From NCBI RefSeq assembly GCF_003918875.1, contig NW_025767226.1:372001-436000 (forward strand): a stretch of DNA of 64,000 nucleotides, in the 5' to 3' direction. Source of the DNA: Haliotis rubra. Taxonomy: Eukaryota. Position numbers and translations under genes: made by a program. Below, in pieces: positions 1 through 64,000 of the stretch (positions within the stretch are counted from its first letter, which is position 1; every line of letters begins with the position of its first letter). Below the pieces are notes generated by a model that was not told where the DNA came from, did no database searches, and worked only from the letters and a program-made list of their open reading frames with translations.

Positions 1-280
1 CAGTTTCTTTAGCCTTCTGATTTAAACTTAGTATTATTTACCAGTTGAAGGCCTCCAGAAATGTAGTGTCTTCTGCTCTTTGAATATCAGGTAAAGCTAT
101 CAATGATGACAAGTTTGGTATTCAATTTGAAGAAAACAACGCTGTAAAATTCACTGCATCATAGTTGAAAGACAGGGAAATGGATTCTTTCTTTTTGTCT
201 GTGTAATTATTTCAACTTTCATCAAAATCTTTATAAGAAAACATGGCTAAAAATGGCCGTGTGCTCACTCTTTTATTCAC

Positions 281-496
281 AATGTTGGGCCAACGGTGGC
301 CCAACTTTGTGAAATAGATGTAAGATCAGGGAAAATAGGCAGAGTTTTTCAAATGTTGGCCCACTGTTGGACCAACGTGTCAAAAGCCACCGTTACTTTT
401 AAGTCATTAAGATAACGTTGGGCCAATGTTGTCAAACTGTTGGCCAACCAACTAACCATATACCAACATTGGCCCAACACACCTTTGCTATCTGGG
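281..496. mobile_element. Right end of a non-autonomous CMC/EnSpm-like DNA transposon
   Basis: Ends in ...GCTATCTGGG (CCCAGATAGC on -), preceded by clustered palindromic subterminal repeats (GTTGGGCCAAC / GTTGGCCCAAC variants). The other end was not found. Confidence 0.5.
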
Positions 497-2266
497 TAAC
501 TGCTATCTAACTACTAAGTGAAATCTTATTCTGCATTTGCTGTAAAGACATTAACACATCATTTGCTGTGGTATGATATAAATTCTTTACCTTTAATTCC
601 ATTAATATTGGCCTCAAAACCTTCATAAGCATCTTCTGATGTTTTGTTTACAGAATTATGGGAGGGTCTCTTATTCACTGAATAAAACAGGTTTGGGCGA
701 TCACATGATGCTTATACTAAGTAGTAATTAGGACAAAACCTGAGGTGTTTTACTATGCATTTTTGTGTTGTTTTGTAGCTGTTGTAGTCATTGCAACAAC
801 TTTTGTGTTTGGTAGAATTGCCATTAGCGTGTCAAGACACTGATAATCTGTGCGGAAGCTGTTGCCCCATGTATCCATGCAGTGAGCCTCATCAACAATC
901 ATGTGAGATATCTGCCTCCGATACTTCATTTTTTTCAGATCACAGAGAAACCCCTTCTGTAATAACTGCTCAGGGTGTCCAAGAATATATGTTGGAGCTT
1001 TTGTCTCCCATGTGGTCTAGCAAAATGTGTATGCACCTTTCAGCCTAAAAGTTCACTTTTTCGTTGATGATTGCATTCAAGGGACTCACGACGAGAATTG
1101 ATGTTGTTTCTAAATCTACGGAAAAACGAATTATGGCACATTTTAGAGCATTAACTGTACCCAGCTTGTCTCCAATGTTCATCATGATTTCAATAAATCT
1201 ATGATCACTTGGGTATATAAATGGAAAAAAAAAATATTGTGATATGCGAGACGGGGCCAAGCTTATGGTTCTAGTGTCTTGATGCACAGGCTACTGTTTT
1301 AATCCATCAGTTGCCTGGTCGTCATCACCTGGTTTAATCCATCATGTGGTCAGTTCCACACTGTGATGACGTTGCAGTTTGAAAAAAACGTTTACATAGT
1401 ACAAAGAGTGTTACCACGTAACTAAATTGTACAACATTCAACGTGAGTCGGTCGTCTTTCAAGAGTATCGTTCTTCACAATAACTAAAACGTTTAAGCAT
1501 TACAGCTAGCTTGCAATCGGTGAATGTGTCGGCATACTACGTTTGTACATAAATTGTAAATATATGTCCCACCTCTTCCACTTTCCCACCTATCGATCCC
1601 ATATCCAAATACATCACGAAGAAAATACACACAGTTAAGGTCAAAGTGAATTTTCAGCAATATTGCAGAGTGTTTATAAAATCACGTCACACGTACTCTA
1701 ACACGAATCCCTGAATTCCTCATACAGTTCAAAATAAAATGACACCAATACCAAGTGTTTCAGTAAAATCTAACGAAATGTAACAGATGCCGCGCTGGGA
1801 AAGGACCACTTGTATTATTATATTGTTTGAAATGTAAACAAAGTCGAACTCAGATTTCACTCTGTGTATCTGTTTGCCTACTTTTGTTTCATACACTTGC
1901 TCATTAGTTTTAGACCATGCATGGGAAAGGTATTGTGGCAAGCGATAGTTAAATAAAAGAGGTGTATTCCAATGATTTCCGAGATTCATCACAAAATATT
2001 ATATACTGAGTCAATGATGATACAATACTGATGATACATCTATGTATCCGAAATGGGATCCCTATCTTTCGACTCTAGAAAAACTTTAGCAAAACCCACT
2101 CAAACCCGTCCATTCGTCGTGCAAATGACGTTAGTGCCAAATCAGGTTTTGCACGTGCAGTCGATCACGTGATCTTCGCATAGAAGTTTTCTTTATATGC
2201 ACGTGTTTGCATTGGCCTCAAAACTTGAAAAAACACTTTTAAACCACAGTTCTAACAGTACTTGAA

Positions 2267-3070
2267 ATGCCACGATTGTCAAATGTGCAACGTGAACGGC
2301 GTTGGCATGTTGCAAGCGGGAAGATCAGTTATTGATGTCGCAAGAGCAATGGGATGCAGCCGTCGTACTGTGTATGACTTGTGAGGTCGTCTACAACAAA
2401 CTGGCACCACTTCTGATCGCCCAAGGTCGGGTCGTCCACGTGTGACGTCACGAGCAGAAGACCGTCAAATCGTCCTACGTCACCTACGTGACAGATTTCT
2501 GCCGGCTACACGAACCAGGGCTAAGATGTTTAGAGGTCGACTGTCCTCACAGACCATTCGAAATCGGTTGCGGGCTGCCAATCTCCATTCTCGACGTCCA
2601 TATCGTGGGCCAATATTCATCAACGTAAACGTCTGCTGTGGGCCCAACGTCACCTCCGATGGACCCAGAGAGACTTGAATCGAGTCGTCTTTAGCGATGA
2701 ATCCAGGTGTACCCTCAGATTCGCGGACGGCAGGCATAGAGTCTGGAGACGACGTCGTGAACGGTATGCCCAATGTTGTGTACAGAAAGTCGACAGATTC
2801 GGGGGCGGAAGTTGCATGGTGGTGGGTGCTTTCTGTGGAAACAACCGTTCCCGACTTCTGGTCATCCATGGAAACCTCACAGCTTCTGCTTACCGCGACC
2901 AGGTGCTCACCCCAGAACTCATTCCTTTCATGGCGGCTCATGGCCCAGGTCTACAGTTCCAGCATGATAATGCTCGGCCGCATACGGCGATGTTGACACG
3001 AAATTTCCTTCAAAACGCTGGAATCAACGTCATGGACTTGCCATCGAGGTCCCCTGACCTTAATCCAATA
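2267..3070 (+). pseudogene. Tc1/mariner (DD34E-type) transposase, frameshifted and 3'-truncated
   Basis: MPRLSNVQRER..GMLQAG HTH start, RPRSGRPRVT AT-hook/linker, FSDESR, GGGS.MV, QHDNARPH and PSRSPDLNPI, cut just before the catalytic E. Has an in-frame stop and frameshifts. Confidence 0.93.
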
Positions 3071-3144
3071 GGGTGGGGAAGAGCATGTATGACAACCATG
3101 TATAACAGTATGTTTGGGATTGTCATACATGCTCTTCCCCACCC
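3071..3144. repeat. Perfect 25-bp inverted repeat with 24-nt loop
   Basis: GGGTGGGGAAGAGCATGTATGACAA (3071-3095) / TTGTCATACATGCTCTTCCCCACCC (3120-3144). Confidence 0.95.
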
Positions 3145-3632
3145 CAATGACAAATTAAACTTAAAAGGGGTGTATTTGTACCAAAATATACTCAGCCAAT
3201 GATCTATCTAACATCCAGGCATTCTGAATGACCTGATCTCTAAGCGCATTGACAAACTGTGGTTTTAAAACAATTGCTATGATAGGCATGTAACACGGTT
3301 AAATTCTATCATTTTTTTTATTAGGACACAGGCAATCTTCCCTTAAATAACCTATTGATGTCTTGTCGAATCTCCTCAACATCTTGAAACATTAACATGA
3401 ACCTTAAGAACTCGTAAGGTTTCAACACGTACCTAGGCATAATAATTCTAGAAAACAAGCAGTTATTCCTATTGTGGTTTGCATTTCAATGAGATTAGTA
3501 TTTGAGTAAACCTGTATTTATGCATCGACAAAACACAATACATAGACAACCAATGCAGATATATACTCTTAACATTGATTTATTACAAATAACAGTTTCA
3601 CAAAGTATGCAGTATTCTACATCACACTTTTG

Positions 3633-3975
3633 TTACGAATTCACATGACTAACCCAGCGGGTCACGTAAATCTGAGGTATTCCTACCAGGGCCAAATACG
3701 GACAGTCTGGAGACCATTTTTCCTGTTCATCCCAGGGATCATCATCTACTTCCCAATTCTTGAGAACGAGCCCACATTGGAAACACCTGCAAGCATCCCC
3801 TTTGATTAAGTACACAAATCCTGTCTGGGCCATTTGGCTTGGGCTCTGTTTCATCTGCACTGGCCAAGACTGAAAGGAATGGAGTCTTTTCGTGAATGAA
3901 GTCCATTCAGTCTTGACTGCACAGCAATTGGCAACGACAGTCTTGTCGAATGGTTAATGTCAACACACATCCATG
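3633..3975 (-). pseudogene. Single BIR (IAP repeat) domain gene, degenerate
   Basis: KRLHSFQSWP...MAQTGFVY...DACRCFQCGLVLKNWEVDDDPWDEQEKWSPDCPYL. The Zn-binding His is replaced by Gln, and there are stops upstream. Confidence 0.88.
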
Positions 3976-4033
3976 ATATCCCAGACCAATGGTACCACGT
4001 CCGCACAGGACAGTGTCTAAGCCAAGAATGGCT

Positions 4034-4676
4034 TTACACCCAGTGACTGTAGTCACTAGGATTACAGAAGGAACACATAAGGTACTCTATCCGATTCTGT
4101 TGGTCTTCCTGTAACAAACACGGTACCATGCCCTTCAGTTCTGGCACAAAGTCAGGTAATGCCTGGACACAGTCTCTCAGTTTCTTCCACTGATTCATGG
4201 ACAGTAAGATACCTTTGGCAGTAGGTACGACTTAACCACTTAAATATTCCTTTTCCCACTGTCTGAGATCCACACCATTGTCATCCAGTATAGCATACAT
4301 GTTCCCTCAAACATGTGCATATGAGCCAAAGTTACCGGATTTCATAGCCTCCTCTAACTGATTGAACACACGGGAAAGTTCCAACCAGTGCTTTAGTGTT
4401 AACATAATGCCTCTTTTGGTGGGATGAGACTTGCCACTCGAGTACACATCATACTTGCTGATGTGAATGTTTACTGCATCTTTCCATGACTGCTATCACA
4501 AACACATTTTCACCAAGATCCAGATGACAGCGAGGGTCCTGTAACTCTGTCTTATCATCCTTCCTCCGTCCACTGAATACGATCGCTTGTACAAATTGTT
4601 CAAAGGCGTGGGGTCCACATCTTGGTAAGGTCAACAGTAAGGTTCCGTTGTGGTCTATTTTAGTGTCTTGATTTTC
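4034..4676 (-). pseudogene. Tandem PC4/Sub1 (p15) ssDNA-binding domain protein with C-terminal Cys cluster, degenerate
   Basis: Manual translation: LDLGENVFVIA/SWKDAVNIHISKY..HPTKRGIMLTLKHWLEL and GNMYA..GVDLRQW..VPTAKGILLSMNQWKKL, ending C..EDQQN...CSFCNP. One frameshift and two stops. Acceptor-like TTCTTTGTAG at ~4677. Confidence 0.8.
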
Positions 4677-5199
4677 CTACAAAGAATACAATGCATGCTG
4701 TTAAATTATGAACATTCGTGGAAAACACACAGAATACATGTATCTAAAGTACTGTCGGAAATAGAAAAAAACTGTTTTTAGGCTGTTACTCTGTATCCCT
4801 AAAATTGACACAATTGCAAATAGCATATGTCGAAATAACCCATTTCGGCCTAACTGGGCGTTCAGTGGGATGCGTAATACGAAATCCAGAAAAGCATGTT
4901 TACACGTAAAATCGGGCAAAACTTGTAAAAATACGAATAGCTGCTGAAAACAATAGATCAGACTATAGATGGCAATTAGGTCGCTCAGCCAGAGGCGTGT
5001 TCAGAACCGCGAGCGCCCGCGCGATTGGCTCCCGCGAGCGCTCGCATCAGCCCTGAACGGACGCGAGCGCTTGGTTACAATAAGCCATTCGTGACCAACT
5101 CGTGTTGTTCCGGGACAAGCCGAATAGCGGAGTCCATATGTTTACGGAAGTGACGTCACGAACCACGCTCACTCGTGTTCCGGTAGGCAGAAAGCAACA

Positions 5200-6253
5200 A
5201 TGGCTGACGATAACAATGCGAACCGGTGTAGCGTAAAAAAGCAAACAATGGTCGGATTATGTACTGAACATGCCTGTTGAGGCACGCGAACGATACGAGA
5301 CAAAGCTGAAGTATCGGCAGGGCACTTGCTCTTTGCCTGACCCGTATTGTTTGCGAAACGGCTGGGTGGATGATCCGACAACATGGCCAGGCATTTCTTT
5401 CACGGATATATATTTCTATCTGATAGACACACCAGGTCAGTTCACCCACGAATCTATGAGGGCCTTCAAGTCACTGAAAGCATATGAATATGTGGAAAGT
5501 GGACACGTTTATCCCATACAGTACCACAAAGTCGATGATAAGTCACCTCTGTGTTTGATGAGAACAAAGGTTATTCCTTCTCAGCGCCTACGTGAGAAAC
5601 CACACCAGCCATGGGTCTGCATCGACAAGGCAGATGGAACAGTGTACTGTGCACATTGCACATGTATGGCAGGGTATGTAATTATATCTGATACGAAATA
5701 ATAAATCATCTGCGTTTATTTTTTATAGTTTAATTTTAACTGTATTTAAAAACCTGTTAACTATCTATTTGTTATAATAATAATACCAAAATAATGATTT
5801 TTAAAGCAAATATGTAAAAAAGCTATTTGTCACATTTTTATATATTATCATAATTTTTCAGACTAGGGGAGGTTTGCAGTCACATAGCAGCACTGCTGTT
5901 TAAGGTGGATATGGCAGTGCGAGCTGGACTTACATCAAAGGCATGCACAAGTGATGCCTGCAAGTGGAATTCTGCTTATAGAAAAGAGGTGTGTACAAAT
6001 TGAAGCAGTATGCATTCCTATGAACGAAGATGTAAGCTATTACAAGAAGGATAATATTAAATAGTATTTAATAAATACCATACAATACTTTTGCATTATC
6101 ATATCATATCTTTATCCATATTAATCTGTATCGTATGTTCAGATTACCTGGATATGTAGATGTATATACTATGATATTTGCTATGTTTATATGATGTTCC
6201 CTGTATAACTTGTAAATATGTTTGGTGTCTGTTCTAGACATTCACTGTAATAT

Positions 6254-6285
<32 letters not shown>

Positions 6286-7495
6286 TGTTTTTTCAGCTTC
6301 ATCCAGTCCCGATATGTGAGGTACAGTCTCTTTTTGGACGGAAAAAAACAGTGGAGACTGTGTCAGCTAATGGTCGAGCACCACTTCCTGATATAGAAAC
6401 CCTACGGTCACTGAAAGCTGTCTGCCCTGATGCCGTGTTTTTCAAGACCATACCCCCACTGGATGAAGAAGAAACAGACAGTGCGGATGAACATGAGGAT
6501 ATGCAGTCATTCCCACCTTCACTTACAAGTCTAAAATGTAATCCTGATGACTTGAAAAATGAAGACAAATTGGTTTGCCTTTGTAAAGAAAAATGGAACC
6601 AGTATCACTGTGAGCCTGACCAAATACAAAATCTGGAAGAAGTTACTAGAAATCAATCAATTAGTCCGTTGTGGTATGAACACAGGAAAGGCCGCATCAC
6701 AGGGACTAAAGCTCATGCCGTCCTGGTTATGAAAGACACCACGGATCCCACCAACACGGTCAACAGTATTATGGGATATAACACCAAAGACCTTACTAAA
6801 ATTAATGCAGTTGCATGGGGCATAGACAATGAAGACAAGGCTCGCAAATGCTACTCAAAACATCAGTCAGGACACCATAGAGACTTTAAATGTAGGTCTG
6901 CTGGAATATTGATCAGTTCCACTAAGCCATATATTGGCGCGTCCAGTGATGGAATTGTTACCTGTGATTGTTGTGGGAAAGGCTGTCTTGAAGTCAAATG
7001 TCCATACAAGCACAGAGACTCGGATATCACCACTGCAACTAAGGATCAAGGCTTCTGTTTGGATGATAACTTCATGTTGAAGAAAGGACATAAATATTAC
7101 ACTCAGGTTCAATTGCAAATGTATGTGCATGATGTCAGTTACTGTGATTTTGTTGTTTACACCAATATAGACATGGTGATTGCAAGAATACCTCGGGACA
7201 TTGATTTTTGTGCCAAGATAGTGTCCAAATGTGAAAATTTCTTTTTTAAACATGTTCTTCCCGAACTCGTTTCTCGCAGAATTGAGAATTCCAGGCCAAA
7301 TATGGATTGTGACACTAATACAGAGGAAGTTGTTTGGTGAACAATGTTTGGTGTTTGTGTCAGCAAGAAGAGTATGGACTAATGATCATGTGTGAGGGTG
7401 TTAACTGTTCGTACACATGGTTCCACTATCCTTGTGTGAGCATCCGTCGAAAACCAAAAGGATCCTGGTTTTGCCCAAGCTGTGTTATGGGTTGA
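5200..7495 (+). CDS. SWIM zinc finger + YqaJ/lambda-exonuclease + PHD finger accessory protein; exons 5200-5673, 5862-5988, 6297-7495; two lesions
   Basis: GT-AG splicing joins CAHCTCMAG|LGEVCSH (SWIM). TRNQS..W..HRKGRITGT, WG.DNE, GASSDG, LEVKCP and YYTQVQLQM mark a PD-(D/E)XK lambda exonuclease. The C-terminal PHD is separated by a 14-bp insertion at 7340-7353. One extra A in the run at 5235-5240. Confidence 0.88.
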
Positions 7496-7794
7496 AACAT
7501 GAACTCAAATTGAATATTGAATACACAATGTATTTCATCTACAAAATGTATTCAACCTACAAAAATACATGCGTCCATGAAATCATTTGTACAGCTCATG
7601 TCCTCTTAATATCATACAACTGTAACTCGATGCATATGTCACTTTATCCAGAATGTTTGTGAAATCCATTATATTTATTGTTGTCAAATTATTATATTTC
7701 AATTATTAAGTGTCATGTTTCGCAAATTACAATATCACAGTATGAGAATATTTTGACATATATATTTGAACACATATCCTTGTCTGGCATTCTT

Positions 7795-7955
7795 GGGGCG
7801 GTGGGGTAGCCTAATGGTTAAAGTGTTGGCTCGTCACGCCGAAGACCCGGGTTCGAATCCCCACATGGGTACAATGTGTGAAGTCCATTTCTGGTGTCCC
7901 CCGCCGTGATGTTGCTGGAATATTGCTAAAAGCGGCGTAAAACCAAACTCAGTCA
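7795..7955 (+). mobile_element. tRNA(Asp-like)-headed SINE, family 1
   Basis: A box TAGCCTAATGG, B box GGTTCGAATCC, (CAGT)n tail. 13-bp TSD GTCTGGCATTCTT at 7782-7794 and 7956-7968. Confidence 0.93.
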
Positions 7956-7969
7956 GTCTGGCATTCTTC

Positions 7970-10486
7970 TCATTCCACAAGGTGTGGAAGTAGATTGGTG
8001 ATGGCACTGCAGATTGAGACTATGTTATCAGTGTGGGGCACAGTGTTGATGTTCATTGTGGTACTTATAATTTTAAAGTTTTTCAGTCTTTCAATGGCCC
8101 TCTCAACATGTATTCTCACTCTTGATAGTCTCCGTCCAGTTTCAATCTCTTTCGGGCTAAGTTGTGATTTCCCCTTTGTAAATGCTGGAATAGCAAGCTG
8201 TGCTCCACATGCAGATAGTTCATCCGAAATCAAAAATCCACGGTCCGCTAAAACCAAATCACCATGCTCCAATAGCTGCAAAAATCCAGATCGCTGTGTT
8301 ATCACCTTGTCGGATACCCTGCCACCAAATGCCCTTGACACAAAAGCAATTGTTCCATTTGGGCATATGCCTACAAGAATCTTGACAGTGTTGTGGCTCT
8401 TGTAGTTTGACCAGGTCATTGCCCGGGCTGTAAAATTACCGGGTCTCTCCACAAAAATTTCAAAACAGTCAATGATAACCCTACATTTTTTATAACAGTC
8501 TTTAATTACCTTGGGCATAAACTTAACAATTTCTTCTTTCTCTGGCCAGTGAACTAAGAAGCACAACTTCTTTGCTAGGGGAGGCAGGGCACTGTTCATG
8601 AGATGGCTCACATGTTGTTTGGAAACTCCAAATCTGTAGGCCAGGTCCTGATTGACTAATCCCAGTCGTAGCTTCATCAACACAAGCATCATGACACTGG
8701 CAGGACTGAGCTGCATTGATGTGGGTAGCACAGAAGCACACAACTGAACCAGCCACAGAAACATTGCATGGTTTTTTAAGCCAGTGTAAAAAACAGTTCT
8801 TGCATCCCTCTTGTCACCTGCAAGAAATGAATCGCCAAACTTATTCTTTTCAAGTTTTTGTCTTGTCTCTCTCAACTCCTTCTGTAAAGTTTCCACTTCT
8901 TGAAGCAGCTGTTTGTTCTCCGCTTTTAGTGTCAGGATCTTCTGAAGACACGGGTCATGGATATCTGCTGAGAGAAAATTATTTGAGTGAAAATACTGTT
9001 GAAGTTACATACCGGTAATTGGGAGTGTTAGGCTCAAATAATATTTTGCAGCTGTCTACCATAACTGTATCTGGAAGGTTTTGTAACCACCCTGTAGCAT
9101 AGATCAAAGCTACTTTTGTATGTGTTTTTATAAGAAGGAATAGTTGTAATGAAATGGAAATTCAATGCCATTTAGAGATTCTTTAAACTGTAGAGGCATG
9201 TGTTGTTGTAGTTGACAAGGAAGGTTTGGAGTAGTGTTTATTTAACATTTATGACTGGCAGGTGAGGCAGATTAGTGACCTTTCCTGATTATGGCATGGA
9301 CTGAGTGACAATATGTAACTAAGCAAACAGGATGTGATGGATTATTTTTCTGCATTGTATTGTTTGAAAATGTGTGGAAGTGAATAAAACAAACATGCCT
9401 CCTTACAAGTTTGTGTTTTGTGTTTGTTGTTGGTTTGCATAAAGAAATGCAAAACAAACACTTGAGTTTTTGCATTACATCCCTGCTTGAAAAACTTACG
9501 GTATCGGGTTAAAGTGAGGTATGAAGTCTGGATTGTGAATATGGTACTTTCCACAAATGATTTAACAAAATAAAGGTTGTGTTCTTGTCTCATTATACAT
9601 CCCAAACTACTCACTTACATAATTCAGAATGCTTAGTTATAGCATACATATTAGCTATTGTAATTATATTGTCTTTTTCCTGGAATACCTTTGTTTGGTG
9701 AGAGTTCATTTTCTTTTTCCTCCTCTACTGGGGCGCTGCTCTTGTTAAGTGACATTTCCATGAGAATGGAAGCAACATCTTCTTTTTCGCGAAGGTCCAT
9801 TTCCTTTCTCCCCTTTTCATCAACCCGCCTTTGAGCCCTTAGAAATCTTTGCTTTTTTGCTTCAGGGGTGGCCAGTGATGTGGACTGATATCCCATATTA
9901 AGATGTGGGACAAAGTCAGGATCATTCTTGTCAGAGCTTGCAGATCCTATGTACAATAAACAATGCAAAATATGATACATACTTTAATAAATAATGATCT
10001 GATATTTAAAAGAGTTATGGTATTTTGAATTGCTCAGTTATCTGTGGAATTTGAGGCATTTAAAAACATAGTTATTTTGCGCCAAATTAAAGTGAATAAA
10101 TTTCATCATTTCTACATATTTGACATATTAATACTGCAATTTACTTGGTAAACAGTTTAACGCAGGACTTTAATTACAAACATGTGTAGCTTGTGACAGT
10201 TTTGGTGATCGAAAACAGGACAATTATAAGTGATATATTTAGTTGTTCAGGTAATCACCGTGGAACTTCTTAAAAGTGTAGATATAGATTTAGTATTAAT
10301 CATACCTGAAATGAAGTGATCCCCGCATACGCGATCTCCATTGTGCTCCGGGGTCCAGCCTTTCCGATTGATTGCCTGTAGCCACTTCTGTCGTCTGCAA
10401 GTTTCAGTCGGTACGCGATGAAATTTCACGCCTGAACCTTTCTTGAAACGATTCGCGCAGCCCACTACCACACAAGAAATGACCAT
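7970..10486 (-). CDS. THAP + HTH + DDE_Tnp_4 (Harbinger/ISL2EU) transposase, ~478 aa; exons 10486-10306, 9946-9689, 8967(or 8964)-7970
   Basis: THAP MVISCVVVGC..FHRVP..W...RVCGDHF..DFVP; HTH LMKLRLGLVNQDLAYRFGVS; catalytic IIDCFE, LADRGF, RIHVERAI. Phase-1 GT-AG junctions give an open frame. Confidence 0.92.
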
Positions 10487-12377
10487 CTTATCAAGACACT
10501 GAGTGTCAAGCCAAAAAAAACAGACCGGGAAGAGTTATTAAGTATGTAAAGTCGACGATCAAATGAGTGCAGCTTGTGTGGTTCTCTCGTGTTTATGTTT
10601 ACCTTCTGCCTACCGGAAGTACTCGGGCGCGTCACATGATCAAAACACTGACGTCACTGTGGACTCTCCTATAGCTTCTTTATTATATTCTTAAGGGTGA
10701 AATACTGTAAATATTGGTGAAAATAAAAATGGTATTGTCATTTTCACTGAGTAGAATATCACTTTTGCCTGGAACTACGAAACCCGAACTACGAAATCGA
10801 TGTCTCGATCATTTATAAACAATGATCAAAATATAATAAATATAATATTTTGTAAATATTGTCAATGGTTACGCAACTCGTGAACATATCAACTGTTTCA
10901 GACCACTCGATGACATATACATGTTATTTGACAACATTAACAAAATATTTTCCATGTCTTCTTTTTGGAGGTTACGGAAAGGGGGAAGTGGTGACGAATG
11001 ACATTAAACATGATCGCCATCTTGGTTCGCTTGGCGAGGCAGCTGTGACAATGGTTCGCGTGCGCGCGCGTGCGCTCGAGCGGGCACAGGCGTTCAGGAT
11101 CGAGCGCTCGCTAGCGTTTGCAGGCACTCGCGGTTCTGAACACGCCTCAGGTATGACGACGGACCGTCGACTCACCTGGCATGAAATGCACGTGCTGCCT
11201 ACAGGCACAAGGGGTCATCTCAAAGATATTTTGTGCTTTTTCATGTGTGGTGACTATGTCTCATCTACTGATTAACATCTTACGTGTCTTTCTTTCATAA
11301 AGTTTATGTTGAGATATGTAAGAGAGAATGATACCCGAAAACCATAGAAACGCATCGTAGTATATAGGTGGCATGACCACCCGAAGATCGACAGGACTGG
11401 ATAATATTTGTAAATTGTTACGAGGTGCCGTGTACCTCCCCAGTTAATGCCCTAAAGGATTATCTTATCTTAGCTGATATCTCTATCCCCAAGCCCAACC
11501 ACAGGTTTTGCTTTTGAGGCGACCCCTCCTATCTGTTTCTTTTTATAGTGACAGTGAGACTGCGTGGTAGCTACATCCTTAATAGTTTCGACATAAAAGT
11601 TATTATTTTTTACGTCAGCTATCGTTTATAATGAATCTACGTCTAATTTCAAATTGGGCATTTAAAAAGTGTCCTTTGTAATACAATATCGTCGCACACT
11701 AATTTGCATAAAGCCATGGTCTGTCTGTCTGACTTTTGGACGCATTGCTCATTTCTGCACTAATTTCCCCTCAGTAAAGTCCCTTTTCTCCGTTTCCTAT
11801 CTCTCTACCACTGAGACTGTAGTTAGGTCGAACTTAGTTTAACAGATATCTCACACTTTCACATATCAACTACATAAATAGAAGAAGTAGAGATAAATGT
11901 GAAAATACAGTTTTTTTTCTATTTCCGACAGTACCTTAACAATTGAGTCACAGAACGGCAATACGTTAGTCTGCTGTTGAAGGTTCCCTTGGCGACCCAG
12001 TCCCAGTTACTCCATGAAGGGGGTGGGACCCTAAACTCTGTTACGACACATCGTCTATGGCTGTTATATCAGGGAGTCTACATGTCGACAATCTTATCAT
12101 GACCATAGGTCACGTGGTACCCAGTTATCGATGGAGTTGTCTCCCGTAGCTGACGACAGGATCCCATAGTGAAACACAAGAAATCAATATTGCTATAAAT
12201 GCTCCAATTTGTGTAGATGTCATGCTTTAATGCGTTCAGGTTTACGGCTAGCAAGCACGCTGGTGTGCGACCTTGACCGTGATAGTTTCTTCGGCCCTGT
12301 GTGAAAACAAACGCTTGTTATTATTACAGACATTATTTCGAGTCGACGGGAGTAACCCCAGGCAGTTTTGTGCACGG

Positions 12378-12625
12378 ACTTACATTCCTAACACTCCCTG
12401 CACTGCTGTAGTACAGACACACATAAATAACACTCACTGCAGTGCTATAGTACAGACTTACATGCCTAACGCTCACTTCAGTGCTGTAGTTCAGACTTAC
12501 ATGCCTAACGCTCACTTCAGTGCTGTAGTTCAGATTTACATAACTAACGCTCACTGCAGTGCTGTAGTTCAGACTTACATGCCTAACGCTCACTGCAGTA
12601 CTGTAGTTCAAACTTACACGCTCAC
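12378..12625. repeat. 39-bp minisatellite (~6 copies)
   Basis: Unit ACATGCCTAACGCTCACTGCAGTGCTGTAGTACAGACTT; same unit as 29487-31420. Confidence 0.92.
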
Positions 12626-12663
<38 letters not shown>

Positions 12664-12764
12664 GGTGGTGGTGGTGGTGGTGGTGGTGATGGTGGTAGTA
12701 GTAGTGATGGTAGTAGTAATAGTAGTGTTGGTAGTAGTAGTAGTAGTAGTAGAAGTAGTAGTAG
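12626..12764. repeat. (GTA)n/(GTG)n microsatellite
   Basis: Directly visible; paralogous to 32028-32112. Confidence 0.95.
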
Positions 12765-12998
12765 TGCTCGTCTGTTTCACCTGAGTTGTACCTGTCGAGT
12801 ACCTGCGTCACGTGATTTGCTGCCTCATCAAGCTGACATACCTGGTATTACTACAATATTATCAAAACAACGTTTCTCACGCAGCAAAAATCAACACAAA
12901 ACTACAAGTTATGCTGTAAAAACACAAGTAGGCGCTGTGAGAAATGAACATGTGTTTATCTGTTCCGGGCTGTTCATCAGCTACGACATGTCTTTACA

Positions 12999-13166
12999 GT
13001 GAGTGAGTGAGTAAGTTTAGTCTTACTCAGCTTTTAGCAATATTCCAGCAATGTCTCGGCTGGGGACACCAGAAACGGTGTTCACACATCGGGGAAGTAG
13101 GGATTCGAATCCGGGTCTTCGGCGTGACGAGCCAATGCTTGAACCACAAGGCTACCTCACCGTCCC
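12999..13166 (-). mobile_element. SINE family 1, older copy
   Basis: Reverse complement of 7795-7955, diverged. Also present at the paralogous site 54241-54398. Confidence 0.88.
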
Positions 13167-13249
13167 GGTCTGAACCGTCTTAGCTGTTATATCAGGGAGT
13201 CTTTTATGTGGACGAGCTCATTGCGACCAGGGTAACCAGTAATAGATGT

Positions 13250-13416
13250 GAGGGCGGTGGGGTAGCCTAATGGTTAAAGCGTTGGCTCGTCACGCCGAAG
13301 ACCCGGGTTCGAATCCCCACATGGGCACAATGTGTGAAGCCCATTTCTGGTGTCCCCCACCGTGATGTTGCTGGAATATTGCTAAAAGCGGCGTAAAACC
13401 AAAACTCAGTCAGTCA
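13250..13416 (+). mobile_element. SINE family 1, young copy
   Basis: Nearly identical to 7795-7955. Confidence 0.92.
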
Positions 13417-13689
13417 GTAATCAATGTACAGAGTTGTCTCCCGTAACTGATGACAGGATTCCCCTTGTGAAACTTTTTTACATTACATGAATTAGGGCTT
13501 GACTGTAAAGGATGACATTGTACATACTATGCTTTAAGCCTCCAAAAGTACACCTAGCGGGCTTATCTTGCCAGTGGCAGTTCATCAGATCTGTATGAAA
13601 ACCAACAATTGTTATTTTAACAGACATTATTGCAGATCGACCAAATCATGATGTAGGGCTGGCATATTGCTCCATGCGACGTAGAACAA

Positions 13690-14660
13690 AACAACGCCAT
13701 TTGCGTGATTTTGCTTTGACGTCGGTATATGCTTAACTGTTGTAGTACAGAAATTATTCTCGTATTTAATGCAGGAGTCTTGGGCATTGACTATTTTTTG
13801 CGTCCCTTAGACCTTTGAAAAAAATTGTGATTCTAGGCTCGGATCCTGTAGGTTCGGATCACAGATTCGATCTGGTGTCTAGGTTTGTCTGCACCATACC
13901 TGAACTCGTGGGTTTGACCAAACCTGTAAACGTTTAGGTCCAGTAGACCAAGATCTTTGCAAGAACATTGTAAGCTTCATCTTGGTGTTTTGGTATGACT
14001 TGAAACACTGTGGGCGTCGGCCTATAAATAGAGGTTAAATTCATAACAATAATAATATATAAACATTTTAATTCTACATTGTGCATAGTTAACATCATAG
14101 TATTGATTTGGTGATAAGTGCTCTCTGAACCCTGTGTTGTGGCCACGTACAGATTCACAATAAAAAACAGACTGGCCCCCGAACTCTGTTGAGGTGTCAG
14201 CCTGGTTCTCTGGATATTCTGCGCTGGCGCTACACTGCCTTCACTACTATGTGGCAGCCGTCAGGGGACCAGGTCGTGGAGGACAGAGACAGGAAACCAG
14301 TCTTTCCTAAAAATAGCTACAGTCGCGCTCGCAACGGAAATTCTGGCTAGCTATTCTCGAAACTTCTTAAGTCCTACGAACTTCTTAAGCCCATTCTTAA
14401 CACATTGGCTACGTTCAAAGTTAAGAATTCTTAGGGCTACGAACGTTTCGAGAATAAGGCCCCTGTAAAAGAATTTACCTTCACCCCGAAGCCCAGAGGT
14501 GCTACATAGTGGTGGTACTTAAACGTAAGTAAATGCAACAGATTACGATTCGAAGGTAGAGCATTCAGTAACATCTACTCTTGGAGTTTGTTCGTGATCG
14601 TCTTATCTAGATATGTCACCGTTCGCTACAGTATCTCCACTATTGTATTGTATTGTTTTT
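13690..14660 (+). repeat. Conserved block of paralogous unit A (also at 32640-33285 and 62525-63800); possible 5' exon region of the ZNF locus
   Basis: Shared strings such as ATAAATAGAGGTTAAATTCATAACAATAAT, CAGACTGGCCCCCG and AGGGGACCAGGTCGT. GTAAGT donor-like sites at ~14525, ~33280 and ~63676. Confidence 0.75.
14349..14465. mobile_element. Small Harbinger-like MITE, left end damaged
   Basis: TATTCTCGAAAC / GTTTCGAGAATA inverted ends and a terminal GGCCCCTG. Absent from the paralogous position in unit C (~63615). Confidence 0.7.
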
Positions 14661-15315
14661 GGGGTAGAATGCGCTTCTCTATCCAAGTAGCTATGAAATG
14701 CTCAATGATGTGATATTATTATAAGAAAAATGGATTCATCTCATATGAACCTTAAAAAAGAAAACCATATGTTTTATTGTGCATCTCATGTAAAAAATCA
14801 AAATCAAAATGGCACCGTCAGGACCCCAAGAAACAAACAAAACAGAGAAAGTGACAACCGTACATAAAATATTGAAAAAATGAAATCTTTAAATCACAAA
14901 TGTGTCCTTATCATTGCTGATTGGTGGGAGCAAAATTTAAGGTCAAGAGTGTTCCATGTGATTTTAAAAATAGAAAAATAGTAGAGAAAAAATGGACGGA
15001 CATGGATGAAATTCTCCCAAAACATGCCTTAATGTCTTTGCACTCACTATGTCAACCACAAATTCAAAGGAGAAGTGTAAAAGGAACTAAGTGGTAGATA
15101 TGTTTTCATTGAATAGTTGCATATGCAGTGAGTGAGAGTACAAGTTTCCTGTCTTGTGTAATATGTTGCAGTCATCAGTGGTTATCATTATGACACCATT
15201 GGTCTGTTTAGGTTAGTCTAGCCCTACTTGATGTTAAATCTTTGATTTAGGGAATGTATAACGATTTTGATGATCATTTATTCGGTGAAAATTATGTGTA
15301 ATATCCCACCAGTAT

Positions 15316-15510
15316 GTATTACCTTGTCTGTCCATTTGTCCTGTCCGTCCGTCTGTAAATTATTTCGTTTCCGGAGCAGAACTTAAAAACCGTTCATTAT
15401 TTCTTTCTGAAATTTTGTATGCATCAGCCAAGTACTGAAGTGGTGCCTTTTGATATTTTCAGAATACTAAAATTTATTTCAATGGCTAGACTTAGAATTG
15501 ATTCCGGTAG
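15316..15510 (+). mobile_element. Helentron-associated (HINE/pearl-like) non-autonomous element fragment
   Basis: (GTCC)n microsatellite followed by TTTCCGGAGCA..AACT core; resembles 37953-38540. Confidence 0.5.
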
Positions 15511-17028
15511 TCTGTCGTACAAACCCTTGAGCTAATATATCCAAGAAAGCCCACATAAGTCTAGAAAATGTGGCAAGTCTAGATTTCCTCAGTTTCAGGA
15601 ATGAAAGTCTCAGGACTCCTTTTCATTATATTATTTTTTTTTTACTATGAACTTTTTTCAGTAAAATATGTTCATTTGAGAGACTAGTTGTTGGTCTATG
15701 ATTCCGGGTAAGGGTTTGTTTATGGATCAGAAAAATGATCTTAGGATTTATGTGGAACTGGTGGGATAGTCATCTTCTGATGATGTTTGTTGTCACATTG
15801 ATATACAATAAACCTGACTTGACTTGACTTAACTTGATATAATAACTACTTTTAAAACAAATATAAAATATATATACTTAATATAAACTCATGTGAAAAT
15901 TAAATGATATGGTAGAATTACCAAGACAAACAGGCCATGGGCTCTTAATAGACAAAGGCTGATCCTTTTATATTTTAGCATTCAGAATTTCCCAATTTGT
16001 TTCATTTGCAAATTGTCTAATTTTTCTAGACTAAACGACCCTTTCTCATTGCAAAAGCCACAAAAACTTTTACAAAATCACACAGATTAGCATTAACAAG
16101 GGGGGTTTAGGTTTCATAGGGAGGTAACTCGATCATGAAATTGATAAAAATGCAGACCACATGTGAAAGTCACCCATTTTGAATTTGTTTTAAATGCCTT
16201 TGTCACTTGAAAAAATATATTTTAAGGTATGATTTATTAAGTATATACTTTTTTCTTTAAAATAAGAAAGTTTCATTAGTGTAATAACACATTTTCCCCA
16301 CAAAATCAAATTTTCAAAAACATATTTCATCATAACAAAACTATTAAACCAAGTCTAGCTGTAAATATAGATATTGCACATCTTCCATTTACCACAGCCT
16401 GTAGTGCATATACTGTTTCCCATCTTTGTAGAAGGGATTTGCTTCAAATCAACGTAAACTGAGGGTACCCTCAAGACCTTGGTTTCAGCCCTCACTGACT
16501 GAGGTCAGGATGAGTTATCCGCCCTTACCTTGAGCATTGCTACAAAATGTTGTTTTTCTGCCTTAAAACGTACCATACAAGTTGCTGCTCTCCTACCTAG
16601 AATAGTATCTCTGCCACAGGCCAGAAGAATGTGTCGATTCGTCACATATTGCACCGTCCATTCAATATAATTTACATATTTCTCAACTCTTCTATTTTTG
16701 ACGAGTCTACACATCTAATTAACATCTTTGATAGAATGGTTTAGTTTCATTGAGAAAATATCCAAAAACATGTAACGCTATTTCGATTTGCATAGCGATT
16801 CTTTGTTTAGATAGGTTGTACGGCTACACGTGCTGTCATCGAAGCTGATATCTAAATATGTACTGTCATAGACCTTACTGTTGCAGTTGTGGAAGAATAT
16901 ATATGTAACAATGTAAAACATTATGAAGAGAGCACCGAAAAGCTTTCATGAGTCCAGTCTCTTCTTATTATGAATATGCTCGTTTGATTACAAACAAGAG
17001 AAAAGTCCGGTCAAGTGATATGCAAATA

Positions 17029-17132
17029 AGCCTCTGGCAGTGATGTTATCTTAGTCATGCTGTGCCGGAGTGTGACAAGTTGCTGCACACTCTGGCACAG
17101 CGATGACTAACATAACATCACTGCCACAGGCT
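17029..17132. repeat. 104-bp near-perfect palindrome (tiny MITE-like hairpin)
   Basis: AGCCTCTGGCAGTGATGTTATCTTAGTCAT-GCTGTGCCGGAGTGTG / CACACTCTGGCACAGCGATGACTAACATAACATCACTGCCACAGGCT. Confidence 0.9.
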
Positions 17133-17486
17133 AATTAAGTGTGAGTAGCTTTTATATGTATTATCCCACTTCTGGTGAAGTGCATATCAGTATATTAATA
17201 GTAAAAAATCGGAACTATTGACCCAATACATTCAGAACTTGCACACACGTTTTAAATGCTACTTGATACCATCAGTCCAAAGGAAATCATGAACTAGCAT
17301 AAACTGCTGGTTTTTAAATGTTTAAAAGCATTATCCCAGTTCTGGTCAAGGGTACGTGACAAATAATAATAGTTAAACAATTCTGAAAATGAGAACTTTT
17401 GACCCAGTACAGTCAGAAACTGCTCACAAATTTCAAATGCTATTTCCTATCTTCAGTCTAAAGGAGATCTCGAAATTCTATAAACT

Positions 17487-17597
17487 GTGCTTCGAACCGA
17501 GGATGTGTACGAGGACATGACAAAACACATCGATTTGTACGATACGAGCGATTATCCATCAGATCACGCTTTACACAATACGACCAATAAAAAGATT
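17487..17597 (+). pseudogene. Fragment of Maverick/Polinton protein-primed DNA polymerase B
   Basis: TEDVYEDM...LYDTSDYPSDH.L....NKK matches the pPolB segment just before GK(M/F)KDE. Confidence 0.75.
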
Positions 17598-17952
17598 GGT
17601 TGTTCAGGCGCATCGGGGTGGACGTCGATGGGCACAATATTTAACTCCGCCCTACGTCGAGTAATAATTTGAGGGAAATTCACCACCCTGTACGATAGTT
17701 TAGTTCACGTGGGTACCGAACGGTTACAACGTCTCATGGATACTTTAGTCGATTATAGCCTGGAGACCAGGGAACTCGCCACCCAGTAATCAACCTACTC
17801 CTTAGCCTACTTCGAGGAATTTATGACAGATCCTATCCATAAAGTCATCACTCAATATTACGGCTACGGTTAAAACAAGGACACATCCCACGACGGTCAC
17901 ACAACCCATCCACCCCTTTTTTACCCTACCATAGGAGAAGAATGAGTGGAGG

Positions 17953-18281
17953 TGAGCTGAAATTGGGTTTAACGTTGTGCTTGAGAATATTTCGCTCATA
18001 TGACGACGTGCATGCGTGTGTATGTGTATGTGCGGCTGCTTGTACTAGCCCAGACTGAAGCTGGTTTTATAGTGCTAGCCCACTGAGATACCATGCCGCA
18101 GTGAAGCATGAATACCCCACTCAGACACATTATACTGACTCCGAGCCAACCAGTCCTTGTTGTACCCATTAATGCCGAGCGCCAGGCAGGGACGTCTTTT
18201 GGTATGACGCGGTCGGAGATTGAACCCGCGACCTTCCGCTCTCCGGGCGGATGCTCTAACCACTACACCCCGGAAGCGGTC
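17953..18281 (-). mobile_element. tRNA-headed SINE, family 2 (Meta/MESC-like central domain)
   Basis: On -: GGTGTAGTGGTTAGAGC..GGTTCAATCTCC head and GGACTGGTTGGCTCGGAGTCAGTATAATGTGTC..GCTAGCACTATAAAA body. 14-bp TSD AGAATGAGTGGAGG at 17939-17952 and 18282-18295. Confidence 0.9.
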
Positions 18282-21200
18282 AGAATGAGTGGAGGGGACC
18301 AGAGTTGGTGGTGTGAGAGGATTATACCTGTCTGGAGAAGAACGAGTGGAGCAACACGGAGAGATTGGTGTGAAAGGATTATAACTGACTAGAGTGGAAT
18401 GAGTGGAGCAGAGTTGGTGATGTGAGAGGATTGTAGCTGACTGGAGAAGAATGAGTGGAGGGGAGTTAGCAGAGTTTAATGGAGAGAAACAAGTGAATGA
18501 GTGAAGTGGGGGGAGTGGAGCGAAATGGATTGAGAGTAGAGGGAGTGGAGCGGAGAGGACTGAAGTGAGTGAAAATGAGTGGAACAGAGGGAGTAGAGCA
18601 GAAGGAGAGGAGCGAAGTGAGCGTGGGGAGCCAAGTGAGTGAAAAATGGTGGAGCGCAGCAGAGGGAGTGGAGCGAAGTTATCGGAGAGAGTAGTGCAGA
18701 GTGGAGAGAACAAGGACAAGGAGGACAGAGTGGAGCAGAGACAGTGGACAGAGGCAGAGGAACAGAGGCACAGTGAGGAAAGAGGGAGGAGGAGGAAAGG
18801 AGCAGAGGATGGAAGAAGACAGAAGACAGAGGCAGGAACGGACACACAGGAAGGCACAGAGCAGTGGAGAAAAGTGAAGGCAGTGAGGAACAGAGGAAGG
18901 AGACAGGAAGACAGTGGAGGACAGGTGGAGGTGGAGCTGAGACAACGTGGAGCAGAGGAACGGAGGAGCAGTGGAGGCAGTGGAGCACAGTGGAGGAAAG
19001 GAGCACAAGGACAGTGGAGGAAGGACACAGGACAGAAATGGACAGAGACAGACACACAGGAACAGAGACGGAGAGACAAAGGAGGAAGGAAACGGAACGG
19101 AGGCAGAGGCAGACAGACACAGGAGGTGGAAGGAGACAAGTGAAACAGACAGGAGGCAGTGGAGCAGTGGACACACAGGAAAAGAAAGACAGCATGAGGA
19201 ACAGAGGAAAGAGGGGTGGAAACGTGGAAAGCAGGAGGCACAGGAAAGAGACAAAGGGAGCAGAGGGAGCACAAAGGAGCAGAGGAGCTGAAAGACAGGA
19301 AAGGAGGATGGAGTGGATGGACAGACAGGCTAATGGACATAGGGACAGGGAGCAGAGGAAAAGGAAACAGAGTAGTGGAGCGAACAGAGTAGTAGTGGAG
19401 GAAAGGAGCAGAGGAAGGAATGGAGAGCACAGGAGGAACGAGGACAGGACAGAGGCACAAGGAAAGTGAGCTGGACCCAGGAACAGGAGGAAACAGACAG
19501 TGGGACAGTGAGGAGGCACAGTGGAGCAGTGGATGGAAGGAAGAACAGTGGAGCAGAGGAAGAGTGGAAAAGGAGGAGGAATGGACAGTGGACAAGGAGC
19601 AGAGGAAGGAGTGGAGCAGGAGGACACAGAACGACATGGAACAGAGAAAGAGGGAGAGACACATGGAAGAGATGGAAAAAAGGAGGAAGGAGTGGAAGGA
19701 AGGAGAGGAGTGGAGGAAGAGGAGGAGTGGAGGAGGTGAGAAAGAGGAAACAGAGGGAGTGGAGGAAGAAGGAAGGAGTGGAAAGAATGGAGGAAGGAGT
19801 GGAGCAGGAGGAAAAGGAGGAATAGTGGAAGGAGAGGAGTGGAGGAAGGAGATGGAATGGATGAAAGGAAGAGTGGAGAGAGGGAGTGGAAGGAAAAGAG
19901 TGGAGGAGGAATGGAAGGGAGTATAGTGGAGTAGAGGGAAGGAGTGAGGAGGGACAGTGGAGTAGTGGAGAGGAAATGGAAGGAGAGGGAGTAGGACGAG
20001 TGGATAGTGGAGGAATGACTGGAAGGAAAGAGTAGTGGAGGAACGAGGAAGGAATGGGAAGGAGTGGAAATGATGGAATGGAATGGAGGGAGTTCATGGT
20101 GTGGAGGATAGTGGAGTGGAGTGGAGGGGATGGAGGAAGAGGAAGGAAGGAGGTAGATGGAGTGGAATGGATGGAATGAGGGGAGCGGAGTGGAATGGAC
20201 GAACTGGAGACAGCGGAGAACGAGTGGAAGAGCAAGCAGTGGAGCAGTGGACAGAGTATAACGGAGCACAGGCAGCCGGAACAGAGTGGAGGAGTGGAAC
20301 GGATGGAAGGAAACGTGGATGGAGCAAAGGAAGGAGCAGGAGCCGAGGAGCCGGACAACACAGGAGCAGGAATGGAGGAACGGAGGAACGTGACATGGAA
20401 GGAACGAGGAAAAGGAGGAGCAGACGGACACAGGACAACGGAGGAATGGAGGAACAGCACAAGGAAACGAGTGGACGAACGGAGTGGAGACAGTGGACAG
20501 TGAGCAGAACGGATGGATGGTGAAACGGAGGAACAGAGGAACGATGGAGCAGTGGAGACAGGAGGAGGAAGCAGGAGGAAGGAAAAAGAAGGCCACAGAG
20601 ACATGGAAGGACAGGAGGAACAAGAGGACGGAAGGAAACGGAGGACAAGGAGAGCACAGCCGAACGAGCCGAGCAGTGGACAGAGTGGAGCACAGTGAGC
20701 CGAACGCAGTGGACAGACAGGTGGACAGACAGCATGAGGAGCATGGACAGACGGAGGAGTGAGCACAGGAACGAGGAAAACGGAGACAGGAAATGAGCCA
20801 CAAGGAAGTGCATGGACAAGGAGCAGAAGGAGCATGGAGGAGGCACGAACGAGACAGGACAGAGGACCGGACAGGAACAGGAGACGGACAGAGGAGGAAC
20901 GAGGGAGCCGGAGTGGAAGAGGAAGGAGGAATGGAGGGAGACAGGAAAGAGGAAACGAAAGAGGCAGGAACAGAGGAAAGGAGTGGAGAAAGAGGAAGGA
21001 CAGGAATGGAAGGAACGAGTGGAGGAAGGAGGAAAGGAGGAATGGAGGAAGGACAAGGAAAGAGAAGGAACAGGAGGAAGGAGAACAGAGGAAGGAGGAG
21101 TGGAGACAAGGAGGAGTGAAGAAGGAACAGGAGTGGATGGACAGGAGACAGTGGAGGAAAGGAAGGAGGAGTGGAGGAAGGATGGAGGAAGAAGGAACAG

Positions 21201-24200
21201 AGGGATGGAACAGAAGGAGACAGGAGAACGGAGGAGGACAAGGAAAGGAGGAAAGGAATGGAGTGGACAGGAAACGGAGGAAGGAGAGTGGAGGAGCAGG
21301 TGGAGGAGGAAAGGAGGAAAGGATGGAGAGGAAAGGAGGACAGTGGAGGTGGAGGAAGGAGGAGGAAGGAGGAGAGTGGAGAGGAGTGGAAGGACAGATG
21401 AAAGGAGGAAGAAGGAAGAAGAACAGGAAACGGAGTGGAAGAACAGAGAAAAGGAACAGGAATGAGAGAGGAAGGAGGTGAGGAATGGAGGGAAGGAGGA
21501 GTGGAATGGAAGGAAGGATGGAAGAAGGAACAGAGGAATGAATGGAGTGGATGGAGGAAGGAAGGAAAAGAGAGAAGAGGAATGGAGGAAGGAAGAAAAG
21601 GAGAGGAGTGGAAGGAAGAGAAGAATGGAAGGAGTGGAAGGAAGGAGGAGGAAGTGAGGACACAGAGGAGTGGAGGAAGGAATGGAGTGGATGAGATGAG
21701 GTGGAGAGGAGTGGAAGAGGAAGGGAGTACATGGATGAAAAGAGTGGAGGAAGAGGAGGAAATGGAAGGAAGGGAGGAGTGGAGGGAGGAAGGATGGAAA
21801 GAGAAGGATGGACAGGAGGGAATGGAGTGGAAGGAGAGTGGAGTGGAAGGAAGGAGTGGAGTGGAGGGAGACAGGAGGAAGAGGAGGAATGGAGGGAAGG
21901 AGGAGTGGAGGAGTGGTGGAACAGTGGATGGAGGATTGAAGGGAGGCAGGAGTGGAAGGAAGTGGAGTGGAAATGGAGGGAATGGAGAAAATGGAAGGAA
22001 GAGAGGAACAGGAGAGAGTGGAAAGGACAGGAATGGAAGGAGTGGAGCGGAAGAGTGGAGGATGGAGAGGAGTGGAAGGAAGGAGGAATGGAAGGAGGAG
22101 CCACTGGAGTGGCAGAGACAGCGGAATGGACAGGAGTGGAAAGGAAGAGAGCAGCAGGGAAGAGGGAGCGGAGGAAGAGAGGAAGGAAAGAGGAGGAGTG
22201 GAGTGGAAGGGAGGAAGTGGAGCAGGAGTGGTAGTGGAAACAGGAGGAAGGAGGTGGAAACAGAGGAGGCATGGAGTGGAGGAAACAGAGGACAGTGGAG
22301 CAGGAAGGAGCCGGACAGAGGAAACGAGGAAACGAAGGGAGCCGGAGCTGGAGTGAACGGAAGCAAGTGGAGTGAAACGGAGGAACAGGAGGAATGGAGG
22401 AAGACACGGAATGGAGAGAAAGAACAGAGGGATAGAGGAATGGAGGAAGGAATGCACAGGAAGGACGTGGAGAGGAAGGAACAGTGGAGGAGCAGGAAGA
22501 GGCAGGAAGGAAACAGACAAGGACAGAGGACAGCAGAGGACACAGAAGGACAGAGGAGGCAGTGGAGGACAGACAGGAAGGAGCCGGCACGAGGAACAGA
22601 GGCACAGTGGAGCACAGGAGAAGGAAGGAGCACAGGACAAGGAGTATGGAGCAGAGGTGGAGGAAAGGAGGAACAGCAGGAAACGAGAGAGTGGAAACAG
22701 AGGAAAATGGATGGAGCAGTGGAAACGGAGGAACGGAGACACAAGAGGAAACAGGACAAGGAAAACGAGACAGGAACAGAAGGAGGAACAGGGAGGAAAC
22801 AGACAGACAGAGGACCAGGAGGACAATGGATGGAACGCAGGAACGTGAGTGGAGCAGAATGGAGGAATGGAGGAAAAGGAATGGAGGCAGGAACAAGGAA
22901 ACAGTGGAGGAGGACAAGGAGGACATGAGGGAACAGAGGAGTGGATGGAAGAGAGGAAACAGAGAGGAGTGGATCAGAGTTAAGGATGGAACAGAGACAT
23001 GGACAGGAGGAAAAGACAAGAAACGGAGACACAGAATGGACAGGAATGGAGGAGGACAGGAGGGTGGAGGAACGGAGGACAGGAACAGGAAGGAATGGAG
23101 GAACTGGAGTGGAAGGACGGAGAAGGAAAAAGGAGGGAAGGAGAGGAAAGAGAAGAGGAATGGAAGGAGGAGAGAAGGAGAAAGTGGAAAGAGGAGGAGG
23201 AACGAGAGACAAGGACAGAGGAGGACAGTGGAGCATATGGAGGGAGGAGGAAGGACAGTGGACACAGACAGAGGAGCAGTGGAAACAGTGGAAGGAAATG
23301 GAGGAGCAGTGGACAGAGGAAGGAAAAGGGAACAGAGTGGAAGGAAGAGAAAGGAGGAGAGGAGGATGGAGAAAGGAGCAGGTGGAAGGATGGAGAGTGG
23401 CAGTGGAGGGTGGAGGAAAGGAATGGAGGAGTGGAGGAAGGAGGATGGAGGAAGAGTGGAGGAGGAATGGAAATGGGACAGAAAGGAGTGGACAGGAGAG
23501 GAGTGGGAATGGAATGGAACCACAAAGAAAGGAGGGGAGTAAGAACAGAGTGGAAGGAGCATGGAGGAGTGGAAGGAAGAAGGAGAGGAGTGGACTGACT
23601 AAAGGAGAGGAGTGGAGGACAGACTTGAAGGGGGAGTGGAGGACAACAGACTTGAGTGGATGGAGTGGAGGAGTGGAGGAAGGAATGGACAATGGAATGG
23701 ACATGGAGGAGGTGAACTGGAGAGTGGAGGTGGAGGACAGCAGAGTGGAAGGAGTGGAGGAGTGGAGGACAAGAGTGGAGGGAGTGGAGTGGACACAGTG
23801 GATGGATGGAGTGGAGAAAGAGAGGGAGTGGAGCACAAAGAGGAGGAGGGAGTACAGTGAGTGGGTGGAATGGAATGGAGAGTGAGTGCAAGGGGAGTGG
23901 AGCACAGCAGAGAGTGAGTTGAGGGGCTTGCATAGCAGAGCGAGTGAGTGGATTTAGCAGAGCACATCAGAGTGAGTGAGTAGATGGAACAGAGCATGGC
24001 AGAGCGAGTGAGTAGGGGAGAGCAGAACAATGCAAAGTGAGTGATTTGAGTTGAGTGGACTACAGGAGAGTGAGTGAGTGGAAATGAGCAGAGCACAGTA
24101 GAACTAGTGTGCAGCGAGGAGCACTGCAGAGTGAGTGAGTGGAGTGCAGGGGATCACAGCAGAATGAGTTAAGGGGAGTGGAACACAGGAGAGCCAGTGA

Positions 24201-25075
24201 GTGGATGGGAGTGGAGCAAACCAAGTGAGTGGACACAGCGGAGCACAGCAGAGTGAGTGAGTTAGTTGCATGCAGGGTATGACAGCAGAGTGAGTGAGTT
24301 GAGCGGAGCATGAAAGAGCGAGTGTGTTGAGGGGAGCAGAGCACAGCAAGGCCAGTGAGTGGAGCAGAGCAAGCAGAGTGAGTGTTGGAGAGCGAGTGAG
24401 TGAAAAGGAGTGGAGCACAGCAGAGTGAATGAGTGAAGGGGAGCAGAGCGAGTGAGTGGATGGAGCGGAGCACAGCAGAGTGAATGATTGAAGGGGAGCT
24501 GAGTAGAGTGAGTGAGTGGATGGAGAGGAGTACAGAAGTGCAAGTGAGTGAAGCTGAGCAGAGCACAAGAGAGTGAGTGAGTGGGTGGAGCGGAGCACAG
24601 CAGAGTGAATGATTGAAGGGGAGCTGAGTAGAGTGAGTGAGTGGATGGAGAGGAGTACAGAAGTGCAAGTGAGTGAAGCTGAGCAGAGCACAAGAGAGTG
24701 AGTGAGTGGGTGAGCGGATCACAGGAGATGGAAAGGAGTGGAGCACAGAAGAGTGAGTGAGTTGAGGTGAGTGGAGCAGACTGAGTGAGTGACAACATCG
24801 GAGCAGAGAAAGTGCAAGCGAGTGAAGCTGAGTGGAGCACAGGAGAATAAGTTAGTGGAGCAGAGCACAACAGAGTGAGTGCGGGTGAGCTGAACACAGG
24901 AGATGGATAGCAGTGGACACAGGAGAATGAGTGAGTTGAGCAGAGCAAAGCAGAGCGAGTGAGTGGATGGAGCGGAGAACATAGGTGCAAGTGAGTCATT
25001 GAAGGTGAGCAGAAAGAGTTGAGGGGATTAGAGCACAGTAGAGTGAGTGAATGGATGGAGTGGAGCACAACAGAG
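18282..25075. repeat. 6.8-kb purine-rich low-complexity array (GAGT/GGA/GAGCA motifs)
   Basis: Strong G+A strand bias; local ~110-bp duplication at 24450-24710; related short tracts at 35340-35510 and 42297-42763. Confidence 0.95.
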
Positions 25076-25848
25076 AGCTCAGCAATTTTTTACATGACAT
25101 GCAAGGAAGTCGCTTACCTCTTGCAGAAATTTTAGGGGGGCATCATTTACATTGTACATGCTTCCCCATAAAATTCATCTTCGACAATTGTGTATTATTT
25201 TTTCCTGATCTAAACCCCAAAAATATGATTAAACTGGTCTCCCAACGAAAAGTTCTGTTGCTGGATCTAAAGGTGCCCCAAGTGTTTAATGACATGATGT
25301 GTCACTTCTTATGATATCTGCCATTTAAATGATATTATTATGCATTATTATTATGTAATTAAATTTATCAAAGATAGGTGTAATTATGTTCCCATGAAGA
25401 CATATTTGAATTATTTCAATGCTGTGTTTTTATACAATGGGTATGCTGATGACAGTATTTGGGTTAAATGGAATAATAATCAAATATACTCATTGCTATT
25501 AACCAATTTTACACAATGGTGTACACTGGTTTGCAAGACATCTATTTGTTTTTTGTTTTGACAGAATAATGAACTATTCATAGTCTGTAAATATGTAACG
25601 TCAGTAAAAGTTTGGATATTAAACAGCCGAATACAGTTCATTGTGAGACTTTAGGGAGGATAATTATACATCCCGTCATTGGCATTTTCCATACTGAACA
25701 TTGAAAATCACTCAAATGTGCTGTGTGTGGGAAGACATTTTTAAAGTATCAGGTTTGTTATGATGCAATGTGTCACACCATCTTATTGTGTATGGTCCCT
25801 AACCTAGTTATATGAGAGTGACAACGTTTCTTATATTTTCATCCACAG

Positions 25849-27640
25849 GTTAGTGATGGAAGTTGACAGCAATCCACAGAATCCTTTCTCTGTCACTGAA
25901 ACAAATGACATCTGTTACAGGGATTTGCTGGAAACCACAAGAAACATATTTATTGACACCTTCAAAATAGGTGATCTCAAGAAAGAACCTGTTATTGAAC
26001 CCTGGAAACTGGTGTTCTCATGAAAGAACCCTTTTATTAGAACCCTGGAAATAGTTTCCAAATGGTTTGGAGAATCATCAAAACCAACAAAACAGTCTCA
26101 TACATGATGTGAAAGCCTGGAAACATTTTCTAAATCAGGTGAGTTGAAAAGATGCGTGTTCTGTCACAGTGGCGTCAAGATTTTGAGTGTGCTTGATGTG
26201 GGAAAACATTCACACTATCAGCTAATCTCCAGACACACGTGAAGATCCACAGTGGAATTAAGCGCTATGAATGTGGGAAAGCATTTACACGATCAGGTTA
26301 TCTTAAGAAACACATGAAGATTCACAGTAGAATGAAGCCATATGAATGTGTTGAGTGTGGGAAAACTTTTACAGGACCAGATAGTATGCAGAAACACATG
26401 AAGATTTACAGTGGAATCAAGACATGATTGTGGTGAATGTGGGAAAAAATTTACGCTATCAGAAACAAATGAAGATTCACAGTGGATTCAAATCTCATCA
26501 GTGCATTGTGTGTGAGAAAACATTTACACATTCAAGTAGTCTACAGACACACATGAAGATTCACAGTGGAATCAAGCCTCATGAATGTGTTGAATGTGGG
26601 AAAAAATTTGCACGTTCAGGTCATATGCGGGCACACATGAGGATTCACAGTGGAATCAAACCTTATGAATGTGTTGCATGTGCGAAAACATTTACAAATT
26701 CAAGTAATCTACAGAAACACATGAGGATTCACAGTGGAATCAAACCTTATGAATGTGTTGAATGTGCGAAAAAATTTACAAATTCAAGTAATCTAGAAAG
26801 ACATATGACGATTCACAGTGGAATCAAACCTCATCAGTGCATTGTGTGTGAGAAAACATTTACACAATTAGTTAATATGCAGATTCACATGAGGATTCAC
26901 ACAGGAATCATACCTTATGAATGTGGTGAATGTGGGAAAAAGTTTACACGTTCCAGTAGGCTCCAGGCACACATGGGAATTCACAGTTGAATCAAACATT
27001 ATGAATGTGTTGAATTTAGGGGAAAAGTTTTAAAATATAAGTAATCTGCAAACACATATGAGGATTCACAGCGGATTTAAGCGGTATTAATGTGGGAAAC
27101 ATTGTGAAAAAATCATGTGGGAAAAATCATGTGCAGGCACACACGAGAATTCACAGTGGAATAACGGTTGATAAATATGTTGAATGCTGGAAATAATTTA
27201 CAAATTTTTAATGTTATGCTATCTCACCGGTTGCATTCTCTCTCTCTAATGATCAACAGCTGAGTGGAAAAAAGATAAAGTAGTTGTGAAGATACACATG
27301 AGTATTCACAGGGTAATGAAGCCTTATAAATGTGTTGAATGTGAAAATTATGTACACAATCATGTACTCTTTGGAAGCACAGGAGGATTCACAGTGGAAA
27401 CAAGCCTTATGAATGTGTTGAATGTGCGACAGAACTTTACACAGTGAAGTCATCATCAGAATCACAGGAAGATTCACTGTGTAATCAAGCAGTGAAGACT
27501 TGTCACTGTGTTGGGTTTGAGAAGGGATGTACAGCTGTAGGCACCCTGTAGAACACATAAGGATTCAAAGTGGAATCCTGTCTTATCAATGTGTTGAATG
27601 TGGGAAACCATTTGCACTGTCAGCTACTCTTAGCCAGTAA
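25849..27640 (+). pseudogene. Tandem C2H2 zinc-finger gene, unit A, disrupted
   Basis: Acceptor CCACAG at ~25848. Six intact fingers in 26424-26990, flanked by frameshifted or stopped fingers. Paralogous to 43780-46260. Confidence 0.88.
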
Positions 27641-28250
27641 ACACATCAGAGGAGTCTTAGTGTTATGTATATGCACAGTGCATATATACTAGCCACATAA
27701 CGTCATTTGACCTCATTTTCAAGGTCACACGCCATTTTGACTACTTTTCAAACTCTTAACGCAATATCACATATCATTGTACCCAACGTCTTCAGTTATG
27801 TCGACAACCTACATTGGGTGATTATACAGACACCAGTCATTTCAGGCATCTTTTATATGACAAAAATATAAAAAGTAATAAATATGCTATAAATATGTCG
27901 TTCTTCTTTAGCGGCGAGGGACATTGCCATATTAGAGGCAAACACTTGTTTTTATTTAAATGTGATAAATTTCAGCAGATCAGAGCTGAAGGAGTACAGA
28001 GAAGGTTCAAATTACTGTAATCGTTCTTTAAATGATTTGTTCAAAGCATCAACAACAAACTCCTAAAAGACATGATATTGGCAAGTGTATTTGACCTTCT
28101 TGGAACAATCGTCCACAGTATTACAAGTGATTGTAAAGGTTTTCTAATATATTACACGTGTAAATAGTAAATATTCCAATATTGTGTGGGTTCTGTTTAA
28201 AGACAATAGGAAGAGTAGTCCATATATATCCTAGCGCTTCATCTTATTGC

Positions 28251-28636
28251 GGCAGGACCGCCCAAACTGATGCAGGTCTCTTATGTTCACTACTTAGGTG
28301 ATGGTGGCAGGACCGCCCTAACTGATGCAGGTCTCTTATGTTCACTACTTAGGTGATGGTGGCAGGACCGCCCTAACTGATGCAGGTCTCTAATGTTCAC
28401 TACTTAGGTGATGGTGGCAGGACCACCCTAACTGATGCAGGTCTCTTATGTTCACTACTTAGGTGATAGAGGCAGGACCACCCTAACTGATTCAGGTCTC
28501 TTATGTTCACTACTTAGGTGATGGTGGCAGGACCACCCTAACTGATGCAGGTCTCTTATGTTCACTACTTAGGTGATGGTGGCAGGACCGCCCTAACTGA
28601 TGCAGGTCTCTAATGTTCACTACTTAGGTGATGGTG
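28251..28636. repeat. 55-bp minisatellite, 7 copies
   Basis: Unit GGCAGGACCGCCCTAACTGATGCAGGTCTCTTATGTTCACTACTTAGGTGATGGT. Confidence 0.95.
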
Positions 28637-28675
28637 CTGACAAACCTAGAAACATAATCAAGAAAAATACGGATT

Positions 28676-28833
28676 TGAGTGGGTGAGTTTAGTTTTACGC
28701 CGACAATATTTCACCAGCATAAGGACGGAGAACAGCAGAAATTGGCTTCACATTGTAGCCATGTGGGGAATCGAACCCAGTTCTTCTGCATGACAAGTGA
28801 ACAAGTTATCCACAAGGCTACCTCACTGACCCC
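28676..28833 (-). mobile_element. SINE family 1, degenerate
   Basis: GAGTTTAGTTTTACGCC...ATGTGGGGAATCGAACCC...GGCTACC. Confidence 0.8.
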
Positions 28834-29036
28834 AACACTGATTTCAACCCACCATTACAGGTTCCAGGTGTGCTCAAGGCACTTAACTCTACACAGCAAA
28901 TTGCGATATCTTAGACGCCAATACCCCAAGGAGATGGGATGTGATTGTTGACCTTTTAGTGCCACACAAATTGCGTGGGTGATACTCTCAGTCTCACCAG
29001 GGAGCAGAGTATTAAAATCAATTGCAGCTAGTGATC

Positions 29037-29184
29037 GAGTGAGCTTCGTTTACACCGCTTTTAGCAATATTCCAGCAATATCATGACAGGTCCATCAAAA
29101 TGGGCTTCATATATTGTACCCATGTGGGGAATCGAACTCGGCATGGCAAGTGAATGCTTTAACCACCAGGCTGCCTCACCGCCC
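29037..29184 (-). mobile_element. SINE family 1, degenerate
   Basis: GCTTTTAGCAATATTCCAGCAATATCA...CCCATGTGGGGAATCGAAC. Confidence 0.82.
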
Positions 29185-29486
29185 GTGCAGCTATTGTGCA
29201 GCTGGAGTAACAATACAATCTATCACGGTCTAGGTGCACATAACAAGTTACAGATTGTAAAGTCACATCATGATGCTAAGAATTTACGTAATAAAAAACA
29301 TTTCAAACCTGCTACATTATCATGTTTACATAAAGACAATTTTAGACAGCAGAATACAACAAGTTAAGGCCACAAATCACATTCAGTGTTTTTAGATGCT
29401 TGATGGGCATTTAGAAGTTGGGAGGTAACACAACAACGTATGGTATGGATTTACAACTTCTTTAATATTTGCAACACAACGTTTCT

Positions 29487-31420
29487 TACATGTCTAACGC
29501 CCACTGCAGTGCTCTAGTTCAGACTTACATGTCTAACGCCCACTGCAGTGCTGTAGTACAGACTTACATGCCTAACGTTCACTGCAGTTCTGTAGTACAC
29601 ACATACATGTCTAACGCTCACTGCAGTGCTGTAGTCCAGACTTACATGCCTAACGCTCACTGCAGTGCTGTAGTACAGACTTACATGTCTAACGCTCACT
29701 GCAGTGCTGTAGTACAGACTTACATGGCTAACGCTAACGCTCACTGCAGTGTACATGTAACGTACAGAGTGCTAGTACATGTCTAACGCTCACTGCAGTG
29801 CTGTAGTACAGACTTTACATGTCTAACACTCACTGCAGTGCTGTAGTACAGACTTACTTACATGTCTAACGCTCACTGCAGTGCTGTAGTACAGACTTAC
29901 ATGCCTAACACTCACTGCAGTGCTGTAGTACAGACTTACATGTCTAACGCCCACTGCAGTGCTGTAGTACAGACTTACATGTCTAACGCTCACTGCAGTG
30001 CTGTAGTACAGACTTACATGTCTAACGCTCACTGCAGTGCTGTAGTACAGACTTACATGTCTAACGCTCACTGCAGTGTTGTAGTACAGACTTACATGTC
30101 TAACACTCACTGCAGTGCTGTAGTACAGACTTACATGTCTAACGCCCACTGCAGTGCTGTAGTACAGACTTACATGTCTAACACTCACTGCAGTGCTGTA
30201 GTACAGACTTACATGTCTAACACTCACTGCAGTGCTGTAGTACAGACTTACACTACATGTCTAACGCTCACTGCAGTGCTGTAGTACAGACTTACATGCC
30301 TAACACTCACTGCAGTGCTGTAGTACAGACTCACATGCCTAACGCTCACTGCAGTGCTGTAGTACAGACTTACATGTCTAACGCCCACTGCAGTGCTCTA
30401 GTTCAGACTTACATGCCTAACGCTCACTGCATTGCTGTAGTACAGACTTACATGCCTAACGCTCACTGCAATACTGTAGTACAGACGTACATGCCTAACG
30501 CTCACTGCAGTGCTGTAGTACAGACGTACATGCCTAACGCTCACTGCAGTGCTGTAGTACAGACTTACATGCCTAACGCTCACTGCAGTGCTGTAGTACA
30601 GACTTACATGTCTAACGCTCACTGCAATACTGTAGTACAGACTTACATGCCTAACGCTCACTGCAGTGCTGTAGTACAGACGTACATGCCTAACGCTCAC
30701 TGCAGTGCTGTAGTACAGACGTACATGCCCAACACTTACTACAGTGCTGTAGTACAGACGTACATGCCTAACGCTCACTGCAGTACTGTAGTACAGACTT
30801 ACATGCCTAACGCTCACTGCAGTGCTGTAGTACAGACGTACATGCCTAACGCTCACTGCAGTACTGTAGTACAGACGTACATGCCCAACGCTTACTGCAG
30901 TGCTGTAGTACAGACTTACATTCCAAACGCTCACTGCAGTGCTGTAGTACAGACTTACATGTCTAACGCTCACTGCAATACTGTAGTACAGACGTACATG
31001 CCTAACGCTCACTGCAGTGCTGTAGTACAGACGTACATGCCTAACGCTCACTGCAGTGCTGTAGTACAGACTTACATGTCTAACGCCCACTGCAGTGCTG
31101 TAGTACAGACTTACATGTCTAACGCTCACTGCAGTGCTGTAGTACAGACGTACATGTCTAACGCTCACTGCAGTGCTGTAGTACAGACGTACATGCCTAA
31201 CGCTCACTGCAGTGCTGTAGTACAGACTTACATGTCTAACGCTCACTGCAGTGCTGTAGTACAGACGTACATGCCTAACGCTCACTGCAATGCTGTAGTA
31301 CAGACTTACATGCCTAACGCTCACTGCAGTGCTGTAGTACAGACTTACATGTCTAACGCTCACTGCAGTGCTGTAGTACAGACTTACATGTCTAGCATTC
31401 ACTGCAGTGCTGTCGTTTAG
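29487..31420. repeat. 39-bp minisatellite (~49 copies)
   Basis: Same unit as 12378-12625. The unit length is a multiple of 3, which creates spurious repeat ORFs. Confidence 0.97.
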
Positions 31421-32027
31421 GCATTCATGCACACTCATTCTATACCTTAAAGATTAGCGGCTCAGACTTACAGGCTCAGCCTTACACTCATGTCATCACG
31501 TTAGTTCCGCAGACAGGTGCGTAGTTCAAGGGACATTTTCTCTGACACATGCGAATGTCAACAGCACCAACCGCTGTAAAACAACGGAATTAGTTCATGA
31601 AGATTTTGTTAAAGGCTGATAAATAGTTTCCATTTGCATCTGGGCTCATGTCGCGCTTGCGACTGATATATTGAAGACTCGGGGTGAACAGGTTTACAGA
31701 CACACAGACAGACAAGCACTGTTCGCACGGTTTATATCAGACTTGTGCATTCGGATTTCCTTGGTTGAAACAAAAAAGCAAACTCAACACAAAGCTACAA
31801 AATATTTAGAATAATTACAAGCTAAGGCTATACTCACCAGCCAAACCAGAGCACAGGCCATGAAGGTTCGTAACATTATATTCACTTGTGTGTGAAATGA
31901 ATAACTGGCGTTAAGTGTTCTTGTTTTGGGTTTTATCTGTTTTGACCTGTTTATCTGCAGGATTGATAACTTTATTATGTTTACATTCCGTAAGGGGCGG
32001 CAGCCAATTGCACCAGTCCAGACAGTT

Positions 32028-32070
32028 GTAGTAGTAATAGTAATAGTAGTAGTAGTAGTAGTAGTAGTAA

Positions 32071-32112
<42 letters not shown>

Positions 32113-32120
32113 AGAGAGAG
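32028..32120. repeat. (GTA)n + (GA)n microsatellite
   Basis: Directly visible. Confidence 0.95.
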
Positions 32121-32380
32121 AGTCTTTATTTCCTCCAGACGATCATCCGAAGATCAAACATATTATACACATGTAAATACAAGAAAGGGGGCAAAGTTAC
32201 AACTTGATATAGATGTATATACAATTATATTAATCAAGATGAATACCTAAAGCTACAATTTACATAAGAACATACATGTATATGAGAATACAATTAATTT
32301 ATACAAGAAACTTCCGAAAGTGGACATACATCATTATACATCTGCAGAGATCAATCAGTGTAACATTGTAGGAGATGTCG

Positions 32381-32556
32381 NNNNNNNNNNNNNNNNNNNN
32401 NNNNNNNNNNNNNNNNNNNNNNNNNNNNNNNNNNNNNNNNNNNNNNNNNNNNNNNNNNNNNNNNNNNNNNNNNNNNNNNNNNNNNNNNNNNNNNNNNNNN
32501 NNNNNNNNNNNNNNNNNNNNNNNNNNNNNNNNNNNNNNNNNNNNNNNNNNNNNNNN
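32381..32556. other. Assembly gap (176 N)
   Basis: Run of n. Confidence 1.
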
Positions 32557-33394
32557 TCTCACGTGATTTCCTCACTCATTAAGCTGACATACCTGGTATT
32601 ACAACAATATTATATAATTAACAAGACAAAACCCCGAAACAAAGAAAGCGCCATTTGCATTGTTTTTTCTCTGTTATTATCTGTGATCGTAAGCATATTT
32701 AATGCAGCAGCCTTGGGCGTTGACTAATGATTTGCGCCCCTTAGGCCTTTGACAGGAGATGTTATTCTGGGTTCAGATCCTGGAGGTCTGGAGGTTCGGA
32801 TCTGATATTCGATCGGGCTAGTTATTCTCGAAACGTTCGTAGGGCCCTTGTTCTCGACTTGATCTAGAACTAGTACTACTGTTGACGCCAGGTTATAAAT
32901 AGAGGTTAAATTCATAACAATAATAATATATGAAATATACATGTCAACTTTATTTAATCTACATTGTGCGTAGTTAACATCGTAGTATTGATTTGGTGAT
33001 GAGTGATCTCTCAACCCTGTGTTATGGCAACGTGCAGGATCACAATAAAAACAGACTGGCCCCCGGCCTCTGTTGAGATGTCAGCCTGGTTCCCTGGGTG
33101 TCTTGCGCTGGCGCTACCTTGCCTTTGCTATAATGAGTCAGCCGCCAGGGGACCAGGTCGTCGAGGAAACCAGTCTTTTCTAAAAATAGCTTCAGCCTCG
33201 TTCGCAACGGAAATTCCGGGTTGTCGTTGTTTCACCCTGACGCCGAGAGGTCACTCGAACGGAAGTATATGCAGCAGAGGTAAGTCTTCCAGGAGTCGCC
33301 ACACGGGAATTAAAAGAAGGAAAGACTAACCCAAACCGAAACTCTACCCCTAAAAACATAAAGCTGAGTATTAGAGGAGAGGATTATTGGTAAA

Positions 33395-34874
33395 GGGATA
33401 CACCCGAACCGGCCCCTGGATATTTAACCCAAACCGGCCCCTGGATATTTAACCCAAACAGGCCCCGCACCCGAACCGGCCCCTGGGTTAATTAACGGTA
33501 ATCAGACAGACATGAAGATTTCAATTAATTTATTACATAAATACAGACATGAAGATTTCAGTTAATTTATTGAATATATACAGACATGAAGATTTCCTTT
33601 TCCTTATTGTGCCATCCTGAAGCTACTTCTTAGAACTTTATGAGAGATGTTATTAGAATAAGGGTCTGGGATGGAGTCTTGATGCCCTGTGAATATTCTG
33701 TCCAAATGTCTTGTATCTGCTGGTTTTCGTTACATCACACCCCATCTGCTAATGCCTGTCTTTAGAATAATACACTTATATTATCATAGGTAGTTACCGC
33801 GAGGGCGGTGGGGTAGCCTAGTGGTTAAAGCGTTGGCTCGTCACGCCGAAGACCCGGGTTCGATTCCCCACATGGGCACAATGTGTTAAGCCCATTTCTG
33901 GTGTCCCCCGCCGTGATATTGCTGGAATATTGCTAAAAGCGGCGTAAAACTAAACTCACTCAGTCAGTCAGTCAGTTACCGCGATTGGTGGCGTGACAGT
34001 TGACCCCAGGCCAGCAACTGTGGTATCTGGGGTACATGCAGGGCTTATTATCCATGATTAACAAATTATGAATCATATCCTTCAGATAATGTCTTTTAGA
34101 AGATTATACGCAAGGTGAAGATAACGGTATACGGTGCAGTTGACATTGATCGAACGCAATCAGTGTCAAGTAAGAGCATACGCTTAAGACAACATGTACA
34201 TTTATTCGCTCTCGATAATCCGTTCAAAGAAATATTAAAACAACACATTCACTTTAATCTCTCAGTGAGACGTTCGTGAAATAACAGTTTAATTTTGGAG
34301 CTGAAGAATGTTTTAGTTTTCAAAATGTTAGCAGAATTCACTCTGTGAAAGGTGGTTAATGTGTGTTGAAAATCTTGACAAATGTTCCACTCATGGAAAC
34401 ATGGGAAAAGATGAAGGACGACATTATTTTTCGTTACTGGAAACTTGGGCATAACAAAAGTGAAACGTGAATTCATTATATTGGATTTATGTGCTATTCC
34501 TGTATTGAATTAATGTGTCATTTCTGTGGATGCGATACAACGAAATGTAAGTACACGTTTACTTTAGTATTGTTTTTCAATTGATCTTTTAGATTCTTAA
34601 AAGAATTACATAAAATGTCCTCTACCACGGGATCTCCGTGATCAGCAGCACTTGCATGTTCACTTGCCTCTCATCGACACTAATATTCGCTAATATATTT
34701 TCATGTAAAGACATTTGAGTAATATGTTTTCGTCATTAATGTTAAAGGAACTTTAATACATATGTCAATGTTGAAATATTTACTTCTCGGGGCCGGTTTG
34801 GGTCAAATATCAGGGGCCAGTTCGGGTTAAATATCAGGGGCCGAATCGGCTTGGGGCCGGTTCGGGGGTAATTC
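33395..34874. mobile_element. Non-autonomous TIR transposon, probably MULE-type
   Basis: Inverted ends GGGATACACCCGAACCGGCCCC / GGGGCCGGTTCGGGGGTAATTC with tandem CCGAACCGGCCCC subterminal repeats. 8-bp TSD TTGGTAAA at 33387-33394 and 34875-34882. Confidence 0.85.
33803..33973 (+). mobile_element. SINE family 1, young copy
   Basis: TSD AGTTACCGCGA at 33792-33802 and 33974-33984. Confidence 0.93.
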
Positions 34875-35529
34875 TTGGTAAACATGGTAAAATCGTCAGA
34901 AAATAAGGTGGCGAAGGGATTTAGCTCACCGTCAACCAACCCAACAATTTGACATGGAGCAAAAATATATGTATATTCATGTAATATGATTTGACTTGAA
35001 GCCAGGGAAGTCACCCATTTTGTACAGTTAGTGGCTTCCTTTTCTATAACATTTCTAGTCTCCGAGTAATGGTGTGTTGATATCACTGCCAATATCCTAT
35101 AAAATTTGTCAGTCATCTCAGAAGGCAACTTTCAAAATATATGATGGCATAGATATTATTAATGTTCCTTTAACCCCCTTGATGCCACATAGAAATAACC
35201 CGTGTGTTGTCGCTGTGCCTAGTTTATTTGAGCGAGACGTTATGAAAAATGCATACATTCGTCTAAAATGTATGTAAAACAGCATTAGTGTTACTCACAA
35301 TGTTCAAAATCCACACTGTAAAAGTTCAATCAATTACTGTTATGAGTGATTGTATAGAGCTGTGCACAGCACACCAGAGCGAGGGGAGGGGGTAAGGAGC
35401 TGAGCATAGAATGAGCGAGTGATTTTAGGGGAGAGGAGCGGAGGAGAGTGAGTGGAGCAGAGAAGAGGAGAGCGAACGTGAGGATGGAAGTGGAGCTCTG
35501 TAGAGCGATTGAGTATTTTTCATTGGAGG

Positions 35530-35932
35530 TAACACCGTGTTGTATGGTATGATGAGCAATTCCTCCCGCATGAATCCCCTGCCTGGTCCATCCTTCAGAT
35601 AATACAAATGGGGTTGGCCTCCTTTGATATCGATGCTGTCGCCACTCAGAGAAATGTTTTTTCCCACCATGTTTTGAATGGTCGTACAACAGCTTGCTCA
35701 GACTTTCGATTTGTGTATAGTGAAACTGACCCTCTTTTTCCACCTGGAATGTGTTGATCCTGGGAATGTGTTTGGGGGCATCACTTATTCTTAAACAGTT
35801 GCCTTGTTTAGTTTTGATGTTGAGTATGGCTTGTTTTTTCTTGAAATAGGGGGGCAAGTCGATGTTAGATCCCCCTTTGAGCGGCATGTAGTTTGCTATG
35901 TCGATATAGACGGTGTTGATACTCCCCACCAC
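35530..35932 (-). pseudogene. Polinton pPolB N-terminal fragment joined by deletion to an integrase C-terminal fragment
   Basis: YMPLKGGSNIDLPPYFKKKQAILNIK and HYTQIESLSKLL..KKHF (pPolB-associated); QPHLYYLKDGPGRGFMREELLII (integrase tail). Confidence 0.7.
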
Positions 35933-36233
35933 CTACCCGGTACCCCTGTGCGTCTATCATTCCAATGATTCCTGTATATTTTGCAGTGATGCATCGATGG
36001 TCGAATCGATCAAGGCAGGTTGGGTTATGACCTCCTGCTTGCTACATGCTCAGAGCTGTCATCCAACTATTGTTGTTTGTCGAGCGACATTTTGATGGTC
36101 AACTGGTATTTAATACTTTTTAAATGGTACAACTCTACCCTGTTCTTGCTGGCGATCAGCGGTTTGGCCTTATCGACGTTGATTTAGAATTCACTGCCAT
36201 TCGCCAGCCTCTGAGATATTTACCCTGTAAATC

Positions 36234-36470
36234 TCAACTCCAAAGGTTTGCTGTCTTCCAGCAACTTAACAGTTGGGCTTTCCTTATTTGACTAAATCCA
36301 GTCAGCCCGTATTCCTTCGCTTGAGCTTTGAGTTTTCGCACAGTAACAGGTATGATGGGTTCGATGTTCAGCAATGTCAGCAATTCGGCCTTCCTCATAC
36401 GAGAATAACCAGCCAATCCACATTCTCTCACAATCGCTTTGAGTGCTCTGACAGTAGGCCTAGTCATGGT
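36234..36470 (-). pseudogene. Tandem Rho-termination-factor N-terminal-like (HeH) domain protein
   Basis: TVRALKAIVRECGLAGYSRMRKAELL and TVRKLKAQAKEYGLTGFSQIRKAQLL. Confidence 0.8.
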
Positions 36471-36566
36471 CTCTATATCCAGCTGCAAAGTCAATGTCTA
36501 ACTGATTCGCTATATCCACATGCAAAGTCAAATGTCTAACTGCTATAATCCACAGGATAAAACCAA

Positions 36567-36646
36567 GTGAGCGGTGGGCGAGTGGTCTAAAGCGCTGGGC
36601 TAGAAATCCAGCCATCACGGCTGTACACGGATCGAATCCTCGTTTT
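36567..36646 (+). tRNA. Degenerate tRNA-Ser(AGA)-like sequence inside the Polinton
   Basis: GTGGGCGAGTGGTCTAAAGCG D-arm/A box, anticodon stem CTGGG/TCCAG around CT-AGA-AA, long variable arm, GGATCGAATCC B box, then TTTT. Acceptor stem not recoverable. Confidence 0.6.
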
Positions 36647-37952
36647 CAGAAAAAAATCTTTCTTCCTGTCGTAAATAAGTCAACCTCGAACCATGTCTGC
36701 TCTGTGGGCTTTGTACAAACCATAATGGCATTTCACTCCAATACCGCATATGCCGAACACATGTTGTTTCTGAATCCCTTTCTGATAGACATCACGTGTA
36801 TTCCGCTGTCATCTGTCGTGCATTTCTTGTCGCAGGTCTCAGCTTTTCCCAGAGGCATGTATTTGCAACGATACAGAGCAGGTGTCATCTTTGTTATATA
36901 TGCACCTAGATATATGTCAGTCTAATTGCTTATCTGTATGTTAGTCTATAATTGTTTAGGGATTAAGACTGTCGTGGCGAGGCCTAACACCATGAAGATC
37001 AACCCACGTTTTTTCTAACTCGGGGAAGGTGCGTAATATTGCGATGAGTTGGGCTCATCTTTGAGGGTTTCTAATTGTTTTCTCTTGACGACATAATACT
37101 CGTGCATGGCATCATTTACGTGATTAAACATTCCCACGGCGTGGCAATCTCGTTGGAATTGGTCGTGAATAAGATCCATTCTTTGCAGTCGTTTTTTTGC
37201 GTAATAGGCTTGTGCAGCTTGTAATTTCTTCACTCACAGTTTTATATACAACTAACTGAAAATCCTCCGTCACATAACGTCACTTCCAGTTCGCTGCAGT
37301 GCTCTGGGGTCAGAGTTACGTAACCTCTCTGTGGTTTCGTTGACGGGCAAGAGTGAAGCAGATGACTTTTTGGCAACTTTTAATCACTCGGTATTACTAT
37401 AATTAACAACAAGTTTTTTTAAGAACGAAAATTCTGCTTAAGACTAACCACACGTCTTTCATATTGTAATGGTTAAAGAGTACAAAAACAAAAGTTTATT
37501 TTTTCTTTAAGGGAAGTTACTGTATACTTTGTGTCATTCATTGCCATGTGGGTTTGAAGAAGGCATGTTTTTGAGAAGAGAAAAGTAGAGAATATGGGTC
37601 TAACAAAATGGTATGTGTATATTTTAATTGTTAATATAATTTATCTTTGTGTGTGAGATATGGTAATGCCTAAAATATTTCTATTATATAAATTTTCCAT
37701 GTTTTATTGCAATGTTTGATAAAGGTACTCAGTTTTCAAGCACTTGTTAATTTACTTCATTCAGTAAATTTAAAGTATACTTTGAAAGGTTAGGGTGTAG
37801 GTTCATTTAGTTATTCTTTCTAATGTTTAAGGTTAATTTCTAGATAATTTCTGAGCTGTTAATGTAAATATATTTCATCAATTTTTTTCATTTGTTTGCA
37901 TTTTATTGACTATAATTTTCATAGATATGTAATACTGTAGGTACTCATTACT

Positions 37953-38540
37953 GTTTTTATACCCCCATTACAAAGTCCGTCCGTCCTTCCATCCCGAAAC
38001 TTGTCCGGAGCATATCTCTTAAAGTTTCCATGCTAGGTTCACCAAACTTCACACACATGTTAATCATTACCCATTGATGTGCCTTTTGCTATTTTAAAGG
38101 TTTTTTAGAATTTTTTTTGTCGTTGTTTCCATGGAAACATGACTTGGTGCTAAATGTGTTTGATGGTTACCTGGCCACAGCATATCATCGAAACTATACA
38201 TGCTAGGTTCACCAAACTTAATACACAAGTTACGCATGACCCACTGATATGCCATGTGCTAAAAAATAACAATCTTCATCCACGTCCACTTCATTGTGTG
38301 CAACAAGTTCAGTTGTATGTCAGGTTTCCACGGAAAACACCAAAAAAATAATGTTTCCATAAATTATTACTGTAATCTGTACGTGGCAAAACTATTAATT
38401 ATCAGACATGTATATAAAGTTAAGTAGAGTCAAGGAGAAAGTCTTGTGAGCTGCTGATCCTTGTCACATTATATATATCAATATCAGTCATTTCCATGTC
38501 CAAAAGTGGGAAGGGGGAGCATGTGAGCTGTGCTCACTTC
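37953..38540 (+). mobile_element. Helentron-associated (HINE/pearl-like) element
   Basis: TTTTTATACCCCC start, (GTCC)n, duplicated internal core CATGCTAGGTTCACCAAACTT, 3' hairpin GTGAGCTGTGCTCAC. Confidence 0.65.
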
Positions 38541-38551
38541 TACACTTCTTT

Positions 38552-38890
38552 GACCGCCTCTGTGGTGTAGTGGTTAGAGCGTCCGTCTGAAGAACGGAAG
38601 GTCGCGGGTTCAAACCCTGACCGCGTCATACCAAAAGACGTACAAATATGGTACTTGTTGGTCCCTGCCTGGAACCCGGCATTAATGGGTACAACAAGGA
38701 CTGGTCGGCTCGGAGTCAGTATACTGTGTCTGAGTAGGGTATTCATGCTTCACTGCGGCATGGTATCACAGTGAGCTAGCACTATAAAACAGCTTCAGTC
38801 TGGGCTAGTACAAGCAGCCGCACAAGCATGCACGTCGTCATATGAGTGAAATATTCTCAAGCACGACGTTAAACCCAATTTCACCTCACC
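38552..38890 (+). mobile_element. SINE family 2 (Meta/MESC-like)
   Basis: Homologous to 17953-18281. TSD TCTACACTT(C/G)TTT at 38539-38551 and 38891-38903. Confidence 0.9.
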
Positions 38891-39277
38891 TCTACACTTG
38901 TTTGTTTTGTTTACAGTCAACCATTTCATTCTTCTGTTATGGAGAGGATTTGTCATGAGAATTATGAAGTTGAATATGTATGTCATGAACTTTGAATGTG
39001 AGAAGCGAAAACTAGCATATGAACTATGAATCTTGAGGATTATGAATTATGAGAATGAGAACTGACATATGAGACTTGGAATAAAAGGAGCAGACAATGA
39101 GATGAATTTTCATTTTGTTTACTACATTCCACATCGACCACGATCATCGGTTACATGGGGTCATATCGCTTACGTTATCACTTATAGAAAAGAATACTCT
39201 TGGCGTGTACATATTGAAAGTATAATGTAGTGCCTTTTATACATTCAACATGTTTGTTACGCTCCCGGGAATAACGA

Positions 39278-39900
39278 ATGGTGAGCCAGTTCAACTTCTT
39301 CATGCTATTGATAACATGTTGGGACAACTCGAAGCAGCTCTCCGCGATCTCATGTATTGCCTGTCGTGGACTAACTAACATCAATAGTGACAGAAACAAC
39401 AAGAAGCAATTTATCATTGAAAACCGCCACATTTTGTCTGCCGGTTACTATAGCATTTGTTCGCTGAAAGATGAAATATTTAAACCTCGAGCAGCCAGCC
39501 TCAAACTTAATGACTTGAACAGAACGCTGACATTAACCAGGGAGAAAAAACCCTTAAAACTCGGCAGGTCCTTGGTGAAAACACTCAGGTTACAGTCGAA
39601 TGAATTACAGCCCCAAACCACCGTGACAGGCTAGAAATTACCCGATATAGTTCCCTATCAAGAGCTGTGCATTCATATCGATCAGATAAGCACCACCAGT
39701 AATATTCAAGACGAACGTCCTTTGATGCTGTTGAGAGCTGTTGCGGTGGAAGATGAGACGTACAACAGTGGTTGAACCGAAACTTTCCCCTATTTACAGT
39801 ACAAAAAGTTAATACGGGGTATAATCCTGAAACTCAAAGTGTCCGTTTTAGATATAAAACACCAACCCGTACATAAAGGTTATCTGAGCGTGAGAACGTA
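39278..39900 (+). pseudogene. Polinton minor capsid (penton)-like gene remnant
   Basis: ILSAGYYS ... ELCIHIDQISTTSNIQDERP.MLLRAV...F.YLQYKKL..GII..LKVSVLD pattern, with frameshift and stop. Confidence 0.55.
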
Positions 39901-39926
39901 AGAAAGACCAGGAACGCTTCTTGACA

Positions 39927-41175
39927 TGGTAGGCATCGTGTTAGAAAATGCGCTAACATAGGGCTCTCTGATTTTGGGGGACACTGAAGGATTCGACGAC
40001 CCTGGTGTCAAAGGCAAGTTGTATGCCTAAGAATTAAAAAACAACATTTACAAGCAAAAAGAAGTTACAGACACCACCTGGCAGCGGTAACCTTGGAGAT
40101 TTAAAAGATGTTGAGACCGGGGGAACTTGTAAACAACACTTAATGAAATCTAGTCCATAACAACAACGATAAATGGGTGATGGTTGCAGCATTCAACGGT
40201 GGTAACCTAGATGATTTAAACGTTGTCGAGACCAGGGGGTGTCTCCAAAAACCGTTGTACCATCTTGTGCGCACCGACGATAACAAATGGATGTTGATCT
40301 CGTCCCAAATCGACTGGCTGCTCGATATCAACATAGTTTCTGCATACCTGTTTACAGAGAATAAGGATCATTACGTGACTAAAGTCATCAATAATGGGAT
40401 TGTGCTGTGAGCTTACGTCCCCTCGCAAAGAAGGAGTGTACTCGTGAACGTCATCATGAGAAAACCAAGTCACATGCTGTCGAGTAAACCGTCATCAAAG
40501 ATATGTTGACTGTATTAAAAGGGATTCCACCCAATACGATGCTATATATCAATGTCTTCCTCGGAGACCCCACACCTGATCTTGAAATCATGATGGGAGC
40601 CAAACTCTGTTGAACTCAAAACGCATTAAAATCACGTTTTCGGTTTACATTCAGAGAGACACAATGACTTACCTGAGCCTCAAAGGGGTCACCGTGACCT
40701 TGGAGAAAAAAACTGCGCTCACCAAAATTTTCTTACCCACGAATATACGTCTCATCAGGTTAAAGTTTATTCGCAAGAGATTGTGGGAAAATCAATTGAA
40801 GACTATTTTGTAAACTATATTAATATAATGAGTGATATCGCGGACAAACATCGCATCACAAAATGCGCTACCATCACGCTCTCCGATCTCGGAGACACAT
40901 GAGGATTCTATAAACCCAGTGTCGAAGACACGTTGTATGGCTTGCGTTTAAAAAATGTGTACAAATGGCAAGAGGTCTTACTGGAATCTAAATTTGACTG
41001 GTTAATCAATATTACCCTTACCAACCCATATCTCGTTTTCGAGGATCATGATGGTTATGTTACTAAAATAAACAATAATGGGATTTTAATCGGGTATCTT
41101 TATGCTCCTGTAGGCAATATTCACTTGCTAGCAATACCGAATAAGACAGGCTACATGTCAACGAAAGTAGAGTAA
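39927..41175 (+). pseudogene. Two paralogous fiber-like virion gene remnants (39927-40500, 40828-41175)
   Basis: Shared LGDT.GF..P.V...LY...LKN..YK..EV and DWL..I......L..E..D.YVTK..NNGI, plus an internal GGNL.DL..VET repeat. Confidence 0.45.
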
Positions 41176-41542
41176 TAATATATACTTCATTTTTTAACAT
41201 AGAATTTTTTTTTTCTCCAGTTGGAAGTTAGGGGTGGAACAAGGCTCTACACTTGTTATTGATGTCTTTCTTAGAGATGCCTCCACAGAAGATATTCAAC
41301 TTTTTGATGGGCTAAAGATATGATGGAGTAAAAAACATGAACAACAGCATTGTCAAATTTATATACGACCAGGACCAACCACTTTTACTAACCTCGAGGG
41401 GGTTGTTGTTATTGAAGAACCTAACATATCACTCGAGAATTTGTACTTATCTAGAAATTTCTGCATCATAAGCTATAAGTAGACCAATAAAAGATTGTCA
41501 GATGTCTATTTGAAGATTATTTCACAACATATATTATAAAAG

Positions 41543-42026
41543 ATGGGATTGTATCCAGCAATTGATGTAGTAGCTGAAAAGTTGGAAAGCGTGGACGATT
41601 TTGTTTATGACAAATAAGTGACAGATAACACAAAAGGAACAGGGACTTACGGCTAGGATTGCATAAAAAGTGTCACAGAGCCGTGAACGCTGTCGATCGT
41701 GTGGACACTGTGCTCGTAGCAGTCAGCATGGGGCTAGGTGCAGTTTATTATCCACCATCGTGGCCGCACCAGTCGTGCTAGGCATGAAAATAGCGTCGTG
41801 AGTTTCAGGGTTGGCAATGGTGGCTCTTAAATTCATTTCACGCCAGCTGCAAAATAAAGCATTAAAACATGACAAGATTCGCGTTCTAGCCGAGGCCGAA
41901 GATGAATACTATCGAGGATCGTATCTCCACTGCCTATCCAACAGTAAGATATTAAATAATCTCATAGTCATAGAGCAGGGCAGACAAGCATTCCTTTCCA
42001 AAACCAAAGAGATAATAGGAGATTGA
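41543..42026 (+). pseudogene. Polinton-associated two-helix membrane/coiled-coil protein remnant
   Basis: LYP start, hydrophobic VDTVLVAVSMGLGA..STIVAAPVVLG, then KALKHDKIRVLAEA. Frameshifted. Confidence 0.6.
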
Positions 42027-42296
42027 CGCTGAAGTGTTTCCTTGATATCAATTTGTTTCACAATTAGACAAACTTATACATGTGCAATCAATTCCTTGAG
42101 GTGGAAAACAAAAAACTTTCGATTGATAGATGAAAACGATGTTGATAAACTCGTTTAAGAGTGTGGTCCTTCAAAAAGTACCACATTTTAATATATATAA
42201 ATATGGGACAGCGAACGATGGTCGATGCCGGTTTCCTTAGTTTTCGACCATTGGTGGGGCATTATTTGCAGCCGTACCAACATTGTGTGTACTACT

Positions 42297-42763
42297 AGTA
42301 CAGGAGAGTGAGTTTAGAGGAGCAGAGCAGAGTGAGCAAGTGGAGGGGGGCAGAACACAGCAGAGTGAGTGAGTGGAGTGGAGGGGAGCACAACAGAGAG
42401 TGATTTGAGGGGAGCGGAGCACCGCAGAGAGTGATTTGAGGGTGCTGAGCAGAGAAGAGTGAGTGGATGGGAACGGAGCACAGCAACGTGAGTTGATGGG
42501 AATGGAGCACAGCAGAGCTAGTGATTTGAGGGGAGTGGAGCAGAGAATAGAAGAGTGAGTGAGTGGATGGGAACGGAGCACATGAAAGCGACTGAGTTGA
42601 CGGGAGTAGAGCAGAGCGAGTAAGTGGATGAAAACGGTGCACGGCAGAGTGAGTGAGTGGAGGGAAGCGGAGCACTGCGAAGTGAGTGAGTGAAGGGGAA
42701 CACAGCACAGCAGAGGCAGTGAGGTGAGGGGATGAGAACAAGTGAGTTGATGGAGTGGAGCCA
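42297..42763. repeat. Purine-rich GAGT/GAGCA array (unit B counterpart of 18282-25075)
   Basis: Same motifs, followed by CCATTTAAA..TATTATT as in unit A at 25321. Confidence 0.9.
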
Positions 42764-44322
42764 TTTAAACGGTATTATTGTGTAATATTATCAGGTAATT
42801 AAATTGATCACAGATTAGATGTAATTATGTTTATATGGAGACATGTTTGAATTATTTCAATGCAGTGTTTTTATGCTGTAGGTATGCTGATGACAAAATT
42901 GGGGTATATTCATTGTTTTTAACCAATCTTACACAGTGGTGTATTTCACATGTACACCGGTTTGCAAGACATCTATTTGTTTTTTGTTTTGTCAAAATAA
43001 TGAATTATTCATAACCCGTAAATATGTAACGTCAGTAAAAGTTTGGATAATAAACAGCTGAATGCAATTCATTGTGAGACTATAGAGAGGATAATTATAC
43101 ATCCCTTCATTGGCATTTTCCATACTGAATATTGAAAATCACTCAAGTGTGCTGTGTGTGGGAAGACAAGTTTAAAGTTTCAGGTTTGTTATGATACAAT
43201 ATGTCACACCATCTTATTGTGTTTGGACCCTAACCTAGTTGTAAGAGCGTGACAACCTTTCTTATGTTTTCAGTAAACACCATAACATCCACAGGTTAAT
43301 GATGAAAGTTGACCCAAACCTATACAATTCACACTCAAGTAATTGATTCAACAGAAAGGTATGATGTAGGGGTCAAATTTGGTTTATATATCAAAGCCTA
43401 TTGTTAGCATGGATGCAAGTTTTGAATATGTCACTGCATCTTGTGGATCCAATAACTGCTATTGACAGGTCTTGTGTACTTGTCAATGACCTGTGTTGTA
43501 ATTTGCAAAATGGTAGAATGGTGCCATGAAAACCATTTTTATGGTTACTCATGTATCAAGTGCATACGGTTAGCTTATAGTAGCTGTTCTCCTAAAGATG
43601 TGTTACCATGTCATTATTTATCCAGTTTTAAATGGATACAATTTCAAATTATATGTATCTATGTTAAACTAAGGTAAAGTTGCAAAATTTTGTGATCCTT
43701 AGCAAAGTGTGAGTAGAATAGTTGTTATAAGAGAGTGACAATGTTTCTTATGTTTTCAGTAAACATCATAACATCGACAAGTTAATGATGGAACTTGAAA
43801 GCAACCGACAGAATCCTTTCTCTGTCACTAAAACAAATGAAATCTGTTAAAGGGATTTGCTAGAAACCTCAAGAAACATTTATTGACACCTTGGAAATAG
43901 GTGATCTCATGAAAGAACCAATTATTGGAATCCTGGAAATAGTTTCCTAATGGTTTGGAGAATCACCAAAACGACAAAACAGTCTCGTGCATGTTGTGAA
44001 AGCCTGGAAACATTTTCTAAATCAGAGAGTTGAAAAGATGCGTTCTCTGTCACAGTGGCGTCAAGACTTTTGAGTGTGCTGGATGTGAGAAAACATTCAC
44101 ACTATCAGCTTATCTCCAGACACACATGGAGATTCACAGCAGAGTCAAGCCTTATGAATTTTTTTGGGAATGTGGGAAAACATTTACATGATTATATACT
44201 CTTAATGCACATATGAGGATTCACAGTGGAATCAAGTCTTATTAAATGTGGGAAACAATTTACACTATCAGGTACTCTTTGGGAAACACATGAAGATTCA
44301 CAGTGGATTCAAATCTCATTAG

Positions 44323-44424
<102 letters not shown>

Positions 44425-44475
44425 TAATTTACACATTCATGTGCTCTAGAGAAAAACAGGAAGATTCACAGTGGA

Positions 44476-45918
44476 ATGAAACCTTATCAGTCCATTGTGT
44501 GTGTGAGAAACATTTACACAAACAGTTTCAGGATTCATACAGGAATCATGCCTTATGAATGTAGAGAATGTGGAAAAGAATTTACACAGTCCAAAAGTCT
44601 CCAAGCACACATGAGAACTCACAGTGGAATCAAGCCTTATGAATGTGTTGAATGTGGGAAAAAATTTAAACAATCAAATATTCTGGGGACACACATGAGG
44701 ATTCACAGTGGAATTAAGCCTTATGAATGTGGTGAATGTGGGAAAAAATTTACTCATTCAAGTTCTCTTCACAAACACATGAGGATTCACAGTGGAATTA
44801 AGCCTCATGAATGTGTTGAATGTGGGAAAAAATTTACACAATCAGGCAATCTGAAGGCACACATGAGGATTCACAGTGGACTCAAGCCTTATGAATGTGT
44901 GGAATGTGGGAAAAAATTTACAGAATCAGGCCATATGCGGTCACACATGAAGATTCACAGTGGAATCAAGCCTCATGAATGTGTTGAATGTGGGAAAAAA
45001 TTTACACAATCATGCCATCTGCAGATACACATGAGGATTCACAGTGGAATCAAGCCTTATGAATGTGAGGAATGCGGGAAAAAATTTACACATTCAGGTC
45101 ATTTGCAGTCACACATGAAGATTCACAGTGGAATCAAGCCTTATGAATGTTTTGAATGTGGGAAAAAATTTACAGATCCAGGTAATATGCGGGCACACAT
45201 GAGGATTCACAGTGGAATCAAGCCCTTTGAATGTGTTGAATGTGGGAAAAAATTTCACCATTCAAGTACTCTAAAGACGCACATGAAGAGTCACAGTGAA
45301 ATGAAACCTCAACAATGCATTGTGTGTGAGAAAACATTTACACAATCAGTTTATCTGCAGGAACACATGAGAATTCACACAGGAATCATGCCTTATGAAT
45401 GTGGTGCATGTGGGAAAAGATTTACACTTTCCAAATGTCTCCAGGCACACATGAGAATTCACAGTGGAATCAAACCTTATGAATGTGCTGAATGTGGGAA
45501 AAAGTTCACATACTCAAGTAATATGCGGACACACATGAGAATTCACAGGGGTATCAAGCCTTATGAATGTGTTGAATGTGGGAAGACATTTACACAATCA
45601 AGTGGTATGCAGAGACACATGAGGATTCACAGTGGAATCAAGTCCTATGAATGTGTTGAATGTGGGAAAAAGTTTAAAGATTCAGGTAGTCTGCAATCAC
45701 ATATGAAGATTCACAGTGGAATCAAGCCTTATGAATGTGTTGAATGTGGGAAAAAGTTTATCTATTCATGTAATCTGCAAACACATATGAGGATTCACAG
45801 TGGAATTAAGCCTTATGAATGTGTTGAATGTGAGAAAAAATTTAAACATTCAAAGAGTCTGAAAATACACATGAGGATTCACAGTGGAATCAAGGTTGAT
45901 GAATGTGTTGAATGTTAG
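44476..45918 (+). CDS. Tandem C2H2 zinc-finger ORF, 16 complete fingers, SGIKP linkers (unit B; within degenerate exon ~43780-46260)
   Basis: 480-aa open frame of C-x2-C-x12-H-x3-H repeats with 84-bp period. Flanking fingers carry stops and frameshifts, so functionality is uncertain. Confidence 0.85.
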   Translation: MKPYQSIVCVRNIYTNSFRIHTGIMPYECRECGKEFTQSKSLQAHMRTHSGIKPYECVECGKKFKQSNILGTHMRIHSGIKPYECGECGKKFTHSSSLHKHMRIHSGIKPHECVECGKKFTQSGNLKAHMRIHSGLKPYECVECGKKFTESGHMRSHMKIHSGIKPHECVECGKKFTQSCHLQIHMRIHSGIKPYECEECGKKFTHSGHLQSHMKIHSGIKPYECFECGKKFTDPGNMRAHMRIHSGIKPFECVECGKKFHHSSTLKTHMKSHSEMKPQQCIVCEKTFTQSVYLQEHMRIHTGIMPYECGACGKRFTLSKCLQAHMRIHSGIKPYECAECGKKFTYSSNMRTHMRIHRGIKPYECVECGKTFTQSSGMQRHMRIHSGIKSYECVECGKKFKDSGSLQSHMKIHSGIKPYECVECGKKFIYSCNLQTHMRIHSGIKPYECVECEKKFKHSKSLKIHMRIHSGIKVDECVEC

Positions 45919-48117
45919 AAATAGTTTACAAATTTTTAAATCTTATCCTATCTCATAGTTTGTACTACACAATCGGGCAATCTGCAAACACACATGAGGA
46001 TTCACTGTGGAATCAAGCGCTATGAATGTGTTGGCTGTGGGGGAAAAATCACACGGTCAATGTGGGACAGAAGTTAGACAGTGAGGTCATCATCGAAAAC
46101 ACAGGAGGATTCACTGTGTAATCTAGCAGTGAAGACTGTTCACTGTGTTGGGTTTGGTAAAGGATGTACAACTGTAGACACCTGTAGAAACACATGAGAA
46201 TTCAAAGTGGAATCCTGTCTTAGCAATGTGTTGAATGTGGGAAAACATTTGCACTGAATCAACTTATTGTTGTGTTTTAGTGTTATGTATATAAAATTAA
46301 CAGTGCATATATTTCATCATACACCTTTATATTCTCATGCCAGCAAGTGCATGTTTTACCACCAACTAAATCGTAGTAAAATATCATCTTTTGTTGAATA
46401 AAATTGCGATTGCCATCATGTTTGTCCTGTCATAAATGTCATGGTCAAGCGCATAAATGTCATTGACAGTGGCTACACCATAGAGAAAATCAAGTTTTAT
46501 AAGGTAATTACTTTCTTACCTCCTACCTCGTGTAGTAAACGTTGTCAGCATAGGGTACATAGTGCTTCTAGAAACTTTAACCTGAGAGAAATTTACTAAT
46601 GATAAACAAGTAGAGCTGAGAGATATAATATTAGTATTTTTCCATCTCAGGCATACTTGCTTGAATAAACGCAAGATACTCAACGCTCTCTCCTCTCTTG
46701 TTTCAAGGTAAGAAACGTTTAAACTTAATTTTTGTTTGTGTCTAACTTGTTATTTCTTTGTAAATATCGTCTAGAAAATGTGAGAGTTAATTTAGATACA
46801 TTCCTACGATATTGAAGCATTTTTCGAAATACCTACCATTGTAAATGATAGTTTATGATAAGAGATTAATTCTTAGGCACTGTCTAGTGATGTCTAACCA
46901 CATTGGGTCGTGGGCACCTCAAGTTTTATGTTTTTCATGTGCATACGAATATCTCTTCCCAATGTTTTGACACACGTGTATACATATTGCTAGTCTTTCT
47001 CTAGTTTTCTTCGTTTTGTGCGTAAGATCTGTATATGCAGGTTAGATTCTCGTTCAGTAGCCTAGATTCCAGTAGCTTAGTAACAAAACCAGTTCAAGAA
47101 TTTATACAAGTATTTTGAGCAATGATGAAGTTGTAGGTAGATGAGTTATTCGGTATTTTACAAATACGATAGTTCACTGATGAAATAAAATTCAGTCGAT
47201 TTACCTCAGATACCCGCCCACAGAACAGATTACAACAGCCAACATTTGTATTTTGATATTTAACTAACATGAATAATTATTTGAAAATAATGATATGAAA
47301 CGTCCCGTTTCCGTGCAGTTGTGTACCGTACAAAATATCAACATCATCATTCGAAACACATTTACCGTAGTCACCCAATTAATCCAGGATAAAAAGAAAT
47401 AATTTCAATAGATTCATTTTTTTTGTAGTATACGAACAAAGAAAGGCTAATTATCCAAATCTAGTCAATCAGTGGGGGGGCTTTTGTACACCTAGTTGTA
47501 TACCGTACAGAACAGTTTATACGCAAATCCCATTACCGTAATCATTAGTAAATGGTATTGTCTTCTCAAATTACCTGAAAATATCCATTAGTATAGTTTA
47601 AGTATACAATTCCAGTCTTCATTCTCTCTTACTTAGCTCAGTAAATTTAAGAAATATGTGTAGTCAATGACAACAGCGCCGTCCTAGTGCATTATTATAG
47701 TCATTTTTTAATGATTTAAATAACTTATTGTCTTGTTTTGTAAAGCACAAAATTGTACATTCCGACATCTGTTGTTTAAGTATAGAATTACAGTCTCATA
47801 ATGTATTCTACCTTAGTTGATTAATTCCGTAAATATTGAAATTGCACGTTGCCAATAGCAACTTACACTAGTCATAAATCCTTCCCGTAGTTAATGCATT
47901 AAGCGCCATTATGGTCATTAATCCCTACCGTAGTTAACGCCATGGGTACTACATAACCTAATTGGTATAACCCCTCACCGCAATTAAGGCATTAGGTACA
48001 ACATACCGCAATAATCATAATACTAATACTAACTAATACTAATAGTCATAAATCCTTCCCTCAGTAATGTGTTAGGTTTAATATACCGTAGTAGTCATAA
48101 ATCCTTACAGTAGTTAG

Positions 48118-48831
48118 AGGTCACATGCAACCAAGAAAACAAACATAATTAAAACACAATTATCACTTATTCATGACATAATATACATAGCTGATCATGA
48201 AAAAACACATGAACAAAATTATAAGCGTACAATCGCAGATCAAAAGTGCAATATTTTATTCTATGGTTTACTTCCCTCGAAACAAAGCAGCCGGGATACC
48301 GAACCCAGTCAGAGCGGGTGGGCGTGCACTTAAGTATAACGAAGCCTTTCATTGGATGGTTCATTTGCCGATACGCTCAGGGCTCATTTTGTGTGTATAA
48401 CATTTTGCAATCAACAGACACCATAACATGTCATGTGTACAAGTATCACACCTGCCTGTCTGTGTAATTACATAATGTGACAGAGACATAACTTGGGTGC
48501 ACGAGCCATAAATCAATTCGTTTTGTTTATGGTGTATAGCTCAAATTGCATGTATATTGCATATTGTCATTAGCAGACAGGCAGACAGACAGATTTTCAC
48601 TGTGCATGCGCCATGAGCGCAGTGCAGCGCAGCACAGCTGTTGAAACCACTTTTCACCCATGCTAGGGTGAATTTAGTGAATCGTTTAAACTACGATTTC
48701 GCGAGGGGTTTTTCATCGCGTTATTTTTCAACTTTATATGTTGAATTTTCATTTTTGATCATTTGTTACTCTAAGTCCATACCGAAAGGTATCAGAATCT
48801 GCAAAGTTGTATTTTACGTTGCATGTGACCT
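48118..48831. mobile_element. Non-autonomous Kolobok-type element
   Basis: TIR AGGTCACATGCAAC / GTTGCATGTGACCT, flanked by TTAG and TTAA. A second right end at ~49238-49353 is also followed by TTAA. Confidence 0.8.
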
Positions 48832-49577
48832 TTAACAAACTAGGCACAACATGCTGCAATTGAATTGTAAGGCGCTCCACTCCCTACTTGTCCTCTGCAG
48901 TTGTTGTTGATGATTAATTTATCCATGAGGTTATGTTATTTATCAGTACCATAGATACCCAAGGAAATTGTTTGTATTATGTTTCTGTAAGCAGTTATCG
49001 TATATATTCTGTTATACAACATATTGCTTATATTATCTGACTTAGATTGAAATTTTAATAGGACATCAATGAATATTTTTGTATGTCATTTTTATGTATG
49101 AATTGATGCATTTGGAATGGTATGTTAGACACTTGCTTGAATAAACCCAAGTAACTCACAGCTGTCTTCTTTCTTGTTTCAATAGCTAATTCCCCAAATC
49201 AAGGCCTGACAGCACATTTAGCATTCAACCAAGAAAATCGCGTTATTTTTCAACGTTATAAGTTGAATTTGCACTTTTGCTAATTTGTTACTGTACATCC
49301 ATACCGAAATGTATCAGAATCTGCAATGTTGTGCTTTACGTTGCATGTGACCTTTAACGCTAAAGATCGTCTGAACCGACGCAAAAGAAGTTTTCTTAAT
49401 TACATAGCAATGTGTAAGATGATTAAAGTTATCCAGTGTTAATTTGGGGTAACTTGTAGAAATTCAAAGCATACAGTCCAAACTTACATAACATGGAAAA
49501 TGTGGAACACAACAAATATGGGCTGAGACTCACGTCTCTAATGAGTATCTCACTGCCATTGTATCTTTCCGTTTTAT

Positions 49578-49703
49578 TGAGCGAGTTTTGTTTTACACCA
49601 CTTTTGGCGATATTCCAGGCGTAACATGGCGTTGAACACCAGAAATAGGCTTGTCACATCGTATCCACGTGGGGATTTAACCCGGGTCTTCTACCCCTCC
49701 GCT
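49578..49703 (-). mobile_element. SINE family 1, degenerate
   Basis: GAGTTTTGTTTTACACC..ACACCAGAAAT..GTGGGGATTTAACCCGGGTCTTC. Confidence 0.75.
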
Positions 49704-49988
49704 ACTTTTGCGTATATTATGAATATAAGATCGAATGGCATGCACCTCGCTTGCATTATTTATTCTTAAGTATTTAATCAAAGGTTAAATTTTCATAGCA
49801 CATGTCAGAGCACGAGTATACTGTCTACACCAGGGGCCTTATTCTTATCAAAAGTTCAAGAGTATACTGTCCACACCACCATAAATATGCACTTATTCCT
49901 AAATAAATCTGTTAAACAAACTTTTCATGACATCGCTTCAAGACTGCAAACTGGATTACGTCATTCCAGGGACTCAATCAGTGTATGG

Positions 49989-50078
49989 AGTGAGGGAGTG
50001 AGTGAGTTTGGTTTTACGCCTCTTTCTGCAATATTCCAGCAATATCACGGTGGGGGACACCAGAAATGGGCTTCACAC
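49989..50078 (-). mobile_element. SINE family 1, 5'-truncated
   Basis: GAGTGAGTTTGGTTTTACGCC..GCAATATTCCAGCAATATCACGG..GGGACACCAGAAATGGGCTTCACAC. Confidence 0.85.
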
Positions 50079-50594
50079 CAGTATATGGAACTTAGGTAAA
50101 ACCAAAATAAGCCGTAATGGTTGGTTAATAGTTGATTAGGATTTTACTTTGGTCAGCATGGGCTCAAATGGGTCAGTCAAAGGTTTCGATCACTGTCAAG
50201 TGCCGTTTTACCTTTCTTCACTTTTGAGAGACTATCGTTCTGAGTCTATTTCCAAGGACTCATAATTTATTAAAACAGATATACATGGCTGACAAATAAT
50301 ATATGTGACAAATGACTTGCCATGCATGTGTGTGCGTTTGTGTGTGCATGTATGTATGTGTCTGTATGTATCTGTGCATTTCTGTACTACAGAAAAAATA
50401 CAACCGTGAATACCACACATTTTACATGGTTAACCAACATAACATCTGTAAATGTTGCCTACACTCATAGATATGATTTGCTGATAAAGATTTTGTTTTT
50501 TCCAGTGGTTAGGTTATGATTGTGGGTAAATGCAACACGACATTTAAGAAACAAAAGATTTCAAGGAAGACGACCATCTCTTGTTCCATCTTGC

Positions 50595-52015
50595 AGTAAT
50601 TCTCCACACTGTTGATTGACCATCATCCATTAGTTCTACTAACCGTTAAATATCACCCAGTAGTTTCCCAAACTGTCAATCATCACCCAGATCTTCCACC
50701 AACTGTCGACTATCAACCAGTAGTTTTCCCCACTGTAGATCATCACGTGGCAGTTTAGGCGCGGTTATGGTCTGTGCATATAAAATGATGGCCATAACAG
50801 TTTGGTTTGGTTTGGTAGCTCAGACCCACAACGAGGCTAAATCCATAATGACCCCCCTTCCCTAAAAACAAAATTTTCCAAAAATGTGAATTCCAAGCTT
50901 TGATCGTGAGTAAAGTTCAGCAAATAGGTTGGAAATAAAGAAAAGGAGGTAAAATGGTGCTAACGTGATTGAAAAGATTTAATCAATATCAAGTTGTGTT
51001 ACTTAATACCTTTAATCAATTTTTAAGAATCAAAATTGTAAGTTCAAAGAACATTTACAAAAGACAAAGAGTGAGAGTACCTTCAAGTTCCTTAATTTCT
51101 GCAATGATAGTCACTGTTCCGCTTCATAAAGATCAGATTTATCAGGGTCAATGGTCCTCGCATACCATATTGTCAGAAGTCTGGTTCCGACATGTCACAG
51201 TGCATTTCAGTTCACTGGGAAGGCACTGGCAACTAGTGAGTTTTCACACTGTTGTGTACTTGCAAGAAATGAACTCAAGCACAGCATCTGAAGCAAGAGG
51301 TCCTGTCATCCAGCAAATCGCTACGCGACCAGTTTCCTCCACCTATCGATGACCATCTGCTGTCCGTTGAGTTGTATAATTATTCAGCTTCTAGACACTT
51401 GCTCTAAACTGCAGCTTGATAGTTTGCTCTCGGGATGTGCATAGATAGACAATCAAAGCAGGGCGGAAAATATCCTTATTCAATTGCCCCTGTTCTCAAT
51501 TCAAATAAGTGGTAGCGCAATGGATTGACATCCCTTATTGAAGAACTTGAGTGATAATTGACGGTTGATGGTACTACTGGGTGATAATCAATGGTTTTGG
51601 GAACTCCTGGATGGTGATGAAAAGTGTGAGGAACTAGTACATTATGATCAACAGTGGCTGGAACTACTGGATGCCGATCAACATTTGGGAGAACATCTCG
51701 ATGATGGCAGGCGATTGTTGGAACTCCTGGGTGATGATTGACGGTTGTTGGATCTCCTGGGTGATGATTGACGGTTGTTGGATCTCCTGGGTGATGATTG
51801 ACGGTTGTTGGAGCTCCTGGGTGATGATTGACGGTTGGTGAAACTCCTGGGTGATGATTGACGGTTGGTGAAACTCCTGGGTGATGATTGACGGTTGGTG
51901 AAACTCCTGGGTGATGATTGACGGTTGGTGAAACTGCTGGGTGTTGTTTGACGGTTGTTGAAACTGCTGGATGATGATCAAAAGTGGGAAAAACTGCTGG
52001 GCGATGACCGACATT
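50595..52015. mobile_element. Foldback-like element with inverted arrays of a 30-bp unit
   Basis: 51541-52015 is tandem GAACTCCTGGGTGATGATTGACGGTTGTTG. 50595-50750 holds diverged reverse-complement copies (ACTGTCAATCATCACCCAG). Confidence 0.6.
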
Positions 52016-52050
52016 TTGTAAAAAGTATACGTTATGGTATATTTAGACTT

Positions 52051-52478
52051 CAGGGTCCCGTTCCACAAACCGATTGTAGCTCTACGACTGTCATAAGTCT
52101 ATGTTAAAGTATGGGATTTACGAACATCTTAGCTCTACGACAGTCATAAGTCTATGTTAAAGTATGGGATTTACGAACATCTAAGCTCTACGACTGTCAT
52201 AAGTCTATGTTAAAGTATGGGAGTTACGAACATCTTAGCTCTACGACTGTCATAAGTCTATGTTAAAGTATGGGAGTTACGAACATCTTAGCGCTACGAC
52301 TGTCATAAATCTATGTTAAAGCATGGGAGTTACGAACATCTTAGCTCTACGACTGTCATAAATCTATGTTAAAGCATGGGAGTTACGAACATCTTAGCTC
52401 TACGACTGTCATAAGTCTATGTTAAAGTATGGGAGTTACGAACATCTTAGCACTACGAATGCTTGTCGGAACTGGTAC
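52051..52478. mobile_element. Harbinger-like MITE with internal 53-bp tandem array (~7 copies)
   Basis: Ends CAGGGTCCCGTTCCACAAAC / GCTTGTCGGAACTGGTAC. Unit TAGCTCTACGACTGTCATAAGTCTATGTTAAAGTATGGGA(T/G)TTACGAACATCT starts at 52077. Confidence 0.72.
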
Positions 52479-52489
52479 TACTGGGTATA

Positions 52490-52656
52490 CTGACTGACTG
52501 AGTTTGGTTTTACGCCGCTTTTAGCAATATTCCAGCAACATCACGGCGGGGGACACCAGAAAATGGGCTTCACACATTGTACCCATGTGGGGATTCGAAC
52601 CCGGGTCTTCGGCGTGACGAGCCAACGCTTTAACCATTTGGCTACCCCACCGCCCC
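52490..52656 (-). mobile_element. SINE family 1, young copy
   Basis: TSD ACTACT(G/A)GGTATA at 52477-52489 and 52657-52669. Confidence 0.93.
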
Positions 52657-53323
52657 ACTACTAGGTATAACTCTGGGTCTTTCAACTATATTCAGACCGA
52701 GTGATTCGGCGAATCACCTAAAGTCCTCCTGAAAAACCTTCCGAACACCGCAAGTCAGAAGAAGACCAGCATTGTGTGATAGTTCTAGATATTCATCCTC
52801 GGACTATTTCGGAAACGTGACTATTGTTGCAGTAAAGTGAATATTATTGCTGAATCACATCTTCAGTATTATATTGGCTTTGGATTCGTACAGCAACTAT
52901 TTGCTAGGTATCAACTCGATCTGTCAACAAATGAAAAATATGATATTGCTAACCGTCGGACGAATAAAAAAAACCCGTCATTGAGTGTCGACATTGCGTG
53001 ACGATGTTAATCAATTAAACAGAATGTTTGCTTAGTGATTTGCAAGTGGATATGATGGCTATGCTCATATCATACAGTCACTATTTGCTACTGCCACTGA
53101 AATACCTTTGTATTGTTTATATTCATTGACATTTTACTTTCAACTTGGAAATCAGCAGGTAACAAGACCTATAAGACGTTGATGGCGGGCAAGTTGATTG
53201 ACAGGTCTGTGCTGCAAAACATGCATTGCATTTATCACTCTGTGATATTTTGACAGTAGAAGTGGTAGAAGTAGAAGTAGCTAACTGTTGTTAGTAGTAG
53301 TAGTAGTTATGTAGGAGTATGTG

Positions 53324-53615
53324 ATTATCCCCCCGCCGCGCGTTTAGCGCGAATCGAGGGATATAGTATTAGGCTCCGTCCGTCCGTCGTACGAATTGGA
53401 ATATCTTAAGAACCATTGACTAGATTCTTGTCATACTTGGTACCTAGGTTCATTACAGCATAAGAAAGGTCCCAGTCAGGTTTGGTGACCTTGATCTTCA
53501 TTTCAAGGTAACAAGGGGACTTTAACGCTTTACCCTTGTCAACAAGATATCTCAAGAACCGTTCACTGGATTCTCTTCATATTTGGCAACAAATTTTGAA
53601 TTTTGAATTTTTTAG
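53324..53615 (+). mobile_element. Helentron-associated (HINE/pearl-like) element fragment
   Basis: ATTATCCCCC..GCGCG hairpin..GGGATAT, (GTCC)n, GGTGACCTTGA..TTTCAAGGT core with repeated ATATCT.AAGAACC. Confidence 0.6.
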
Positions 53616-53647
53616 CATGTTAGCCTGCATGTTATTTTTATAAGATA

Positions 53648-54139
53648 TTTATATAGCGCACGTATCCAAACAACTAGTACTTGCTGGTATTTATTCCCTC
53701 GGTCATTGGATGTGAATCTCAACGGCACATTGTGTTATCCATCTCAACTCCCTGGAGTGTATGCAACTCTTGCAGCCACTAGGCGCCCCGGGTTATTGTG
53801 GCTTTCTCATCCTAACAAGGTACCCATTAACAGCTGGGTGGACTGGGACACATAGTTACAGTACATTGTTCAAGTTCACTGCACGTTGCTGTACCCGCAA
53901 CTAGGTGTTTGCACGTATTCATTTGGCCACCATCTGGTCATATACCAACGGATTCGTGGGTCATTTTAAGTGCACAGGGTTGTGTTCTGTACACTAAGGG
54001 GTTGTGGGAACAGTGAAAGAGTCTGCACACAAAGTTGACTCCAAGGTTTTTACTCCCGGTCACAGGTGGGCTCGATCCAGACAACTCAACCTCGCTCGAT
54101 CACTAGCCTGGCGCCTTAACCAGCTCGCCCACCGCGCCC
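53648..54139 (-). mobile_element. SINE family 3: tRNA head + V-like domain + Deu/Nin-like domain + L2-type tail
   Basis: On -: GGTGGGCGAGCTGGTTAAGGCG head, GAGTCAACTTTGTGTGCAGACTC, CCAGTCCACCCAGCTGTTAATGGGTACC, and a GCGCTATATAAAT tail. Confidence 0.65.
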
Positions 54140-54240
54140 GTCAAAGGCCGACCATGGATCGTAACATCATGTACATACGTTTGTGAAATGAGCATGTGTT
54201 CATCTGTTCCGGCCTGTTGATCAACTACGACATGTCTTAT

Positions 54241-54398
54241 CAGTGAGTGAGTGAGTTTAATCTTCAGCAATATTCCAGGAATATAACGGCTGGGGACACC
54301 AGAAATGGGTTTCTCACACTGTACCAATGTAGGGAATCGAACACGGGTCCTCGGCGTGACAAGCAAACACTTTAAGCACTAGACTACTCCACCGTCCC
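54241..54398 (-). mobile_element. SINE family 1, paralogous to 12999-13166
   Basis: Shares both flanks with the unit A copy (TCTGTTCCGG..CTACGACATGTCTT; CCGTCT..GTTATATCA). Confidence 0.85.
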
Positions 54399-54901
54399 AG
54401 TCATATCCGTCTCAGTTGTTATATCATGATGTAAGGCTAGGATACTGCTCCATGTGACATGGAACGAAAACGAAACAAAACCAAAAACGCCATTTGTGTG
54501 TTGTTGTGTTGACGTCTGTACATTGTATATATACTTAACTCCTGTAGTACAAGAATTACCTCTATAGTACAGATTTACAAGCAGATCCTAGCCCTTCCTG
54601 TTGACGTCAGTAGTTGGGGAGGAGGCTTTAGCCCGGGAAATCCACATTTATGAAAAACAGAGTTGAAAATGGTGTGGCTCAGCCGGCAATGGCTGAGTGT
54701 TCGTATGAATGTGGCTCTCCCGGCAATGCGCTAATAGATAATCCATGTTACCGTACATAATGGTATAAAAGATATCTATGTGTAGATAAAAGACAAGCAT
54801 ACCAGTATTTCAAATTTTATTAATTTCTTGCCTTCATAATTGAACAATAAAAAAGTATTTTAGATACAAGAAATGTTCAGCACATTCAATATCATATCAC
54901 A

Positions 54902-57900
54902 ACAGTTCCCCAACTTGGTCTTTGTACTCGATGTACAACATCCTAACTTGAGCAGTTCCTCAACTTGGTTTGTGTACTCGATGTACACATCCTAACTTGA
55001 GCAGTTCCCCAAATTGGTTTGAGTACTCGATGTACATCATCCTAACTTGAGCAGTTCCCCAACTTGGTTTGTGTACTCGATGAACATCATCCTAACCTGA
55101 GCAGTTCCCCAACTTGGTTTGTGTACTCGATGTACACATCCTAACCTGAGCAGTTCCCCAACTTGGTTTGTGTACTCGATGTACATCATCCTAACTTGAG
55201 CAGTTCCCCAACTTGGTTTGTGTACTCGATGTACACATCCTAACTCGAGGAGTTCCCCAACATGGTTTGTGTACTCGATGTACATCATCCTAACTTGAGC
55301 AGTTCCCCAACTTGGTTTGTGTATTCGATGTTCATCATCCTAACCTGAGCAGTTCCCCAACTTGGTTTGTGTACTCGATGCACACATCCTAACTTGAGCA
55401 GTTCCCCAACTTGGTTTGTGTACTCGATGTACATCATCCTTACCTGAGCAGTTCCCCAACTTGGTCTTTGTACTCGATGTACATCATCCTAACTTGAGCA
55501 GTTCCCCAACTTGGTTTGTGTATTCGATGTTCATCATCCTAACTTGAGCAGTTCCCCAACTTGGTTTGTGTACTCGATGTACATTATCCTAACTTGAGCA
55601 GTTCCCCAACTTGGTTTGTGTACTCGATGTACATCATCCTAACTTGAGCAGTTCCCCAAATTGGTTTGTGTACTCGATGTACATCATCCTAACTTGAGCA
55701 GTTCCCCAACTTGGTCTTTGTACTCGATGTACACATCCTAACTTGAGCAGTTCCCCAACTTGGTTTGTGTACTCGATGTACGTCATCCTAACTTGAGCAG
55801 TTCCCCAACTTGGTTTGTGTACTCGATGTACACATCCTAACTCGAGGAGTTCCCCAACTTGGTTTGTGTACTCTGATGTACATCATCCTAACTTCTTGAG
55901 CAGTTCCCCAACTTGGTTTGTGTATTCGATGTTCATCATCCTAACCTGAGCAGTTCCCCAACTTGGTTTGTGAACTCGATGTACACATCCTAACTTGAGC
56001 AGTTCCCCAACTTGGTTTGTGTACTCGATGTACATCATCCTTACCTGAGCAGTTCCCCAACTTGGTCTTTGTACTCGATGTACATCATCCTAACTTCAGC
56101 AGTTCCCCATCTTGGTTTGTGTACTCGATGTACACATCCTAACTTGAGCAGTTCCCCAACTTTGTTTGTGTACTCGATGTACATTATCCTAATTTGAGCA
56201 GTTCCCCAACTTGGTTTGTGTACTCGATGTACATCATCCTAACTTGAGCAGTTCCCAAAATTGGTTTGTGTACTCGATGTACATCATCCTAACTTCAGCA
56301 GTTCCCTCAACTTGGTCTTTGTACTCGATGTACACATCCTAACTTGAGCAGTTCCCCAACTTGGTTTGTGTACTCGATGAACATCATCCTAATCTGAGCA
56401 GTTCCCCAACTTGGTTTGTGTACTCGATGTACACATCCTAACCTGAGCAGTTCCCCAACTTGGTTTGTGTACTCGATGTACATCATCCTAACTTGAGCAG
56501 TTCCCCAACTTGGTTTGTGTACTCGATGTACACATCCTAACTCAAGGAGTTCCCCAACTTGGTTTGTGTACTCGATGTACATCATCCTAACTTGAGCAGT
56601 TCCCCAACTTGGTTTGTGTATTCGATGTTCATCATCCTAACCTGAGCAGTTCCCCAACTTGGTTTGTGTACTCGATGCACACATCCTAACTTGAGCAGTT
56701 CCCCAACTTGGTTTGTGTACTGATGTACATCATCCTTACCTGAGCAGTTCCTCAACTTGGTCTTTGTACTGATGTACATCATCCTAACTTGAGCAGTTCC
56801 CCAACTTGGTTTGTGTATTCGATGTTCATCATCCTAACTTGAGCAGTTCCCAACTTGGTTTGTGTACTCGATGTACATTATCCTAACTTGAGCAGTTCCC
56901 CAACTTGGTTTGTGTACTGATGTACATCATCCTAACTTGAGCAGTTCCCCAAATTGGTTTGTGTACTCGATGTACATCATCCTAACTTGAGCAGTTCCCC
57001 AACTTGGTCTTTGTACTCGATGTACATCATCCTAACTTGAGCAGTTCCCCAACTTGGTTTGTGTACTCGATGTACGTCATCCTAACTTGAGCAGTTCCCC
57101 AACTTGGTTTGTGTACTCGATGTACACATCCTAACTCGAGGAGTTCCCCAAATTGGTTTGTGTACTCGATGTACATCATCCTAACTTGAGCAGTTCCCCA
57201 ACTTGGTTTGTGTATTCGATGTTCATCATCCTAACCTGAGCAGTTCCCCAACTTGGTTTGTGTACTCGATGTACACATCCTAACTTGAGCAGTTCCCCAA
57301 CTTGGTTTGTGTGCTCGATGTACATCATCCTTACCTGAGCAGTTCCCCAACTTGGTCTTTGTACTCGATGTACATCATCCTAACTTGAGCAGTTCCCCAT
57401 CTTGGTTTGTGTACTCGATGTACACATCCTAACTTGAGCAGTTCCCCAACTTTGTTTGTGTACTCGATGTACATTATCCTAACTTGAGCAGTTCCCCAAC
57501 TTGGTTTGTGTACTCGATGTACATCATCCTAACTTGAGCAGTTCCCCAAATTGGTTTGTGTACTCGATGTACATCATCCTAACTTGAGCAGTTCCCCAAC
57601 TTGGTCTTTGTACTCGATGTACACATCCTAACTTGAGCAGTTCCCCAACTTGGTTTGTGTACTCGATGTACGTCATCCTAACTTGAGCAGTTCCCCAACT
57701 TGGTTTGTGTACTCGATGTACATCATCCTAACTTGAGCAGTTCCCCATCTTGGTTTGTGTACTCGATGTACATCATCCTAACTTGAGCAGTTCCCCAACT
57801 TGGTTTGTGTACTCGATGTACACATCCTTACCTGAGCAGTTCCCCAACTTGGTCTTTGTACTCGATGTACATCATCCTTACCTGAGCAGTTCCCCAACTT

Positions 57901-58992
57901 GGTCTTTGTACTCGATGTACATCATCCTAACTTGAGCAGTTCCCCAACTTGGTTTGTGTACTCGATGTACACATCCTAACTTGAGCAGTTCCCCAACTTG
58001 GTTTGTGTACTCGATGTACATCATCCTAACTTGAGCAGTTCCCCAACTTGGTTTGTGTACTCGATGTACATCATCCTAACTTGAGCAGTTCCCCAACTTG
58101 GTTTGTGTACTCGATGTACATCATCCTAACCTGAGCAGTTCCCCATCTTGGTTTGTGTACTCGATGTACATCATCCTATCTTGAGCAGTTCTCCATCTTG
58201 GTTTGTGTACTCGATGTACATCATCCTAACTTGAGCAGTTCCCCAACTTGGTTTATGTATTCGATGTACATCATCCTAACTTGAGCAGTTCTCCATCTTG
58301 GTTTGTGTACTCGATGTACATCATCCTTACCTGAGCAGTTCCCCAACTTGGTCTTTGTACTCGATGTACATCATCCTAACTTGAGCAGTTCCCCAACTTG
58401 GTTTGTGTACTCGATGTACACATCCTAACTTGAGCAGTTCCCCAACTTGGTTTGTGTACTCGATGTACATCATCCTAACTTGAGCAGTTCTCCAACTTGG
58501 TTTGTGTACTCGATGTACATCATCCTAACTTGAGCAGTTCCCCATCTTGGTTTGTGTACTCGATGTACATCATCCTAACTTGAGCAGTTCCCCAACTTGG
58601 TCTTTGTACTCGATGTACACATCCTAACTTGAGCAGTTCCCCAACTTGGTTTGTGTACTCGATGTACATCATCCTAACCTGAGCAGTTCCCCATCTTGGT
58701 TTGTGTACTCGATGTACATCATCCTAACTTGAGCAGTTCTCCATCTTGGTTTGTGTACTCGATGTACATCATCCTAACTTGAGCAGTTCCCCAACTTGGT
58801 TTATGTATTCGATGTACATCATCTTAACTTGAGCAGTTCCCCAACTTGGTTTGTGTACTCGATGTACACATCCTAACTCGAGGAGTTCCCCAACTTGGTT
58901 TGTGTACTCGATGTACACCATTTTAACTTCAGCAGTTCCCCAACTTGGTTTGTGTACTCGATGTTCATCATCCTAACTTGAGCAGTTCCCCA
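54902..58992. repeat. 49/50-bp satellite, ~80 copies
   Basis: Unit CAGTTCCCCAACTTGGTTTGTGTACTCGATGTACA(T)CATCCTAACTTGAG. Confidence 0.97.
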
Positions 58993-61900
58993 TTGTGCCA
59001 CCCATTGAGATCATTGTTTGTACGATGGCCAGTATTTCCATAGTGATTCCACAGAGCTGTGATGAATGGTGCTCCTTCCACCCAGCTGAATGTTACATAG
59101 TCCATGAAGGCTGTGACTTTAGGATATGCGGGCGCATCAGCTATGGCATCAAGCCACACATCAAGACAGGCTGAGCAGACAGTCAAAACAATCACTGTGA
59201 AAAACCATACGATCTCTGACCATTATTCAGGGTTTTGTCACCTTAATCTCCCAAGAGCTGCTCCTGTGGAAAAAATGATAAAATGCAGAAAAACAAAAGC
59301 AGTATTGACTTACATCGTCTAATTTGTGACATACAAAACGTTTGACTGAAAACGATGTTCTTTAAATGGGGACCATTAATAATCAAACAAATAAGCTCAA
59401 CCAAATTCTTTCAGAAACGCGTGAAACACATGCACCTATACAGAGAAGGGCAGTTACCATTCCACCTGATACAAGCTGGTATACAGATGAAGTTCGTACT
59501 GTTAAGAGAAACGACACGCTGAGAAACTCTGGAGATGAACGCACTTAGAGATACATCGTCAGATGTACAAGACGGCCAGAGATATACACAATGCCCTCTT
59601 AGTGCAAACTCGTACACAACATATTAACTCCGGCATAGCTCAATCGTCTTCCAACACCAAAGCTCAATGTTCAAACAACAATGTAACAATCGGTTACATA
59701 AAAAGACAAACATTCTGCCTAATCACAACAGTGAACTGGATCTTGCGAATCGTTTTGCTTATTCCCTCACTACGAAGATTGAGAACAGCCGTGTCGACCT
59801 ACAATAGAAGCAACCGAGCATAATAACTCCATAAAAGACGTTCAATGGACAGTGCCTTAGTACCATCACACCAACATCAGAAAGTAAGATAGCACGCATA
59901 AGAAAGAAGAGTCCATCAAAGTCATGTGACTTAGACCCGATCCCAACATGGATCTTATAATCTGTATCGGACTCTATCTCACCTTCCTTAGTGGCATGTT
60001 CAATACATCGCTGGCTGCATCTGAAGTACCAAGCACATTAAAAATGGCTCTTATTCGTCCACTTATCAAGAAAATTCACTTGATTCAAATGACATTAGAA
60101 ATTATAGACTGGTGTCCAACCTACCATTTCCATCAAAGGTACTTGATAAGATTGTGGCAATCCAAATCAAGGAACATCTGGAAAAGAACAACCTGATGGA
60201 AGAGTTCCACTCTGCCTATAGGGAACACCACAGTACAGAAACAGCACTTCTTCGTGTGCAAAATGACATCCTTTCTCATCTCGACAATCAGAGAGCAGGA
60301 CTCCTTGTTCTATTATACCTGTCGGCAGCCTTCGATACAATAGACCACGATATCATTCTCTCTCGACTTGAGAAGACTGTTGGTATCACCGGACCAGCAT
60401 TGATATGGCTTGAGTCATATCTAAAAAACAACTAAGTGGAAGTTGATGAGGCCGTGTCAGAAGAAAGGTGGTTATCATATTGTGTTCCACAGGGTTCAGT
60501 CCTTGGACCAATTTTGTTTACCATCTATATGTTACCACTAGATGATGTTTTCCGGAACCACTGCATTGACTTATAGTGCTTTGCAGATGACACCCAAAGC
60601 TGTATCGCCTCCTGGATTGTATCACTTCAGGAAAAGATAACGAAGCTGGAAAGAGAATCAACTTTCTCAAACTAAATGACAACAAAACGGAAGTATTCAT
60701 TTCTGGACCAAAGCACTTAAAGGAACGTATGACAGAATTCTCAGTCAATATTGAACCTGTGAATGTGCCTGCCTCTTCCCAAGTGAAGAATTTATGAATT
60801 GTTTTCGACTCCCAGGCCACATGAACAAGCATGTACCAGTATCCTCATTACCATCTTCATCAGATTGGTAAACTAAGACGATATCTGTAAGATGAAACTG
60901 CCAAAACTCTCATTCAGTCTCGCCTTGACTATGCCCATCCAGCTTCCCTGGTTCATCGACTCCAGATTATATAAAACACGGCCGCCAGGATCATGTCCTC
61001 GAAGAGACCACATCACCCCCAGGTTAAGAGAACTGCATTGGCTACCTGTTGCTAGACGCATAAAATTCAAGTTGCTCACCATCATCTACAAGTGCCTGAA
61101 GACCAACACTGCAAAATTTTACATGTCATCTCTCCTAAACAACCATAGACCAATAAGAACTCTCAGATCACAAGATAAAGCTGTGCTTATCACCTGACCA
61201 TCCAGGACTAAATACTGGGACCGCTGCTTTGAACGTGCAGCTCCTATGCTATGGAACAACCTCCCATGTCGCTGAAATCTGCTCCAAGTCTACAAACTTT
61301 TCGATAACATCTAAAGGCACATCTATTTTAAATGAAATAGACTGGGACTGCACAAGCGCCTGTGAGCAGCCGAGCTGGAACACGTCTTCCACCTTGTCCA
61401 AGGGAACCATGGGCAAAGCACCTGCTCTTCTCACCACTTTCTTCACGTCTTCATTCTCTCTGTAGGCGGTCACTAATCCCTCCTTCTGGACTCTCCTCCA
61501 GATGCACTGTGTGTAGTGAAAGAGACACCCTCTAACATGACTGTTCTCAAACATATTGCGGGCTGTATTATGGGCGGCAATCTCGCAATTCAGTTGAATT
61601 GTTCACAGAGAAAAGTCCAGATCACCCAAAGTAGCTGCCTCACGTAGGTACTCAAACACCTCATAACATTGTCGTGTTCTGTTTGCTAGTAATCCGTATA
61701 CTGAAGGAAACATATGTCCATTGCCCTCAGTGTGAATAGTCCACGCTTGATCAAATAGCTTGGGGCAAGAGTAGAATGTTCCGTCACAGAATATTGTCAG
61801 CAGCACACAAATATTCCAGATTCTTGTCTGTAATGAAGAGAAGTGTTGGCATCAAACTGATAAAGAAACGGGTTGCCGCCCTCTGTTCTTGGAAACTTGT

Positions 61901-62290
61901 CCTCCAATTGGATTTGGGCTCTGGTAGCTGGTAATTCAGGAAGGGTCTTGTGGTGCTGTCGGTATAGGATCGTACTCAGGGATTTCAGGGATGGAATCTC
62001 TTTCAGCATGTCATCAGGGACGATGTCGTAATTTTGCCTCAGTCTGGATATCTCATCTCCATAGATGGTAGGGATGGGGGTCGTCTCTGTCCTTACTCTC
62101 GATGATTTTGGCCTTGAAAGCATCGACTTCCATCTCGAATGATGCAACGGCGTGCGTGTGGTCCATAATAACAACATCATGCAGCATTTTCTCCTTGAGT
62201 GGTAAGTCTAGTACATCCAGCAACGACGCAGGTCAAGAAAGCTCTATCATTGCGACGACCCTTGCAACGGGTCTGGTAACCACCGTAATG
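58993..62290 (-). pseudogene. MULE transposase split by a LINE (pieces 62290-61381 and 59162-58993)
   Basis: IFCDGTFYSCP..F.Q..TIH, GCLFHYTQCIWR.VQ..GL, LPMVP.DKVEDV|WLDAI, WNHY....RTNN...GWHN. Catalytic residues degenerate. Confidence 0.9.
59163..61380 (+). mobile_element. 5'-truncated L2/CR1-group LINE with decayed reverse transcriptase
   Basis: SCDLDPIPTW, SNLPF.SKVL, SAYR.HHSTETALLRV.NDIL, LSAAFDTIDH, VPQGSVLGP.LF, FADDT, HITP.L.ELHWLPV. Flanked by CACATC / CACGTC. Confidence 0.93.
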
Positions 62291-62663
62291 GTTAAGAGAT
62301 TAAGAAACAAACAAAGGACAAGTCACTGAAAAAGTTTTAATTCATTGTGATCAATGGGTGACGCTTATTTGAAAATACGGCATTGATTCCCTAACTCATA
62401 GTGGCTTTCGAGGCACTGAGTTCTGAACTTGAAATGTGGCTTTCGCGGCAATTGGTATTTCTCAAATGTGGTTTTCCCGGGCGGACACCGGGGAGAAGGG
62501 GTTGGGGTGTTATTTCTCTATTATTTAAGCATATTTAATGCAGCAGTCTGAAATGTGATTGTGGGTTCGGATCTTTGACGTTCGTATCACGGAATCGAAC
62601 TGGTGTCTGGGTTTGTCAGAACCATACCTGAACCCGTGGGTTTAACCAAAGCTGTAAACGTCT

Positions 62664-63196
62664 GAAAACACACATCGATTGTCTGCAGAAACACATGAGG
62701 ATTCACACTGGAATCAAGCCTTATGAATGTGTTGAATGTGGAGAAAAAATACACATTCAAATACTCTTCAGAAACACATGAAGATTCACAGTGGAATCAA
62801 ACCTCATTAGTGCATTGTATGTGAGAAAAGATTTTCTCAATCAGGTAACGTTTAGGCACACTTGAACATTCACAGTGGAACCAAATCTTTTGAATGTGTT
62901 GAATGTGTGAAACAAATTACACAATCAGGTAATCTTAATGAACATATGAAGATTCACAGTGGAATCAAACTTCATGAGTGCACTGTGTGTAAGAAAACAT
63001 TTTCACACGCAGGCCTCCTTCAACAACACATAAGGACTCACAGTGGAATCAAGCCTTATGAATGTGTTGAATGTTGGAAAAAGTTTACATTCAACTTTAA
63101 TTCAAGTACTCTGCAGACACATATTAGAATTCACCGTGGAATCGAAATTATGAGTGCATTGTGTGTGAGACAACATTTACACAATCAGGTGACCTC
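62664..63196 (+). pseudogene. Inserted fragment of ~6 degenerate C2H2 zinc fingers
   Basis: SGIKP-type fingers with stops, interrupting a sequence that is contiguous in unit A. Confidence 0.88.
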
Positions 63197-64000
63197 CTAG
63201 GTCCAGTAGACAAAGGGCTTCCGGGAGTAAAAGCAAGAAAGAACGTTGCAAGAATCATCTGGGTGTTTTGGTATGACTTGAAACACTGGTAAGACGTCGG
63301 CCTGTAAATAGAGGCTAAATTCACAACAATAATGTATTTATAATATATATGTTAACATTTCAAATCTACAATGTGCGTGGTTAACATCATATTATTAGCT
63401 CTCTAAACACTGTGTTGTGGCAACGTGCAACATGCAGACTGGCCCCCGGCCTCTGGTGAGGTGTCAGCCTGGTTCCCTGGGTATTCTGCGCCGGCGCTAC
63501 ACTGCCTCCGCTACTATGAGGGAGCCGCCAGGGGACCAGGTCGTTGGGGAGAGAGGCAGGAAAACAGTCTTTTCTAAAAATAGCTACAACCGCGCTCGCA
63601 GCGGAAAATCTGGTCGTAAAGATATTTACCTTCACACCGAAGCCAAGAGCTCGTACACAGTGGTGGCACTCAAACGTAAGTAGAGCAGCAGATTACAATT
63701 CGAGGGTTTTCAGTAACATCAACTCTTGGAGCAGTGTCTCGTTTGTTCGTGATCGTCAGTATCTAGATATCTTACCGTTCGCTATCTCCACTATGGTTGT
63801 CTGACCAAGGCAATGCTCCCCGACTTACAACGATATTCTCACAGGGGTTAGTATTGTTGAAAATAATACGTCGTTCTTGTCCAACACTCGGTCACTGATA
63901 GCCATCTATATATAAATAAGTATGTAGGAAGATGGCTATCAGTGAACGAGTGTTGGCCCTAGCACGTATCATTTTCAGCAATACTAGTCGAGAGCCGCTA

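What the first reader, a model, noticed from the sequence alone, without database searches (positions are those of the whole stretch)
5126..10670. Near-intact two-gene ISL2EU-type transposon: THAP-DDE transposase facing a SWIM-exonuclease-PHD partner
Seen: two convergent 3-exon genes inside AT-flanked inverted ends. The transposase splices to an open ~478-aa frame with the DDE triad intact. The partner has SWIM, a lambda-exonuclease core and a PHD finger. Known: ISL2EU elements encode a YqaJ exonuclease in place of the Myb/SANT partner of classical Harbingers, and I know of no established function for it. Inference: a cut-and-paste system combining DNA recognition (THAP), end resection (exonuclease) and chromatin reading (PHD). 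The tail-to-tail layout with a PHD partner parallels RAG1L/RAG2L transposons by analogy, not homology. Two simple repairs would reconstruct it.
Basis: partly seen in the sequence, partly recalled or inferred. Interest (0 to 1): 0.72.

Follow-up and report, generated by a model that had tools for sequence, protein, structure and literature searches.

The report
Abalone ISL2EU transposon with exonuclease-PHD partner
This is a well-preserved copy of a known kind of jumping gene (ISL2EU) in a probable abalone genome; its second gene, of unknown role, proves to be a zinc-finger/exonuclease/histone-reader protein conserved from Hydra to molluscs, which gives a testable lead on what that gene does.

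Summary
Window 5126-10670 is a 5,545-bp ISL2EU (PIF/Harbinger-like) DNA transposon. It has AT target-site duplications and imperfect terminal inverted repeats, and it sits inside a ~620-bp MITE-like repeat whose empty sites occur elsewhere in the genome.

- **Transposase (minus strand):** three exons with GT-AG introns give an open 478-aa THAP / HTH_Tnp_4 / DDE_Tnp_4 protein. It keeps every highly conserved residue, including the D-D-E candidates.
- **Partner (plus strand):** three exons encode a SWIM-type domain, a lambda-exonuclease (YqaJ) core and an ING-type PHD finger. In this copy a net +5-nt lesion near 7326-7340 puts a stop before the PHD finger.
- **Other changes in this copy:** a tRNA-like SINE lies in the spacer between the genes, and the left end is a sub-lineage variant.

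The convergent gene pair also occurs in another abalone, a zebra mussel, a sea urchin and Hydra. Its folded domains show dN/dS of 0.02-0.19.

The family assignment is solid, and the THAP-DDE plus YqaJ pairing is already published. I did not find the SWIM and ING-type PHD parts described in the papers I could search. The partner's mechanism is still inference. This is a new member of a known kind, of moderate interest. The scan had already noted the cut-off PHD finger on this same window.

The parts
4989..5125 (.). Left part of the ~620-bp MITE-like host repeat into which the element inserted; includes the left AT of the duplication (5124-5125).
   Evidence: Over 40 genomic copies join window 4989-5128 directly to 10671-11152. 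Empty sites read CCGAATAGCTTC. A 32-nt inverted repeat pairs 4989-5020 with 11120-11151.
5126..5136 (+). Left terminal inverted repeat, the variant form AGCGGAGTCCA.
   Evidence: Other copies read AGGAAAGTCCA. The same variant end occurs at an independent site, L050.
5151..5192 (+). Left subterminal motifs: TGACGTCA (5151-5158) and GGTAGGCAGAA (5182-5192). The start of the second motif lies 56 nt from the tip. Candidate promoter and THAP-binding sites.
   Evidence: Both motifs are mirrored at the right end and kept in H. cracherodii. Their function is inferred.
5270..5673 (+). Partner exon 1: N-terminal domain up to the first half of the SWIM motif (..CAHCTCMAG).
   Evidence: 93% identical to residues 1-135 of intact orthologue P0002. 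GT donor.
5862..5988 (+). Partner exon 2: second half of the SWIM motif (LGEVCSH...) and a conserved C-x-W.
   Evidence: H129, C130, C132, C140 and H142 are at least 90% conserved in 22 relatives.
6297..7340 (+). Partner exon 3: disordered linker plus YqaJ / lambda-exonuclease core, ending in a premature stop at 7338-7340.
   Evidence: Pfam YqaJ 7.8e-20. The orthologue model matches LHK-Exo and lambda exonuclease, TM 0.6-0.77. Invariant D, E-x-K and H-x-Y-x2-Q-x-Q are kept.
7326..7340 (+). Lesion: a small rearrangement, net +5 nt relative to copies L002 and L032. It shifts the frame in front of the PHD finger.
   Evidence: Alignment A1. A contig of run X1 spans 7284-7459 with 5 gap letters, as expected of a version without the extra 5 nt.
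7340..7495 (+). ING-type PHD finger, out of frame with the rest of the partner in this copy.
   Evidence: Pfam PHD 4.2e-6. The top 20 PDB sequence hits are all ING/Yng/Pho23/Png2 fingers, E 8e-18 to 1e-10. 92% identical to the P0002 C-terminus.
7795..7958 (.). Nested tRNA-like SINE in the spacer between the two stop codons; not part of the ancestral element.
   Evidence: Matches elsewhere in the genome on its own. Enormous contig depth and tandem joints. Box A/B-like motifs are read from the sequence. Absent from L032 and shared with L002.
7970..8967 (-). Transposase exon 3: coiled-coil segment, HTH_Tnp_4 and the DDE_Tnp_4 catalytic core, with the stop at 7970-7972.
   Evidence: Pfam. All 43 columns that are at least 97% conserved in 120 relatives are kept, including D (codon 8470), D (8245) and E (8104).
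9689..9946 (-). Transposase exon 2: end of the THAP domain (DPDFVP box) and a poorly conserved linker.
   Evidence: dN/dS is 0.55 here, against 0.08-0.11 in exons 1 and 3.
10306..10486 (-). Transposase exon 1: THAP zinc finger (C-x4-C ... C-x2-H).
   Evidence: Pfam THAP 3.6e-14. GT donor at 10305-10304. An X1 contig stops matching at 10305.
10604..10656 (-). Right subterminal motifs: inverted GGTAGGCAGAA (10604-10614, starting 56 nt from the tip) and TGACGTCA (10649-10656).
   Evidence: Inverted-repeat pair I5.
10660..10670 (-). Right terminal inverted repeat AGGAGAGTCCA (read on the minus strand).
10671..11152 (.). Right AT of the duplication (10671-10672) and the right part of the host MITE-like repeat.

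Best explanation
**What it is.** An autonomous-type ISL2EU transposon (PIF/Harbinger-like, 'PHIS' superfamily) of a mollusc, probably an abalone.

**Transposase (inferred from family knowledge).**
- The THAP finger recognises the subterminal GGTAGGCAGAA-type motifs.
- The DDE_Tnp_4 core excises the element and inserts it at AT, duplicating that dinucleotide.
- Each gene is read inwards from its own end, and both ends carry a TGACGTCA motif.

**Partner (inferred).**
- It is an accessory factor that the element needs in order to spread.
- It is a lambda-type 5'-to-3' exonuclease held on H3K4me3-marked chromatin by its ING-type PHD finger.
- Its SWIM-type domain serves as a DNA or protein contact.
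- My preferred mechanism: it resects the double-strand breaks made by transposition, so that repair goes through homology-directed or annealing routes. That would restore the donor copy and give a net gain of copies.

**This copy.** It keeps an open transposase frame, but its partner has lost the PHD finger through a frameshift. I found no copy with both genes intact in this assembly, so the family is probably no longer autonomous here.

**Odds.** Identity as ISL2EU about 0.95. Partner needed for propagation about 0.75. The specific resection-for-repair role about 0.35.
For: **Identity**
- Pfam domains.
- AT duplications at the window site, in H. cracherodii and in 6 of 7 clean non-autonomous copies.
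- Inverted ends, and an empty site for the window insertion.
- About 10 derivatives of 1.05-1.4 kb (one of 2.9 kb) that share only the ends.
- A variant left end at two independent sites.

**Transposase intact**
-.

**Partner architecture**
- Fold matches to LHK-Exo and lambda exonuclease, and to ING PHD fingers solved with H3K4me3 (rmsd about 1 A, 49% identity).
- ZSWIM8 SWIM region at Z 9.1, against 4.5 for the next hit.
- Invariant nuclease residues, and an aromatic residue at the cage position in most relatives.

**Partner matters to the element**
- The same convergent pair occurs in H. cracherodii, Dreissena, Lytechinus and Hydra.
- dN/dS against the H. cracherodii element is 0.07 and 0.02 (SWIM domain), 0.19 (YqaJ) and 0.04 (PHD). 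The transposase gives 0.08 (THAP) and 0.11 (DDE).

**Literature**
- ISL2EU is defined as a THAP-HTH-DDE transposase plus a YqaJ ORF of unknown function (PMC4482050; PMC4122938).

**Transcription (weak)**
- In two small runs guessed to be RNA, contigs fall only on exons, not on introns.
Against: - No experiment or computation here shows nuclease activity, histone binding, or any effect of the partner on transposition.
- Purifying selection on a transposon gene shows that it helps the element. It does not show how.
- One ING cage position (Ser) is Glu here.
- From my own knowledge, classical Harbinger transposition was rebuilt with a transposase and a Myb-like protein alone. A DDE_Tnp_4 enzyme therefore needs no extra nuclease for chemistry.
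- The window copy and its close relatives spread with a SINE in the spacer. Whether that lineage had a working partner is unknown.
- The RNA evidence rests on runs whose RNA nature is a guess.
- The complex prediction was not run by the tool.
Confidence: 0.6

Rival explanations
1. The partner is a strand-processing nuclease inside the transpososome. It would trim or cut the 5' (non-transferred) strand at the element's ends, as the PD-(D/E)XK protein TnsA does beside the DDE protein TnsB in Tn7. In this reading it does not act on repair of the breaks.
For: - The YqaJ core is a PD-(D/E)XK-fold nuclease with invariant D, E and K.
- It is always encoded beside the transposase.
- The mechanism of second-strand cleavage is not established for this superfamily (my own knowledge).
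Against: - The closest folds are processive end-resecting exonucleases (lambda Exo, LHK-Exo), not site-specific endonucleases.
- Harbinger relatives transpose without such a nuclease (my own knowledge).
- A histone-reading PHD finger is not explained by this role.
Confidence: 0.18
2. The partner is mainly an adaptor, the functional counterpart of the Harbinger Myb-like protein. It would bring the transposase to the nucleus, to the element's ends or to chosen chromatin through SWIM and PHD. The nuclease would be secondary or regulatory.
For: - It occupies the place of the Myb/SANT ORF of PIF/Harbinger elements (PMC4482050).
- The SWIM-type domain and the PHD finger are the most constrained parts, with dN/dS 0.02-0.07 and 0.04 against 0.19 for YqaJ.
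Against: - The nuclease catalytic residues are invariant across phyla. That argues for a needed activity.
- The transposase already has its own THAP DNA-binding domain.
Confidence: 0.15
3. The partner does not serve transposition itself. It would be a passenger or counter-defence gene, for example one acting against host silencing. Alternatively the pair are domesticated host genes rather than a mobile element.
For: - In the pipefish locus the partner ORF is intact while only remnants of the transposase remain. That would fit a partner with a life of its own.
Against: - Terminal repeats, AT duplications, an empty site and many copies at different sites show a mobile element.
- The pairing is kept from Cnidaria to Mollusca.
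- All copies in this genome are decaying, as expected of a transposon and not of a host gene.
Confidence: 0.07

Closest known systems
ISL2EU group of the PIF/Harbinger-like (PHIS) superfamily (Repbase; Han et al. 2014, 2015: PMC4122938, PMC4482050)
   Same: - THAP + HTH + DDE_Tnp_4 transposase.
- A second ORF with a YqaJ exonuclease domain.
- AT target-site duplication.
- Animal host.
- Size close to the reported mean of about 4.8 kb.
   Different: - The terminal repeat begins AGG rather than GG.
- The preferred target reads T-AT-A, rather than the A-AT-T reported.
- The papers I could search describe the second ORF only as 'YqaJ' or 'DNA-binding'. Here it resolves into a SWIM-type domain, a lambda-exonuclease core and an ING-type PHD finger.
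Classical PIF/Harbinger elements (transposase plus Myb/SANT protein)
   Same: - A DDE_Tnp_4 transposase.
- A two-gene organisation in which the second protein is needed as a helper (my own knowledge of Harbinger3_DR).
   Different: - TWA 3-bp duplication there, AT here.
- The partner here is a nuclease with a histone reader, not a Myb/SANT DNA binder.
- The transposase here carries its own THAP finger.
RAG1L/RAG2L (ProtoRAG/Transib-derived) transposons and RAG1-RAG2
   Same: - By analogy only: a DDE-type enzyme encoded tail-to-tail with a partner.
- In RAG2, that partner has a PHD finger that reads H3K4me3 (my own knowledge).
   Different: - No homology. RAG1 is Transib-like, not DDE_Tnp_4.
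- RAG2 is a kelch-repeat protein without a nuclease.
- The PHD finger here is ING-type by sequence.
Lambda Exo / LHK-Exo / herpesvirus alkaline nuclease recombination exonucleases
   Same: - The same fold, with D...E-x-K active-site residues.
- Pfam YqaJ and Viral_alk_exo hits.
   Different: - No annealing-protein partner (Beta/ICP8 type) is encoded here.
- The core is fused to SWIM and PHD domains and is carried by a eukaryotic cut-and-paste transposon.

Membership tests
ISL2EU | Transposase with a DDE_Tnp_4 catalytic core and an HTH_Tnp_4 domain | tested here: met
   Pfam 1.1e-47 and 6.6e-13. The conserved D, D and E are kept.
ISL2EU | THAP domain at the N-terminus of the transposase | tested here: met
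   Pfam THAP 3.6e-14 on exon 1. It joins in frame through GT-AG introns.
ISL2EU | Second ORF with a YqaJ exonuclease domain | tested here: met
   Pfam YqaJ 7.8e-20. Fold match to lambda Exo and LHK-Exo.
ISL2EU | 2-bp AT target-site duplication | tested here: met
   Seen at the window site with its empty site, in H. cracherodii, and in 6 of 7 clean non-autonomous copies.
ISL2EU | Terminal inverted repeats that usually begin with GG | tested here: inconclusive
   The ends read AGGAAAGTCCA / AGGGAAGACCA, so GG follows one A. The window's left end is the variant AGCGG.
ISL2EU | Both genes lie between the same ends in independent copies | tested here: met
   L002 in this genome, H. cracherodii L036, and Hydra L040 inside 138-nt inverted repeats.
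ING-type PHD finger (H3K4me3 reader) | Cys4-His-Cys3 ligands and closest similarity to ING/Yng fingers | tested here: met
   The top 20 PDB hits are ING/Yng/Pho23/Png2 fingers, E 8e-18 to 1e-10. The model superposes at about 1 A.
ING-type PHD finger (H3K4me3 reader) | Cage residues for trimethyl-lysine (aromatic before the first Cys, Met, Trp of WFH, Ser) | tested here: inconclusive
   Read from the alignment: Trp replaces Tyr, Met and Trp are kept, and Ser is Glu. The residue roles come from my own knowledge of ING2/4/5 structures. Binding was not tested.
SWIM zinc finger | CxCxnCxH signature within a beta-sheet plus helix domain | tested here: met
   C130, C132, C140 and H142 are at least 90% conserved. 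ZSWIM8 residues 112-211 match at Z 9.1, rmsd 2.4 A over 96 residues.
SWIM zinc finger | Match to the Pfam SWIM model | tested here: not met
   No SWIM hit at E <= 0.01 on exon 1 or on seven full-length relatives. UniRef names two relatives 'SWIM-type domain-containing'.
RAG1L/RAG2L-type transposon | Transib/RAG1-like core with a kelch-repeat RAG2-like partner | tested here: not met
   The Pfam domains are DDE_Tnp_4 and YqaJ. The resemblance is only one of layout and of a PHD-bearing partner.

The most novel reading that the evidence does not exclude
The ISL2EU partner is an H3K4me3-guided lambda-type exonuclease that the element needs to transpose or to regain its donor copy. Its PHD finger would have been captured from a host ING gene early in animal evolution. 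That would make it an independent, convergent counterpart of the RAG2 PHD finger: a transposon-encoded chromatin reader coupled to DNA-end processing.
Probability: 0.3. Interest if true: 0.7.

Novelty: new member of a known kind. Interest (0 to 1): 0.4.

Why it matters
Papers on ISL2EU state that the function of its second ORF is unknown (PMC4482050).

This locus and its relatives show that the ORF is a conserved three-part protein: a SWIM-type domain, a lambda-type exonuclease and an ING-type PHD finger. It has been kept under purifying selection beside the transposase from Cnidaria to Mollusca.

That turns an open question into concrete experiments:
- a nuclease-dead partner;
- PHD cage mutants;
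- integration sites compared with H3K4me3.

It also offers a second, independent case of a transposase partnered with an H3K4me3-type reader, to set beside RAG1-RAG2. As a genome feature of this animal it is otherwise an ordinary, decaying transposon family.

Tried and rejected
- **Complex prediction.** I submitted the H. cracherodii partner (1-520) with its transposase (32-452). 
- **YqaJ against PDB sequences.** phmmer with the YqaJ exon found nothing at E <= 1. The fold search settled the question instead.
- **Pfam SWIM.** No hit.
- **Rfam and tRNA scans of 4800-11400.** Nothing found. The SINE's tRNA-like boxes were read by eye.
- **Foldseek on the N-terminal domain.** Only a weak ZSWIM8 row, E 8e-3. 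The exhaustive aligner gave Z 9.1.
- **Reads.** All four runs were contigs, and the RNA label of X1 and X2 is a guess. No splice joint of the two genes appears among the joints the tool printed.
- **Inverted ends in Dreissena.** No long inverted ends were found around the pair.
- **Outer inverted repeat as the element's ends.** I considered 4989-5020 / 11120-11151 and rejected it. It belongs to a separate ~620-bp repeat with many uninterrupted copies.
- **A 5-bp ATAGC duplication.** Considered and rejected. Other copies show that only AT is duplicated and that AG belongs to the terminal repeat.
- **Spliced proteins.** They were not joined for any search. Exons were searched one by one by reference, and intact orthologues stood in for the whole proteins.

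Full report
**Where and what.** The window is contig C2336:372001-436000 of a 1.378-Gb assembly in 2,855 contigs. The best protein matches are from abalones: Haliotis asinina at 80% and H. cracherodii at 74% for the partner, and up to 91% for the transposase. The host is therefore a mollusc, most likely a Haliotis species.

**Domains.**
- Plus strand: YqaJ 7.8e-20, with Viral_alk_exo 1.6e-9, and PHD 4.2e-6.
- Minus strand: THAP 3.6e-14, HTH_Tnp_4 6.6e-13 and DDE_Tnp_4 1.1e-47.

**Ends and insertion site.**
- A search of the whole genome with window 4900-11300 found a second full-length copy, C272 (locus L002). It matches window 5131-10676.
- The same search showed that the flanks 4989-5128 and 10671-11152 belong together. 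They form one ~620-bp repeat present in over 40 uninterrupted copies.
- Those uninterrupted copies read CCGAATAGCTTC. The window reads CCGA-AT-[AGCGGAGTCCA ... TGGACTCTCCT]-AT-AGCTTC. The site therefore has a paralogous empty site.
- Five letters are repeated at the window site, which left the size of the duplication ambiguous.
- Seven clean non-autonomous copies and the H. cracherodii element settle it. The dinucleotide AT flanks AGGAAAGTCCA ... on the left and ... TGGTCTTCCCT on the right, intact on both sides in 6 of 7 copies. A T usually precedes the left AT.

**The window's left end is a lineage variant, not local damage.** It reads AGCGG where other copies read AGGAA. The same variant, again preceded by AT, occurs at an unrelated site in C2207. 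A related form occurs in L002.

**Subterminal motifs.** Both ends carry TGACGTCA, at 5151 and 10649. Both carry GGTAGGCAGAA, at 5182 on the left and inverted at 10604 on the right, starting 56 nt from either tip. Both motifs are kept in H. cracherodii. I read the first as part of inward-facing promoters and the second as a candidate THAP site. Both readings are inferences.

**Gene models.** I searched exons one by one by reference.

*Transposase, minus strand.*
- Exon 1 is 10486-10306, exon 2 is 9946-9689, and exon 3 is 8967-7970 including the stop.
- Both introns are GT..AG, and the split codons read Gly and Ala.
- 181+258+998 nt make 478 codons plus a stop, and no piece contains a stop. This matches the 478-aa H. 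asinina protein P0122.
- In an alignment with 120 relatives, all 43 columns that are at least 97% conserved keep the consensus residue in the window. These include the acidic residues in IDC-E, ADRGF and HVER, at codons 8470, 8245 and 8104.

*Partner, plus strand.*
- Exon 1 is 5270-5673, exon 2 is 5862-5988, and exon 3 starts at 6297. Introns are GT..AG and the phases are compatible.
- The model follows the 574-aa H. cracherodii protein P0002.
- In P0002 and in copies L002 and L032, the YqaJ core runs straight into the PHD finger within exon 3.
- In the window, a small rearrangement near 7326-7340 (net +5 nt) brings a stop at 7338-7340. The PHD finger (7340-7495) is left in another frame. The product here would be 524 aa without the finger.

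**What the partner is.** An AlphaFold model of P0002 has four regions:
- a confident N-terminal domain (residues 1-160);
- a disordered linker (163-250);
- a very confident core (250-510);
- a PHD finger.

The fold and sequence searches identify each part.
- **Core.** It matches LHK-Exo and lambda exonuclease (TM by target 0.6-0.77), and more weakly the herpesvirus alkaline nucleases (TM about 0.3).
- **Finger.** It superposes on ING2/4/5 fingers solved with H3K4me3 peptides, at about 1 A and about 49% identity. By sequence, the 20 best PDB hits are all ING/Yng/Pho23/Png2 fingers.
- **N-terminal domain.** It matches the SWIM region of ZSWIM8 at Z 9.1 (rmsd 2.4 A over 96 residues). The next hit scores 4.5.
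- **Conservation in 22 relatives.** The SWIM C/H residues, the nuclease D, E-x-K and H-x-Y-x2-Q-x-Q, and (by eye) an aromatic residue before the first PHD cysteine in most rows are conserved.

**Is the pairing real?** Yes.
- In this genome, L002 carries both genes between the same ends. L032 and L031 carry remnants of both.
- In H. cracherodii both genes are intact between perfect AGGAAAAGCCA ends with AT duplications.
- The same plus/minus convergent pair is annotated in Dreissena polymorpha, Lytechinus pictus and Hydra vulgaris.
- In Hydra, 138-nt inverted repeats enclose both genes.
- Between the window and the H. cracherodii element, dS is 0.45-0.83.

dN/dS by region:

| Region | dN/dS |
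|---|---|
| SWIM domain exons | 0.07 and 0.02 |
| YqaJ | 0.19 |
| PHD | 0.04 |
| THAP | 0.08 |
| HTH-DDE | 0.11 |
| Transposase linker exon | 0.55 |

Both proteins, the PHD finger included, have been kept by selection in the element's lineage.

**State of the family here.**
- The window copy is the best preserved copy that I found.
- L002 has stops or frameshifts in both genes. L032 has these plus deletions and lacks the THAP side. L031 is old and fragmentary. L033, L034 and L050 are internal-deletion forms.
- Window and L002 differ by 2.8% in coding and 4.1% in non-coding positions. They share a tRNA-like SINE at 7795-7958, which L032 lacks. The SINE-bearing lineage therefore still moved after that insertion.
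- About ten derivatives, mostly 1.05-1.4 kb and one of 2.9 kb, share only about 140 nt of the left end and about 175 nt of the right end. This is the classic sign of mobilisation in trans.

**Transcription.**
- Only contig sets were available, and the RNA label of the two small runs X1 and X2 is a guess.
- In those two runs, contigs fall on the transposase exons, on the leader upstream of its start codon and on the 3' part of partner exon 3. The bins inside the two transposase introns, and partner positions 5126-7160, have essentially no depth.
- One contig stops matching at 10305, at the exon 1 donor. Another ends at 8969, at the exon 3 acceptor.
- A third contig spans 7284-7459 with five gap letters, as a version without the frameshift would.
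- This fits spliced, low-level transcripts but does not prove them.

**How it probably works.**
- Shown: the anatomy, the conservation, and past mobility.
- From family knowledge: THAP binds DNA, DDE_Tnp_4 does cut-and-paste, lambda-type exonucleases resect 5' strands from double-strand ends, and ING fingers bind H3K4me3.
- Inferred: the partner is tethered to active chromatin and resects the breaks made by transposition. That steers repair towards homology-directed routes that restore the donor copy.
- Rivals: a TnsA-like end-processing role, a mainly adaptor role like the Harbinger Myb-like protein, or no role in transposition.

**Known or new.** Open papers define ISL2EU by exactly this pairing and by the AT duplication. 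They also state that the role of the second ORF is unknown. None of the papers holding 'ISL2EU', or 'YqaJ' together with 'transposon' and 'PHD', describes a SWIM or PHD part. Repbase itself could not be consulted. This is a new member of a known kind, with a sharper reading of its partner protein.

I describe where this copy is broken and give no recipe for mending it. Natural intact relatives exist for experiments.

Noticed in passing
window 4989-5125 + 10671-11152: A ~620-bp MITE-like repeat with 32-nt inverted ends (CAGAGGCGTGTTCAGAACCGCGAG...) and GC-rich palindromes. More than 40 copies at 91-96% identity. It hosts the ISL2EU insertion. Its family was not identified.
   Followed up: partly
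window 7795-7958: A tRNA-like SINE with box A/B-like motifs and a (CTCA)n or (AGTC)n tail. Contig depth is extremely high in all four runs, and many tandem joints are seen. It ends 12 bp from the transposase stop codon, inside the likely 3' UTR.
   Followed up: partly
proteins P0124, P0162, P0164, P0201, P0004: Teleost transposases nest inside mollusc clades at four places. Examples are damselfish within the abalone clade and round goby sister to zebra mussel, with SH-aLRT 93-100. The pipefish partner is closer to the abalone's (56%) than the Dreissena one is (48%). This suggests repeated horizontal transfer between molluscs and fish, or assembly contamination.
   Followed up: partly
L038:8001-12000 (pipefish Syngnathoides biaculeatus): The partner ORF is intact (594 aa, with a PHD-like C-terminus), while the convergent transposase downstream survives only as fragments with a stop. 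This could be recent decay or a partner kept on its own.
   Followed up: no
L037:6309-18842 (Dreissena polymorpha): The whole two-gene element lies inside the annotated span of a BTB/zinc-finger host gene. No long terminal inverted repeats were detected around it.
   Followed up: no
window 7495-7970: The only AATAAA for the minus-strand transposase in the spacer is at 7679-7674, beyond the SINE and about 180 nt from the partner's PHD-frame stop (7493-7495). No AATAAA or ATTAAA for the plus-strand partner lies in the spacer. Whether the convergent transcripts overlap is untested.
   Followed up: no
L041-L049 (nine loci of G000): Non-autonomous derivatives, mostly 1.05-1.4 kb and one of 2.9 kb, share only the element's ends. 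Their internal sequence does not match the autonomous element. Whether they form one family was not examined.
   Followed up: partly
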